Below are positions 1 through 40,856 of a DNA stretch of 40,856 nt, piece after piece. The DNA is taken from positions 1 to 40,856 of the IMG/VR virus record IMGVR_UViG_2561511241_000004; one strand, written 5' to 3'. Origin of the DNA: a virus. Lineage: Duplodnaviria; Heunggongvirae; Uroviricota; Caudoviricetes. A program made the position numbers and the translations under genes. The notes below the pieces were generated by a model. It saw nothing but the letters and a program-made list of their open reading frames with translations. It did not search any database and was not told the origin of the DNA. How positions within the stretch are numbered: position 1 is the stretch's first letter; the number at the start of each line of letters is the position of its first letter.

Positions 1-468
1 ATGCCAGATCAAAAAGAAAGTGAGAACACCAAACTCACTTGTGAAGAACAAAAGGACAATGAACTGGTTTCTCGAGTAATCGAAAATCCAGAAGTCTTAA
101 ACAGGGTTTTGGAGAGCCCGCAGGTGCGAGCTATTGTTTGCCAGCATTTTCAGGGGCCGGTTCCTCCGCCATCAATGCTTAAAAAGTATGATCAACTGAT
201 GCCAGGGCTTGCAAATAGGCTTGTTGAGTTGACTGAAAAGGAGCAGGCTCATCGCCACAAAACGGTGGCTGATACCATTGATATTGCCAGAGATGGTCAA
301 ACAAAGGCTTTTTGGCTGGCGATATTGATTATCTTCGTTGCTGCTGTCTTTGGTGTCATGGGGGAGACTGTTCTTGCTGGAGCTCTCGTTTCAATAGATC
401 TTGTTGCATTGGTTACGGCATTTATTGTTGGAAAACATTATTCTAAGCAGGAACCTGATCAAGATTAG
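1..468 (+). CDS. membrane protein with soluble N-terminal domain and two predicted C-terminal TM helices (DUF2335-like); may be host or cargo
   Basis: Open frame from position 1; hydrophobic C-terminal segments; convergent with int and followed by a hairpin terminator. Confidence 0.45.
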   Translation: MPDQKESENTKLTCEEQKDNELVSRVIENPEVLNRVLESPQVRAIVCQHFQGPVPPPSMLKKYDQLMPGLANRLVELTEKEQAHRHKTVADTIDIARDGQTKAFWLAILIIFVAAVFGVMGETVLAGALVSIDLVALVTAFIVGKHYSKQEPDQD

Positions 469-474
469 TCTCCA

Positions 475-500
475 AACCCCGGCATCAGCCGGGGTTTTTA
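475..500. terminator. bidirectional rho-independent terminator between convergent genes
   Basis: Perfect hairpin ccccgg-catcag-ccgggg followed by a T-run. Confidence 0.5.
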
Positions 501-571
501 CATCAGTAAAGCAATATCAACATTTTTATCGGTTGTTAATTACTGGCAACGTTACAGCTGTATTTATTTCG

Positions 572-1690
572 TCAAACAACCAATTTAACCCATTCCTGAC
601 CACGAGTATCGTTATAACGATCGGTGGTTGCTTGGACTTTATGTCCCAGTAATGTTTTTGTATCGATACCCTGTGCGCGGTACAGTCGTTCTGACAGGGA
701 GCGTTGTTCATGAAATGTTGGTGGTGTTTTTCCTGCTGGTGGAGTTATTCCTGCCAGATCCCGCGCTTTAGCAAAGTAGTCGCTCAGGTTATCTTTACTC
801 ATTGGTTTTGGTTGTTTCTGGTGCCGACTATGAATCAGGTATGGACTCAATATTCTGTCCTTGCATCCATCAATCACTTCTTTTAGCGATATTCCAATGG
901 CATCACAGCGTAGCGTAAGCGGTAACGCCAGACGCATTCCGGTTTTTCCCTGGGTGATATGCAAGTGTTCGTTCCACACATCTGAAAAACGCATGTGGCA
1001 AATGTCATCACGGCGCTGACCAGTAACAATCGCAAGAAGCATTGCGTTACGGATAAAGTGTTTTTCTGGTGTTGAATTGTAAATTTTTTGCCAGTCCTCC
1101 AGGGTGAGTCTGGCTCTGGTTACTTTAGGGATCGGTTTACGGGTAGCCTCCGGAGGATTCCATCCAGGAGGAACTTCCCCTGCATGCTGTGCTTCTTTAT
1201 AAATATCAACCCATAATCCACGATTTACTCTCGCTGTGCTGACCATGTCTTTATCCAGCCACTCATCCAGTATTAATGCAAAGTCTCTTACTTCCAGTTC
1301 TTTCAATGGGTGGTTTCCCAGACGGGAAACCAGGTATGCAGCCATTCGGGCTTTTTCTTTGTGAGTTGTAGCTGCAATATCTCCATTTTTCAGTCGCGCG
1401 TCCTGTATTTTCAGATATCGATCAACCCATGACTTTAATCTGATACCCCGACGTTTTGTTGCTGACGGACTTTCATCAATTTTGCGCATGAAATATTCAG
1501 CTTCTGCTGCAGCTATTCGCTGATTGGCTGTGGAAGCGATTTTTTCTGCTTTGCCTTTGTCTGTTCCGAGACCGTGAAATTTTCCAGTCACAGGGTTTTT
1601 ATACTGGTAGTAAACCCTGCCAGTTCTGCGATCAAACTTTTCGTAAAGACCGGTTACGTCAGTGCTGTTTTTTCGTGGCCTCGGTGACAT
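572..1690 (-). CDS. int: tyrosine recombinase / phage integrase (lambda Int family)
   Basis: 372 aa; C-terminal catalytic region (HELRSL..., LLGH..., Y) closely resembles lambda Int; 3' neighbour of xis. Confidence 0.9.
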   Translation of the reverse strand: MSPRPRKNSTDVTGLYEKFDRRTGRVYYQYKNPVTGKFHGLGTDKGKAEKIASTANQRIAAAEAEYFMRKIDESPSATKRRGIRLKSWVDRYLKIQDARLKNGDIAATTHKEKARMAAYLVSRLGNHPLKELEVRDFALILDEWLDKDMVSTARVNRGLWVDIYKEAQHAGEVPPGWNPPEATRKPIPKVTRARLTLEDWQKIYNSTPEKHFIRNAMLLAIVTGQRRDDICHMRFSDVWNEHLHITQGKTGMRLALPLTLRCDAIGISLKEVIDGCKDRILSPYLIHSRHQKQPKPMSKDNLSDYFAKARDLAGITPPAGKTPPTFHEQRSLSERLYRAQGIDTKTLLGHKVQATTDRYNDTRGQEWVKLVV

Positions 1691-1928
1691 GAGTTAAAAT
1701 CTCCTTCAGTGCATCATCATCGCCAGTATGAATTTCCGGCGCAATTCCCGTTTCACCAGGTCCAACAAATACTGCCCGGCGATCTATCAGCCAACGCCCA
1801 CGAATTTTTTGTGGTCTTGGAACGATGTATCCTAGTTTTCCGTATTTCACCAGGGTAGTGTTTGTTATTGGGAGACTGAACCGTTTTGGCTTCCACTCAT
1901 CGAGCGTTATCAGGTACTGTTCGCTCAT
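1659..1928 (-). CDS. xis: excisionase
   Basis: About 89 aa, overlaps the int start; N-terminal YLITLDEW resembles lambda Xis YLTLQEW; ATG at 1928 has a GGAGTGA RBS (the ORF track extends to a GTG at 1937). Confidence 0.65.
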   Translation of the reverse strand: MSEQYLITLDEWKPKRFSLPITNTTLVKYGKLGYIVPRPQKIRGRWLIDRRAVFVGPGETGIAPEIHTGDDDALKEILTHVTEATKKQH

Positions 1929-1989
1929 GGCTATCACTCCGGAACGCGCCAGTTGCAGAATACCAACGACAACTGGCGACAGTTGAACA

Positions 1990-3675
1990 TTAAAAATCAG
2001 CCTGACTCGGGATCAGTTTTTGCCAGATAGCTGAAACGTATTTTGCCTGGTAACGAGCGTCATCAAGTGCATTATGGCGCTCACCTTCGAATGGAATAGC
2101 CGTTCTGGCATCGAAGTCTATGGCTTTCCCCAGCTCAACGATTGTGCGTACATCGCGATCGTTGTAGTAACGCCACGGGCAGGGGATCCCCTGCCGTTCG
2201 TATGAACGGCGCAAAATCGTGTTGTCGAAGTTGGCTCCATTTCCCCAAACCTGAACAAAAAATTCACCGGAGTTTTCGTCGATAAATTCCCGCAATTGTA
2301 ACAGTGCATCATCTAACGGGATTTCATCGGTCATAATGGCAGATTGCGCTTCGCGTGATTGCTTAAGCCACCATTTAATGGTGTCCCGATCAATGACTCC
2401 GCCAGCAGTTTCCAGATCGATAGTCTTACTAAATTCCGGTCCCATATCTCCGGTTTGCGGATCGAAAAATATTGCACCTATTGAGATGATCGGGGCATCA
2501 GGATTTTTTCCCATGGTTTCAAGGTCGATCATTAGATGGTCACACGTCCTGCTGGTGGATGTGATTTCTTGATGACCGTTCACCTTAATTGGGTGATCTG
2601 CCGTCTCGCCAGTTTCATTATCGCTATCGTGATGCTGATTGCCGCCAGTGTTCTCCTTGTGTGGATGTTCAGCGCCTTCCATTTCCTCCGGATCATCTTC
2701 CTGAACTTCAACCTGATACTCTTCATCGAATGTTTCCTGGTATGTAGCGTCGCCCATCACCGCGCCACAATCAGGGCAGTTGCCGCCGCCGGTCTGACCG
2801 CAGGCGGTGCAGACTTTTTCCACTTCCTGTTGCACTACTGGTTCAGGTAGTTTCGTTTCTGGCTCGTTTTGTTGCGTATTTTGGCTGTTTTGTTCCGCTT
2901 TCTGGTCGTTCTGTTCCGTTTCTTGCTGGTTCTGGTTCACAGAATCGCGGGTTTCAATCCCCTTCACCCATTTCGGATCATTCGGATCGCTAATCCCTGC
3001 AACAAATTCACCACGTGATACTGCAAGCAGTTCATCGGCGTCAGGCTGGCTGATATTGGCTGCCTGCATAATTTTGTTTACTTCGTCAGCGGTAACTTTT
3101 ACCGGCCCTGGTTGTGCGGTCGTGTCAGATGCACCAGTATTTTGTTGTGAACCTGAGTATGTACCGTTTTTGCGGGCGAAATATTCTTCTTTCGTGATTT
3201 CAGTAGCCCCTGCAGCCAGTGCCTTATCCAGACCAGAAAGTTTGTTTGCGCGACCGTATTTTTCGCTATCCTTGTCGGTGAAGAGGAAGTAGAACGGCCC
3301 TTCACGCTCTACAGATGGTTCGACTTCCACTTTGCATTCGGTTTTTTCGTTGTCCGGAATTGCCGTTTCCACTGCATCAGTTTCTGGTACTGGCGACGAG
3401 AGAGTATCAGTTGCGCTCTGATTTCTTCCTTCATCTTCAAACACGCCCTTTGTAGTCAGGTATTCAGTAATGTATTTGTTCAGTGCCACAGGGTCTTTGT
3501 GAATGTCGATCGGACGTTCACGGACAAGGCCAAAAATAGTCTGGCGGTCGTAGCGAAGGGCATCAGGCTGTTTGCGCATTGATGCCGAGATACGCTTCCA
3601 GTCTTCGCGGTCGTTGTCGATAACTTCTTTTTTTGCCCAGCGATGGATGCTGCCGTCAATGTTTCCGGCATCCAC
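1990..3675 (-). CDS. exonuclease, C-terminal portion with DnaQ-like DEDDh 3'-5' exonuclease domain; out of frame with the upstream portion
   Basis: C-terminal region carries Exo-like motifs (LMIDLETMG, WGNGANFD, HNALDDA); frame opens only about 30 nt upstream of its GTG, and the preceding ORF runs into junk sequence here. Confidence 0.6.
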   Translation of the reverse strand: MDAGNIDGSIHRWAKKEVIDNDREDWKRISASMRKQPDALRYDRQTIFGLVRERPIDIHKDPVALNKYITEYLTTKGVFEDEGRNQSATDTLSSPVPETDAVETAIPDNEKTECKVEVEPSVEREGPFYFLFTDKDSEKYGRANKLSGLDKALAAGATEITKEEYFARKNGTYSGSQQNTGASDTTAQPGPVKVTADEVNKIMQAANISQPDADELLAVSRGEFVAGISDPNDPKWVKGIETRDSVNQNQQETEQNDQKAEQNSQNTQQNEPETKLPEPVVQQEVEKVCTACGQTGGGNCPDCGAVMGDATYQETFDEEYQVEVQEDDPEEMEGAEHPHKENTGGNQHHDSDNETGETADHPIKVNGHQEITSTSRTCDHLMIDLETMGKNPDAPIISIGAIFFDPQTGDMGPEFSKTIDLETAGGVIDRDTIKWWLKQSREAQSAIMTDEIPLDDALLQLREFIDENSGEFFVQVWGNGANFDNTILRRSYERQGIPCPWRYYNDRDVRTIVELGKAIDFDARTAIPFEGERHNALDDARYQAKYVSAIWQKLIPSQADF

Positions 3676-4460
3676 ATCACAGGCCAGAGAGCGTAGGCCA
3701 GTTCGTCATCCAGTGTTTTCCATGTCTGCTTGTATTCGCGATGAGTGGCAGCAATGACCGGGCTGATTTTTCCTGTTGAATTTTCAGTGTTCTGTTGATT
3801 GGCTCTGGCGCGGGCGAGATCAACAACAGACGTGTATTTTCCGGTTTCCTTGCGTTCACCTTCGCGACGTTTTTTCCAGATGCGCATCTCTGCCTGAATT
3901 TCGGGCCATTTAGCACCAGGAATACATTTATGCTTAACCCACCCAATGGCGTGCAACTTAAGCTCCGGATACATGGCGTTAACTTCTGGCATTTTCATCA
4001 ACGCTTCAACGATATGTCCGTCGAATGTTGCCATGTCTTCCTGCAACAATTCCTGTGCGCTAATAACCATATCAACGGTTATGTTTTCACATGTGTCGAA
4101 CTTAACCATGACAGCGTTCTGTACTTCAGGGGCCAGCTTGTCAAAAGTGACGTTCATCGGATCGGATTCAGTCTCAACCGGGACAAAAGAAGCAGACTCC
4201 TCATCCCAGCGGTTTTCCTGCATATATTCAGCATCCCATGAATCGAGGGCAGGGCAGGGTATGCCAGGTTTATCCTCGCAGACAATAAATTTATAAGCGC
4301 AGTCCTGAGCAGCCGGATAATGTTCCAGGAATTGCCAGTGAAATTTTGCTCGAGCACGGCGTTCGTCGCCAGCTTCAATGGCTGTGGCTACAGCCACAGC
4401 GCCTTCTTCCCTTGTTGCCAGTTCGTCAGGAATAGCGGCGCAAATAAAGACTTTACTCAT
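3480..4460 (-). CDS. exonuclease N-terminal portion (YdfE-like), separated from the C-terminal portion by a frame change near 3670-3706
   Basis: Protein-like translation up to about 3680, then low-complexity junk to the stop at 3480; ATG at 4460 preferred. Confidence 0.5.
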   Translation of the reverse strand: MSKVFICAAIPDELATREEGAVAVATAIEAGDERRARAKFHWQFLEHYPAAQDCAYKFIVCEDKPGIPCPALDSWDAEYMQENRWDEESASFVPVETESDPMNVTFDKLAPEVQNAVMVKFDTCENITVDMVISAQELLQEDMATFDGHIVEALMKMPEVNAMYPELKLHAIGWVKHKCIPGAKWPEIQAEMRIWKKRREGERKETGKYTSVVDLARARANQQNTENSTGKISPVIAATHREYKQTWKTLDDELAYALWPVMWMPETLTAASIAGQKKKLSTTTAKTGSVSRHQCANSLMPFATTARLFLALSVNVRSTFTKTLWH

Positions 4461-4552
4461 TTGTTTTAACCTCATGACAGATTTAAGGATGAACAAATCC
4501 CTGCCATTGCTGGCATATAAGAATGAAACCGGATATTTATTACGGAACTGTT

Positions 4553-4744
4553 TTAAAGACCTGCCGGGATTTCGATATTATCCTGGTGAATAACTTTATC
4601 GACCGGGTAACAGTTACCGGGAATTTTCTGTTCGGTTGCTGCAGTCATACACTCCTGCATTGTCCTGTGAACACTGACTGCAATATCAACTGGCTCTCCG
4701 GAAACAAGAAAAACTGTCAGAACAAGCACAAATGCTGAATTCAT
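4553..4744 (-). CDS. ydfD: YdfD-like small membrane (lysis) protein, 63 aa
   Basis: 63 aa with N-terminal hydrophobic segment; start overlaps the dicB stop (ATGA); position matches Qin ydfD downstream of dicB. Confidence 0.6.
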   Translation of the reverse strand: MNSAFVLVLTVFLVSGEPVDIAVSVHRTMQECMTAATEQKIPGNCYPVDKVIHQDNIEIPAGL

Positions 4745-4929
4745 TGTGCACATCCTTTTGGCATCAGACGTAAACGAGCCAGCATTGAAACAATGCATAT
4801 TTTATTTAATAGCTCCCGTTCTTGTTTTCTCTTGTTAATGGCATCTTCAGTAAATACAGGGTTACTGATAGTGACACCAATTTCAAAACAACCTTCAGAC
4901 GTATTAACGTTTGGTAATAACGTTTTCAT
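4741..4929 (-). CDS. dicB: cell division inhibitor DicB (62 aa)
   Basis: Translation MKTLLPNVNTSEGCFEIGVTISNPVFTEDAINKRKQERELLNKICIVSMLARLRLMPKGCAQ matches my recollection of DicB; GAGGA RBS. Confidence 0.8.
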   Translation of the reverse strand: MKTLLPNVNTSEGCFEIGVTISNPVFTEDAINKRKQERELLNKICIVSMLARLRLMPKGCAQ

Positions 4930-5104
4930 TATCGCGTCCTCAACAATGAATTTTGTGATGCAGTGCCTGGTGCCTCCAGGTGACGTTAACCAGTTAACAA
5001 TTAACGCCGGATACAGAGAATCCACCCATAACACTGTTTTTGGTTTTAACTGTTCCGCGTGCGCTTAGCCGCATTCACCGCATCACAAAATTCACTTTAA
5101 AAAA

Positions 5105-5158
5105 GGGCGGCAGAGCAGTCACGGAGTAAAAACTGATACCGCCAAACGTCACCAGAAA
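5105..5158 (-). ncRNA. dicF: DicF small RNA (ftsZ-targeting, Hfq-dependent in K-12)
   Basis: Minus-strand sequence UUUCUGGUGACGUUUGGCGGUAUCAGUUUUUACUCCGUGACUGCUCUGCCGCCC followed by a U-run; matches recollected DicF; sits just upstream of dicB as in Qin. Confidence 0.75.
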
Positions 5159-5491
5159 ATTGATAACAGAGGGCGTTGCAGCGGGGTTGTCACTTAAGCG
5201 TATGGTCAACCTGACAACCCGGTGTCCTCAACGGGGAAGGAATAACCCCGCCATACTTACCGCCGCGCCATTTCGCGGGTTGCCACAACCGGAAGCGCAC
5301 GGTCGACGAAAATTTAACGACAGGCTATCTATGAACCAGCTACCTCGCCGTGCGCTTTCGCGTTATGGTCTGACTTTTCAGGGAAATATCCTTTCAGTAA
5401 ACTGTCAGTGCCGGATGTTCACCCGTGTCCGGCGCACGCACTCCACCTCACCCGTGGAGAACTCCTTAATTACCAACCCTCAGGAGGGTGA

Positions 5492-5725
5492 ATGTTAAAA
5501 TCAACTCTTATTGCTAAATGCCTTTATCAAAATCGCATGGTAAGCAGCATTTCAATAGGCGAGTCTGCAGTTAAAAGTATTTTCGAAGAGTACTTCCCCG
5601 GGCATGATTTTAATAAATGGAATACCAAATTACCGCCAGCAGTTTCAACGCGTATTCTGAAAGCAACTGAAAGAGCAAGTACAATTCGCGTTAACTATTT
5701 CATTAAAGATTTGTGGGATCTTTGA
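5492..5725 (+). CDS. hypothetical protein (77 aa), convergent with the early-left operon
   Basis: Strong AGGAGG SD 4 nt before the ATG; AT-rich; overlaps the 3' end of the 135-aa minus-strand gene by 23 nt. Confidence 0.3.
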   Translation: MLKSTLIAKCLYQNRMVSSISIGESAVKSIFEEYFPGHDFNKWNTKLPPAVSTRILKATERASTIRVNYFIKDLWDL

Positions 5726-6110
5726 TATCCACAGAGCCTAAAGTATGTGCATATGGATGTGCTATTGTGCGCCCTCGCAGATTTGCATCATTTTCTAAAT
5801 TCACTGAACGAAACAGGGCATCAACAAGGCTCTGTACAATGCAAAGGCAATCGAAGACTGTCGCTGTTTCTGTTTTGATTGATGAAAGAACATGGCCATT
5901 CACGCAAACAGAAATTACCCGTTCATTAACATCGCTTTCCTGCTTTTGATTATCAGAACCATATAGCCCAGAAAAAGCATTGCGCACATTACGAACCATA
6001 TTATCGATGGTTTCTTTTTTGGTGTATGCCGGGTCAATTTTCACCAGACTATCACCGAGAGTCGTTGCAGCAATTGTCTGGATTTCTTTTGGTAAATCTT
6101 TAAATTCCAT
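5703..6110 (-). CDS. hypothetical protein (135 aa) in an AT-rich island between ydfC and the dicF precursor
   Basis: Good ORF with a GAGG RBS, immediately downstream of ydfC; no family recognised. Confidence 0.55.
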   Translation of the reverse strand: MEFKDLPKEIQTIAATTLGDSLVKIDPAYTKKETIDNMVRNVRNAFSGLYGSDNQKQESDVNERVISVCVNGHVLSSIKTETATVFDCLCIVQSLVDALFRSVNLENDANLRGRTIAHPYAHTLGSVDIKDPTNL

Positions 6111-6132
6111 TATTAGCCTCGTTGGTTAGCTA

Positions 6133-6351
6133 TTAACGTGGGTATGTAATCATTCTGGCAATGCTTAATGCCGCTGCTTTTTCCAGATTGGTGATATCCT
6201 GCTCCAGAGAGAACAGATTTTCAGCCTGCTTAGCCCTGGCTTCATTAGCCCATTTCAGATCCTGCGCTGCATTAATTTTCTGGCGCATCCACTCATAAAG
6301 TTCATCATCGGTATAGTCTGGCGCGATGATGACAGGTTCTCGTTTCTGCAT
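6133..6351 (-). CDS. ydfC: YdfC-like protein (72 aa)
   Basis: 72 aa from the ATG at 6351 with an AAGGAG RBS; length and position match Qin ydfC upstream of dicF. Confidence 0.6.
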   Translation of the reverse strand: MQKREPVIIAPDYTDDELYEWMRQKINAAQDLKWANEARAKQAENLFSLEQDITNLEKAAALSIARMITYPR

Positions 6352-6443
6352 GTCAGCTCCTTGTGGTTCGCATTGCCTGCTTTTAACCACGTCAGGCGAG
6401 GTGGTATCCTCTGAGGGGTCTGTTACTCGAGAGGAAATTGGTT

Positions 6444-6644
6444 ATGAATACAATCAAGTTTTCTTGCCCAGAATGTGGTGGCGAAGTCTTTGACACATCC
6501 TTTAAGCCGCAGGGCTCTGACAGTTTCGCGGGAGCCATCTGCAAAAATTGTGGTCACCTTGTAACTGAAGATGAGTCCTCGCAGTTCGATGACGAAATCG
6601 TTGACAATATCTTCGGTGCACTCACCAGAGACTTTCTGAAATAA
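6444..6644 (+). CDS. small zinc-ribbon protein (CPECGG ... CKNCGH), 66 aa
   Basis: Two CxxC motifs 24 aa apart; GAGG RBS 9 nt upstream; entirely antisense to an alternative 118-aa minus-strand ORF (6423..6779). Confidence 0.4.
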   Translation: MNTIKFSCPECGGEVFDTSFKPQGSDSFAGAICKNCGHLVTEDESSQFDDEIVDNIFGALTRDFLK

Positions 6645-6968
6645 AGACGCATACCGCTTAGTTACCGCTCTGATAACTCTTACCTGTCCGGCAATGGCGC
6701 TGATGTCAATATAAAGCGCCATTGCTGCTTCTTTGCCGATCCCGTGATGCCTTCCATTCTGATGTTTGACTTCGCCCACTGAGAAATCCTCTGTTTCCCC
6801 TTAACGCCGGGGTAGCGGAACAAAAACCTGCTGCATAGTTATTAAAGTTGGACCCTGCCGTCATGTTCTTACGCCTCAGGCTGGCTACTTAACCCCTGAC
6901 CACTGCCTGGTAACTCGAAGTATTGCCCTGCATTCTGTGGGGCGGGGTGGGTTGGTATGAAAAGAAGG

Positions 6969-7007
6969 ATACCCATAGGTATTTAAAAAGTAAATACCCA
7001 TGGGTAA
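6969..7007. promoter_or_regulatory. OL-like operator pair (ATACC-N4-GGTAT and ATACC-N4-GGTAA) with probable leftward early promoter
   Basis: Two 14-bp palindromes centred about 25 bp apart, sharing half-sites with the three OR sites. Confidence 0.5.
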
Positions 7008-7048
7008 CTTTTTGCGGTGTCTTAACTGGTGACTAGTTGTTTGGTGAG

Positions 7049-7468
7049 CTATGATGCGTTTTGTGCTTTCTTTTTACGGATTTCTTCGTAGATCATATTG
7101 TAATACTGTTTTTTCTCTTCAAGAGTTTTTAATAAGTTATCCGCTTCACTTTCTGGCAGTTCGTCTAAGAGATCTAAAAAAATACGTTGTCGTGGCGTTA
7201 GAACCCTTGTTTCATAACTGGAGGCTGTGTTCGTTGATGATGAAACGATACCATCCATCCATCCCCGGGGTAACCCAAAGGACTCTTCGATAATCTCCAC
7301 CATATCATCAGCGATCCGTTTTTTTCCCTTTTTCCCCTCTGGGTACAACATTCTTGATACATAAGAAGGCTCGCGCCCGATCTTTCTGGCCACGTTAACC
7401 GCTTTACCATCGCATTTCTCATCACGAATTTTGATGAGTTGCTGTCGTCTAAATTCATATTTGTCCAT
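7049..7468 (-). CDS. prophage repressor (HTH DNA-binding protein, cI-like role)
   Basis: Divergent from the cro-like gene across an operator-rich spacer; start at 7468 (MDKYEF...) has no SD and sits 7 nt after a TATTAT -10, consistent with a leaderless transcript; the ORF track extends to 7522. Confidence 0.65.
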   Translation of the reverse strand: MDKYEFRRQQLIKIRDEKCDGKAVNVARKIGREPSYVSRMLYPEGKKGKKRIADDMVEIIEESFGLPRGWMDGIVSSSTNTASSYETRVLTPRQRIFLDLLDELPESEADNLLKTLEEKKQYYNMIYEEIRKKKAQNAS

Positions 7469-7487
7469 AGGTAAATAATAGATGCGA

Positions 7488-7540
7488 TTACCGCAAGGTA
7501 AACAACCTGCGGGTATTGACATTTGTTTACCTGTGGGTAT
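7488..7540. promoter_or_regulatory. OR-like tripartite operator with rightward promoter (TTGACA -35 at 7516-7521)
   Basis: Three TTACC-N4-GGTA(A/T) sites at 7488-7501, 7504-7517 and 7527-7540 overlapping the -35/-10 of the cro-like gene. Confidence 0.5.
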
Positions 7541-7568
7541 TCTTTACTGTGTTTACTAAGGAGTAGCT

Positions 7569-7850
7569 ATGGAAGAATTAAGAATATTTCTCAATTCTCT
7601 TTCGTCAGATGAACAGCGTATGTTTGCATGCGAGTGTGGTACCAGCATCGGTTATCTAAGAAAGGCATTGAGTAAAGGTCAAGTGTTAGGGGCATCGTTA
7701 TGTGTCCTTATTGAGCGAGCCAGTAATGGTGAAGTTACACGTCAGCAACTAAGGCCTTTTGATTGGATGAATATTTGGCCCGAGCTGGAAGATACCAAAA
7801 CGTTAACACAACCACTTTCTAGGAGCTTGATTCATGAAAATCAAGCATGA
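7569..7850 (+). CDS. Cro-like / YdaS-family HTH regulator
   Basis: 93 aa, first rightward gene after the operators; AAGGAG RBS; HTH-like segment GTSIGYLRKALSKGQ. Confidence 0.6.
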   Translation: MEELRIFLNSLSSDEQRMFACECGTSIGYLRKALSKGQVLGASLCVLIERASNGEVTRQQLRPFDWMNIWPELEDTKTLTQPLSRSLIHENQA

Positions 7851-8259
7851 ACACATCCGCATGGCGATGAATGCCTGGGCGCATCCGGACGGTGAAAAAG
7901 TTCCGGCAGCTGAAATAACCAGGGCTTATTTTGAACTGGGTATGACGTTCCCAGAACTGTATGACGACAGCCATCCGGAAGCCCTGGCTCGCAATACCCA
8001 GAAAATTTTCCGCTGGATAGAGAAAGACACCCCTGATGCAGTTGAAAAAATTCAGGCGTTGTTACCAGCGATCGAAAAGGCAATGCCACCTTTGCTGGTG
8101 GCCAGAATGCGCAGCCACAGTTCAGCTTATTTTCGGGAGCTGGTGGAGACGCGGGAGCGACTGGTGAGAGACGCTGATGATTTTGTCGCAGTGGCAATCG
8201 CCGGTTTCAATCAGATGAACCGTGGTGGCCCGGCAGGAAATGCTGTGGCAGTACATTGA
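7834..8259 (+). CDS. YdaT-like protein (Rac prophage family)
   Basis: 141 aa beginning MKIKHEH and ending ...VH, as recollected for Rac YdaT; overlaps the end of the cro-like gene. Confidence 0.55.
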   Translation: MKIKHEHIRMAMNAWAHPDGEKVPAAEITRAYFELGMTFPELYDDSHPEALARNTQKIFRWIEKDTPDAVEKIQALLPAIEKAMPPLLVARMRSHSSAYFRELVETRERLVRDADDFVAVAIAGFNQMNRGGPAGNAVAVH

Positions 8260-8330
8260 CTGACAATAGCCATATCGAATCGCTTCCGGCAACTCGTGAG
8301 TAAAAAGATTCGGTATCAGAAGAGGTGAGT

Positions 8331-9401
8331 ATGGCTAACGCCTGGCTCAGATTATGGCATGACATGCCAAATGACCCTAAGTGGCGAACAATTGCCAGGG
8401 TGTCAGGGCAGCCAATTGCAACAGTGATGGCAGTGTATATCCACCTCCTGGTGAGCGCGTCACGAAATGTCACGCGAGGTCACATTGATGTCACGACAGA
8501 AGATTTGGCAAGTGCGCTCGACGTGACAGAAGAGGTAATTGATTCAATTTTGCAGACGATGCAGGGGCGGGTACTTGATGGTGATTTAATCACTGGATGG
8601 GAAAAACGCCAGGTGCTTAAAGAGGACAACGGCAATATTTCGCAAACCGCAAAATCTCCTGCAGAGCGCAAGAGGGCGCAGCGAGAGAGGGAAAGAAAGC
8701 GGGAACAAAATGGCGATTGTCACGGCGCGTCACGAAATGTCACGCACATGTCACGACGAGTCACGACAGATAAAGATACAGATAAAGATACAGATCAAGA
8801 AGATCAAAACACTATGGTCCATGGCGTAAAAAACGCCACGAACCAGGCAGGGGATGTTCAGACCGTCAATCTTGGTCAGCCAGCAGGCACGACACCGGAA
8901 GCCGATTCAGCGTATGCGCTGAAAGCCGATTCGGGCGCTGTGCAGCAGGTGATGACCGCAAGGCCGGAGCAATCACACCAACTGCAGCAGCCTGAAGCCG
9001 ATTCCGCCATTCAGCGGGAAGCCGATCGGGTAGTCCCGGAAAACACCGGGCAGTCTGTGGGACGAGTGGATTATCCGGATGTGTTCGAACAGGTCTGGCG
9101 GGAGTACCCGTTGCGTGCCGGGGCAAACCCGAAGAAATCCGCTTTCAGTGCCTGGAAGGCCAGATTACGCGAGGGGGTGCCACCAGAGGCAATGCTGGAT
9201 GGCGTGAGGCGTTACGCAAGATACCTAGCGGTTACCGGGAAAACGGGAACGGAATTTGTTCAGCGGGCGACGACGTTTTTTGGACCGGACCGGAATTTTG
9301 AAAACCCCTGGTTGCTCCCGGTAAGCGGCACGAACAACCAGCGTTGTGTGAATCATATTTCTGAACCGGATACCGAAATTCCGCCGGGCTTCAGGGGGTA
9401 A
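8331..9401 (+). CDS. replication initiation protein: replisome-organizer-like N-terminal domain fused to a DnaT-like C-terminal domain
   Basis: N-terminus WLRLWHDMPNDPKWR; C-terminus ends ...SEPDTEIPPGFRG, like the C-terminus of E. coli DnaT; contains iterons; AGAGGTGAG RBS. Confidence 0.65.
   Translation: MANAWLRLWHDMPNDPKWRTIARVSGQPIATVMAVYIHLLVSASRNVTRGHIDVTTEDLASALDVTEEVIDSILQTMQGRVLDGDLITGWEKRQVLKEDNGNISQTAKSPAERKRAQRERERKREQNGDCHGASRNVTHMSRRVTTDKDTDKDTDQEDQNTMVHGVKNATNQAGDVQTVNLGQPAGTTPEADSAYALKADSGAVQQVMTARPEQSHQLQQPEADSAIQREADRVVPENTGQSVGRVDYPDVFEQVWREYPLRAGANPKKSAFSAWKARLREGVPPEAMLDGVRRYARYLAVTGKTGTEFVQRATTFFGPDRNFENPWLLPVSGTNNQRCVNHISEPDTEIPPGFRG
8459..8495. repeat. iteron cluster 1: four GTCAC(G/A) copies at about 10-bp spacing (candidate ori element)
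   Basis: Copies at 8459, 8469, 8479 and 8490, inside the replication gene. Confidence 0.5.
8719..8810. repeat. iteron cluster 2 (five GTCACG copies) plus A-rich tandem repeat (gataaagataca x2, gatcaagaagatcaa)
   Basis: Copies at 8719, 8729, 8739, 8750 and 8760, then the AT-rich repeat; resembles the lambda ori layout inside O. Confidence 0.5.
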
Positions 9402-9441
9402 GTGTTTATTTCAGCTCATGAGGTAATTATCAGGAGGAGTT

Positions 9442-9867
9442 GTGGCAAAAGTTTTTACACAAGAAGAGCGGGAAAAAATTAAAGGGCAGGTTGTTGAACT
9501 TGTACGCCAGAGTGGGCGCGAGACGTTACGTCAACTGGAAGCCAAGACAGGTGCGACAAGATATCTGATGAGCGTTCTCGCAAGAGAGCTGGTTGCCAGC
9601 GGCGATGTATACAACTCTGGTTACGGGTTATTCCCGTCTGAACAGGCTCGTAAGGACTGGCAAAATGCCCGCAAAAAACTCTCAAGGGCAAAGCTGAAGA
9701 AAAAAACATCTGTGGTTGATCCGGACCTTATCTGGTCGTTACCAGACGGAGAAATACGCCGCTATGACAGGCGTCTGAACATAATCTGTCGCGAGTGCCG
9801 GAATAGTGAAGTTATGCAGCGTGTACTGGCTTTCTATCAGGGGAATTTTCAGGAGGCGGCGCAGTGA
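9442..9867 (+). CDS. hypothetical protein (141 aa, GTG start)
   Basis: AGGAGG RBS 5 nt upstream of the GTG; no helicase-loader or AAA motifs seen. Confidence 0.5.
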   Translation: MAKVFTQEEREKIKGQVVELVRQSGRETLRQLEAKTGATRYLMSVLARELVASGDVYNSGYGLFPSEQARKDWQNARKKLSRAKLKKKTSVVDPDLIWSLPDGEIRRYDRRLNIICRECRNSEVMQRVLAFYQGNFQEAAQ

Positions 9868-10064
9868 GCAGGATTGACTACCAGGAATTGGCTGCTGCTA
9901 ACGCTTCCCTGGCTGATGTACGGGCGGTGGCGTTTAACGACCTTTGCGCGGCGTTTGCCAGGCACGCAAAAGTTGCAGGACTGGATGATGCCGATACCGT
10001 AACGCTTAAGGAAGTGACAGAAGCATTGTTGCATTGTGCGGAACAGATTCGCGCGCCTGAATAA
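9864..10064 (+). CDS. hypothetical protein (66 aa, GTG start, GTGA overlap with the upstream gene)
   Basis: AGGAGG RBS 7 nt upstream; translationally coupled. Confidence 0.4.
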   Translation: MSRIDYQELAAANASLADVRAVAFNDLCAAFARHAKVAGLDDADTVTLKEVTEALLHCAEQIRAPE

Positions 10065-10159
10065 TTAAATTTAGTGTTGTAAATAAAATTTAATCCTTAA
10101 CCGGAGGGATTTCTGCACCCTCAGAACATCAGGAGGCCGCCCGAAAGGGCGGTAATGAA

Positions 10160-10342
10160 ATGCGAAAGTTCAGAATAATTATTGAAACGGGAATAGCTGG
10201 TGGAGATTTTGAGGATGTATTCGAAGTGGATGATGGTGCGACACCAGATGAAATACAGGACGAAGCAAAAGAAATTTTCTTTAACTACTGCAATTACTCA
10301 TATCACGAAATAAAAGATGAGGAGGAAGAACAAAATGGCTGA
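10160..10342 (+). CDS. small highly acidic protein (60 aa, about 18 D/E)
   Basis: Preceded by a GNRA-loop hairpin; strongly negative net charge. Confidence 0.5.
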   Translation: MRKFRIIIETGIAGGDFEDVFEVDDGATPDEIQDEAKEIFFNYCNYSYHEIKDEEEEQNG

Positions 10343-10511
10343 TTTTGGTTCAACTAAATACAACGTCAGTTTTGAAGAATGGCATGAACTGTTAATGGAC
10401 TATGCAGAGTTACGCGGTGGAAGTGCCGCTGATGCTGAAGCATGGCGTTATGACTACGAAGCAGGAAAAACTCCGGTCGAAGCATATTGTGATGAGTGGG
10501 GCGATGAATGA
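10335..10511 (+). CDS. small highly acidic protein (58 aa, about 15 D/E)
   Basis: GAGGAGGAAG RBS; overlaps the upstream stop and the downstream start (ATGA). Confidence 0.5.
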   Translation: MADFGSTKYNVSFEEWHELLMDYAELRGGSAADAEAWRYDYEAGKTPVEAYCDEWGDE

Positions 10512-11023
10512 GCGAGATTAATTATCAGGAAGGACATGAAACGGCAGGGCAGGCAAAACCAGTTGCATGGCGATATCGCTACGTGAAAAAAGGCATTACG
10601 GACTCACAGGGGGAGCCGTGGGTTGGTGACTGGAAATATGTACCGACAAAAGAGGATTGCAACGACAGGCCGAGCTATGAAATTCAGGCGTTATTCACTG
10701 CCCCGCCTGTGCCACTGACATCAGAAGGACTGGTTAAAGCCGTGCGCTTTTATGAACAGGTAAAGCGTGAGAATCCACCAGTCGAAACAGGAGCATGGAA
10801 AGATGCTGTTGATTGGGTACTCAAAGAGGCCTGCAGTGCTGTCATTCTGGGTAAAGCCGACAACCCACCAGCTTCCGGCAATCAGGTTAGCGAATTAACA
10901 ATGTGGGTTAAACGACTGGTCAGCCAACTGAAAAAAGCCAAGCCGGACTGCAAATTACCGGAGAAGGCGATGGACTACCTGAAGCGAAACGGACTGATAA
11001 GCGTGGAGGATGTTTTACGGTGA
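10508..11023 (+). CDS. hypothetical protein (171 aa)
   Basis: Translationally coupled to the acidic pair; no family recognised. Confidence 0.55.
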   Translation: MSEINYQEGHETAGQAKPVAWRYRYVKKGITDSQGEPWVGDWKYVPTKEDCNDRPSYEIQALFTAPPVPLTSEGLVKAVRFYEQVKRENPPVETGAWKDAVDWVLKEACSAVILGKADNPPASGNQVSELTMWVKRLVSQLKKAKPDCKLPEKAMDYLKRNGLISVEDVLR

Positions 11024-11162
11024 GATAGTAAATGCATGTAATGAGACGGGGGGGGTGAGGGGAGGCTTCATCTGGATAGATCTTGCACCGTTCATATGTT
11101 ATAAAAACAATTCCTACTGTTAAATCGTTGTTTGTTTTAGTTGCTATATTTAAGGAGTGAAT

Positions 11163-11420
11163 ATGCAGTTAATTGTTGATTACCCAGATCATAACATTTA
11201 TTCATCTTTTGTGGATGCGGATGCTGAACTTCGAGAGTTAAATGGTGGGGCAGTAGTTGTAATAACGGTAAAAATACCTCTTACTAGCACATCGGAACAG
11301 TTGTTTAATAAATACACTTGCGGGGAAAGTCTTCGTATTAAATTGAGGAATGGCGATGAATGGAAAATGTATTTCGTTATGCTTGATGGAGGGCGCTATA
11401 TATTTTCCTCGCACCTGTGA
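11163..11420 (+). CDS. hypothetical protein (85 aa) in AT-rich DNA
   Basis: Strong AAGGAG RBS 5 nt upstream of the ATG. Confidence 0.5.
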   Translation: MQLIVDYPDHNIYSSFVDADAELRELNGGAVVVITVKIPLTSTSEQLFNKYTCGESLRIKLRNGDEWKMYFVMLDGGRYIFSSHL

Positions 11421-11673
11421 TAAAAATGATGAGCCGAGACTGTATTTACGGGACGCTGAGAGAATACCATAGAAAAGCTTATCTAACTTAAGTAGAATTG
11501 CTGCGGGTGCTTGAGGCTATCTGCCTCAGGCATGAACACCAAAGGCAGATAGAGAAAAGCCCCAGTTAACATTACGCGTCCTGCAAGACGCTTAACATTA
11601 ATCTGAGGCTCAATCTATGAACGGCAAATCTAGGTTAGCCTCTTACGTGCCGAAAGGCAAGGAGAAGCAGGCT

Positions 11674-11829
11674 ATGAAGCAGCAAAAGGCGATGTTAATC
11701 GCCCTGATCGTCATCTGTTTAACCGTCATTGTGACGGCACTGGTAACGAGGAAAGACCTCTGCGAGGTACGAATCCGAACCGGCCAGACGGGGGTCGCTG
11801 TCTTCACAGCTTACGAACCTGAGGAGTAA
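11674..11829 (+). CDS. hokD: Hok/Gef-family type I toxin (HokD/RelF-like, 51 aa)
   Basis: MKQQKAMLIALIVICLTVIVTALVTRKDLCEVRIRTGQTGVAVFTAYEPEE; AGGAGA RBS; in-frame upstream extension from 11617; mRNA 5'/3' complementary elements present. Confidence 0.8.
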   Translation: MKQQKAMLIALIVICLTVIVTALVTRKDLCEVRIRTGQTGVAVFTAYEPEE

Positions 11830-11972
11830 GAGACCTGGCGGGGGAGAAATCCCTCGCCACCTCTGATGTGTCAGGCATCCTCAACGCACCCGCACTTAAC
11901 CCGCTTCGGCGTTTTTTCCGTTGATTAACTCTAGTTATTAGAGAACCGAACTTTTATTGATGGGGCAGGGAG

Positions 11973-12365
11973 ATGAAGAAACTTGTTTTAGTTGCAGGTG
12001 TAATGATTGCAACAGTAATGTTGGGAGGGTGTGCAGCAAAGGTCGATCCAGCGTTGAAAGCAGAAGCAATGAAGCCACTAACATGTAATGATGAAAAGCA
12101 ATGTGACTTTTATTGGAAACGAGCGCAATTCTGGTTGGCTAATAATTCCTCATGGAAAATTCAAACGGCGACAGACACGCTAATTTCCACTTATAATCCC
12201 TCTCCAAATAGTCCATTCCTCGCTTATCAAGTGAGTAAAATGCCAAATGAAGATGGATCCTCAAGAATTTTCATCAAGCCTTTTTGCGATAATATGTTTG
12301 GCTGTCAACCAAACCCCTATCAGGCAGTTGTTTCCTTTAAAAACTTCGTTAAAACAGGGCAGTAG
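11973..12365 (+). CDS. lipoprotein (signal peptide with LGGC lipobox), 130 aa
   Basis: N-terminal MKKLVLVAGVMIATVMLGGC; Cys-rich mature part; AT-rich context. Confidence 0.65.
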   Translation: MKKLVLVAGVMIATVMLGGCAAKVDPALKAEAMKPLTCNDEKQCDFYWKRAQFWLANNSSWKIQTATDTLISTYNPSPNSPFLAYQVSKMPNEDGSSRIFIKPFCDNMFGCQPNPYQAVVSFKNFVKTGQ

Positions 12366-12564
12366 TGTATAGCTTGGACGATAAATTATTAGTGAAAACG
12401 CCGTAAACCCTCACCCAATGTGGACTAAGTCTATCAAACATGACTGTGATGATTAGTCCGTAGTTGTTGTCTATGAAATCTGGATTGAGTCAGGGTTTAA
12501 TCCAATAATTATTCTATCGTTCCTTTACAAGTCCGGTATATTACTTTCAGTTTGTTTTAGCATA

Positions 12565-12589
12565 CCCGCTTCGGCGGGTTTTGTTTTTT
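12565..12589 (+). terminator. rho-independent terminator (UUCG-loop hairpin)
   Basis: cccgc-ttcg-gcggg followed by ttttgtttttt. Confidence 0.5.
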
Positions 12590-12661
12590 CCTGGCATTCT
12601 GGTTTACAATTCGCACGCCAGCCTGAACAACTGGCACCTGCTGCGCCAGCAGAGACAACCG

Positions 12662-12940
12662 ATGGCGCACGATACCAAATTACACAATTCTGATGATTCT
12701 GCCGTCTTTGCCAGCAGGCACGGGCGGCGTTCCCGCACTTTCAAATCTGACTGGTTCCAGCATGACCCATGTACTGAAGAACAGGCCGAATGGCTAATTC
12801 ATAACTATCGCAGACGCGGATACGAGATTAAGAAAGCCCTCAGCCTCGATTATCGTCACTGGATAATCTATGTCAGGCTCCCTTATTCCGAACGCCCACC
12901 GCACCCATCCCGCACATACCAGCAACGGATCTGGAGGTAA
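12662..12940 (+). CDS. hypothetical protein (92 aa), stop abuts the DUF968 start
   Basis: ATG at 12662 with a weak RBS; TAA at 12938-12940 lies 2 nt before the GTG of the next gene. Confidence 0.4.
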   Translation: MAHDTKLHNSDDSAVFASRHGRRSRTFKSDWFQHDPCTEEQAEWLIHNYRRRGYEIKKALSLDYRHWIIYVRLPYSERPPHPSRTYQQRIWR

Positions 12941-12941
12941 C

Positions 12942-13991
12942 GTGCGGATATTACTTCGACCTGTTCTGGTACCGGAACTCGGGCTGGTGGTCCTTAGGCC
13001 GGGCCGTGAATCCATGCAAGTATTTCATAACCCTCGAGTGCTGGTGGAGCCTGAACCGAAAAGCATGCGCGGTCTGCCGTCCGGAGTCGTCCCTGCCGTT
13101 CGCCAGCCGCTGGCGGAGGATAAATCATTACTGCCATTTTTCAGCGATGAGCGGGTGATTCGTGCTGCTGGCGGCGCTGGGGCACTGTCTGACTGGCTGT
13201 TGCGTCATGTCAAATCCTGCCAGTGGCCTCATGGTGACTATCATCACAGTGAAATCGTCATACATCGTTACGGTACCAGCGCGATGGTGTTGTGCTGGCA
13301 CTGCGACAACCAGTTGCGTGACCAGACATCCGAATCACTCGGGCAACTTGCTCATCAAAACCTGTCAGCATGGATGATTGACGTCATACGCCATGCAATG
13401 AATGGCACGCAGGAGCGGGAATTGTCGCTGGCTGAATTATCTTGGTGGGCGGTCTGCAATCAGGTGGCGGACGCGCTTCCGGAGGCAGTATTACGTCGTT
13501 CTCTGGGGGTACGTGCGGAAAAAATCCGCTCCTTGTACCGCGAAAGCGACATCGTACCGGGAGAGCAGACCGCCACCAGCATACTGAAGCAGCGCACAAA
13601 AAATCTTGCGCCGTTGCCTCATGCCCACCAGCAACAGAACCCACCACAGGAAAAGACGGTGGTATGCATCACCGTTGATCCGGAGTCTCCGGAATCTTTC
13701 ATGAGGCGACCTAAACGTCGCCGTTGGGTAAATGAGAAATATACGCGCTGGGTGAAGACACAGCCGTGTGCGTGTTGTGGTCAGCCAGCCGACGATCCCC
13801 ATCACCTGATTGGTCACGGTCAGGGAGGGATGGGAACAAAGGCCCACGATATTTTCACGCTACCGTTGTGCCGGGAACATCACAACGAACTTCATGCGGA
13901 TCCGCTGGCGTTCGAAGAAAAGCATGGTTCCCAGGTTGATTTAATTTTTCGTTTTCTTGATCACGCCTTTGCAACCGGCGTGCTCGGGTAA
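12942..13991 (+). CDS. DUF968-family protein (YdfU-like, nin-region)
   Basis: GTG start with GGAGG RBS; C-terminal Cys/His cluster CACCGQPADDPHHLIGHG...CREHHNELH. Confidence 0.7.
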   Translation: MRILLRPVLVPELGLVVLRPGRESMQVFHNPRVLVEPEPKSMRGLPSGVVPAVRQPLAEDKSLLPFFSDERVIRAAGGAGALSDWLLRHVKSCQWPHGDYHHSEIVIHRYGTSAMVLCWHCDNQLRDQTSESLGQLAHQNLSAWMIDVIRHAMNGTQERELSLAELSWWAVCNQVADALPEAVLRRSLGVRAEKIRSLYRESDIVPGEQTATSILKQRTKNLAPLPHAHQQQNPPQEKTVVCITVDPESPESFMRRPKRRRWVNEKYTRWVKTQPCACCGQPADDPHHLIGHGQGGMGTKAHDIFTLPLCREHHNELHADPLAFEEKHGSQVDLIFRFLDHAFATGVLG

Positions 13992-14003
13992 AAGAGGTTA
14001 CTG

Positions 14004-14363
14004 ATGCGTATAGAGTTTGTTTTGCCTTATCCGCCGACGGTGAATACTTACTGGCGACGTCGTGGCAACACATATTTTGTATCAAAAGTCGGTGAGCGTT
14101 ATCGCCGTGATGTGGCACTAATTGTTCGCCAGCAGCGGTTGAAATTAAACCTGTCCGGAAGGCTGGCAATAAAAATTATTGCAGAGCCACCGGATAAGCG
14201 CCGCCGCGACCTGGACAATATCCTGAAGGCACCACTGGATGCGCTGACGCATGCCGGACTTCTCATAGACGACGAGCAGTTTGATGAAATCAATATTGTG
14301 CGCGGACTGCCTGTTCCTGGTGGTCGGCTGGGGATAAAAATCACAGAACTGGAGTGCGCATGA
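14004..14363 (+). CDS. rusA: Holliday junction resolvase RusA
   Basis: 119 aa; RRRDLDNxxK motif and overall similarity to E. coli RusA. Confidence 0.85.
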   Translation: MRIEFVLPYPPTVNTYWRRRGNTYFVSKVGERYRRDVALIVRQQRLKLNLSGRLAIKIIAEPPDKRRRDLDNILKAPLDALTHAGLLIDDEQFDEINIVRGLPVPGGRLGIKITELECA

Positions 14364-15049
14364 ATAACCAGTATTTACAGTTTGTGCGTGAGCAGCTCAT
14401 TATCGCTACCGCTGATTTGAGTGGGGCAACAAAAGGTCAGCTTGAAGCCTGGCAGGAGAATGCCATGTTTGATACAGGGCGTTACAGGCGTAAAAAAATC
14501 CGGTACCGCGATGAAGTGACTGGAAGAATGATAACGCGGGATAGTCCACCGATACCGGGAAAACAATCACTGGCGAAAGGCTCATCAATTGCTCTGGTAA
14601 GTCAGGTTGAGTTTTCGACATCATCATGGCGACGGGCAGTTCTGTCTCTTGAAGAACATCATAAAGCCTGGTTGTTGTGGTGTTACAGCGGGAGTATTTG
14701 TTGGGAATATCAGATCGCGATAACACAGTGGGCGTGGAATGAATTTAATACTCAATCCGGTACCAGAAAAATTGCAGGGAAAACGCAGGAACGCCTGAAA
14801 AAATTAATCTGGCTGGCGGCGCAGGCATTAAAAGCAGAACTTTTTGGTGGGGAAGGTTATGAATACCAGGAGCTGGCATTACTGGCGGGAGTGACAACTA
14901 AAAACTGGTCCAAAACATTTACTCGTCACTGGGTTGCAATGAAACACATTTTTCACCGACTTGATAGTGAGGCTTTATTGTTTGTAATGAGAACACGTTC
15001 AAAACAAAAGGCGGCATTTTCAAAGCAAAGTGTTGCAAAAGTAGATTGA
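14360..15049 (+). CDS. putative late-gene antiterminator (Q-like), assigned by position only
   Basis: ATGA overlap with the rusA stop; last gene before the terminator, tRNAs and lysis cassette; no motif-level confirmation. Confidence 0.4.
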   Translation: MNNQYLQFVREQLIIATADLSGATKGQLEAWQENAMFDTGRYRRKKIRYRDEVTGRMITRDSPPIPGKQSLAKGSSIALVSQVEFSTSSWRRAVLSLEEHHKAWLLWCYSGSICWEYQIAITQWAWNEFNTQSGTRKIAGKTQERLKKLIWLAAQALKAELFGGEGYEYQELALLAGVTTKNWSKTFTRHWVAMKHIFHRLDSEALLFVMRTRSKQKAAFSKQSVAKVD

Positions 15050-15112
15050 AAGGCATATATTTCATGCAAATCTGATATTTTGCCGATTTTGTACGTGATG
15101 GCAAAAGCAAAC

Positions 15113-15140
15113 AAAACCCGCCCACAAGCGGGTTTTTTGT
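15113..15140 (+). terminator. rho-independent terminator downstream of the Q-like gene
   Basis: acccgc-ccacaa-gcgggt followed by tttttt. Confidence 0.5.
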
Positions 15141-15243
15141 GCCACTTATCTCGGATAGACATGGTGAATGCGCTGGTGGAGGAGATAAGGGTGATTTTTG
15201 AATGCTTGCAACATTGATTTCGTAACGTTATTATCCTGCGCCC

Positions 15244-15319
15244 GGCCCTTTAGCTCAGTGGTGAGAGCGAGCGACTCATAATCGCCAGGTCGCTGGTTCA
15301 AATCCAGCAAGGGCCACCA
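15244..15319 (+). tRNA. tRNA with anticodon CAU (Ile2/Met type, ileX/ileZ-like)
   Basis: Clean cloverleaf: 7-bp acceptor stem, GCTC/GAGC D-stem, anticodon loop CUCAUAA, TTCAAAT T-loop, CCA end; very similar to E. coli ileX. Confidence 0.8.
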
Positions 15320-15320
15320 G

Positions 15321-15397
15321 CCGCCACTAGCTCATCAGGAAAGAACGTCAACCCTTTAAGTTGAGTGTGCGAGGTTCGAGTCCCCGGTGGCGGTCCA
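15321..15397 (+). tRNA. tRNA-like gene with unusual anticodon loop CCUUUAA (C at position 33); identity uncertain
   Basis: Perfect 7-bp acceptor stem, TCAAC/GTTGA anticodon stem, TTCGAGT T-loop, CCA end; mismatches in D- and T-stems. Confidence 0.5.
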
Positions 15398-15399
15398 GT

Positions 15400-15476
<77 letters not shown>

Positions 15477-15479
15477 TAT

Positions 15480-15554
<75 letters not shown>

Positions 15555-15822
15555 GCAGAGGACGATTGATACTAGGTTGTGTTAGGCACTGACACATTTT
15601 ATGTGGGGCGTTTTTCCTGACTCCTTACCTCGCCCTGTACTGTAAGGAGTGATATCGCTTGCAGCACCAGTGCCATTTTTTACGTCACCGGAATGGTGCA
15701 TTATTGGTAGAGATTTGCAATGTTTCTGGCAGGGGCCGATGATGCATCATTCTGGTGTTGTAAATAACACCATGACATTGAGATTAATCATATATTAAGC
15801 AAAACCTGGAAATGCATCCTTA

Positions 15823-15848
15823 ACCGCCTCTATCGGGCGGTTTTTTTT
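15823..15848 (+). terminator. tR'-like rho-independent terminator between the tRNA cluster and the lysis genes
   Basis: ccgcc-tctatcg-ggcgg followed by eight T; expected position for the late-operon terminator that Q would override. Confidence 0.55.
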
Positions 15849-16212
15849 ATTCTGAACTCAGAAAAGAATACACGGGCATTGATATTACCCGTGTGGCAAG
15901 GCCATGAAAGCTAATAATGAACTGAGCGCAAAAAAAGCGCGGCTGTCGGATTAACGCCGCGGGACAAAGTCCGTGAAGAAGAATAAGCATCAGTCTCCTC
16001 CAGGAGACGATTTGATATTACTAAGCTTTAAAAATGGTTTAAATCCCCCGGATTAACCTTAATTTCAGATAAGCTTTATTTCATTTTCTCCGAGCCACGT
16101 CAGGCGCACATCACATCAGATAACACCACATAAAAGGCATCTGCGGGTGTCTTTGATGGGGGTGTTTTTTACGGGTCGCTGGTGGCCCTTTTTTATTTAC
16201 AGGAGAAAAAGT

Positions 16213-16605
16213 ATGTCTGAACCCTTATCCGGTTCCGGCACGGCTGCGGCGCTCGGTGGAGCGACAGTATTCGGGCTGTTTACCGGAACGGATTTCGGGA
16301 TTGTGTTTGGTGCGTTCGCCGGGGCGTTATTTGTGGCAACGATGCCGCAGGCACTTTCAGCCTGGCGTGTGGCGGCGCATTTTCTGGTGTCGTTCATTAT
16401 CGGCGTGCTGGGCGCAGAGGTTCTGGCATCCTGGCTGGTAAAGCATACAGGGTTTGACGGTGCACCCGTCGACGCACTGTGTGCAGTGCTGGTGTCAGTG
16501 GTGTCGGTGAAGATTCTCTCGTTCATCCACCAGCAGGATATTGCATCGCTGGTGTCCGGTATGTTCTCCCGCCTGCGGGGTGGAGGAGGCGGCAATGTTA
16601 AGTAA
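16213..16605 (+). CDS. holin-like membrane protein (about 130 aa, several TM segments)
   Basis: First gene of the late operon; AGGAG RBS; Gly/Ala-rich hydrophobic segments. Confidence 0.5.
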   Translation: MSEPLSGSGTAAALGGATVFGLFTGTDFGIVFGAFAGALFVATMPQALSAWRVAAHFLVSFIIGVLGAEVLASWLVKHTGFDGAPVDALCAVLVSVVSVKILSFIHQQDIASLVSGMFSRLRGGGGGNVK

Positions 16606-16870
16606 CCTTCCCGGATTGCTGAATGTGGCGTTATGCACGGTTATCGTGCTGGCGCTCTTTTTTTATCGTCGCCGTGATTCCAGACATAAACCGCTGATGT
16701 CATGGCTGGCCTGGCTGCTGATGCTGCTGTATGCCTTTGCGCCCCTCAGCTATCTGTGTGGTCGCCCGTTAGCAACGGGCTGGCCTGAAGTGTTTTTTAA
16801 TCTGCTGTTCTGCGTGCTGGTGATACGCGCGCGCGGGAACGTCACAAAAATCTTTCCATTGTTGAGGTGA
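16595..16870 (+). CDS. small membrane protein (second holin/antiholin-like component), 91 aa
   Basis: GGAGGAGG RBS; two or three hydrophobic helices; overlaps neighbours on both sides. Confidence 0.45.
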   Translation: MLSNLPGLLNVALCTVIVLALFFYRRRDSRHKPLMSWLAWLLMLLYAFAPLSYLCGRPLATGWPEVFFNLLFCVLVIRARGNVTKIFPLLR

Positions 16871-16872
16871 AT

Positions 16873-17250
16873 ATGTCGGGTAAATTCAGATTTAGTCGTC
16901 GCAGCGAAAAGAATCTGGAGGGCGTTAAACCACAGCTGGTTGCTGTCGTTCGCCGTGCGCTGGAGCTGACGGAGGTTGATTTCGGTATTACGGAAGGGCT
17001 GCGCACGAAAGAACGCCAGAAACAGCTGGTCGCGGAAGGGAAAAGCCAGACCATGAACAGCCGCCACCTGACCGGTGATGCGGTGGATGTTGTTGCCTGG
17101 GTTGGCAGCCAGGTGTCATGGGACTGGCCTCTGTACGAGAAAATAGCGCAGGCATTTAAGCAGGCTGCCGCAGAGCTGGGAACTGCCATCGAATGGGGCG
17201 GGGACTGGAAAACACTGAAAGACGGGCCTCACTTTCAGTTGAAACGCTGA
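16873..17250 (+). CDS. endolysin, L-alanyl-D-glutamate peptidase (peptidase M15, T5 Lys-like)
   Basis: Resembles T5 endolysin (VKPQL..., HLTGDAVD, GGDW...GPHFQL). Confidence 0.8.
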   Translation: MSGKFRFSRRSEKNLEGVKPQLVAVVRRALELTEVDFGITEGLRTKERQKQLVAEGKSQTMNSRHLTGDAVDVVAWVGSQVSWDWPLYEKIAQAFKQAAAELGTAIEWGGDWKTLKDGPHFQLKR

Positions 17251-17264
17251 TAACCAGGTGTGTT

Positions 17265-17447
17265 ATGAGCAGAAAACACTGGACACACAGAATGCCGCGA
17301 ACAACGGCGAAATGGGCACTGGTAGCGATACTAGTGCCTTTTTTCTTGGTGGGATGCGTCAGCATGGATAAGGCGCGCCAGCTTTTCGATATGGCTTCTC
17401 AGGTCTGCGAAATTGTCGACGGTGTTCGGCAGTGTCTGCAGAACTGA
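17265..17447 (+). CDS. small lipoprotein after the endolysin (possible o-spanin-like lysis accessory), 60 aa
   Basis: Signal peptide with LVGC lipobox; short mature peptide with two Cys; AGGTG RBS. Confidence 0.45.
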   Translation: MSRKHWTHRMPRTTAKWALVAILVPFFLVGCVSMDKARQLFDMASQVCEIVDGVRQCLQN

Positions 17448-17489
17448 ACGACGGTGAGAGCAGAATATTTTTTAGCGGAGCGAAGTTCT

Positions 17490-17840
17490 ATGCCATCACA
17501 AATCCCCCGCGCATGCCGTAAGCGTGGCTGCGCAGGCAAAACAACAGACATCTCTGGCTACTGCGATAAACATCGTGGTGAAGGCTGGGTACAGCATCAA
17601 CGCGGACTAAGTCGCCACCAGCGTGGCTATGGCACGAAATGGGATGCCATACGTGCGCGCATACTGAAGCGTGATAATCATCTGTGTCAGAACTGCCTGC
17701 GCGATGGGAGAGCCGTTGAAGCCAGAACTGTGGACCACATCATTCCGAAAGCTCATGGTGGCACGGATGCAGACAGTAATCTGCAGAGTCTGTGCTGGCC
17801 CTGCCATAAAGCAAAAACAGCGCGCGAACGCATTAATTGA
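17490..17840 (+). CDS. HNH endonuclease (packaging-associated)
   Basis: Cys pairs and HNH motif (VDHIIPKAHGG...N...CWPCH); immediately upstream of the terminase genes. Confidence 0.8.
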   Translation: MPSQIPRACRKRGCAGKTTDISGYCDKHRGEGWVQHQRGLSRHQRGYGTKWDAIRARILKRDNHLCQNCLRDGRAVEARTVDHIIPKAHGGTDADSNLQSLCWPCHKAKTARERIN

Positions 17841-17987
17841 TAACAGTTCCCATCTGTAGGGGAGGGGCGGGTCAAATCTCTGCAACCCTGGCAGCTCAGT
17901 ACCGCCGCCTGACCCTTCCTCACATCGCCGCAGGTTCGAAAACTTTTTTTGGAAATGTGAACAAACGATTGATAGGTAAGACCGATT

Positions 17988-18471
17988 ATGTCAGGACCTC
18001 CGAAAACTCCGCCACGCCTGCATTTGATTCGAGGCAACCCCTCAAAGCGCCCCGTTAAAAGACCACAAAAAAACCGCTAAAAAGGATGAAAAAGGTCTTC
18101 CTAAAATTCCGCAGCATTTAGGGGCTCAGGGGAAGTACTGGTTCAGGCGAATGGCGGAAGAGCTGAATGCGGAAGGGATCATTTCTCAGCTTGATGCGCG
18201 TGCGCTCGAGTTGCTGGTGGAAGCCTACACCGAATATCGGCATCACTGCGAAACACTCGATGTTGAGGGGTATACCTACCGCACGGAAACGCAGAGCGGT
18301 GATGTACTGATTAAGGCGCACCCCGCGGCGGCAATGAAAGCGGATGCCTGGAAGCGGATCCGGGCAATGCTTGCAGAGTTTGGTATGTCACCGGCAAGCC
18401 GGGCTAAAGTAAATATCGCCGGACCGGATGATGTTGATCCGCTGGCGGAGCTTTTAAAAGCGAGAGACTGA
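17988..18471 (+). CDS. terminase small subunit (P27 family), reading frame interrupted at an A7 run (18067-18073)
   Basis: N-terminus MSGPPKTPPRLHLIRGNPSKRPVKRPQK in one frame stops at 18078-18080; the remainder (...KKDEKGLPKIPQHLGAQGKYWFRRMAEEL...) is in the +1 frame; removing one A joins them. Confidence 0.65.
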
Positions 18472-20228
18472 TGGCAAAAGTGGCTGACGGGATCCGCTAC
18501 GCCGAACGTGTTGTTGCAGGAGAAATTGTTGCTGGCGAATTTGTCCGCTTGGCCTGCCAGCGTTTTCTTGATGATCTGAAGTACGGCGAAGAGCGGGGGA
18601 TTTATTTCAGTGAACCCCGTGCGCAGCACATCCTGAATTTCTACAAATTTGTGCCTCATGTAAAAGGGGCGCTGGCAGGCCAGCCCATTGAACTGATGGA
18701 CTGGCATGTATTTATCCTCATTAATATTTTTGGTTTTGTCATTCCGCTGGTGAATGAAGAGACCGGGGAAGTTGTCATGCGCAGCGATGGCAGCGGACGT
18801 CCGGTGATGGTGCGCCGGTTCCGGACGGCGTACAACGAAGTCGCCCGTAAAAACGCAAAATCAACTCTGTCATCGGGTATCGGCCTGTATATGACGGGGG
18901 CAGATGGTGAAGGCGGTGCTGAGGTGTATTCAGCCGCCACCACGCGTGACCAGGCCAGAATTGTGTTTGAAGACGCCAAAAATATGGTCAGAAAAGCCCG
19001 GTCGACACTCGGGCGGTTGTTTGATTTCAACAAGCTGGCGATTTACCAGGAGCAGAGCGCATCAAAATTTGAACCGCTTTCCTCGGATGCAAACAACCTG
19101 GATGGTCTGAACATCCACTGCGCCATTATTGATGAGCTGCATGCACATAAAACCCGCGACGTGTGGGACGTTCTGGAAACGGCAACCGGTGCCCGCCTGC
19201 AGTCCCTGTTATTTGGTATCACCACGGCAGGGTTTAACAAGGAAGGGATTTGTTACGAGCAGCGTGATTACGCCATCAAGGTATTGCGTGGCTATAACAG
19301 CGATGTGGAGGGCGCTGTAAAAGACGACTCCTACTTTGCGATTATTTACACCCTCGATGAGGGAGATGATCCGTTTGATGAAACGGTCTGGCAGAAAGCG
19401 AATCCCGGCCTGGGCATCTGTAAACGCTGGGATGATCTGCGTCGTCTGGCGAAAAAGGCGAAGGAGCAGGTTTCTGCGCGGGTGAATTTTTTTACCAAAC
19501 ACATGAATGTGTGGGTCACTGCCGAATCTGCCTGGATGGACATGATTAAGTGGGAGAAGTGCGAATACATCGCTCCACAGCATGAGCTGAAAACGTATCC
19601 CATGTGGGTCGGCGTCGACCTTGCTCATAAGATTGATATCTGTGCGGCGGCAAAACTCTGGCGAACGGATAACGGGCATGTTCATGCCGATTTTAAATTC
19701 TGGCTTCCGGAAGGGCGACTGGAACGGTGTTCACGGCAGCAGGCAGAACTTTACCGGAAGTGGGCAGAGATGGGGAAGCTCATCCTGACGGATGGTGATG
19801 TTATCGATCATGCTCAGATAAAAAGTGACTTACTGGAATGGATTGGCGGTGAAAACCTCAGGGAACTGGGATTTGACCCGTGGAGCGCAATGCAGTTCAG
19901 TCTGGCGCTGGCTGAAGAAGGGATACCGCTGGTGGAAGTTCCGCAGACGGTCCGCAATCTGTCAGAGGCTATGAAGGAAACGGAATCACTGGTTTATGCC
20001 GGACGTTTCCACCACAGCAATCATCCGGTCATGAACTGGATGATGTCTAACGTTACGGTAAAACCGGACAAAAACGACAATATCTTCCCGAATAAATCCA
20101 CGCCGGAAGCCAAAATCGACGGCCCTGTTGCGATGTTTACAGCAATGAGCCGGATGCTGGTCAATGGCGGTGAACCGGAGCCGGATCTGTCTGAGCATCT
20201 GGTCAGCGTTGGTATTCGCTCGCTTTAA
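18471..20228 (+). CDS. terminase large subunit
   Basis: 585 aa with ATPase and nuclease regions typical of HK97-type large terminases; ATGA overlap with the small subunit. Confidence 0.9.
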
Positions 20229-20239
20229 CCGAGGTCATT

Positions 20240-20422
20240 ATGTTTCTGATAATTCTCACACCACTGGTGGGCGTGCTGGGGGCGCTTTTGCTGTCGTACG
20301 GCGCATGGCTGATTTATCCCCCGGCAGGTTTTGTTGTTGCCGGGGCGCTGTGCCTGTGCTGGTCGTGGCTGGTTGCGCGTTATCTCGATCGCGGTCAGTG
20401 GGTCGCCTCCGGAGGTGAGTAA
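20240..20422 (+). CDS. small hydrophobic protein between terminase and portal (60 aa)
   Basis: GAGG RBS; two hydrophobic segments. Confidence 0.4.
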
Positions 20423-21663
20423 TGTTTTTCCAGGGGCTTTTTCAACGCAAAAATAACACTCCCGTTACAACACCCGGGATGCTTGCGGAAGAGCTGGGAT
20501 TGTCATACGACACCTATACCGGAAAGCGGATCAGCAGTCAGCGGGCCATGCGGCTGACGGCGGTGTATTCCTGCGTCAGAGTGCTGGCGGAGTCTGTTGG
20601 TATGCTGCCCTGCAGCCTCTACAAAATCACCGGCACCCTTAAAACACGGGCGGTGGATGAACGACTGCATAAGCTGATTTCGGCAAAACCCAATGGCTAC
20701 ATGACACCGCAGGAATTCTGGGAGCTGGTTATCGTCTGCCTGTGTCTGCGGGGTAATTTTTACGCTTACAAGGTGAAGGCGCTGGGAGAAGTGGTGGAGC
20801 TTCTTCCGATAGATCCGGGTTGTGTGGAGCCGAAGCTGAACTGTCAGTGGCAGCCGGTTTATCAGGTGACGTTTCCGGATGGTTCCGTGGATGTGCTGAC
20901 CCAGGATGAAATCTGGCATGTGCGTACTCTGACACTGGACGGGCTGGTCGGGCTGAATCCCATTGCATATGCGCGTGAGGCCATTTCACTGGCAGCGGCA
21001 ACTGAGGAGCACGGCGCCAGGCTGTTTGGTAACGGCGCTGTGACATCCGGTGTGTTGCGTACGGATCAACAACTTTCTGATCAGGCTTATGCGCGTATCA
21101 AAAAGGACTTTGAGGAACGGCATGTCGGGCTGGGAAATTCTCATCGTCCGATGATTCTGGAAATGGGGCTGGACTGGAAAACGGTGGCACTGAATGCCGA
21201 GGACAGCCAGTTCCTGGAAACCCGTAAGTTTCAGCTGGAAGAAATCTGTCGTCTGTTCCGCGTGCCACTGCATATGGTGCAGAACACTGACCGCGCCACC
21301 TTCAACAATATTGAAGAGCTGGGGCTTGGTTTCATTAACTATTCCCTTGTGCCGTATCTGACCCGTATTGAACAGCGGATCAATACAGGGCTGGTCAGGG
21401 AGAGCAAGCAGGGGAAGTTTTACGCCAAATTTAATGCCGGAGCATTGTTGCGTGGCGACATGAAATCCCGCTTTGAAGCGTATGCCACGGGGATCAACTG
21501 GGGGATTTATTCCCCTAATGACTGCCGTGATCTGGAGGATATGAATCCTCGCCCGGGCGGTGATGTGTATCTGACACCGATGAACATGACCACCAGTCCC
21601 TCTGCTGGCGATGACAACGGTAAGAAAAAGGAGAGTGGAGATGCAGACAAAACAGCGTCTTGA
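20422..21663 (+). CDS. portal protein (HK97 family)
   Basis: 413 aa; position and sequence character of HK97-type portals. Confidence 0.9.
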   Translation: MFFQGLFQRKNNTPVTTPGMLAEELGLSYDTYTGKRISSQRAMRLTAVYSCVRVLAESVGMLPCSLYKITGTLKTRAVDERLHKLISAKPNGYMTPQEFWELVIVCLCLRGNFYAYKVKALGEVVELLPIDPGCVEPKLNCQWQPVYQVTFPDGSVDVLTQDEIWHVRTLTLDGLVGLNPIAYAREAISLAAATEEHGARLFGNGAVTSGVLRTDQQLSDQAYARIKKDFEERHVGLGNSHRPMILEMGLDWKTVALNAEDSQFLETRKFQLEEICRLFRVPLHMVQNTDRATFNNIEELGLGFINYSLVPYLTRIEQRINTGLVRESKQGKFYAKFNAGALLRGDMKSRFEAYATGINWGIYSPNDCRDLEDMNPRPGGDVYLTPMNMTTSPSAGDDNGKKKESGDADKTAS

Positions 21664-22291
21664 TATACCGCTGAACCTGAAATCCGTCAGTGATTCCGGG
21701 GAATTTGAAGGTTACGGTTCTGTTTTTGGTGTTAAGGACAGCCACGATGATGTGGTGGTCCCCGGTGCCTTTACCACAACACTCCAGAAATGGAGCGAAA
21801 AAAAGGCGCTGCCTGCGTTGCTCTGGCAGCACCGTATGGATGAGCCCATCGGTGTGTACACCGAAATGAAAGAAGATGATGTCGGGCTTTATGTCAGGGG
21901 GCGATTACTCGTTGATGATGATCCCCTGGCAAAACGTGCACATGCCCATATGAAGGCCGGTTCTTTAACCGGCCTTTCTATTGGCTACATCCTGAAAGAC
22001 TGGGAGTACGACCGTGAAAAAGGGGTATTCCTGCTGAAAGAGATCGACCTGTGGGAGGTCAGTCTGGTGACGTTTCCTTGCAATGATGAGGCACGTATCA
22101 GCGATGTGAAAAATGCGCTGGCGCGTGGGGAGATCCCTGATCAGAAAATTATTGAGCGGGTCCTGCGCGATGTTGGACTCTCGCGAACCCAGGCCAAAGC
22201 ATTCATGGCCGGGGGATATGGCGCTTTATCCCTGCGTGATGCTGAGGATGTGGATGCCGCACTGAATGCACTGAAAAATCTTAAATTTTAA
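21641..22291 (+). CDS. prohead protease (HK97 family)
   Basis: GGAGAGTGGAG RBS; between portal and major capsid; overlaps the portal 3' end. Confidence 0.85.
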   Translation: MQTKQRLDIPLNLKSVSDSGEFEGYGSVFGVKDSHDDVVVPGAFTTTLQKWSEKKALPALLWQHRMDEPIGVYTEMKEDDVGLYVRGRLLVDDDPLAKRAHAHMKAGSLTGLSIGYILKDWEYDREKGVFLLKEIDLWEVSLVTFPCNDEARISDVKNALARGEIPDQKIIERVLRDVGLSRTQAKAFMAGGYGALSLRDAEDVDAALNALKNLKF

Positions 22292-22305
22292 CCAGGAGAA
22301 AAATA

Positions 22306-23529
22306 ATGGCTGACATTAAAGATGTGGAGCAGGTCGCGCAGGAGCTGCAGCAGAAGTTTGACGATTTTAAGGCAAAAAACGACAAGCGCATTGACGCGAT
22401 CGAACAGGAAAAAGGCAAGCTGGCCGAACAGGTGGAAAGCCTGAACGGGCAAATCAGCGAGCTGGAGAACCTGAAAAGCGATCTTGAGGCTGAACTGGCT
22501 GAAGTTAAACGTCCGGCAGGCGGCACGCAAAATAAAGTTGCCGGTGAACATAAAGAAGCGTTTATCGGTTTTATGCGCAAGGGGCGTGAAGACGGTCTGC
22601 GTGAGCTTGAGCGTAAGGCGCTGCAGGTGGGCAATGATGAAGATGGTGGTTATGCCATTCCGGAAGAACTGGATCGCACCATTCTGACGCTGCTGAAAGA
22701 TGAGGTGGTGATGCGCCAGGAAGCCACTGTGATCACCCTCGGTGGCTCGGATTATAAAAAACTGGTGAATCTGGGCGGCACAACGTCCGGATGGGTGGGG
22801 GAAACGGATGCACGTCCTGAAACCGCCACCTCAAAACTGGGTCTGATTGAACCCTTTATGGGGGAAATCTACGGCAACCCGCAGGCCACCCAGAAAATGC
22901 TCGATGATGCTTTCTTCAATGTGGAAGACTGGATCAACAGTGAACTGGCGCTGGAATTTGCCGAACAGGAAGAAATTGCCTTTACCAGTGGCGACGGCAG
23001 CAAAAAACCAAAAGGTTTTCTGGCTTATGAGTCCACTGATGAAGATGACAAGACCCGTGCATTTGGCAAACTTCAGCACATTGCTTCCGGTGCGGCTTCT
23101 GGCGTGACCGCCGATGCGATTATTAAACTGATTTACACCCTGCGCAAGGCGCACCGCAGCGGCGCGAAGTTCATGATGAACAACAGCAGCCTGTTTGCCA
23201 TTCGTCTGCTGAAGGATAACGACGGAAATTATCTGTGGCGTCCGGGTATTGAGCTGGGTCAGCCTTCTTCTCTGGCAGGGTATGGCATCGTTGAAAATGA
23301 GCAGATGCCGGATATTGCCGCCGATGCAAAAGCCATTGCGTTTGGTAATTTCAAACGTGGCTATACCATCGTTGATCGCATCGGCACCCGCATCCTGCGC
23401 GATCCTTACACCAACAAACCGTTTGTGGGCTTTTATACCACCAAACGAACCGGCGGTATGCTGGTGGATTCTCAGGCGATTAAGCTGATGAAAATTGGGG
23501 CTGCAACCCGCCAGAAAGCCGCTGCGTAA
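22306..23529 (+). CDS. major capsid protein (HK97 fold, with N-terminal coiled-coil delta domain)
   Basis: 407 aa; N-terminal heptad-rich region then capsid domain. Confidence 0.9.
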   Translation: MADIKDVEQVAQELQQKFDDFKAKNDKRIDAIEQEKGKLAEQVESLNGQISELENLKSDLEAELAEVKRPAGGTQNKVAGEHKEAFIGFMRKGREDGLRELERKALQVGNDEDGGYAIPEELDRTILTLLKDEVVMRQEATVITLGGSDYKKLVNLGGTTSGWVGETDARPETATSKLGLIEPFMGEIYGNPQATQKMLDDAFFNVEDWINSELALEFAEQEEIAFTSGDGSKKPKGFLAYESTDEDDKTRAFGKLQHIASGAASGVTADAIIKLIYTLRKAHRSGAKFMMNNSSLFAIRLLKDNDGNYLWRPGIELGQPSSLAGYGIVENEQMPDIAADAKAIAFGNFKRGYTIVDRIGTRILRDPYTNKPFVGFYTTKRTGGMLVDSQAIKLMKIGAATRQKAAA

Positions 23530-23574
23530 TGCGGTTTTTTTGTGCCCGCACAGTGTTGCGGGCAGGAGTTTCTG

Positions 23575-23892
23575 ATGGCAGCAATAGTGGAAAAACTCAG
23601 GGCGCAGTGCCGTATTGATACAGATGATGCAACTGATGATGAGTTACTGATGCTGTATTTCCGGGCGGCCTGCCGCAAGGCAGAAAATTTTATCAACCGT
23701 AAGCTTTATGAGGAGGCGGTGCCGGAAGGTGATCCTGAAGGGGTGCTTATAGCTGATGATGTTTTGCTGGCGCTCATGTTGCTGGTCGGACACTGGTACG
23801 AAAACCGGGAAAATTCCTCAGATGTCAGCAAGGTACCAGTCCCGTTTGGTTTTTCTTCTCTGCTGGAGCCTTATCGTTTTATTCCTTTGTAG
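23575..23892 (+). CDS. head-tail connector protein (gp6-like)
   Basis: AGGAG RBS; first gene after the major capsid; about 105 aa. Confidence 0.6.
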   Translation: MAAIVEKLRAQCRIDTDDATDDELLMLYFRAACRKAENFINRKLYEEAVPEGDPEGVLIADDVLLALMLLVGHWYENRENSSDVSKVPVPFGFSSLLEPYRFIPL

Positions 23893-23900
23893 GAGGAGGC

Positions 23901-24239
23901 ATGCAGGCGGGCAGATTACGTGATCGCGTAATTATTCTGAATGTCACCACCGCCCGCTCTCCGTCAGGGCATCCGGTGGAGACGGTGACGGAGGGAGCTA
24001 CCGTATGGGCAGAAGTTAAGGGTATCAGCGGGAGGGAGATAATCTCAGGTGGAGCAGAAACCGCTCAGGCTACGGTCAGAGTCTGGATGAGATTCCGGCG
24101 CGATGTGACAGCGACTTCACGTCTGAAAGTGCTGACCGGTGCATTTAAAGGGGCCATTCTGGGTATAGAAGGTCCACCAATACCGGATGCACGCGCCACC
24201 CGGCTTGAGATACTCTGTTCTCAGAAGGGGAATGTGTGA
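23901..24239 (+). CDS. head-tail joining / head closure protein
   Basis: GGAGGAGG RBS; size and position in an HK97-like head completion module. Confidence 0.55.
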   Translation: MQAGRLRDRVIILNVTTARSPSGHPVETVTEGATVWAEVKGISGREIISGGAETAQATVRVWMRFRRDVTATSRLKVLTGAFKGAILGIEGPPIPDARATRLEILCSQKGNV

Positions 24240-24685
24240 TGGATTTCAGTCTTGATTTTTCAGGTCTGGCGGATATTGCACGGGATCTGGAGACGCTCAG
24301 CAGGGCAGAAAACAATAAGGTACTGCGCGATGCCACCCGTGCCGGTGCTGAAGTTATGCGGGATGCAGTTGTTGAACGTGCGCCGGAGCGAACCGGGAAA
24401 CTGAAAAAAAATGTGGTTGTTCTCACTCAGCGTTCAAAGCGTCGGGGGGAAATTATCTCGGGTGTCCACATTCGCGGACGGAACCTGCGAACCGGAAACA
24501 GTGATAACAGCATGAAAGCCAGCGATCCCCGAAATGCGTTTTACTGGCGCTTTGTGGAGCTGGGAACGATAAACATGCCCGCGCATCCGTTCATTCGCCC
24601 GGCTTTCGATACGACAGAGGAACTGGCAGCACAGATTGCCATACAGCGAATGAATCAGGCTATTGATGAGGTCTTAAGTAAATGA
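24239..24685 (+). CDS. HK97 gp10-like tail component protein
   Basis: Size and synteny; ATG overlaps the upstream stop. Confidence 0.55.
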   Translation: MDFSLDFSGLADIARDLETLSRAENNKVLRDATRAGAEVMRDAVVERAPERTGKLKKNVVVLTQRSKRRGEIISGVHIRGRNLRTGNSDNSMKASDPRNAFYWRFVELGTINMPAHPFIRPAFDTTEELAAQIAIQRMNQAIDEVLSK

Positions 24686-25026
24686 GGGAAGCCACACTGT
24701 ATTCCCTGCTGTCTCAGCTGGCCGGAGGACAGGTTTATCCTTATGTGGTCCCGCTGACGGAGGGAAAGCCTGCGGTATCTCCGCCGTGGCTGGTGTTTTC
24801 TGTGGTGTCTGACACGGCATCTGATGTGCTTGATGGTCAGGCTGAATCCAGAATTACCGTGCAGATCGATGTCTGGGCGACAGTACCTGATGACGCAGAT
24901 AATATTCGTGAGCAGGCGCTTGATGCGGTAAGAAAACTGGCACCCTCCGTTATTTCTAAAACGCAGGGTTATGATCCTGACTCCCGTCTGAGCAGAGCCA
25001 CGCTTGAATTCCAGGTAATAGCCTGA
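24682..25026 (+). CDS. tail completion / tail terminator-like protein
   Basis: Size and synteny; ATGA overlap with the upstream gene. Confidence 0.5.
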   Translation: MREATLYSLLSQLAGGQVYPYVVPLTEGKPAVSPPWLVFSVVSDTASDVLDGQAESRITVQIDVWATVPDDADNIREQALDAVRKLAPSVISKTQGYDPDSRLSRATLEFQVIA

Positions 25027-25047
25027 GGTCATTAATGATTTTATCCA

Positions 25048-25069
25048 CCCGCCGCTGGCGGGTTTTTTA
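25048..25069 (+). terminator. terminator-like hairpin immediately upstream of the major tail gene (possible attenuator or mRNA stabiliser)
   Basis: cccgcc-gct-ggcggg followed by tttttt, then the major tail RBS. Confidence 0.35.
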
Positions 25070-25085
25070 TTTTCAGGAGACGAGT

Positions 25086-25790
25086 ATGTCCTCTAATTTT
25101 GAGCGTTCGCAACTGACGAAAATTATGATTTCGTCTGCACCGGTAACCGCAGAAACCCTGGATTCTGCCAGCTATCTTGGCCTGAGCTGTACAATCAAAG
25201 AGGTGCAGTTTACCGCAGGACAAAAGCAGGATATTGATGTCACCACGCTGTGTTCTGTTGAGCAGGAAAATATTAACGGCCTTGGTGCCGCGTCAGAGAT
25301 TTCCATGTCAGGCAACTTTTATCTCAATGCTGCCCAGAACGCGTTGCGCAGTGCCTATGACAATGACACCACGTATGGCTTTAAAGTTATTTTTCCGTCA
25401 GGCAACGGATTTACCTTTATGGCAGAGGTGCGTCAGCATACCTGGTCTGCAGGAACCAATGGTGTTGTGGCTGCAACGTTTTCCCTGCGTCTGAAAGGTA
25501 AACCTGTGCTGACGACAGAGCCGCTGAAAGTGAAAGTCGATTTAAACAGCACGCTGCAGGTTTCTGCCGGAGCGAAACTCGAAATGGTGGTTGAGGCTGC
25601 CGGTGGTGTGCCGCCTTATTCTTATGTCTGGAAGAAAGGTAGTTCTCCTGTTTCCGGACAGACGGCGGCAACGTTCAGTAAGGCATCAGCAGCATCAGGT
25701 GATGCCGGTGCGTATACCTGCGAGATTTCTGACTCAGCAAGCCCTGTTAACAAGGTGACCTCCACTTCCTGCACTGTTACCGTCAGTTAA
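25086..25790 (+). CDS. major tail protein with C-terminal Ig-like domain
   Basis: CAGGAGA RBS; lambda V-like position; C-terminal beta-rich region typical of Ig-like decoration domains. Confidence 0.75.
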   Translation: MSSNFERSQLTKIMISSAPVTAETLDSASYLGLSCTIKEVQFTAGQKQDIDVTTLCSVEQENINGLGAASEISMSGNFYLNAAQNALRSAYDNDTTYGFKVIFPSGNGFTFMAEVRQHTWSAGTNGVVAATFSLRLKGKPVLTTEPLKVKVDLNSTLQVSAGAKLEMVVEAAGGVPPYSYVWKKGSSPVSGQTAATFSKASAASGDAGAYTCEISDSASPVNKVTSTSCTVTVS

Positions 25791-26176
25791 TGAGGATAGA
25801 TGTGATGACTAAAAATATCCGCAATCTGGCACTGGCAACGATGTCGGGGTTTCGCCACAAAACTGTTGATGTGCCTGAATGGGAAGGGGCAACGGTTGTA
25901 TTACGGGAACCTTCTGCAGAAGCCTGGTTGCGCTGGCAGGAGATCGTTAAAGCAAAAGATGATGAGACACCGTTATCCGTTGCGGAGCGCGCCCGCCGAA
26001 ATCTGGAGGCAGATGTTGAACTGTTCATTGATGTTCTGTGTGATACCGGACTGCAACCTGTATTTTCAGAGGATGATCGTGAACGGGTGATTGCCGTGTA
26101 TGGCCCGGTGCATGCGCGGCTTCTTCGGCAGTCTCTGGAACTGATCAGTGATGCCGGCGAGGTTAAAAAAAAGTAG
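25790..26176 (+). CDS. tail assembly chaperone (lambda G-like)
   Basis: Ends ...GEVKKK at a slippery A-run; immediately followed by a -1 frame ORF. Confidence 0.7.
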   Translation: MRIDVMTKNIRNLALATMSGFRHKTVDVPEWEGATVVLREPSAEAWLRWQEIVKAKDDETPLSVAERARRNLEADVELFIDVLCDTGLQPVFSEDDRERVIAVYGPVHARLLRQSLELISDAGEVKKK

Positions 26177-26478
26177 CGCTTCCGGGGATGCGTTTTCTGA
26201 TGATGCTGGCGCTCAGGATGGGGCGCACATTGTCAGAGTTACGCCGGGAAATGTCCGCATCAGAAATCATGATGTGGGCAGAATTTGACAGGTTCAGCCC
26301 GCTGGGTGACGAGCGGGCTGATATCCGGGCTGCCCAGATAGTTTCTGCGGTTTACGGTGCGCAGGGTGTCAAAGTCCCACTGAATGATGCGCTTCTTCAG
26401 TGGGAACAAGAGCAGACAGAAGGCGTCTCAGATCCATTTGCCGGACTGGAAAACGCGCTTTTAATAGTGTCTCAGTGA
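25790..26478 (+). CDS. tail assembly chaperone G-T fusion made by programmed -1 ribosomal frameshift
   Basis: Heptamer A AAA AAG at 26167-26173; the -1 frame is open from 26167 to 26478 (KKVALPGMRFLMM...). Confidence 0.6.
26167..26173 (+). other. slippery heptamer A AAA AAG (-1 programmed frameshift site)
   Basis: Within an A8 run at the 3' end of the G-like gene; conserved lambdoid G/GT mechanism. Confidence 0.6.
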
Positions 26479-26486
26479 GTCAACAT

Positions 26487-26508
26487 AACCGCTTCGGCGG
26501 TTTTTTTC
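26487..26508 (+). terminator. terminator-like UUCG hairpin between the T and tape measure genes
   Basis: accgc-ttcg-gcggt followed by ttttttt. Confidence 0.35.
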
Positions 26509-26517
26509 GTCCGGAGA

Positions 26518-27975
26518 ATGAGTGTGGCGACATTACGTGAACTGATTATTAAAATCTCGGCAAATTCCCGGTCATTCCAGTCAGAGATCTCCCGGGCTTC
26601 GCGTATGGGGCAGGATTACTACCGTACCATGCAGAACGGAGGCCGGCAGTCCGCTGCTGCATCCCGTGAAATGCGGCGTGCACTGGCAGAAGTGACGGAT
26701 CAGATAAATACAGCTAAATCTTCGGCACTGAACATGGCTGGCGCATTTGCCGGTGCTTTTGCCACTGGACATCTTATATCTCTTGCGGATGAATGGAGTT
26801 CAGTAAATGCCCGTCTGAAGCAGGCCTCACAGTCCAGTGATGATTTTCAGGCATCACAGCGTGAATTAATGGCGATCAGCCAGAAAACGGGGACGGCGTT
26901 TTCTGATAACGCACGCCTTTTTGCCCGTTCTGCAGCTTCCATGCGGGAGTATGGTTACAGTTCTGAGGAAGTACTGAAAGTCACCGAGGCGATCTCCACG
27001 GGCCTGAATTTATCCGGTGCCAGTACAGCAGAAGCCAGTTCGGTGATCACGCAGTTCAGTCAGGCACTGGCGCAGGGAGTGCTGCGCGGTGAAGAGTTTA
27101 ACTCGGTGAATGAGAACGGCGATCGTGTTATTCGTGCGCTGGCTGCGGGAATGGGTGTTGCCCGTAAGGATCTGAAGGCCATGGCGGATAACGGAAAACT
27201 GACCACCGATAAGGTTGTTCCTGCACTGATTAGTCAGCTTGGGGCATTACGTGATGAATATGCGGCAATGCCTGATACGGTTTCATCCTCTGCAACCAAA
27301 GTTGAAAACGCCTTTATGGCCTGGGTTGGTGGTGCGAACGAGGCAAGCGGAGTGACGAAGACGCTCTCCGGTGTGCTGAATGGTATTGCAGGCAATATTG
27401 ACACCGTGGCAACCGCTGCCGGTGCTCTGGTTGCCGTCGGGGTAGCCCGATATTTTGGCAATATGGCGTCTTCTGCTGGATCTGCAACTGCCGGATTAAT
27501 TACTGCAGCCAGAAACGAAGTGGCTCTTGCGGAAGCGCAACTCCGGGGGACACAGATAGCAACAGCCAGGGCGCGTGCGGCGGTTTATCGTGCGCAACAG
27601 GCAGTTGTGGCTACCCGTGGTACAGAAAGGCAGGCAGCCGCAGAAGCGAAACTGGCTGCTGCCCAGGCATCACTTACCCGTAATATTGCGGCCAGAACAG
27701 CAGCACAGACAACGCTGAATACTGTCACGTCAGTGGGGAGCCGTTTGTTAAGTGGGGCACTGGGGCTGGTTGGGGGTGTGCCGGGGCTTGTCATGCTGGG
27801 AGCCGCGGCCTGGTACACGACTGTATCAGAATCAGGAGCAGGCCAGAGAATCTGCACGCCAGTATGCCGCAACAATCGACGAAATTCGCCAGAAAACCGT
27901 CGGCAATGTCGCTTCCTGAAGCGTCAGATAATGAGGAAAAGACGCGGCAGGCACTTGATGAGCAAAACAGGTTAA
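26518..27975 (+). CDS. tail tape measure protein, N-terminal fragment (credible to about 27835, then junk)
   Basis: Coiled-coil rich, ends with hydrophobic ...GGVPGLVMLGAAAWY; translation after about 27840 is Arg/Cys junk. Confidence 0.6.
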   Translation: MSVATLRELIIKISANSRSFQSEISRASRMGQDYYRTMQNGGRQSAAASREMRRALAEVTDQINTAKSSALNMAGAFAGAFATGHLISLADEWSSVNARLKQASQSSDDFQASQRELMAISQKTGTAFSDNARLFARSAASMREYGYSSEEVLKVTEAISTGLNLSGASTAEASSVITQFSQALAQGVLRGEEFNSVNENGDRVIRALAAGMGVARKDLKAMADNGKLTTDKVVPALISQLGALRDEYAAMPDTVSSSATKVENAFMAWVGGANEASGVTKTLSGVLNGIAGNIDTVATAAGALVAVGVARYFGNMASSAGSATAGLITAARNEVALAEAQLRGTQIATARARAAVYRAQQAVVATRGTERQAAAEAKLAAAQASLTRNIAARTAAQTTLNTVTSVGSRLLSGALGLVGGVPGLVMLGAAAWYTTVSESGAGQRICTPVCRNNRRNSPENRRQCRFLKRQIMRKRRGRHLMSKTG

Positions 27976-28082
27976 TTGACGAGCAGAAAAGTAAGATTAA
28001 ATCCTTACAGGAAAAAATTGCTGGCTATCAGTATGTGCTGGCAAACCCGGGCTGGACAACCGATAACGGTTTTTATGATTAA
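27864..28082 (+). CDS. tape measure protein, middle fragment in a different frame
   Basis: Protein-like ...LPEASDNEEKTRQALDEQNRLIDEQKSKIKSLQEKIAGYQYVLANPGW...; a third frame gives QEQARESARQYAATIDEIRQKTVGNVAS over 27833-27916. Confidence 0.4.
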   Translation: MPQQSTKFARKPSAMSLPEASDNEEKTRQALDEQNRLIDEQKSKIKSLQEKIAGYQYVLANPGWTTDNGFYD

Positions 28083-28117
28083 CCACATGACGTCGGTAAA
28101 AACTGTCACAGAAGGGC

Positions 28118-29755
28118 TTGCAGAAGCAACAAATCAACTGGCAGTTGAAACAGTCTCGCCTCACTCAAATGCAGGGCAAAGCGCAATCCATTCAGGATGT
28201 GCTTGCCGGGCTGGAGGAGCGACGGGTGGCGTTGATTCGTCAACAGGCGGCGGAGCAAAATAAAGCGTATCAGTCCCTGTTGATCATGAATGGTCAGTAC
28301 ACTGAGTTTAATCACCTTCTCGGGCTTGGTAATGAGTTACTTCAGCAGCGTCAGGGGCTGGTGAATGTACCATTACGGCTGCCACAGGCCACCCTGGATG
28401 ATAAACAGCAGACAGCACTGAATAACAGCGAGCGCGAACTGGCTCTGTCCCGCCTGAAGGGGGAAGCCCGTGAGCGTGCCCGCCTGGGTTATGCTGCGGA
28501 TGATCTCGGCTTTGTGGGAGAGGCATATCAGACAGCAAGACTGAATTATATTAATAATTCACTGGATGCATGGCGAAATAACCAGGCAAATAAACCCAAA
28601 GCGCATAAAAAGACCGAAGCGGAAAAAACAGAAGATATTTATAAACGGCTGATTAAACAGCAGAAAGAGCAGATAGCACTGGCAGGGCAGAATACTGAAC
28701 TGGCTAAGATGAAATATCAGGTCAGTCAGGGCGAATTATCAACCCTGTCAGAAGCGCAGAAAAAAACGCTTTTGCAGAATGCAGCACTCATCGACCAGAA
28801 AAAGATTCGTGAGCAGCTTGCTGCGTATGAGAGCAGTCTGGCGGACAGTAATGCCAGTGCCCGGGCATCTGACGAAGCGCAGTTGCTGGGATATGGTGAA
28901 GGCTCACGGATGCGTGAACGACTCCAGGAAATGTGGAGTATCCGGCAGGCGTTTGAGCAGAAAAATAACGAGCTGCTGAGACAGTATCAGGCCGGAGAAA
29001 TTGAAGAAGCCCTGTGGAAACAGGAGAAAGAACTGAATAAAAAATATCTGGAAGAGCGTCTCAGCGATCAGCAGGATTATTATGCAAAGGCCGATGCTTT
29101 ACGTAATAACTGGAATGCCGGACTCCAGGAGGGACTGACCAACTGGGCAGACAGTGCCACCGATTATGCTTCACAGGCGGCAGATGCTGTCGTTTCCACG
29201 ATGGACGGGCTGGTATCAAATATTTCCGATGCACTGGCCGGGAATGTTGTGGACTGGAGGAACTGGGGGAGTTCAGTTCTCCGGGAAGTTTCAAAAATTC
29301 TGATGAATGCAGCCATTGTTAACGGACTGAAATCACTCTCCGGTGCCGGAGGGTGGCTTGGTACGGTCGGCGGATGGATTTCGGGGGCAGTGGCAAACGC
29401 AAAAGGTGGTGTTTACACATCGGCAAATCTGAGTGCTTACAGTAACACTATTGTGGATACACCGACGTATTTTGCTTTTGCGAAAGGTGCCGGGTTGATG
29501 GGCGAGGCCGGGCCTGAAGCAATCATGCCACTGACACGGGCAGCGGACGGCTCTCTTGGGGTCAGGGCCATTGGAAATGTGAATGGTGGTGGTGGATTTG
29601 TTTATTCTCCCGTGTATCACATCAGCATTCAGAATCAAGGGAGCAATGGCGAGATAGATGCGCGCTCAGCCAGGGGACTGGTGGATCTGATCGACAGCAG
29701 GGTTGTGTCAATTATGCAGTCATCGCGTCGGGATGGAGGATTGTACAGTGCCTGA
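28118..29755 (+). CDS. tail tape measure protein, C-terminal fragment (lambda H-like C-terminus)
   Basis: Frame open from 28100; C-terminal region resembles lambda H (...GLMGEAGPEAIMPL...). Confidence 0.65.
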   Translation: MQKQQINWQLKQSRLTQMQGKAQSIQDVLAGLEERRVALIRQQAAEQNKAYQSLLIMNGQYTEFNHLLGLGNELLQQRQGLVNVPLRLPQATLDDKQQTALNNSERELALSRLKGEARERARLGYAADDLGFVGEAYQTARLNYINNSLDAWRNNQANKPKAHKKTEAEKTEDIYKRLIKQQKEQIALAGQNTELAKMKYQVSQGELSTLSEAQKKTLLQNAALIDQKKIREQLAAYESSLADSNASARASDEAQLLGYGEGSRMRERLQEMWSIRQAFEQKNNELLRQYQAGEIEEALWKQEKELNKKYLEERLSDQQDYYAKADALRNNWNAGLQEGLTNWADSATDYASQAADAVVSTMDGLVSNISDALAGNVVDWRNWGSSVLREVSKILMNAAIVNGLKSLSGAGGWLGTVGGWISGAVANAKGGVYTSANLSAYSNTIVDTPTYFAFAKGAGLMGEAGPEAIMPLTRAADGSLGVRAIGNVNGGGGFVYSPVYHISIQNQGSNGEIDARSARGLVDLIDSRVVSIMQSSRRDGGLYSA

Positions 29756-30089
29756 GCCTGAAGTTTTTAACTGGATCCCCCGTGAGGGGATGGAGACGAC
29801 ACGAAAGCCATCAGTTATTACGGTAAAGTTTGGTGACGGATATGAACAGCGACGGGCTGGTGGTCTGAATGCGGATCTGAAAACGTTTAAACCGGTATTT
29901 CGTGTCACAGATGAATATTCCCGTGCCGCGCTGGACAGTTTTTTATCCCGTCATGCCGGGATTCGTGCTTTTTTGTGGCGTCCGCCAAAACACAACAGGA
30001 CTGTCCGGGTTGTCTGCAGGGAGTGGAGCATTTCGGATAATGCCATGTATACCGATTTTAACTGTACCTTTGAAGAGGTCACTCACTGA
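29748..30089 (+). CDS. M: minor tail protein M
   Basis: Lambda M-like (...KFGDGYEQRRAGGLNADLKT...); GTG at 29748 with GGAGGA RBS preferred over the ATG at 29733. Confidence 0.8.
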   Translation: MPEPEVFNWIPREGMETTRKPSVITVKFGDGYEQRRAGGLNADLKTFKPVFRVTDEYSRAALDSFLSRHAGIRAFLWRPPKHNRTVRVVCREWSISDNAMYTDFNCTFEEVTH

Positions 30090-30787
30090 TGCAGGATATA
30101 CAGCAGGAAACACTCAATGAGTGCACTAAAACGGAGCAATCCGCGCTGGTCGTGCTCTGGGAAATTGATCTGACAGAGGTCGGCGGAGATCGTTATTTCT
30201 TCTGTAATGAGCAGAACGAAAAAGGTGAACCAGTCACCTGGCAGGGGCGGCAGTATCAGGCTTATCCCATTCAGGGAAGCGGATTTGAGATGAACGGCAA
30301 AGGAGCCAGTGCAAGGCCAACGCTTAAAGTCTCTAATCTGTACGGCATGGTCACCGGGATGGCGGAAGATCTGCAGAGTCTGGTCGGCGGAACGGTGGTC
30401 CGGCGTAAGGTTTACGCCCGTTTTCTGGATGCGGTGAACTTCGTCAACGGAAACAGTGACGCCGATCCGGAGCAGGAGGTGATCAGCCGCTGGCGCATCG
30501 AACAGTGCAGCGAACTGAGCGCGGTCAGTGCCTCTTTTGTGCTGTCCACACCGACGGAAACGGATGGCGCTGTTTTTCCGGGGCGCATCATGCTGGCCAA
30601 CACCTGCACCTGGATCTACCGCGGCGATGAGTGCGGTTATGATGGCCCGGCGGTCGCGGATGAATATGACCAGCCAACGTCCGATATCACGAAGGATAAA
30701 TGCAGCAAATGCCTGAGTGGTTGCAAGTTCCGCAATAACGTCGGCAATTTTGGCGGCTACCTTTCCATTAACAAACTTTCGCAGTAA
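30089..30787 (+). CDS. L: minor tail protein L
   Basis: 232 aa, lambda L-like with C-terminal Cys cluster. Confidence 0.9.
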   Translation: MQDIQQETLNECTKTEQSALVVLWEIDLTEVGGDRYFFCNEQNEKGEPVTWQGRQYQAYPIQGSGFEMNGKGASARPTLKVSNLYGMVTGMAEDLQSLVGGTVVRRKVYARFLDAVNFVNGNSDADPEQEVISRWRIEQCSELSAVSASFVLSTPTETDGAVFPGRIMLANTCTWIYRGDECGYDGPAVADEYDQPTSDITKDKCSKCLSGCKFRNNVGNFGGYLSINKLSQ

Positions 30788-30791
30788 ACCC

Positions 30792-31535
30792 ATGACAGAG
30801 ACAGAATCAGCGATTCTGGCGCACGCCCGGCGATGTGCGCCAGCGGAGTCGTGCGGCTTCGTGGTGAGAACGCCGGAGGGGGACAGATATTTTCCCTGCG
30901 TGAATATCTCCGGTGAGCCGGAGGCGTATTTCCGGATGTCGCCGGAGGACTGGCTGCGGGCAGAGATGCAGGGTGAGATTGTGGCGCTGGTCCACAGCCA
31001 CCCCGGTGGTCTGCCCTGGCTGAGTGAGGCCGACCGGCGGCTGCAGGTGCAGAGTGATTTGCCGTGGTGGCTGGTCTGCCGTGGGGAGATTCATAAATTC
31101 CGCTGTGTGCCGTATCTCACCGGGCGGCGCTTTGAGCACGGGGTGACGGACTGTTACACGCTGTTCCGGGATGCTTACCATCTGGCGGGGATTGAGATGC
31201 CGGATTTTCATCGCGAGGATGACTGGTGGCGTCACGGTCAGAATCTCTATCTGGATAATCTGGAGGCCACAGGGCTGTATCAGGTGCCGTTGTCAGCGGC
31301 GCAGCCGGGCGATGTGCTGCTGTGCTGTTTTGGTTCATCGGTGCCGAATCATGCCGCCATTTACTGTGGTGACGGCGAGCTGCTGCACCATATTCCTGAA
31401 CAACTGAGCAAACGAGAGAGGTATACCGACAAATGGCAGCGACGCACACAATCCCTCTGGCGTCACCAGGCATGGCACGCATCTGCCTTTACGGGGATTT
31501 ACAACGATTTGTCCGCCGCATCGATCTGCGTGTGA
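30792..31535 (+). CDS. K: tail assembly protein K (JAB/MPN plus NlpC/P60-like)
   Basis: Lambda K-like (HSHPGG...); overlaps the start of I. Confidence 0.85.
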   Translation: MTETESAILAHARRCAPAESCGFVVRTPEGDRYFPCVNISGEPEAYFRMSPEDWLRAEMQGEIVALVHSHPGGLPWLSEADRRLQVQSDLPWWLVCRGEIHKFRCVPYLTGRRFEHGVTDCYTLFRDAYHLAGIEMPDFHREDDWWRHGQNLYLDNLEATGLYQVPLSAAQPGDVLLCCFGSSVPNHAAIYCGDGELLHHIPEQLSKRERYTDKWQRRTQSLWRHQAWHASAFTGIYNDLSAASICV

Positions 31536-32074
31536 AAACGGGGGCCGAAGCCATCCGGGCGCTGGCCATGCAGATCCCGGCGTTTCGTCAGAAGCTGAGC
31601 GACGGCTGGTATCAGGTACGCATTGCCGGGCGTGATACAGGTGAAACGGAATTATCAGCCCGTCTTAATGAACCGCTGGCAAATGGTGCTGTGATCCATA
31701 TCGTGCCGCGTCTGGCAGGAGCCAAAAGTGGCGGTGTGTTTCAGGCTGTGCTGGGGGCGGCTGTTATGGCGGTTGCTATATGGATGCCGGGGGTAGGAAT
31801 TATGGCGAGTAATCTGCTGTTTTCTCTCGGTGCCAGTATGACGCTTGGCGGTGTTGCACAGATGCTGGCCCCTAAACCCAAAACCCCCCGCACACAGACA
31901 ACGGATAACGGCAAACAGAACACCTATTTTTCTTCACTGGATAATATGGTTGCCCAGGGCAATGTTCTGCCCGTTCTGTACGGTGAAATGCGCGTGGGAT
32001 CACGTGTGGTATCTCAGGAGATCAGCACAGCAGATGAAGGTGATGGTGGTCAGGTTGTGGTGATTGGTCGCTGA
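31433..32074 (+). CDS. I: tail assembly protein I
   Basis: Near-identical to lambda I at both ends (MAATHTIPLASPGMARICLYGDLQRF... ...EGDGGQVVVIGR). Confidence 0.9.
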   Translation: MAATHTIPLASPGMARICLYGDLQRFVRRIDLRVKTGAEAIRALAMQIPAFRQKLSDGWYQVRIAGRDTGETELSARLNEPLANGAVIHIVPRLAGAKSGGVFQAVLGAAVMAVAIWMPGVGIMASNLLFSLGASMTLGGVAQMLAPKPKTPRTQTTDNGKQNTYFSSLDNMVAQGNVLPVLYGEMRVGSRVVSQEISTADEGDGGQVVVIGR

Positions 32075-32134
32075 TGAAAAACGTTTTATGTGAAACCGCC
32101 TCCGGGCGGTTTTATCGTTTATGGAGCATGACGA

Positions 32135-35100
32135 ATGGGTAAAGGCAGCAGTAAGGGGCATACCCCGCGCGAAGCGAAGGACAACCTGAAATCCACGCAG
32201 CTGCTGAGTGTGATTGATGCCATCAGCGAAGGGCCGATTGAAGGTCCGGTGGATGGATTAAAAAGCGTGCTGCTGAACAGTACGCCAGTGCTGGACAGTG
32301 AGGGGAATACCAACATCTCCGGCGTCACGGTGGTGTTCCGGGCCGGTGAGCAGGAGCAGACACCGCCGGAGGGATTTGAATCCTCCGGCTCCGAGACGGT
32401 GCTGGGTACGGAAGTGAAATACGACACGCCGATCACCCGGACCATCACGTCGGCAAACATTGACCGACTGCGTTTTACCTTCGGCGTGCAGGCACTGGTG
32501 GAAACCACCTCAAAGGGGGACAGGAATCCGTCGGAAGTCCGCCTGCTGGTTCAGATACAGCGTAATGGTGGCTGGGTGACGGAAAAAGACATCACCATTA
32601 AGGGCAAAACCACCTCGCAGTATCTGGCCTCGGTGGTGGTGGGTAACCTGCCGCCGCGCCCGTTCAATATACGGATGCGCAGGATGACGCCGGACAGCAC
32701 CACAGACCAGCTGCAGAACAAAACGCTCTGGTCGTCATACACCGAAATCATCGATGTGAAACAGTGCTACCCGAACACGGCACTGGTCGGCGTGCAGGTG
32801 GACTCGGAGCAGTTCGGCAGCCAGCAGGTGAGCCGTAATTATCATCTGCGCGGGCGTATTCTGCAGGTGCCGTCGAATTATAACCCGCAGACGCGGCAAT
32901 ACAGCGGTATCTGGGACGGAACGTTTAAACCGGCATACAGCAACAACATGGCCTGGTGTCTGTGGGATATGCTGACCCATCCGCGCTACGGCATGGGGAA
33001 ACGTCTTGGTGCGGCGGATGTGGATAAATGGGCGCTGTATGTCATCGGCCAGTACTGCGACCAGTCAGTGCCGGACGGCTTTGGCGGCACGGAGCCGCGC
33101 ATCACCTGTAATGCGTACCTGACCACACAGCGCAAGGCGTGGGATGTGCTCAGTGATTTCTGCTCGGCGATGCGCTGTATGCCGGTATGGAACGGGCAGA
33201 CGCTGACGTTCGTGCAGGACCGGCCATCAGATAAGGTGTGGACCTATAACCGCAGTAATGTGGTGATGCCGGATGATGGTGCGCCGTTCCGCTACAGCTT
33301 CAGCGCCCTGAAGGACCGCCATAATGCCGTTGAGGTGAACTGGATTGACCCGAATAACGGCCAGGAGACGGCGACAGAGCTTGTGGAGGATACGCAGGCC
33401 ATTGCCCGTTACGGTCGTAACGTCACGAAAATGGATGCCTTTGGCTGTACCAGCCGGGGGCAGGCACACCGAGCCGGGCTGTGGCTGATTAAAACGGAGC
33501 TGCTGGAAACGCAGACCGTGGACTTCAGCGTGGGTGCTGAAGGGCTTCGCCATGTGCCGGGCGATGTCATTGAAATCTGCGATGATGACTATGCCGGTAT
33601 CAGCACCGGTGGTCGCGTGCTGGCGGTGAACAGCCAGACCCGGACGCTGACGCTCGACCGTGAAATCACGCTGCCATCCTCCGGCACCACGCTGATAAGC
33701 CTGGTTGACGGAAATGGCAATCCGGTCAGCGTGGAGGTTCAGTCCGTCACCGACGGCGTGAAGGTGAAAGTGAGCCGGGTTCCTGACGGCGTTGCTGAAT
33801 ACAGCGTGTGGGGGCTGAAGTTGCCGACGTTGCGCCAGCGCCTGTTCCGCTGTGTGAGTATCCGTGAGAACGATGACGGCACGTATGCCATCACTGCCGT
33901 GCAGCATGTACCGGAAAAAGAGGCCATCGTGGATAACGGGGCGCACTTTGACGGCGACCAGAGCGGCACGGTGAATGGTGTCACGCCGCCAGCGGTGCAG
34001 CACCTGACCGCCGAAGTCACCGCAGACAGCGGGGAATATCAGGTGCTGGCGCGCTGGGACACGCCGAAGGTGGTGAAGGGCGTGAGCTTCCTGCTCCGTC
34101 TGACCGTAACAGCGGATGACGGCAGTGAGCGGCTGGTCAGCACGGCCCGGACGACGGAAACCACATACCGCTTCACGCAACTGGCGCTGGGGAACTACAG
34201 GCTGACTGTCCGGGCTGTAAATGCGTGGGGACAGCAGGGCGAGCCGGCATCGGTATCGTTCCGGATTGCCGCACCGGCAGCGCCGTCTCGGATTGAGCTG
34301 ACACCGGGCTATTTTCAGATAACCGCCACGCCGCATCTTGCGGTTTATGATCCGACGGTACAATTTGAGTTCTGGTTCTCGGAAACGCGGATTACCGATA
34401 TCAGGCAGGTTGAAACCACAGCCCGCTACCTTGGCACGGGGCTGTACTGGATAGCCGCCAGTATCAATATCAAACCGGGCCATGATTATTACTTTTATAT
34501 CCGCAGTGTGAACACCGTTGGCAAATCGGCATTCGTGGAGGCCGTCGGTCGGGCGAGCGATGATGCGGAAGGTTACCTGGATTTTTTCAAAGGCAAGATA
34601 ACCGAATCCCATCTTGGTAAAGAGCTGCTGGAAAAAGTCGACCTGACGGAGGATAACGCCAGCAAACTGGAGCAGTTTTCGAAAGAGTGGAAGGATGCCA
34701 ACGATAAATGGAATGCCATGTGGGCTGTCAAAATTGAGCAGACCAAAGACGGCAAACATTATGTCGCGGGTATTGGCCTCAGTATGGAGGACACGGAGGA
34801 AGGCAAACTGAGCCAGTTTCTGGTTGCCGCTAACCGTATCGCGTTTATTGACCCGGCAAACGGGAATGAAACGCCGATGTTTGTGGCGCAGGGCAATCAG
34901 ATATTCATGAACGACGTGTTCCTGAAACGCCTGACGGCCCCCACCATTACCAGTGGTGGAAATCCACCGGCATTTTCCCTGACACCGGATGGGCGGCTGA
35001 CGGCGAAAAATGCCGATATCAGCGGTAACGTGAATGCGAACTCCGGGACGCTCAACAACGTCACGATTAACGAGAACTGTCGGGTTCTGGGAAAACTGTC

Positions 35101-35530
35101 CGCGAACCAGATTGAAGGCGATCTCGTTAAAACAGTGGGCAAAGCTTTCCCCCGGGACTCCCGTGCACCGGAACGGTGGCCATCAGGGACCATTACCGTC
35201 AGGGTTTATGACGATCAGCCGTTTGACCGGCAGATTGTTATTCCGGCGGTGGCATTCAGCGGCGCTAAACATGAGAGAGAGCATACTGATATTTACTCCT
35301 CATGCCGTCTGATAGTGCGGAAAAACGGTGCTGAAATTTATAACCGTACCGCGCTGGATAATACGCTGATTTACAGTGGCGTTATTGATATGCCTGCCGG
35401 TCACGGTCACATGACGCTGGAGTTTTCGGTGTCAGCATGGCTGGTAAATGACTGGTATCCCACAGCAAGTATCAGCGATTTGCTGGTTGTGGTGATGAAG
35501 AAAGCCACCGCAGGCATCAGTATCAGCTGA
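32135..35530 (+). CDS. J: tail tip / host specificity protein J
   Basis: 1131 aa, lambda J-like throughout, including fibronectin-like repeats and a C-terminal receptor-binding region. Confidence 0.95.
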
Positions 35531-35548
35531 ATTTTATAACCCATATAC

Positions 35549-35575
35549 GGGCGCCAGAAATGGCGCCTTTTTTAT
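35549..35575 (+). terminator. rho-independent terminator after J
   Basis: ggcgcca-gaaa-tggcgcc followed by tttttt. Confidence 0.6.
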
Positions 35576-35597
35576 TGCAGAAAAGCGAGAGGTAATT

Positions 35598-36197
35598 ATG
35601 CGTAAAGTTTGTGCAGCCATTTTGTCCGCAGCCATCTGTCTGTCCGTATCCGGTGCGCCTGCATGGGCGTCTGAACATCAGTCCACACTGAGCGCAGGGT
35701 ATCTTCATGCCCGTACGAACGCTCCCGGCAGCGATAATCTGAACGGGATTAACGTGAAATACCGTTATGAGTTTACGGACACGCTGGGGCTGATTACGTC
35801 CTTCAGTTATGCCAATGCTGAGGATGAGCAAAAAACGCACTACAGCGATACCCGCTGGCATGAAGATTCCGAGCGTAATCGCTGGTTCAGCGTGATGGCG
35901 GGGCCGTCTGTACGCGTGAATGAATGGTTCAGCGCGTATGCGATGGCGGGTGTGGCTTACAGCCGTGTGTCGACTTTCTCCGGGGATTATCTCCGCGTAA
36001 CTGACAACAAGGGGAAAAAGCACGATGTGCTGACCGGAAGTGATGACGGTCGCCACAGCAACACGTCTCTGGCGTGGGGAGCTGGCGTGCAGTTTAACCC
36101 GACCGAATCCGTGGCCATTGATGTCGCTTATGAAGGCTCCGGCAGTGGTGACTGGCGCACTGACGGGTTCATCGTGGGTGTTGGTTATAAATTCTGA
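35598..36197 (+). CDS. lom: outer membrane protein Lom (Ail/Lom family)
   Basis: Near-identical to lambda Lom; signal peptide; ends ...GFIVGVGYKF. Confidence 0.9.
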   Translation: MRKVCAAILSAAICLSVSGAPAWASEHQSTLSAGYLHARTNAPGSDNLNGINVKYRYEFTDTLGLITSFSYANAEDEQKTHYSDTRWHEDSERNRWFSVMAGPSVRVNEWFSAYAMAGVAYSRVSTFSGDYLRVTDNKGKKHDVLTGSDDGRHSNTSLAWGAGVQFNPTESVAIDVAYEGSGSGDWRTDGFIVGVGYKF

Positions 36198-36223
36198 TTA
36201 GCCAGGTAACACAGTGTTATGAC

Positions 36224-36250
36224 AGCCCGCCGGTTCAGGCGGGCTTTTTT
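36224..36250 (+). terminator. rho-independent terminator after lom
   Basis: gcccgcc-ggttca-ggcgggc followed by tttttt. Confidence 0.6.
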
Positions 36251-36261
36251 GTGGGGTGAAT

Positions 36262-39009
36262 ATGGCAGTAAAAATTTCAGGTGTACTGAAAGACGGCACA
36301 GGAAAACCGGTACAGAACTGCACAATCCAGCTGAAAGCAAAACGTAACAGTACCACGGTGGTGGTGAACACGCTGGCATCTGAAAATCCGGATGAAGCCG
36401 GGCGTTACAGCATGGACGTTGAGTACGGTCAGTACAGCGTTATTTTGTTGGTGGAGGGATTCCCGCCGTCACATGCCGGGACCATCACCGTGTATGAAGA
36501 TTCTCAACCCGGTACGCTGAATGATTTTCTCGGTGCCATGACGGAGGATGATGCCCGTCCGGAGGCACTGCGCCGCTTTGAACTGATGGTGGAAGAGGTG
36601 GCGCGTAACGCGTCCGCAGTGGCGCAGAACACAGCAGCCGCGAAGAAGTCAGCCAGCGATGCCAGCACATCAGCCCGTGAGGCGGCAACCCATGCGACTG
36701 ATGCTGCAGGCTCAGCACGTGCAGCCAGCACATCAGCCGGGCAGGCCGCGACGTCGGCTCAGTCAGCGTCTTCCAGCGCAGGAACGGCATCAACAAAGGC
36801 TACTGAAGCATCAAAAAGTGCTGCCGCTGCAGAGTCCTCAAAAAGCGCGGCAGCTACCAGTGCCAGTGCCGCGAAAACGTCAGAAACGAATGCGGCAGCG
36901 TCACAAAAATCTGCAGCCACTTCTGCATCCACCGCGACCACGAAAGCGTCAGAAGCTGCCACCTCAGCCCGGGATGCGGCGGCCTCAAAAGAGGCAGCGA
37001 AATCATCAGAAACGAGCGCAGCCTCGAGCGCCAGCAGCGCAGCTTCCTCGGCAACGGCGGCAGGAAATTCCGCGAAGGCGGCAAAGACGTCCGAGACGAA
37101 CGCCAGGTCTTCTGAAACGGCAGCGGGACAGAGTGCCTCAGCTGCGGCAGGCTCAAAAACAGCGGCTGCATCATCTGCCAGTGCCGCGTCAACAAGTGCC
37201 GGGCAGGCCTCAGCCAGTGCCACCGCTGCCGGAAAGTCGGCAGAAAGTGCCGCATCGTCTGCTTCAACAGCCACAACGAAGGCTGGCGAAGCCACTGAAC
37301 AGGCCAGCGCAGCAGCGAGGTCAGCTTCCGCAGCGAAGACATCCGAAACGAACGCGAAAGCGTCGGAAACCCGTGCAGAATCCTCAAAAACGGCTGCCGC
37401 ATCGTCAGCCAGTTCGGCGGCGTCATCGGCATCATCGGCGTCTGCTTCAAAAGATGAGGCGACCAGACAGGCGTCAGCAGCGAAGGGCAGCGCCACGACA
37501 GCATCCACGAAGGCGACAGAGGCAGCTGGCAGTGCGACGGCGGCAGCACAGAGCAAAAGTACGGCGGAATCCGCGGCAACGCGCGCCGAGACAGCGGCAA
37601 AACGGGCAGAGGATATTGCATCCGCCGTGGCGCTTGAGGATGCGAGCACGACGAAAAAGGGGATAGTACAGCTCAGCAGTGCGACCAACAGCACGTCTGA
37701 AACGCTGGCGGCAACGCCAAAGGCAGTTAAAACTGTTAAAGATAGTTCAGTTCAAAAAACTGGCGACACAATGGGAGGGCAGTTAAAAATCAGCACGATA
37801 AATGCTCTTCGAATATTCAACCAAGCCTTTGGCCTTATTTTTAGGCGTTCCGAAGATCATCTTCATCTTATTCCGACTAATGAAGGGGAGGGGGAAAATG
37901 GAGACATCGGTTCATTAAGACCATTCTCTATAAACTTAAGATCAGGGTTGGTGTCCATCGGTAATGGACTAAAAGTTGGTGGTAGTGTTACTGGTAATTT
38001 GACCGGAAACGCAGATACTGCGACCAAGATCAAGACAGCACGTAAGATTGGGGGCGTGGCATTTGATGGATCGGCAGATATCAACTTGCCTGGAGTCAAC
38101 GCTACCGGTAATCAAAACACTACAGGTAATGCTGCGACCGCCACGAAACTTCAGGCAGCCAGAACGATTAACGGTGTGTCATTTGATGGTAGTGCAAATA
38201 TCACATTGACCCCTTCAAATATTGGGGCATTGGCATTAACTGGAGGGACTCTTTCAGGTGGTTTAACTGCTGCTGGTGAGGTTATTTCAAGGTCAGCAAA
38301 TGGTCTGCGTATTGCCTATGGCAACTATGGATTCTTTATCCGAAATGATGGATTAAACACATATTTTATGTTGACAGATTCGGGTAACAGGCTTGGTACG
38401 TACAATAGCTTAAGGCCGTTTATAATTAGTAACCATACTGGCAATGTTACAATTGCAACTAAATTAAACGCGAGTGGTGGTATCACTGGATCTTTATCGG
38501 GTAATGCAAGCACAGCAACCAAATTGCAAACTGCAAGGACAATTAACGGCGTAAAATTTGACGGCTCGGCAAATATTGAAGCGTTTCCGCCAGGTGTTCC
38601 GCTGCCGTGGCCATCAGATACACCACCTGCAGGTTATGCAATCATGCAGGGGCAGACGTTTGATAAGGCAGCATATCCGAAACTGGCTATTGCCTATCCT
38701 TCAGGTGTTATTCCAGATATGCGCGGCTGGACAATCAAGGGCAAACCCGCCAGTGGTCGGGCCGTATTGTCTCAGGAACAGGACGGCATTAAATCGCACA
38801 CCCACAGCGCCAGCGTATCCAGTACGGATTTGGGGACGAAAACCACATCGTCGTTTGATTACGGCACTAAATCCACGAATAACACTGGTGCGCATACCCA
38901 TAGTGTTAGCGGTACGGCTGCTTCAGCCGGTGCACATACCCATTCGATGACATTTGTTTCAGGTGGTTCCAGTGGTGCTCCGGGAAGTGGATCACCTGAT
39001 TATTACTAA
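36262..39009 (+). CDS. stf: side tail fibre protein (Stf-like) with long Ala/Ser/Thr-rich repeat region; frame breaks about 70 codons before the expected C-terminus
   Basis: Conserved N-terminus [16 protein letters not shown]; low-complexity repeat 36600-37650; GAHTHS repeats near the 3' end; ends ...GSGSPDYY. Confidence 0.8.
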
Positions 39010-39226
39010 ATACAGTGTTAACACTTCTTCTGCAGGCGCTCATACGCACTCTGTATCGGGTACTGCTGCAAGCGCAGGTGCACACGCACATACTGTCGGT
39101 ATTGGTGCTCATACGCACTCCGTTGCGATTGGTTCACATGGACATACCATCACCGTTAACGCTGCTGGTAACGCGGAAAACACCGTCAAAAACATCGCAT
39201 TTAACTATATTGTGAGGCTTGCGTAA
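38954..39226 (+). CDS. Stf C-terminal segment in an alternate frame (canonical ...[13 protein letters not shown] end)
   Basis: Repeats the [17 protein letters not shown] motif and ends exactly where tfa starts. Confidence 0.5.
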
Positions 39227-39810
39227 TGGCATTCAGAATGAGTGAACAACCACGGACCATAAAAATTTATAATCTGCTGGCCGGAACTAATGAATTTATT
39301 GGTGAAGGTGACGCATATATTCCGCCTCATACAGGTCTGCCAGCAAACAGTACCGATATTGCACCACCAGATATTCCTGCTGGCTTTGTGGCTGTTTTCA
39401 ACAGTGATGAGGCATCGTGGCATCTCGTTGAAGACCATCGGGGTAAAACGGTTTATGACGTAGCGTCAGGGGACGAGTTATTTATTTCTGAACTCGGTCC
39501 GTTACCGGAAAATGTTACCTGGTTATCGCCGGAAGGGGAGTTTCAGAAGTGGAACGGCACAGCCTGGGTGAAGGATACGGAAGCAGAAAAACTGTTCCGG
39601 ATCCGGGAGGCGGAAGAAACAAAAAACAACCTGATGCAGGTAGCCAGTGAGCATATTGCGCCGCTTCAGGATGCTGCAGATCTGGAAATTGCAACGGAGG
39701 AAGAAACCTCATTGCTGGAAGCCTGGAAAAAGTATCGGGTGTTGCTGAACCGTGTTGATACATCAACTGCACCTGATATTGAGTGGCCTACGAACCCTGT
39801 CAGGGAGTAA
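39226..39810 (+). CDS. tfa: tail fibre assembly protein (Tfa)
   Basis: 194 aa, [18 protein letters not shown]... Tfa family; immediately follows stf. Confidence 0.85.
39656..39810 (+). repeat. direct repeat copy 1 (tfa 3' region, about 85% identical to 40697..40856)
   Basis: Aligned by eye: gcgcc(g/a)ct(t/g)caggatgctg(c/t)agatctggaaat(t/c)gcaacggaggaagaaa... Confidence 0.6.
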
Positions 39811-39864
39811 TCATTGGGATTATGCCGCAGCACGTCTTAAGCAAGAACGTGCTGCGGTTGGATG

Positions 39865-40521
39865 CTATTTTTTCCCTGAAGCGGAAAACATTACTACAGT
39901 ACCTTGAACCTTGGTTTTAACATTCTCGAAATGCTCTGAGAGTATATGTGTTAAGCCTTCTTCGGAATCTTTTGTGTTTGAAAAGATGCCTTTCTGATTG
40001 TAAATGCGCATCAGTTTTTGACCGAAGCTATTGTGCACAACTCCATCGCCAAGAATTGTGGCTCCGTATAGAGTTCCATCGTCAGTTAAGGCCTGCGCCG
40101 CATTGCGTATTACACAGCTTTTTGTAGATATATTTCCAGGCAGGCAGTGAAGAAGGTAAAACATGGAAATGGAATCAAATTGACCATGTAACGCCGCGGG
40201 ATAAGGTTCAAAAACATCATGGCTAATTTTATGTTTAATTTTTGATTCCCCAGCCCTTGTCGATGCCGCGTTCAGGCTAGCTTCGTTCAAATCCATTAAA
40301 GATATCAGACTACTCTCAGGTACGTGAGTAAGGTAAAACCCAGTTCCAACACCAATATCCAGATGGTTGTTACCTACATGTTCCAGAAAGTGTGGAAGAA
40401 GGTGTTCCTTTGTAGGACATCCCCATGCAAGCCGATTTGATACTCCCAAAACCCACCAGTCATAAAGCTTTAGGGTAAGTGGTGTGTAAATTTTAGCCCC
40501 ATCATCTGTGTTTTTTTTCAT
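39865..40521 (-). CDS. class I SAM-dependent methyltransferase (no DPPY/NPPY motif, so probably not a DNA amino-methyltransferase)
   Basis: SAM-binding motif LDIGVGTGFY; GGTGA RBS before the ATG at 40521; AT-rich, opposite strand to the tail fibre genes. Confidence 0.65.
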   Translation of the reverse strand: MKKNTDDGAKIYTPLTLKLYDWWVLGVSNRLAWGCPTKEHLLPHFLEHVGNNHLDIGVGTGFYLTHVPESSLISLMDLNEASLNAASTRAGESKIKHKISHDVFEPYPAALHGQFDSISMFYLLHCLPGNISTKSCVIRNAAQALTDDGTLYGATILGDGVVHNSFGQKLMRIYNQKGIFSNTKDSEEGLTHILSEHFENVKTKVQGTVVMFSASGKK

Positions 40522-40589
40522 TGATTTCACCATGTTATAGTTTTATTTGTGAATTAAATCAATTATGGCGATGAATTACAAGGGGTTAA

Positions 40590-40856
40590 ATGCTGCCGCA
40601 GCATAGCGATATTGAAATAGCCTGGTATGCTTCGATACAGCAGGAGCCGAATGGCTGGAAGACCGTCACCACACAGTTCTACATCCAGGAATTCAGTGAG
40701 TATATTGCGCCACTGCAGGATGCTGTAGATCTGGAAATCGCAACGGAGGAAGAAAGATCGTTGCTGGAGGCATGGAATAAATATCGGGTATTGTTGAATC
40801 GTGTTGATACATCAACTGCACCTGATATTGAGTGGCCGACTTCACCTGCAGAGTAA
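40590..40856 (+). CDS. tail fibre assembly-like protein (conserved Tfa C-terminal domain, divergent short N-terminus)
   Basis: AAGGGG RBS; C-terminal 50 aa almost identical to Tfa; the window ends at its stop codon. Confidence 0.6.
40697..40856 (+). repeat. direct repeat copy 2 (tfa 3' region)
   Basis: See copy 1. Confidence 0.6.

What the first reader, a model, noticed from the sequence alone, without database searches (positions are those of the whole stretch)
11973..12589. Lipoprotein cargo gene in AT-rich DNA, followed by a 200-bp structured non-coding tail
A 130-aa lipoprotein with four Cys in the mature part sits alone between hok and the nin-like genes. Prophage lipoproteins at such positions are often superinfection-exclusion factors that block phage receptors (Cor- or Llp-like). 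The 3' tail contains an inverted repeat (ggactaagtc ... gattagtcc) and a strong UUCG-loop terminator, so it could also encode a small RNA.
Basis: inference. Interest (0 to 1): 0.45.

Follow-up and report, generated by a model that had tools for sequence, protein, structure and literature searches.

The report
Orphan lipoprotein moron behind prophage hok
A small gene for an outer-membrane lipoprotein of an unstudied but widespread family has been slotted in behind the hok toxin gene of an E. coli lambdoid prophage. The 200-base stretch after it is dispensable spacer that ends in the terminator normally used by hok, not a structured RNA.

Summary
The sequence features are real: a 130-aa lipoprotein ORF (11973-12365) with a lipobox Cys20 and four more Cys, AT-rich DNA, an inverted repeat and a UUCG-loop terminator.

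The gene is functional. It is under purifying selection (dN/dS about 0.1-0.3), has no indels in 55 copies, and gives a confident AF2 model.

It belongs to a large unnamed family: 1134 clusters at 50% identity, with no Pfam or NCBIfam model and no confident match to a solved structure. It is not Cor or Llp; only the signal peptide aligns.

It behaves as mobile cargo. The hokD|DUF968 slot is empty or holds other cargo in related prophages. Close homologues in other genera sit at four different places in tail-tip gene clusters, each followed by a terminator. More distant ones are the main cargo of 2.5-kb ColE1-type plasmids.

The 198-nt tail is not special. Its folding energy is no better than shuffles (z = -0.62) and it has no Rfam hit. 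It is absent next to homologues outside E. coli.

The terminator is identical to the hok terminator of empty-site prophages. The copy directly after hok is crippled, so hok probably reads through into the lipoprotein gene.

An exclusion or envelope-protection role is plausible but unproven.

The parts
11505..11679 (+). hok mRNA 5' regulatory region / sok (context; upstream neighbour)
   Evidence: Rfam RF01794 sok, 111.7 bits, full length. A promoter-like site lies at 11470-11498 just upstream.
11674..11829 (+). hokD toxin ORF (context). It is probably the first cistron of the transcript that carries the lipoprotein gene.
   Evidence: Pfam HOK_GEF, E = 9.8e-22. Annotated as hokD in the identical locus L001.
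11878..11889 (+). CCTCAACGCACC, complementary to the hok mRNA 5' end GGTGCTTGAGG (fbi-like element). It lies just 5' of the insertion junction and is intact.
   Evidence: Read from the sequence. Calling it fbi is an inference from the hok/sok literature.
11899..11917 (+). Left, crippled copy of the terminator hairpin (ACCCGCTTCGGCG-TTTTTT). It has lost GGTTTTG and is the left junction of the cassette.
   Evidence: Direct repeat D2 with 12564-12582. No hairpin is predicted (dG -4.5, z = 0.10), against -13.8 for the empty-site terminator. Almost all E. coli copies carry the truncated form (47 of 54 have the identical junction; the near-identical variants keep the truncation).
11918..11972 (+). 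Cassette leader. It is homologous to the leader upstream of the lipoprotein gene in other genera and contains the palindrome CTCTA..TAGAG (11929-11943) and a G-rich SD.
   Evidence: Alignment A5 with L074, L060, L059 and L061. No sigma-70 consensus site was found here.
11973..12365 (+). Lipoprotein gene (130 aa; WP_000737636.1; phrog_16082). Signal peptide residues 1-19, lipid-modified Cys20, Ala at +2, and two Cys-x5-Cys pairs (C38/C44, C105/C111).
   Evidence: dN/dS is 0.115 against L074. Within E. coli there are 17 synonymous and 14 nonsynonymous variable sites and no indels in 55 copies. The AF2 model has pLDDT about 95 over residues 30-130.
12366..12563 (+). 198-nt AT-rich non-coding tail: dispensable spacer
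   Evidence: z = -0.62. No Rfam hit. No coding remnant. Found only attached to this gene, in 254 of 5426 genomes. Length variants of 198, 197, 129 and 94 nt exist.
12423..12461 (+).
   Evidence: Hairpin dG -13.8, z = -1.99. It is removed by a 69-nt deletion in 10 of 55 loci and half-removed in L058. One arm position (12430) is polymorphic without compensation.
12564..12590 (+). Intact intrinsic terminator (UUCG tetraloop, 6-bp stem, U-run). It is identical to the hok terminator of prophages without the insert and forms the right junction of the cassette.

Best explanation
This is a moron: a roughly 650-bp horizontally mobile cassette (11899-12590) recombined into the terminator of the prophage's hok/sok locus.

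The cassette consists of a terminator-type hairpin, a conserved leader of about 55 nt, a 130-aa lipoprotein gene and, in E. coli only, about 200 nt of spacer. It ends in the terminator that hok uses in insert-free prophages.

The protein is exported, lipidated on Cys20 and, with Ala at +2, sorted to the inner face of the outer membrane. There it folds into a compact alpha+beta domain stabilised by two local Cys-x5-Cys disulfide loops. It works alone, with no conserved partner gene.

Its most likely job is to alter or shield an envelope component so that the lysogen, or the infected cell, resists superinfecting phage or another envelope-directed attack. That is exclusion in the broad sense, not Cor/Llp-type masking of the phage's own receptor.

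The copy of the hairpin directly behind hok has lost its 3' arm, and no promoter consensus lies between the genes. The lipoprotein gene is therefore probably transcribed by read-through from the constitutive hok promoter in lysogens, and by antiterminated early transcription after induction. Both transcripts would stop at 12564-12590.

The tail has no function of its own.

Shown: anatomy, mobility, purifying selection, family size, non-membership of Cor and Llp, dispensability of the tail.
Inferred: localisation, read-through expression, exclusion function.
My probability that the protein is an anti-phage or envelope-protection factor is about 0.4.
For: Insertion anatomy:
- The empty site in L003 reads hok...ACCCGCTTCGGCGGGTTTTGTTTTTTCCTGGCATTC. 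In the window the same sequence is split into a truncated left copy and an intact right copy around the insert.
- The same hairpin plus a homologous leader precedes the gene in Enterobacter (L074) and in L060.
- The same hairpin brackets the unrelated cargo of LF82 at this slot.

Cargo behaviour:
- 253 of 5426 complete E. coli genomes carry the cassette, while about 4580 carry hokD.
- It occurs in prophages with HK97-like and with lambda-like head genes.
- Homologues of 66-85% identity lie at H|M, M|L, I|J and upstream of I in tail-tip clusters of other genera. A strong terminator follows 19-47 nt after the stop in the three cassettes scanned (L074, L061, L080).
- A 42%-identical homologue is the main cargo of 2.5-kb ColRNAI plasmids.

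Real, constrained protein:
- dN/dS is 0.115, with no indels in 55 copies.
- The second AF2 run gave five concordant models with mean pLDDT 84.6-86.4.
- The profile search found 1134 clusters, 504 of them at E <= 1e-10.
- The four Cys are conserved.

Periplasmic role: some family members are fused to PDZ or LysM domains or are tandem duplications.

Support for exclusion, by analogy only:
- Homologues sit in tail modules, where experimentally shown exclusion lipoproteins of E. coli siphophages lie (PMC11893012).
- One distant member sits beside GmrSD/McrA genes.

Tail dispensable.
Against: - There is no functional data of any kind and no hit to PADLOC defence models.
- There is no confident structural relative. 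The best matches are BamC domains, Flpp3 and KA1, with E >= 0.007 and TM < 0.5.
- The protein stays 97-100% identical while the last 250 aa of the J tail-tip protein of its prophages vary to 55-65% identity. The J C-termini of the other genera do not align with the window's at all. This argues against tuning to the phage's own receptor.
- Read-through from hok rests only on the predicted loss of the hairpin and on a simple promoter scan. A non-consensus promoter in the leader is not excluded: three homologous leaders have a TGnTAGGAT element that the window lacks.
- One of 55 copies has a nonsense mutation (L052).
Confidence: 0.45

Rival explanations
1. One reading: a Cor/Llp-type exclusion lipoprotein that binds and plugs the outer-membrane receptor used by this prophage itself (FhuA, LamB, OmpC or similar). 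This would block superinfection and protect progeny from debris.
For: - It is a lipoprotein with disulfides, as Llp is.
- Homologues lie next to gpI/gpJ or elsewhere in the tail-tip cluster.
- Exclusion lipoproteins matched to the receptor are encoded in structural clusters of E. coli siphophages (PMC11893012).
Against: - The mature domain is unrelated to Cor and to Llp and is about twice their size.
- L061 has a true Cor in addition.
- In E. coli the gene is 20 kb from J and occurs with at least three J C-terminal types at 55-65% identity.
- Homologues of 73-85% identity accompany J proteins whose C-termini do not align with the window's J.
- Homologues are also carried on small plasmids with no phage genes.
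Confidence: 0.15
2. The tail (12366-12590) gives rise to a discrete small RNA, for example a 3'-UTR-derived, Hfq-binding sRNA that shares the mRNA terminator.
For: - The non-coding stretch of about 200 nt is unusually long compared with 19-47 nt in homologous cassettes.
- It ends in a strong terminator with a U-run.
- The 3'-most 85 nt or so are retained in 54 of 55 copies.
Against: - Folding is no better than shuffles (z = -0.62).
- No Rfam family reaches threshold; the best hits have E = 0.6-0.7.
- Indels of 69 and 104 nt are tolerated and remove the only notable hairpin.
- The tail is not found anywhere apart from this gene and is absent from homologous cassettes in other genera.
- The terminator itself belongs to hok in empty-site phages.
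Confidence: 0.06
3. The lipoprotein is a host-fitness or virulence moron, like Bor/Iss or TraT. It would change envelope properties (serum or complement resistance, stress tolerance, adhesion) rather than phage susceptibility.
For: - Its position and format are those of lambda-type morons.
- The window also carries Lom (35598-36197).
- Carriage on plasmids and in many clinical and animal E. coli isolates is compatible with a host benefit.
Against: - No similarity to Bor, TraT or any Pfam family was found.
- The family extends far beyond animal-associated bacteria, to Mycetohabitans, Shewanella and environmental metagenomes.
- The repeated placement inside tail-tip operons of other prophages points to phage biology.
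Confidence: 0.18
4. The domain is a periplasmic inhibitor or immunity protein against a peptidoglycan hydrolase or bacteriocin. Its disulfide-constrained Cys-x5-Cys loops would insert into an enzyme active site, as the CKPHDC loop of Ivy does (recalled from memory as a lead, not tested).
For: - Two invariant Cys-x5-Cys loops.
- Fusion to the peptidoglycan-binding LysM domain in Acinetobacter plasmids.
- Neighbours in tail clusters include gpK with an NlpC/P60 domain.
Against: - Ivy, MliC/PliC and PliG structures are not among the top 50 Foldseek PDB matches for either model.
- No toxin or effector gene is adjacent.
Confidence: 0.1

Closest known systems
Cor (phi80/N15/HK022/T1) superinfection-exclusion lipoprotein, phrog_1119
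   Same: It is a phage-encoded lipoprotein with a classical signal peptide and lipobox. Homologues of the window protein occupy tail-module positions, as Cor does.
   Different: The mature domains are unrelated: hhalign aligns only 20 signal-peptide columns (probability 11%), and the PHROG match covers residues 1-44 only. The mature part is about 111 aa, against about 55-60 aa for Cor. A prophage carrying a homologue also encodes a genuine Cor. No FhuA link has been shown.
Llp of phage T5 (FhuA-blocking lytic-conversion lipoprotein)
   Same: A small outer-membrane lipoprotein with disulfide-bonded Cys. It is encoded by a phage and expressed without partner genes.
   Different: There is no similarity beyond the signal peptide (hhalign probability 25%, 20 columns). 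No Llp or FhuA-Llp entry is among the top 50 Foldseek PDB matches. In the window the gene is not adjacent to the receptor-binding protein gene.
Lambdoid 'morons' (Hendrix/Juhala definition; e.g. lambda bor and lom, HK97 gp15)
   Same: An extra gene sits between neighbours that are contiguous in related phages. Its base composition is deviant. It is bounded by terminator hairpins and recurs in unrelated genomic contexts.
   Different: No consensus promoter of its own was detected in the window copy. The upstream hairpin is crippled, so the gene appears to borrow the hok promoter.
Type-A/type-C Lpp exclusion lipoproteins of mEpimmI coliphages (PMC11893012)
   Same: Lipoprotein genes located in the structural gene cluster of temperate E. 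coli siphophages. Cloned expression was shown to exclude phages using the matching receptor. This is the best functional analogy for the tail-module homologues.
   Different: They do not appear to be homologous. A tblastn of the window protein against 50,697 phage records found only two E. coli phages with the same gene. I did not confirm that the mEp genomes are in that collection. The window copy lies in the early region.
BamC helix-grip domains / Francisella lipoprotein Flpp3 (best structural matches)
   Same: Outer-membrane lipoproteins with a two-layer alpha+beta domain in which helices pack on an antiparallel sheet. They are the top Foldseek hits for both models.
   Different: The scores are weak (E = 0.007-0.03; TM 0.34-0.49; 12-18% identity), below the usual same-fold threshold. 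Neither has the two Cys-x5-Cys loops.

Membership tests
Cor superinfection-exclusion family (phrog_1119) | Sequence homology of the mature protein to Cor | tested here: not met
   The PHROG match covers residues 1-44 only (E = 0.007). hhalign of the family profile against the genuine Cor of L061 aligns 20 columns of signal peptide (probability 11%). That Cor itself scores 6e-26.
Cor superinfection-exclusion family (phrog_1119) | Exclusion of FhuA-dependent phages | not testable with these tools
   Needs plating and adsorption assays.
T5 Llp family | Sequence or fold similarity to Llp | tested here: not met
   hhalign against the T5 Llp sequence (verified 100% identical to X75922.1) aligns the signal peptide only (probability 25%). 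There is no Llp among the top 50 Foldseek PDB hits.
T5 Llp family | Gene adjacent to the receptor-binding protein gene | tested here: not met
   The window gene lies 20 kb upstream of J (32135-35530). Homologues in other genera are near J.
Bacterial lipoprotein (Lgt/LspA/Lnt substrate) | N-terminal signal peptide with a lipobox [LVI][ASTVI][GAS]C | tested here: met
   The N-terminus reads MKKLVLVAGVMIATVM-LGG-C20. The -2 Gly is atypical, but homologues have LSGC, LVGC or LTAC at the same column. Ala at +2 implies outer-membrane sorting by the E. coli Lol rule (established knowledge, not tested).
Phage moron | An extra gene between genes that are adjacent in related phages | tested here: met
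   In L003 hokD is followed directly by the 92-aa ORF and DUF968. The slot holds rem in K-12 and two other genes in LF82.
Phage moron | Base composition different from the surroundings | tested here: met
   GC is 0.37-0.42 against 0.49-0.62 in the flanks.
Phage moron | Own promoter and own terminator (autonomous transcription unit) | tested here: inconclusive
   A terminator is present but identical to the resident hok terminator. No sigma-70 consensus site lies in 11918-11972. The homologous cassettes scanned have a terminator, and three have a TGnTAGGAT element in the leader.
Bor/Iss, TraT, Lom-type envelope morons | Match to the Pfam family models | tested here: not met
   No Pfam hit at E <= 0.1 except a spurious C4 match. 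No NCBIfam hit.
Small regulatory RNA in the 3' tail | Match to a known RNA family, or a fold more stable than chance | tested here: not met
   No Rfam match in the tail at gathering score. The best sub-threshold hits have E = 0.62-0.70. Whole-tail z = -0.62.
Small regulatory RNA in the 3' tail | Conservation of sequence and structure among relatives | tested here: not met
   Deletions of 69, 104 and 1 nt occur in 15 of 55 copies, while the CDS has none. No tail homologue lies next to the gene in other genera.
Small regulatory RNA in the 3' tail | A discrete stable transcript | not testable with these tools
   Needs RNA-seq or a Northern blot.
Known anti-phage defence systems (PADLOC-DB) | Match to a defence-protein model | tested here: not met
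   None of 50 family members gives a meaningful hit (one DpdE match at E = 0.004).

The most novel reading that the evidence does not exclude
The protein is the founding, testable member of a large unnamed family of stand-alone periplasmic or outer-membrane domains with two Cys-x5-Cys loops. Phages (in tail-tip operons and early regions), ColE1-type plasmids and other mobile elements would carry it to make the cell envelope refractory to incoming phage or other envelope-targeting attack, by a mechanism that does not depend on the carrier phage's own receptor. In the E. coli version, expression would be hard-wired to the hok/sok transcript through loss of the hok terminator.
Probability: 0.3. 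Interest if true: 0.55.

Novelty: new member of a known kind. Interest (0 to 1): 0.33.

Why it matters
If the protein is an exclusion or envelope-protection factor, it would name and give a function to a family of more than 1000 sequence clusters that has no Pfam or NCBIfam model and is annotated only as 'hypothetical protein' in about 5% of complete E. coli genomes. It would also add a third, structurally distinct type of phage-encoded exclusion lipoprotein beside Cor and Llp.

The anatomy also gives a clean example of how morons move. The same terminator hairpin (CCCGCTTCGGCGGGTTTT) marks cassette junctions in the window, in Enterobacter tail operons and around unrelated cargo in LF82.

As it stands this is an ordinary uncharacterised moron, and the 'structured tail' part of the finding can be set aside.

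Tried and rejected
- **Family libraries.** Pfam, NCBIfam and PADLOC scans of the protein and of 34-50 family members named no family for the domain. They found only PDZ in fusion proteins.
- **PDB sequence searches.** The close-homologue profile found nothing. The broad profile hit only PDZ proteins through the fused members.
- **Genome scan.** The genome-contig scan with the close-homologue alignment found 17 pattern matches but no tblastn-confirmed relative.
- **Coding remnant in the tail.** tblastn with the neighbour proteins of homologous cassettes and a six-frame reading found no remnant.
- **Tail DNA elsewhere.** Plasmids gave no match. In E. coli genomes the tail occurs only where the gene does.
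- **Conserved partner gene around distant family members.** None was found; the contexts are unrelated.
- **Literature.** Nothing was found on WP_000737636 or on a lipoprotein behind hokD. PMC7724020 turned out to be irrelevant.
- **L005 as an alternative left junction.** Rejected: it is an IS3-family insertion abutting the SD.

Full report
**Setting.** The window is an E. coli lambdoid prophage. Rfam finds DicF, a complete hok/sok regulatory region (11505-11679) and four tRNAs downstream of Q. Pfam finds Hok, DUF968 and related families. An identical 801-bp stretch lies in E. coli CV839-06, where the genes are annotated in the order hokD, hypothetical protein WP_000737636.1, hypothetical protein, DUF968, RusA, Q.

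**The observation.** ORF 11973-12365 encodes 130 aa with a textbook lipoprotein N-terminus (MKKLVLVAGVMIATVMLGG-C20) and four more Cys. GC falls to 0.37-0.42 across the gene and tail, against 0.49-0.62 on either side. Two parts of the description fail. Only the terminator is clearly non-random (z = -3.1).

**The cassette is an insertion into the hok terminator.**
- Prophages with an empty site (L003) read hok...CTTAACCCGCTTCGGCGGGTTTTGTTTTTTCCTGGCATTCTGG. This is exactly the sequence at 12560-12600 of the window.
- Behind hok the window has ACCCGCTTCGGCG-TTTTTTCC, the same hairpin minus GGTTTTG. This copy no longer folds (dG -4.5, z = 0.1, against -13.8 for the intact form).
- Almost all E. 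coli copies share this truncated junction: 47 of 54 have the identical sequence, and the near-identical variants keep the truncation.
- The slot is a cargo site. It is empty in strain 2000-3039, holds rem in K-12 Qin, and in LF82 holds two unrelated genes that are themselves bracketed by the same hairpin.
- The hairpin and the leader of about 55 nt between it and the ATG are homologous to the sequence upstream of the lipoprotein gene in Enterobacter (L074, right after the tape-measure stop codon) and in L060. The left hairpin is therefore best seen as a recombination junction shared by cassette and target.
- The pattern occurs three times in the window, against 0.01 expected by chance.

**Expression.** No sigma-70 consensus lies between hok and the ATG. 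Together with the crippled hairpin, this makes read-through from the hok promoter (a promoter-like site at 11470-11498) the simplest expression route. This is an inference. The element complementary to the hok mRNA 5' end (11878-11889) lies just upstream of the junction and is intact.

**The tail.**
- The 198 nt between stop codon and terminator occur in 254 of 5426 complete E. coli genomes, always attached to the gene and never elsewhere. They are absent from plasmids.
- They have no Rfam match and no detectable coding remnant.
- Among 55 IMG/VR prophage copies the CDS has no indel. The tail comes in lengths of 198 (40 copies), 197 (4), 129 (10) and 94 (1).
- In the homologous cassettes of other genera that were scanned (L074, L061, L080) the terminator follows the stop codon after only 19-47 nt, and their downstream sequence is unrelated to the tail.
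- The tail is therefore spacer DNA. A 3'-UTR-derived sRNA cannot be formally excluded without RNA data, but nothing supports it.

**The protein.**
- It is real and constrained. dN/dS is 0.115 against the Enterobacter homologue, and dS is saturated against the others. Within E. coli there are 17 synonymous and 14 nonsynonymous variable sites, and one nonsense allele in 55 copies.
- A word-indexed search finds only a handful of close relatives in Enterobacter, Pantoea and Phytobacter. An exhaustive profile search finds 1134 clusters at 50% identity, 504 of them at E <= 1e-10.
- The family signature is P-[IL]-x-C-x5-C-x2-[YK]-W...W...NS...KI.T..D..I.T...C-x5-C-x-P, with all four Cys invariant or nearly so.
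- No Pfam, NCBIfam, PADLOC or PDB sequence relative exists for the domain. PHROGs knows it only as phrog_16082, of unknown function.
- Some members carry a C-terminal PDZ domain, an N-terminal LysM domain (Acinetobacter 110-kb plasmids) or a tandem duplication. All of these point to a periplasmic role.
- AF2 with a 34-sequence alignment gives five concordant models with pLDDT about 95 over residues 30-130. The order of elements is helix, short strand, long helix, four-stranded antiparallel sheet, C-terminal helix.
- Foldseek finds nothing convincing. BamC domains, Flpp3 and KA1 domains come top at E = 0.007-0.1 and TM < 0.5, and BFVD gives nothing.

**Where the gene travels.** In E. coli it sits behind hok in prophages with HK97-like heads (the window, L071, L073) and with lambda-like heads (L070). 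Elsewhere it lies in the tail-tip cluster, but at different joints:
- between H and M (Enterobacter hormaechei);
- between M and L (L080);
- between I and J (Pantoea ananatis L066, L061, L062);
- upstream of I, beside a second lipoprotein (L059, L060).

A 42%-identical homologue with its own terminator is the main cargo of 2.5-4.6-kb ColRNAI plasmids of Citrobacter and Salmonella. Distant members are singletons in variable regions. One lies beside GmrSD/McrA genes, and there is no recurrent neighbour. The gene works alone and is repeatedly picked up by mobile elements.

**Comparison with Cor and Llp.**
- Profile-profile comparison with a genuine Cor (from L061, which has Cor in addition to the homologue) and with T5 Llp aligns only the signal peptide. 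The protein is not a member of either family.
- Functionally, the tail-module location matches that of experimentally shown exclusion lipoproteins in E. coli siphophages (PMC11893012).
- Against the specific 'masks its own receptor' model: the E. coli protein is 97-100% identical across prophages whose J C-terminal 250 aa are only 55-65% identical. Homologues of 73-85% identity accompany J proteins whose C-termini do not align with the window's.

**Verdict.** This is an ordinary-looking but uncharacterised lipoprotein moron. I put about 0.4 on an anti-phage or envelope-protection role in the broad sense, about 0.15 on own-receptor masking, about 0.2 on a Bor-like host-fitness role and about 0.1 on an enzyme-inhibitor role. 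The tail is not a feature in its own right. The modestly interesting by-products are the size and anonymity of the protein family, the reuse of one terminator hairpin as a moron junction, and the probable fusion of the gene to the hok transcript.

Noticed in passing
window 11900-11917, 12565-12582, 26488-26505; L002 about 2785 and 4650; L074 about 3925; L060 about 4885: The terminator hairpin CCCGC(T/C)TCGG(C/T)GGGTTTT recurs at the borders of unrelated cargo cassettes (this lipoprotein, the LF82 two-gene cargo) and inside tail operons of other genera. It looks like a shared recombination junction for morons. It occurs 3 times in the window, against 0.01 expected.
   Followed up: partly
window 11918-11972 (palindrome 11929-11943); alignment A5: The roughly 55-nt leader upstream of the lipoprotein ATG is conserved across genera. 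A small palindrome reads TAGGA..TCCTA in the other cassettes but CTCTA..TAGAG in E. coli, changed on both arms. Three other cassettes have an extended -10-like TGnTAGGAT that the window lacks.
   Followed up: partly
L005 1-331; L019 about 3600-4900; L052 CDS codon 52: Secondary events at the cassette in other E. coli prophages: an IS3-family element abutting the lipoprotein SD (L005), an insertion of about 1.3 kb in the hok 3' region (L019), and a Q52* nonsense allele (L052).
   Followed up: partly
window 12662-12940: A 92-aa ORF (phrog_1212, unknown function) is always the first gene after the cargo slot and immediately precedes DUF968. It is conserved in empty-site and cargo-bearing prophages alike.
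   Followed up: no
window 11157-11420: An AT-rich (GC 0.33-0.40) 87-aa ORF just upstream of hok/sok has no Pfam, NCBIfam or PHROG hit. It may be another small moron.
   Followed up: no
window 5105-5157 (-), 15244-15551 (+), 39569-39767 (+): Rfam finds DicF sRNA, a cluster of four tRNA genes downstream of Q (annotated Ile, Lys, Thr, Gly in L001) and the IS009 RNA near the side-tail-fibre end of the prophage.
   Followed up: no
L059 5374-5784; L060 5332-5679; L061 9634-9915: Prophages of other genera that carry the homologue have further lipoprotein morons in the same tail module: phrog_890 ('lipoprotein'), phrog_914 (unknown function) and a genuine Cor (phrog_1119). These modules accumulate several envelope lipoproteins.
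   Followed up: partly
L081 5001-10186: A distant family member (P0186) lies next to an outer-membrane beta-barrel gene and GmrSD/McrA-type restriction genes, a defence-island-like context.
   Followed up: no

Follow-up and report, generated by a model that had tools for sequence, protein, structure and literature searches.

Terminase small subunits of the P27 family (TIGR01558/PF05119) are single uninterrupted ORFs of about 150-165 aa with an N-terminal arm of the form G..KTP..L...GNPSKR, and WP_001317918.1 is one member of this family from E. coli. Frames that are joined by a -1 shift are known from dnaX and from the phage tail-chaperone G-GT genes (A_AAA_AAG), and recoding sites are defined by the conservation of the out-of-frame arrangement. 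Efficient transcriptional slippage in E. coli takes runs of about 9 or more. Broken frames are also found in prophage genes, which do decay, and they are produced by homopolymer-length errors in pyrosequencing and long-read assemblies.

The locus compared here with these systems lies in a window of 40,856 nucleotides, i.e., the whole stretch of DNA that was analysed, which is a lambdoid prophage running from an integrase gene (572-1690) to a tail-fibre assembly gene (39226-39810). Its positions 8151-28471 match exactly a locus of 20,321 nt (L023; CP002729.1, 1373032-1393352) from E. coli UMNK88 (GCA_000212715.2), the strain to which the accession CP002729 belongs (PMC4358887). The packaging module shows the HK97-type order of HNH endonuclease, terS, terL, portal, S78 protease and capsid genes, with terS immediately 5' of terL and overlapping it inside the head-morphogenesis module (Table 1). 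Four tRNA genes (Met-CAT, Lys-TTT, Thr-TGT and Gly-TCC) were also found at 15244-15554, in the interval that separates the Q antiterminator from the lysis genes; of these, the tRNA-Gly gene probably explains why a 12-kb query matched 5424 of 5426 E. coli genomes.

Table 1. Features of the terS locus, of the other split genes and of the one-base differences from the independent assembly L013 (positions in the window).
Feature	Position	Strand	Remarks
HNH endonuclease, 116 aa	17490..17840	+	directly upstream of terS, as in HK97-type packaging modules
5' fragment of terS	17988..18080	+	30 codons + TAA; authentic conserved N-terminus in codons 1-24, shifted frame in codons 25-30
A4 run with the extra base, the frame-shifting lesion	18056..18059	+	A3 in every relative examined
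3' part of terS (intact-protein residues 25-160)	18060..18471	+	+1 frame; contains the entire Terminase_4/TIGR01558 domain
A7 run	18067..18073	+	usual length for the allele; Lys-Lys codons in the intact frame; A6/A8 elsewhere through neighbouring substitutions, total length the same
Premature TAA stop	18078..18080	+	met in the shifted frame
106-aa ORF from an internal ATG	18151..18471	+	gene callers' product in frameshifted assemblies; without the N-terminal arm or TIGR01558 model positions 2-17
Terminase large subunit, 585 aa, intact	18471..20228	+	start overlaps the terS stop (ATGA)
Tape-measure gene, split 485 + 545 aa	26518..29755	+	one-base insertions at 27821, 27897, 28070 and 28148
Tail-fibre gene, split 917 + 84 aa	36256..39226	+	one-base insertion at 39005
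Homopolymer difference	16045		window C5, L013 C4
Homopolymer difference	16162		window G5, L013 G4
Homopolymer difference	16164		window T6, L013 T7
Homopolymer difference	17943		window T7, L013 T8
Homopolymer difference	18057		window A4, L013 A3

In the deposited sequence, the ATG at 17988 opens a 30-codon ORF (MSGPPKTPPRLHLIRGNPSKRPVKRPQKNR), terminated by the TAA at 18078-18080, and the downstream part of terS follows in the +1 frame, which is open from about 18024 to 18471. The earlier note had described this as a terminase small subunit split by a single-base frame change in the A7 run. The split and the +1 continuation were both recovered, and removal of one A from this run (18067-18073) did join the two frames into a single ORF, as had been proposed; its placement of the change in the A7 run did not hold, as intact relatives share the A7. 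The uninterrupted ORF expected of the family is broken after codon 24 in the record, by an insertion that none of the other P27-family members carries, and it was obtained only once one A of 18056-18059 was deleted. The product is then 160 aa long and identical to WP_001317918.1, with a full-length HMM match, and the gene order is the same. The family matches lie above the curated cut-offs of both Pfam PF05119 (Terminase_4; E 2.4e-25, 89.2 bits, cut-off 24.7) and NCBIfam TIGR01558 (P27 family; E 4.7e-32); with TIGR01558 (cut-off 45.6), the repaired protein scored 110.4 bits and the 106-aa fragment 85.9 bits. This terS is an ordinary gene for a P27-family small subunit, carried by an HK97-type lambdoid prophage of E. 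coli UMNK88.

Comparison with close relatives, which had been put forward as a check, located the lesion. Four E. coli loci (L001-L004, 99.4-99.7% identity) carry an intact 483-nt terS, annotated as WP_001317918.1, and they also have the A7; the same holds for L013, whose locus is otherwise identical. The local difference between relatives and window is GTTAAAGACCAC (A3) versus GTTAAAAGACCAC (A4) at 18056-18059, or in its short form GTTAAAGAC versus GTTAAAAGAC, which places the extra base eight bases 5' of the A7 run. Since relatives with A7 have an intact gene and differ only in having A3 and not A4, the lesion lies at 18056-18059 and not in the A7, and the intact protein reads ...KRPVKDHKKTAKKDEKG... 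across it. Other alleles at the same place (CCC-A8, TC-A8, GCC-A7, CCC-A6-G) keep the same total length and an intact frame, and the A-run here is ordinary Lys-Lys coding sequence. As A7 is the normal length for the allele, a test on raw reads looking for A6 or A9 in this run, as had been suggested, would have misled.

The A4 allele was not recovered from any other source searched. With an 80-nt probe, 333 matches were obtained among RefSeq complete E. coli genomes, none of them identical to it and the best showing 79/80 with one gap. In each of the 26 alignments of fetched loci spanning this position, the base was an insertion in the window. Likewise, a search of metagenome (5) and IMG/VR (33) contigs, with a pattern that allowed A3 or A3 plus any one base, returned the 40-nt A3 form in all of them. 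The A3 tract was thus invariant in all relatives, a pattern that differs from that of a phase-variable contingency locus. UMNK88 itself was absent from the RefSeq complete-genome set used (NC_017641 is not in that set), which would fit with an exclusion on quality grounds.

The terS lesion is accompanied by other one-base differences in the same assembly. Window positions 15470-23228 were compared with L013, which derives from an independent assembly (GCA_018546565.1), and over these 7.76 kb 0 mismatches and 5 one-base gaps were found, all 5 being homopolymer-length differences (Table 1). At three of these five positions (16162, 16164 and 17943), other relatives vary as well. The differences at 16045, 16162-16164 and 17943 are non-coding, located upstream of the holin gene and between the HNH and terS genes, where the cos site is expected.

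Two further structural genes are split in the window. The four insertions in the tape-measure gene fall within 330 bp, and removal of those bases gives one 1077-aa ORF; the tape-measure protein of a relative could be traced in the window through frames 0, 1, 2, 0 and 1. These insertions were absent from all 16 fetched relatives covering them and from the 901 RefSeq genomes matching the stretch, of which none reached 99% identity; the matches listed span 387 bases for the 391 queried. In the tail-fibre gene, the insertion is an extra A (ATTACT versus ATTCT) relative to ETEC4085, the one near-identical relative compared, in which the gene is continuous and encodes 987 aa. In alignments over 13.6 kb to 8 relatives, with about 165 substitutions in each, just two further gaps recurred in the majority, one in an intergenic T-run and one an artefact at an alignment end; natural indels are, by these alignments, rare in this lineage. 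The six coding lesions, spread over three structural genes, are +1 insertions without exception, and this suggests a systematic bias.

The extra A in terS is probably a base-calling or assembly error in the deposited record. The lesion is private to this assembly and comes with other private one-base indels without substitutions. As the insertions are clustered, unshared and accompanied by 0 substitutions with respect to the nearest independent assembly, an error fits much better than a mutation, and with the lesion placed at 18056-18059, its absence elsewhere and the five more one-base insertions in the prophage, error rather than mutation is the most likely reading. Under it, the A3 run would have been miscalled as A4 at 18056-18059 in CP002729.1, adding one spurious A, and the real UMNK88 DNA would be expected to hold a single 483-nt terS ORF whose 160-aa product is that of WP_001317918.1. 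A sequencing error had been among the three origins offered previously and is the best supported of them, although the run concerned is the shorter one (A3 to A4) and not the A7. What the insertions share with homopolymer-length errors of pyrosequencing or long-read assemblies is that they are private, clustered, free of substitutions and break conserved ORFs. However, several of the UMNK88 runs are only 1-4 bases long, two of the six insertions (27821 and 39005) fall outside homopolymers and a further three within very short runs, unlike the classic long-homopolymer error pattern. This counts against the error reading, as does the variation of other relatives at 16162, 16164 and 17943.

The alternative that the extra A is real and recent, and that terS is a pseudogene which adds to the broken tape-measure and tail-fibre genes in rendering the UMNK88 prophage defective, we regard as unlikely, if still worth considering. 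The frame split is unambiguous in the record, prophage decay is common, and different single-base lesions affect the same gene elsewhere: A8 to A7 in five loci (L019, L020, L021, L024 and L026), G4 to G3 in L022, a T deletion in L027 and a T inserted towards the 3' end in L009, this last locus coming from a look-up of TerL and the others from a look-up of the 106-aa truncated product. Against such decay, the nearest independent assembly shows zero substitutions together with five homopolymer-length differences, the four insertions inside 330 bp of one gene keep the coding signal in each shifted segment, all six lesions are insertions, and none of them is shared with any of approximately 900 genomes. 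The frameshifted loci from the 106-aa look-up have many neighbouring gene calls that are also broken, so that these assemblies look error-prone too, and the A8 to A7 form appears in only 1 of 846 RefSeq genomes.

This rarity, with the broken neighbouring genes in those assemblies, also led us to reject the A8 to A7 change of five assemblies as a phase-variable tract, and no sign of a conserved or frequently switching terS tract was seen among the compared assemblies. The annotation "small subunit (x2)" in phage Evi, considered as a second split terS, proved to come from an ORF called on the opposite strand of a 483-nt gene that is itself intact. In addition, an island splits terL in both L019 (10321-20321) and L025 (11514-20321), at one shared point (locus position ~11520). 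It contains genes for an integrase, AlpA, Bro-N, a primase-like protein (AAA_25 or DUF927), ProQ, a capsid protein and an S78 protease, and it resembles a capsid-forming phage satellite integrated in a prophage terminase gene.

Slippage-dependent expression, which had also been offered as an explanation for the split, is very improbable. It would have low amounts of full-length TerS made through a +1 slip of tRNA-Lys on AAA-AAC or through slippage of RNA polymerase in the A7 run; fusion of the frames needs a ribosome shift of +1 (or -2) between 18056 and 18078, and the polymerase would have to drop one A or add two. The A7 run does lie inside that interval, and a +1 shift anywhere in it alters just 3-6 residues, all in a linker (residues 23-37) that varies in sequence and length in a 16-sequence alignment; the protein from a rare +1 event would therefore probably work. 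Folding of the downstream 87 nt gave -27.4 kcal/mol (z = -2.5 versus shuffles), a weak signal that is not specific. However, the out-of-frame arrangement was found in no relative, including 333 RefSeq genomes, 26 alignments, 38 metagenome and viral contigs and the homologues of other genera. The motif is also the wrong one: the -1 frameshift motif is given as X_XXZ_ZZN in one description (PMC4066793), and the zero-frame CAA AAA AAC is A_AAA_AAC, a -1 heptamer, whereas a +1 shift is needed and the -1 frame stops after 17 codons. No Shine-Dalgarno-like stimulator, slow codon or stop codon was seen at or upstream of the site, nor any sign of selection for a +1 event, and a literature search on frameshifts in small-terminase genes found nothing specific. 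Transcriptional slippage fares no better, as the run is an A7, shorter than about 9, and relatives carry A6-A8 in frame. As in dnaX and the G-GT genes with their -1 sites, there is an A-rich lysine run in the overlap of two frames; in terS, however, a +1 shift is needed, the split is unconserved and the A7 is in frame in every intact relative. Slightly more remote still would be the combination of a real extra A with small amounts of full-length TerS made by +1 slippage of tRNA-Lys(UUU), or of RNA polymerase, on the A7; were it true, the shift would be tolerated in the variable linker, and packaging would be throttled but not abolished.

A textbook programmed -1 site was observed elsewhere in the same prophage, at 26162-26176 (GTT AAA AAA AAG TAG), where A_AAA_AAG (26167-26173) directly precedes the stop that ends the tail assembly chaperone gene, with a T-like ORF (ATG 26188) in the -1 frame. 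Its A-run is A8 in the window, L028-L030 and L033, and A7 in L031, L032, L035, L036 and L075; a 160-aa chaperone call is recorded in L032 and L026, and the chaperone gene of L075 is annotated as an incomplete pseudogene. The A8/A7 difference could be a real polymorphism or a homopolymer error.

Finally, the reading in which the upstream 30-codon ORF lies outside the gene and the true TerS begins at the internal ATG 18151 (106 aa) has next to no likelihood and is in effect refuted by homologue lengths, an invariant N-terminus and the codon-position pattern, even if the 106-aa form remains above the Pfam and NCBIfam cut-offs. Homologues with 59-81% identity that cover the whole query are 153-167 aa long in at least 10 genera (those sampled being Enterobacter, Cronobacter, Hafnia, Serratia, Providencia, Edwardsiella, Xenorhabdus, Proteus, Salmonella, Raoultella and Pantoea), and the 16-sequence alignment shows no variation at M1, G3, K6, T7, P8, L11 or G16-R21 (GNPSKR). 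Across 12 different intact alleles from E. coli, third codon positions account for 8 of the 9 variable sites in codons 1-23. The conserved N-terminus and this third-position variation make the 106-aa product, from which TIGR01558 model positions 2-17 are missing, a truncation and not the true gene. The conserved P27-type N-terminus reported in the earlier note was accordingly confirmed as part of the protein for residues 1-24, whereas its "RPQKNR" is an out-of-frame reading of ...KDHKKT....

The 106-aa product is recorded in 84 blocks of the public collection, and the ten places listed for it comprise UMNK88 (1), A8 to A7 in the TC-A8 allele (5), G4 to G3 (1), a lost T (1) and intact genes (2). 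The intact ones are L018 and L025, where the upstream sequence and the 483-nt terS are undamaged yet the collection records only the internal-start product; this favours the internal start at face value and corresponds to an inconsistency of gene calling with no lesion. The collection contains no gene call for the 30-aa N-terminal ORF, through which, accordingly, no further assembly was reached, and a PDB sequence search gave only chance-level matches (Nop10, E 0.04), with no pointer to a role for the N-terminal arm.

A frame split beside a long homopolymer invites a story of slippage or recoding, and here the relatives point instead to a shorter run and to assembly-specific insertions. The pseudogenes annotated for terS, tape measure and tail fibre in this prophage are best regarded as unverified by users of CP002729.1. 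Were the lesions real, the UMNK88 prophage would provide neither full TerS for cos recognition nor tails, and it would simply add to the defective prophages, here in a pig ETEC strain.

Follow-up and report, generated by a model that had tools for sequence, protein, structure and literature searches.

Four single-base insertions that interrupt a prophage tail tape measure gene in the E. coli UMNK88 chromosome are probably sequence errors

The prophage tail module and its tape measure gene

The window, the whole stretch of 40,856 nucleotides that was analyzed, corresponds to CP002729.1:1364882-1405737, and two loci taken from CP002729.1 (L124 and L128) were 100% identical to it. The accession is given as the chromosome of E. 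coli UMNK88, a porcine enterotoxigenic strain (PMC4358887). The window contains a prophage that is inserted between potC and potB, possesses early genes of the DicB/DicF/YdfD/RusA type, and includes a lambdoid prophage tail module of E. coli (Table 1). The order of protein families along this module (Phage_TAC_1, Phage_tail_T, tape measure, Phage_min_tail, Phage_tail_L, NLPC_P60, Lambda_tail_I, and GpJ) places the gene of interest where a tape measure is expected. Its start, as annotated in relatives, is a GTG codon at 26524, and an in-frame ATG is also present at 26518.

Table 1. Coordinates of the tail-module genes, the four insertions, and the other private indels of the window

Feature	Position in window	Strand	Remarks
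Private indel, -C	3679/80		Exonuclease (823 aa) broken into products of 326 and 499 aa
Private indel, -T	4459-62		Non-coding; adjoins the exonuclease gene start
Private indels, +A	5099-5104 and 5128-5132		Non-coding; terminator tract and body of the DicF RNA
Private indel, +A (AAA to AAAA)	18060		Breaks terS; small terminase shortened from 160 to 106 aa
Major tail protein gene	25035-25790		Followed in module order by G, T, tape measure, M, L, K, I, J
Tail assembly chaperone gene G	25790-26176	+	Intact; upstream of the tape measure gene
Candidate programmed -1 slippery site, A AAA AAG	26167-26173		In the chaperone G/T region
Tail assembly chaperone gene T	26188-26478	+	Intact; upstream of the tape measure gene
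Tail tape measure gene (lambda gpH / HK97 type)	26524-29755	+	Five frame segments as deposited
Insertion 1, extra C	27821	+	acgaCtgtat, outside any homopolymer; frame of 26524 to frame of 27752
Insertion 2, C to CC	27897-27898	+	aaaaCCgtc; reading passes to frame of 27864
Insertion 3, T4 to T5	28070-28074	+	cggTTTTTatg; reading passes to frame of 27976, true peptide MINHMTSVKTVTEGLAEATNQLAVE
Insertion 4, AA to AAA	28148-28150	+	ttgAAAcag; reading passes to frame of 28118 (remaining 1.6 kb)
Tail-tip genes M, L, K, I	29703-32074	+	All intact; downstream of the tape measure gene

The open reading frame (ORF) listing resolved the tape measure gene into five segments (26518-27975, 27752-27919, 27864-28082, 27976-28263, and 28118-29755) that occupy all three forward frames, so that no single ORF of ~1075 codons was present as deposited; one was obtained only with four bases deleted. 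Removal of the bases at 27821, 27898, 28074, and 28150 yielded a 3228-nt ORF encoding 1075 aa. The genes M, L, K, and I were uninterrupted, and the breaks are thus confined to the tape measure gene.

The repaired protein, identical to UniRef UPI0002A41427, matched TMP_3 (PF20155, 191.9 bits), Phage_HK97_TLTM (PF06120, 305.1 bits), and Tape_meas_lam_C (PF09718, 50.8 bits), with all three scores above the curated cut-offs and the domains in the expected order; these matches bear out the tape measure assignment made in a first-pass annotation of the window. In the deposited sequence the domains are split between fragments of 483 and 528 aa. Compared with tape measures of the lambda gpH and HK97 gp16 type, the gene has the same domain set and order and the same position after G/T and before M-L-K-I-J, and its length of 1075 aa matches once the four bases are removed, whereas the deposited ORF is cut inside PF06120, and neither the 483-aa nor the 528-aa fragment covers profile positions ~41-155. 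Judged by its domains and location, this is a typical tape measure gene of the lambda gpH / HK97 family.

Four single-base insertions private to one assembly

Alignment of the gene to intact homologues from an E. coli chromosome and a phage, followed by local BLAST against many more sequences, placed four single-base insertions. All four are +1 changes. Three of them lengthen an existing run, although the runs are short (1, 4, and 2 bases), and one lies at a non-run site. A non-run base inserted between A and T can only be C or G, and a test of 454 flow-order consistency at this site was therefore rejected as uninformative. The density is 4 extra bases in 330 nt, or ~1.2%, and because the net shift is +4, the closing 1.6 kb of the gene is in the +1 frame with respect to its opening 1.3 kb. 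The pieces read in shifted frames agree with the intact protein at every residue, which shows that the frame breaks did not arise from chance reading of other frames. Every insertion falls inside the PF06120 domain.

The first-pass annotation had described multiple, sharply localized frame breaks in this gene and had proposed alignment to an intact homologue, along with re-sequencing, as a check; the ORF listing, the sequence, and the alignment, which located the insertions, all agree with that description. Its count of at least three frame changes was correct in recognizing multiple shifts but too low, since the alignment gives four. The jump that it read as the third, from GFYD to LQKQQINWQLKQSRL, is really two jumps, the true reading being ...GF/MINHMTSVKTVTEGLAEATNQLAVE/QSRLTQMQ..., and the string QKQQINWQLK in its text results from reading the true sequence, ...EATNQLAVE, out of frame. 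Similarly, the interval to which it assigned the damage (27800-28120) encloses the first three sites, but the fourth (28148-50) lies just past its end.

The surroundings of the insertions were unremarkable. Within 1 kb we found no inverted repeat, a single direct repeat of 17 nt that is at chance level, and no anomaly of composition, and the four insertion contexts have no common motif. An intrinsic natural hotspot built on local repeats, hairpins, or composition was considered and rejected, as none of these was found around the insertions. Programmed recoding, by which the ribosome or RNA polymerase would correct the four shifts or separate N- and C-terminal proteins would be made, was also weighed, because a candidate slippery sequence is present in the neighboring G/T chaperone genes, and programmed -1 frameshifting does operate in the G/T genes of such phages. 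At the tape measure sites, however, all homologues are continuous; the four sites share no slippery motif, each would need a +1 shift, and the gene remains out of frame at a net +4. Moreover, a tape measure acts as a single unbroken polypeptide, and its length determines that of the tail, as is established for lambda gpH. A conserved change at a slippery motif was found at none of the four sites, and the absence of conservation among homologues effectively refutes recoding, to which we give almost no credence.

Apart from the four bases, the gene was clean, as the first-pass annotation had stated: the repaired 3228-nt ORF had 0 nt differences from those of five independent assemblies (L134, L129, L132, L125, and L127) and 1 from that of L133. 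Seven assemblies with an identical J protein are all without the four insertions. The comparison was extended over the portal-to-gpI module (11,653 bp, window positions 20422-32074), where L127 and L132 are the closest of the five identical-gene assemblies. Over this 11.65-kb module the window differed from either of them by one substitution and four one-base gaps. In contrast, any two of L125, L127, L129, and L132 were separated by 0-1 substitutions and no indel, and more distant natural pairs exhibited 2 gaps per ~85 substitutions or 11-12 per ~380. With an indel-to-substitution ratio of 4:1 and all of its indels in 330 bp, the window is a strong outlier. For random sites, clustering of four indels within 330 bp of the 10.9-kb alignment has P ~1e-4.

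Database searches gave the same picture. In a collection of ~15 billion proteins, the repaired protein had exact matches on 18 contigs, whereas the 483-aa N-terminal fragment and the 528-aa fragment were encoded on one contig only, CP002729.1, and have no protein accession. An exact-pattern scan of IMG/VR for each of the four insertion alleles returned 0 contigs; as a wild-type control, the un-inserted T4 allele of site 3 was present on 116 IMG/VR contigs, compared to 0 for the T5 allele. The insertion 1 allele was not found in the GTDB representative genomes. The segment was present in ~1,900 RefSeq complete E. coli records, the best of them at 96.6% identity, a value showing that none of those records is the window's allele. 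The insertions exist in the deposited sequence, are private to CP002729.1, and account for essentially everything that separates it from independent copies. In one further assembly, L161, the tape measure gene contains frameshifts private to that assembly, which indicates that assembly-specific damage of this kind recurs.

Origin of the insertions

The window contains five further private indels, all of them run-length changes (Table 1). Those of the early region were absent from 10 of 10 relatives. The nine private indels are all located within the prophage, and no indels were detected in ~10.7 kb of flanking host genes. The 106-aa form of TerS is present on 54 contigs, but CP002729 alone has the +A at 18060; the terS frameshift was accordingly rejected as a real shared mutation, since the other assemblies reach the 106-aa product via different frameshifts in nearby A-runs. 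UMNK88 encodes the 106-aa TerS twice (AEE56036.1 and AEE57045.1), so the strain possesses at least two related prophages.

The four frame breaks likely reflect base-calling or assembly errors that were left uncorrected when the UMNK88 chromosome was deposited, and the true gene almost certainly encodes the 1075-aa tape measure without interruption. Error is favored by the combination of private insertions, no accompanying substitutions in the gene, changes that are all +1 and mostly of run length, and other private indels in the same assembly. The pattern is that of an artefact: the lesion is private to one assembly, and the otherwise identical sequence is intact in independent assemblies. A ~330-bp patch with very low effective read support inside the prophage module would account for it. 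We infer the cause (error rather than mutation) as well as the reason for such a local patch, which would likely be poor effective coverage or gap closure in DNA repeated between prophages. E. coli genomes often contain several copies of such modules, which would make them hard to assemble and polish; the tape measure segment occurred in up to 7 copies in a single E. coli genome. The UMNK88 genome was presumably made by 454 pyrosequencing in about 2011, and a raw density of ~1.2% across roughly one read length would be expected of one unpolished 454 read or of the low-quality tail of a Sanger gap-closing read. The insertions resemble known assembly artefacts of early pyrosequencing or unpolished long reads, which typically occur in repeated prophage DNA, in being single-base, private, and located in a prophage. 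Three of the four change the length of a run, albeit a short one, and the fourth does not; their density of 4 in 330 bp is unusually high for such artefacts.

Several observations run against error. Insertion 1 lies outside a homopolymer, and the runs at two other sites are only 1-2 bases long; such sites would be atypical for consensus-level 454 errors unless the coverage was very low. The restriction of the nine private indels to the prophage, with none in ~10.7 kb of host flank, is also what genuine prophage decay would look like. Finally, the fragments apparently have no depositor protein IDs, and the depositors may have judged the breaks to be real.

These points lead to the main alternative, a genuine and very recent inactivation in which four real +1 insertions left a defective prophage that forms no tails and has a broken terS and exonuclease gene as well; a single bout of error-prone synthesis might then explain the cluster. 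E. coli genomes commonly contain defective lambdoid prophages, the deposited sequence is indeed broken, other genes of the prophage have private frameshifts, and the private indels are all in prophage DNA with none in the host DNA examined. The prophage also resembles the K-12 cryptic prophages Rac, Qin, and DLP12 in being lambdoid, in its DicB/DicF/YdfD/RusA-type early genes, and in having several morphogenesis genes disrupted as written. Those prophages, however, exhibit large deletions, IS insertions, and many substitutions, whereas the module of the window is essentially identical to intact copies. Four insertions against one substitution in 11.65 kb, with all four insertions inside 330 bp (P ~1e-4), is not what genuine inactivation predicts, nor is the presence of the broken allele in one assembly only, compared to 18 contigs with the intact protein; the insertions also occur without a local repeat or structure. 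Natural small indels in bacteria favor deletions and long runs, so the uniform +1 character of the four changes argues against this origin, and we know of no bacterial mutational process that gives pure +1 bursts at short or non-run sites without substitutions. A genuine pseudogene would be expected to have a lesion that is inherited by relatives or accompanied by neutral changes; here the fragments were on 1 contig, and substitutions numbered 0 in the gene and 1 in 11.65 kb. Genuine inactivation is, in our judgment, unlikely. A still less probable version is that the four real +1 insertions arose together in a single local event (e.g., a base-adding, error-prone repair patch) that turned tails off in an otherwise pristine prophage.

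Mis-assembly of two related prophage copies, with reads from a truly degraded second copy collapsed or chimerized into this locus, would be compatible with the presence of at least two related prophages in UMNK88, as indicated by the duplicated TerS, and with the multiplicity of the segment in E. coli genomes. A degraded donor should bring substitutions, but none are present across 3.2 kb, and none of the four insertions turned up elsewhere in IMG/VR or the protein collection or, for insertion 1, in the GTDB representatives. We regard this origin as very improbable.

Consequences for use of the UMNK88 sequence

Uncorrected sequence error remains the preferred reading of the tape measure breaks, and most likely the four breaks are not a real feature and represent no new biology. 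The suggestion in the first-pass annotation that a broken tape measure would block tail assembly holds for the sequence as written, from which no functional tape measure can be encoded, but actual biological damage is probably wrong given that the insertions are private to CP002729.1. If the insertions were real, the locus would count as another defective prophage, one whose mutational signature is odd; if they arose in a single event, it would illustrate a clustered frameshift burst in nature. The indel patches in the CP002729.1 prophage generate false pseudogenes (tape measure, small terminase, and exonuclease) and an altered DicF sequence. Prophage-intactness calls, pseudogene counts, and sRNA comparisons drawn from CP002729.1 would therefore mislead, and its uncritical use would be unwise.

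Single-base indels in phage genes

In the locus L161 (GCA_030346105.1), the tape measure gene carries its own private single-C indels at positions equivalent to 27018 and 29488 of the window, and the gene was not called in that assembly. These indels are a further example of assembly-specific frameshift damage in the tape measure gene. The RecE/YdfE-like exonuclease is 823 aa long in ten relatives, whereas in the window a 1-base deletion found only in the UMNK88 chromosome assembly (CP002729) divides its gene into products of 326 aa and 499 aa. A second private deletion (-T at 4459-4462) directly adjoins the exonuclease start codon. Nearby, CP002729 has a private extra A/T within the DicF sRNA at 5128-5132 and another at 5099-5104, in the T-tract just 3' of DicF. 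Counted together with the two exonuclease deletions, these form a second patch, of four private indels in 1.45 kb. Expansion of AAA to AAAA in terS, also private to CP002729, shifts the frame to give a product of 106 aa rather than 160 aa. The 106-aa TerS product was nonetheless found on 54 contigs, because other assemblies have different frameshifts in nearby A7/A8 runs, and it is encoded twice in UMNK88 (AEE56036.1 and AEE57045.1).

Coordinates of features in the window
Feature	Position	Strand	Details
RecE/YdfE-like exonuclease gene	1990-4460	-	missing C at 3679/3680
DicF sRNA	5105-5157	-	Rfam RF00039, 69.9 bits
hok/sok locus, Sok RNA	11505-11679		RF01794
Genes for four phage tRNAs (Met, Lys, Thr, Gly)	15244-15554		downstream of Q
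terS (small terminase subunit gene)	17988-18471		extra A at 18057-18060
Gene G end	26165-26176		GTT AAA AAA AAG TAG
236-aa ORF	30083-30793	-	antisense to entire tail gene L
IS009 RNA match	39569-39767		RF02111; within tail fibre assembly gene region

The G/T chaperone genes and an antisense ORF

Near the end of gene G, the sequence A AAA AAG (26167-26173) is a classic -1 slippery heptamer and a candidate frameshift site, and the -1 frame has no stop between 26173 and 26478, a stretch that takes in the T ORF. On the basis of this heptamer and open frame, a G-T fusion chaperone would be expected to arise by programmed frameshifting, as it does in lambda. The slippery run is A7 in some long-read relatives versus A8 in the window. 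The ORF opposite tail gene L is most likely spurious; its counterpart is annotated as "hypothetical protein" in one phage record (ON470580.1).

The head-tail module and prophage arrangement

Comparison of the window with four loci from other assemblies (L125, L127, L129, and L132) revealed an 11.65-kb head-tail module (20422-32074) in which prophages carried by different E. coli strains differ by 0-1 bases, whereas the flanking modules of those prophages diverge by 1-10%. This pattern suggests that the module has spread horizontally very recently. The early region of the window adjoins potC, as it likewise does in the close relative CP137721.1 (L155/L137), but the J/stf end of a prophage with the identical J protein there abuts yodB/zinT, not potB. 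These junctions suggest that a rearrangement between two prophages took place in one of the two strains.

Follow-up and report, generated by a model that had tools for sequence, protein, structure and literature searches.

A ybcY-family methyltransferase and a tfa relic at the right end of a lambdoid prophage next to potB: a known module probably spread by recombination in tfa homology

The right end of the window, by which we mean the whole stretch of 40,856 nucleotides that was analysed, carries a complete tail fibre assembly gene (tfa), followed on the opposite strand by a methyltransferase gene of the ybcY family and then by the 5'-truncated remainder of a second tfa gene (tfa', = tfaX). 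This module is the already annotated tfaD-ybcY-tfaX of E. coli K-12 and not a new cassette system. The evidence makes it probable that the methyltransferase is a passenger which was joined to the tfa' relic in a one-off event and that the two have since been spread by relaxed recombination in tfa homology. The DLP12 prophage of E. coli K-12 MG1655 (b0561-b0563) possesses these three parts, ordered and oriented alike and with an identical position of the tfaX start codon, and by blastn positions 39372-40836 of the window match positions 9660-11122 of the NC_000913 locus with 96.9% identity over 1465 nt. Unlike in the window, ybcY of K-12 is frameshifted and annotated as a pseudogene, and its tfaX has a premature stop and a different 3' end from about position 40770 onwards. 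The K-12 module is followed by appY-ompT, whereas that of the window is followed by attR and potB; in comparison with the cryptic DLP12, the prophage of the window is complete and has an intact methyltransferase gene.

The prophage that makes up the window is lambdoid and complete and resides beside potB in E. coli; its features relevant here are collected in Table 1. It ends at the stop codon of tfa', and in near-identical genomes (99.6-99.9% identity over 39200-40856) the prophage extends another 230-250 bp or so to attR, located at the 3' end of potB. As potB is reached about 230 bp past the tfa' stop and prophage-free genomes start matching inside the potB 3' end, the module forms the extreme right end of the prophage, the position occupied in lambda by the b region. 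The side tail fibre gene stf matches the Pfam families phage_tail_N, Gp34_trimer, Collar and Phage_fiber, and the break between its two ORFs falls within an 85-nt segment (38944-39028) that is dissimilar to intact relatives. The tfa gene product covers positions 1-130 of the 131 positions of the Caudo_TAP profile (PF02413), that is, the family over its full length, and is labelled tail fiber assembly protein in near-identical genomes. When a recombinase gene was looked for in the window, the candidate ORF at 3480-4496 matched no Pfam family.

Table 1. Features of the prophage and of the module at its right end (positions in the window).
Feature	Position	Strand	Remarks
Integrase, lambda-type	572-1690	-	
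Q	14354-15049		
tRNA genes (4)	15244-15554		
J	32135-35530		
lom	35598-36197		
stf, side tail fibre gene	36256-39226	+	split into two ORFs, 36256-39009 and 38954-39226
tfa, complete tail fibre assembly gene	39226-39810	+	194 aa; Pfam Caudo_TAP, E=1.9e-44; phrog_105
Repeat copy 1, part of tfa encoding the conserved C-terminal domain	39634-39791	+	38-nt identical run at 39751-39788
Stem-loop with T-rich tail	39824-39873		GCCGCAGCACGT / ACGTGCTGCGG, stem-loop at 39824-39857; lies between tfa and the convergent methyltransferase gene
ybcY-family class I SAM-dependent methyltransferase	39865-40533	-	222 aa as annotated; Pfam; phrog_2132
Divergent promoter region, predicted	40534-40589		TTGATT (40562-40557), 17-nt spacer, TATAAC (40539-40534), minus strand
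tfa' ORF	40590-40856	+	88 aa
First 31 codons of tfa' ORF, derived from the 5' part of a gene like HK225 gp29	40590-40682	+	phrog_3893; BLASTP
tfa' (= tfaX), 5'-truncated tfa relic	40683-40856	+	repeat copy 2 at 40683-40840; 38-nt identical run at 40800-40837

A repeat of about 155 bp of the tfa 3' end with roughly 85% identity had been noticed in the original prediction, and the comparison yielded an ungapped direct repeat of 158 nt with 87% identity, which is the longest direct repeat found by a repeat search of positions 36000-40856. A gapped alignment with two small gaps carries the similarity to both stop codons (177 versus 174 nt), blastn reports 180 nt at 85%, and the longest identical run between the two copies measures 38 nt. 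The similarity is far beyond chance, because both copies are in frame and both match Pfam Caudo_TAP. Codon differences between copy 1 and copy 2 are synonymous in 10 cases and non-synonymous in 7, and from this mostly synonymous divergence it follows only that both copies descend from working tfa genes. The C-terminal 60-80 or so residues of Tfa match many different Tfa PHROG families, and for Mu-type Tfa proteins it has been described that a variable N-terminal domain binds the fibre and that a conserved C-terminal helical domain has a proposed role in trimerisation (PMC9608196). Owing to this conserved C-terminal domain, the 3' end of tfa offers natural homology where the module of tail-fibre genes ends on the right.

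Between the two copies lies, as had been predicted, an AT-rich gene for a class I SAM-dependent methyltransferase (41.3% GC versus 50.7% for the window and 48% for tfa, with tfa and stf spanning 48-53%). The protein scores above cut-off in Pfam Methyltransf_12, _23, _25 and _11 and, with its Pfam domain, a GxGxG SAM motif and a seven-strand fold, belongs to the class I (Rossmann-fold) enzymes. An alignment of 23 homologues contains 63 invariant columns, including the motif D59-x-G61-x-G63-T-G65. Position M5 is also invariant in this alignment and the homologues are 218 aa long; the true start is probably M5 (40521), which would give a protein of 218 aa. The ORF is intact in 9 of the 10 full-length copies compared. 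Domain and structure prediction had been proposed for this protein, and the fold resembles that of small-molecule methyltransferases: the best structural matches of an AlphaFold2 model (pLDDT 88.5) are methyltransferases of the juvenile-hormone acid, phosphatidylethanolamine, CysG/BelI, PKS C- and RebM types. A sequence profile search against the PDB gave just weak matches to juvenile-hormone acid and UbiG-type methyltransferases, and no NCBIfam model was matched above its cut-off. A specific guess at the substrate was dropped, as the PDB sequence and fold searches yield generic small-molecule methyltransferases only.

In Salmonella, Enterobacter and Erwinia, homologues that share 56-68% identity with the methyltransferase stand alone in mutually unrelated, non-phage surroundings, and closer homologues (79-87%) are found amid IS elements, ccdAB or PerC-type genes. 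The neighbourhoods of the chromosomal homologues were searched for a clue to the substrate and share no conserved gene context. Scattered over unrelated neighbourhoods as the homologues are, the protein is thus a wandering accessory enzyme that was captured by a phage. Nor is it a housekeeping enzyme, the other identity considered at the outset: YbcY is no housekeeping gene of E. coli. Against an active enzyme stand the pseudogene state of the K-12 copy and the single assay located, in which mutation of ybcY produced no phenotype (PMC2408971). The methyltransferase is probably kept by selection, and its predicted substrate is a small molecule or lipid and not DNA.

The second copy had been taken for a shorter tfa-like gene, and of this description the repeat is real, whereas the gene appears to be a decaying relic that is Tfa in its last 57 residues only. 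In contrast to tfa, tfa' covers just positions 75-131 of the Caudo_TAP profile, and in near-identical genomes the PGAP annotation labels the corresponding segment as a tfa fragment, 'incomplete, missing N-terminus'. Residues 3-37 of the tfa' ORF are spanned by phrog_3893, and in BLASTP its N-terminus is 39% identical to HK225_029 over 36 aa (E=7e-8); as the first 31 or so codons are not of tfa origin and match gp29, the tfa' ORF is an in-frame chimera. Sequences similar to its 5' part were detected by tblastn in phages Ayreon, Klebsiella Kp488x and HK140, and in HK225 the gp29 gene adjoins dinI and is located between the tail-fibre genes and attP. In some genomes PGAP places a 'DinI family fragment' between the methyltransferase and tfa'; the three minus-strand frames contain no open DinI-like frame and this candidate was discarded, while the plus-strand frame at this place is related to HK225 gp29. 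Early stop codons or indels interrupt the tfa' ORF in 5 of 10 independent copies, namely those of K-12, ETEC1716, AR_0137 and the phages Kati and 2G7b, and we infer that tfa' is a decaying relic without a function of its own.

In the predicted promoter region, the TATAAC hexamer abuts the annotated ATG of the methyltransferase gene, and with M5 as start the leader would be very short; a second, weak promoter match is located at 40589-40562. In a genomic SELEX study of RpoD from K-12, the same hexamers are assigned to the promoter of ybcY, which bears an H-NS mark and from which a tfaX promoter diverges (PMC3946193). Between the two convergent genes, RNAfold predicts a free energy of -28.3 kcal/mol for positions 39815-39870, and the stem-loop is a predicted terminator of the late (tfa) transcript; it was missed by a consensus terminator scan because its loop is longer than 8 nt. 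Lying on the strand opposite to tfa, the methyltransferase gene is co-oriented with int. It could be transcribed in the lysogen from its own predicted promoter, and after excision leftward read-through across int and attP of the circular phage could transcribe it in sense, as proposed by analogy with the lambda b-region genes; such read-through is conceivable because of the shared orientation with int.

An arrangement shared by all relatives would have argued against exchange, but prophages at potB occur both with and without the methyltransferase. The junction methyltransferase-tfa'-attR-potB is present in 820 genomes. Prophages of the other state have the order J-lom-stf-tfa-attR-potB and lack the methyltransferase and tfa', and this state was found in 33 of the best 40 matches of one search. 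Four such prophages (C311, VG12A2, O104:H4 2009EL-2071 and KS-NP019) were aligned with the window. In all four, the single tfa gene follows the tfa version of the window through the repeat and then the tfa' version, which comprises the last 19 nt and the same attR flank, and in all four the switch from one version to the other falls directly after the 38-nt identical run. The tfaD gene of K-12 carries the tail of the window's tfa and not that of tfa'. Within the repeat, some isolated positions agree between the versions in a patchy manner, which may reflect ordinary polymorphism and not tracts of crossover. Matches at potB of the H179 type, which fell into two pieces and were suspected to contain a full-length second tfa, turned out to have the ordinary arrangement.

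Two origins of the pattern at potB are possible on this evidence: a cassette of the DLP12/ev243 type may have recombined into a potB phage with the right crossover in the tfa' block, or a deletion may have occurred between the two direct repeats. In their flanking tail genes, the methyltransferase-less prophages share 92-95% identity with the window, and with neighbouring genes no closer than this, none of those compared is a recent derivative and gain and loss at potB cannot be told apart from the sequence.

Comparison with other integration sites revealed that the edges of the ybcY-tfa' block vary. At the other sites its right edge falls within the conserved part of tfa' (40814 in both O157 and ev243, about 40770 for K-12), and there is no such edge at potB. 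On the left, ev243 and Ecol_244 have the edge within the 3' end of tfa (39690/39694), and ev243, which has a different fibre, has yet kept a 121-nt fragment of the tfa 3' end upstream. In O157 the left edge is at 39819, and tfa is separated from the methyltransferase gene by four extra genes, which encode a general stress protein, a manganese catalase and two ferritin-like proteins; with an IS3 insertion, the left edge is at 39793. In evenly sampled match lists the 150-nt spacer was never found without the methyltransferase, so methyltransferase, spacer and tfa' behave as one unit.

Cassette exchange by recombination between tfa homology blocks had been proposed for this locus. The switch of versions after the 38-nt run and the edges inside the tfa block bear out the recombination, but not the idea of interchangeable cassettes: alternative cargo between the same two repeats was looked for across related prophages and none was found among the sampled genomes, so that cassette exchange is supported only in part. 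A comparable layout is found in clusters of type III effector genes of lambdoid prophages from EHEC and EPEC, where cargo (nleG, espW, espM2) is likewise followed by a 5'-truncated tfa fragment, situated just before attR (next to ssrA) or before an adjacent prophage. These fragments start 24 nt further in and stem from other tfa alleles, so they represent independent truncation events and not the same cassette site. An example with an intact tfa, effectors and tfa' was not obtained, as both loci examined are disrupted upstream by IS elements.

From the version switch after the 38-nt run and the edges inside the tfa block, it follows that recombination in tfa homology explains gain or loss of the cassette. 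According to the proposed sequence of events, the block of methyltransferase, spacer and tfa' would have arisen once by an illegitimate join, and relaxed homologous recombination would since have moved it between lambdoid phages, crossing over on the left in the tail-fibre genes or at the 3' end of tfa and on the right in the conserved part of the tfa' relic. The version in the window would be a DLP12/ev243-type cassette that recombined into a potB phage within the 38-nt identical run, and the reverse crossover between the direct repeats would delete the cassette. Phage lambda takes marker cassettes from Rac and Qin through stf/tfa homology by means of Red-beta or RecA (PMC3945230), and recombination between sequences with 12% divergence is lowered only about 100-fold (De Paepe et al. 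2014, PMC3945230). That system differs from the present case in that it employed artificial markers and the Rac and Qin prophages, whereas here the cargo is natural, a relic would act as the right-hand homology arm and the argument is sequence-based.

The module might instead be a passive fossil of a single illegitimate event, with repeats that have been inert ever since and with methyltransferase-less prophages that never had the gene. Such an origin would fit a tfa' ORF in decay and a methyltransferase, spacer and tfa' that always occur as one block at an identity of at least 95%, but it does not account for methyltransferase-less potB prophages that switch versions exactly after the 38-nt run, nor for a right edge that varies with the integration site and yet always lies inside the conserved tfa block; both observations require crossovers in tfa homology, and we regard an inert fossil as unlikely. 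Two neighbouring tfa copies are also known from the invertible host-range switches of Mu (G/Gin), P1 (C/Cin) and e14 (P/Pin), and the related phages HK225 and Kati possess a DNA invertase near this position. In those systems, however, the copies are inverted and complete and are accompanied by an invertase and crossover sites, none of which occur at this locus: the copies are direct, the listing of ORFs for 36000-40856 contains no invertase, and matches to a hix-like core are at chance level (2 found versus 1.5 expected). That the two copies are the remains of such a switch is thus extremely improbable.

Two further alternatives concern the encoded proteins. The tfa' ORF could encode a working short Tfa-like protein, either as an alternative chaperone or, consisting of the trimerisation domain only, as a protein that disturbs how other phages assemble their fibres. 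The ORF has a conserved ATG at 40590, all 88 aa match phrog_2341, the gp29-like part and the tfa part are fused in frame and the SELEX study of K-12 lists a promoter for tfaX; yet the stops and indels described above affect half of the independent copies, those of the cultured phages Kati and 2G7b included, the fibre-binding N-terminal domain is missing and PGAP calls the segment a pseudogene fragment, which leaves a working protein very unlikely. The methyltransferase, for its part, could modify DNA, for anti-restriction or as an orphan methylase, since DNA methyltransferases are frequent in phages, and a prophage relative in E24377A carries one elsewhere. A regular-expression search of the protein for [DNS]PP[YFW], motif IV of DNA amino-methyltransferases, found no match, so that the DPPY/NPPY motif is indeed absent, and no DNA-methylase Pfam family was matched; by motif, Pfam and fold evidence a DNA methylase identity was rejected, and we give a role in DNA modification hardly any credence. 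The original description of the gene as cargo that does not encode a DNA amino-methyltransferase agrees with the same three types of evidence.

The methyltransferase gene resembles the morons and the genes of the lambda b region, which are accessory genes that lambdoid phages carry between their tail-fibre genes and attP. As in these, the gene is located after tfa on the opposite strand, the one of int, deviates in GC content, has a promoter match and varies in its presence among otherwise similar phages. It is present or absent at the same potB position, its base composition differs from that of the neighbouring phage genes, and the TTGATT-17-TATAAC match, which has the hexamers of the K-12 SELEX study, may be a promoter of its own, with the predicted stem-loop lying downstream of the gene. 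The lambda b-region genes ea47, ea31 and ea59 are unrelated in content to the module of the window.

Of 5426 complete E. coli genomes, 3831 (71%) contain DNA of the methyltransferase gene, in every case with at least 95% identity, and in 3387 genomes the succession of repeat, methyltransferase and repeat reaches a coverage of at least 80%. Matches were also obtained in 15 phage records (14 over the full length), among them ev243, 2G7b, PhiR26_1 and Kati, and one phage record labels the protein 'putative uncharacterized protein YbcY'.

As a discovery the module carries little weight, as it had been annotated before and the movement of cargo by stf/tfa homology is experimentally established. It does offer a clean natural example, in which, at a single chromosomal site, the joint between prophages with and without the cassette is marked by a 38-nt identical run within the conserved domain of a chaperone. 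A more speculative and doubtful extension is that tfa' is retained as a permanent right homology arm, that ybcY hitch-hikes with swaps of tail-fibre genes and that it encodes a selected enzyme of lysogenic conversion. If so, hitch-hiking would explain why one allele of the methyltransferase, at least 95% identical, occurs in 71% of the genomes and at several integration sites, and the enzyme would act on a small molecule or lipid of the host. What remains of interest is the function of YbcY, an intact and conserved enzyme that roughly 70% of the complete E. coli genomes carry on prophages.

The gene for the YbcY-family methyltransferase is annotated as starting at an ATG (position 40533) that immediately adjoins the -10 hexamer, and the invariant Met of the protein lies only four codons inside this annotated start, at 40521, the homologues having a length of 218 amino acids. 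From the sequence, this arrangement suggests that the leader of the methyltransferase mRNA may be very short or absent. At the other end of the gene, the small ORF annotated as WP_001309429.1 covers the stop codon of the tail fibre assembly gene tfa, a stem-loop and the 3' end of the methyltransferase gene on the opposite strand, and its call by PGAP is probably spurious.

In relatives, additional genes were found in this part of the prophage. The insert in the DLP12-like prophage of E. coli O157 AR-0428 consists of a manganese catalase gene, two genes for ferritin-like proteins and one for a general stress protein. In some relatives, the phages Kati and HK225, a gene for a DNA invertase separates the tail-fibre chaperone gene from the cargo/attP region. 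The invertase gene of Kati is about 1.1 kb away from that of the methyltransferase, and small unannotated ORFs fill this gap. The window also carries a tRNA gene cluster; in the related prophage of E. coli E24377A, the tRNA genes at the corresponding place form another set (Ile, Thr, Gly).

Features of the window and of related loci (positions in related loci are those of the locus itself)
Feature	Location	Strand	Remarks
561-aa protein with Rv2179c-like 3'-5' exoribonuclease domain	window 1990-3675		early region, adjoining integrase end
YdaT-toxin-domain protein	window 7834-8259		early region
Four tRNA genes (Met-CAT, Lys-TTT, Thr-TGT, Gly-TCC)	window 15244-15554		a short way downstream of Q antiterminator gene
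Side tail fibre gene stf, two ORFs	window 36256-39226, break at 38944-39028	+	ORF listing and comparison with intact relatives
45-aa "hypothetical protein" WP_001309429.1	window 39783-39920		PGAP annotation
Four stress-type genes	L004 (E. coli O157 AR-0428) 2337-4550	methyltransferase strand (all four)	between tfa and methyltransferase
DNA invertase gene	L023 (phage Kati) 6767-7357
DNA invertase gene	L009 (phage HK225) 4360-4908

The middle of stf (36600-37700) encodes an Ala/Ser/Thr-rich stretch made of degenerate direct repeats (families D2-D5). Most of these repeats are spaced by multiples of 21 nt; the GC content of the same stretch is high (about 62%), and A is strongly favoured over T. 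Further downstream, stf is split into an ORF of 917 amino acids that stops at 39009 and one of 90 amino acids that begins at 38954 in a different frame. The 85 nt at the break are dissimilar to the corresponding 147 nt in the intact stf of strain 203740 and of E24377A. Laboratory lambda similarly carries a frameshift in stf, and the side tail fibre of the prophage in the window may be non-functional.
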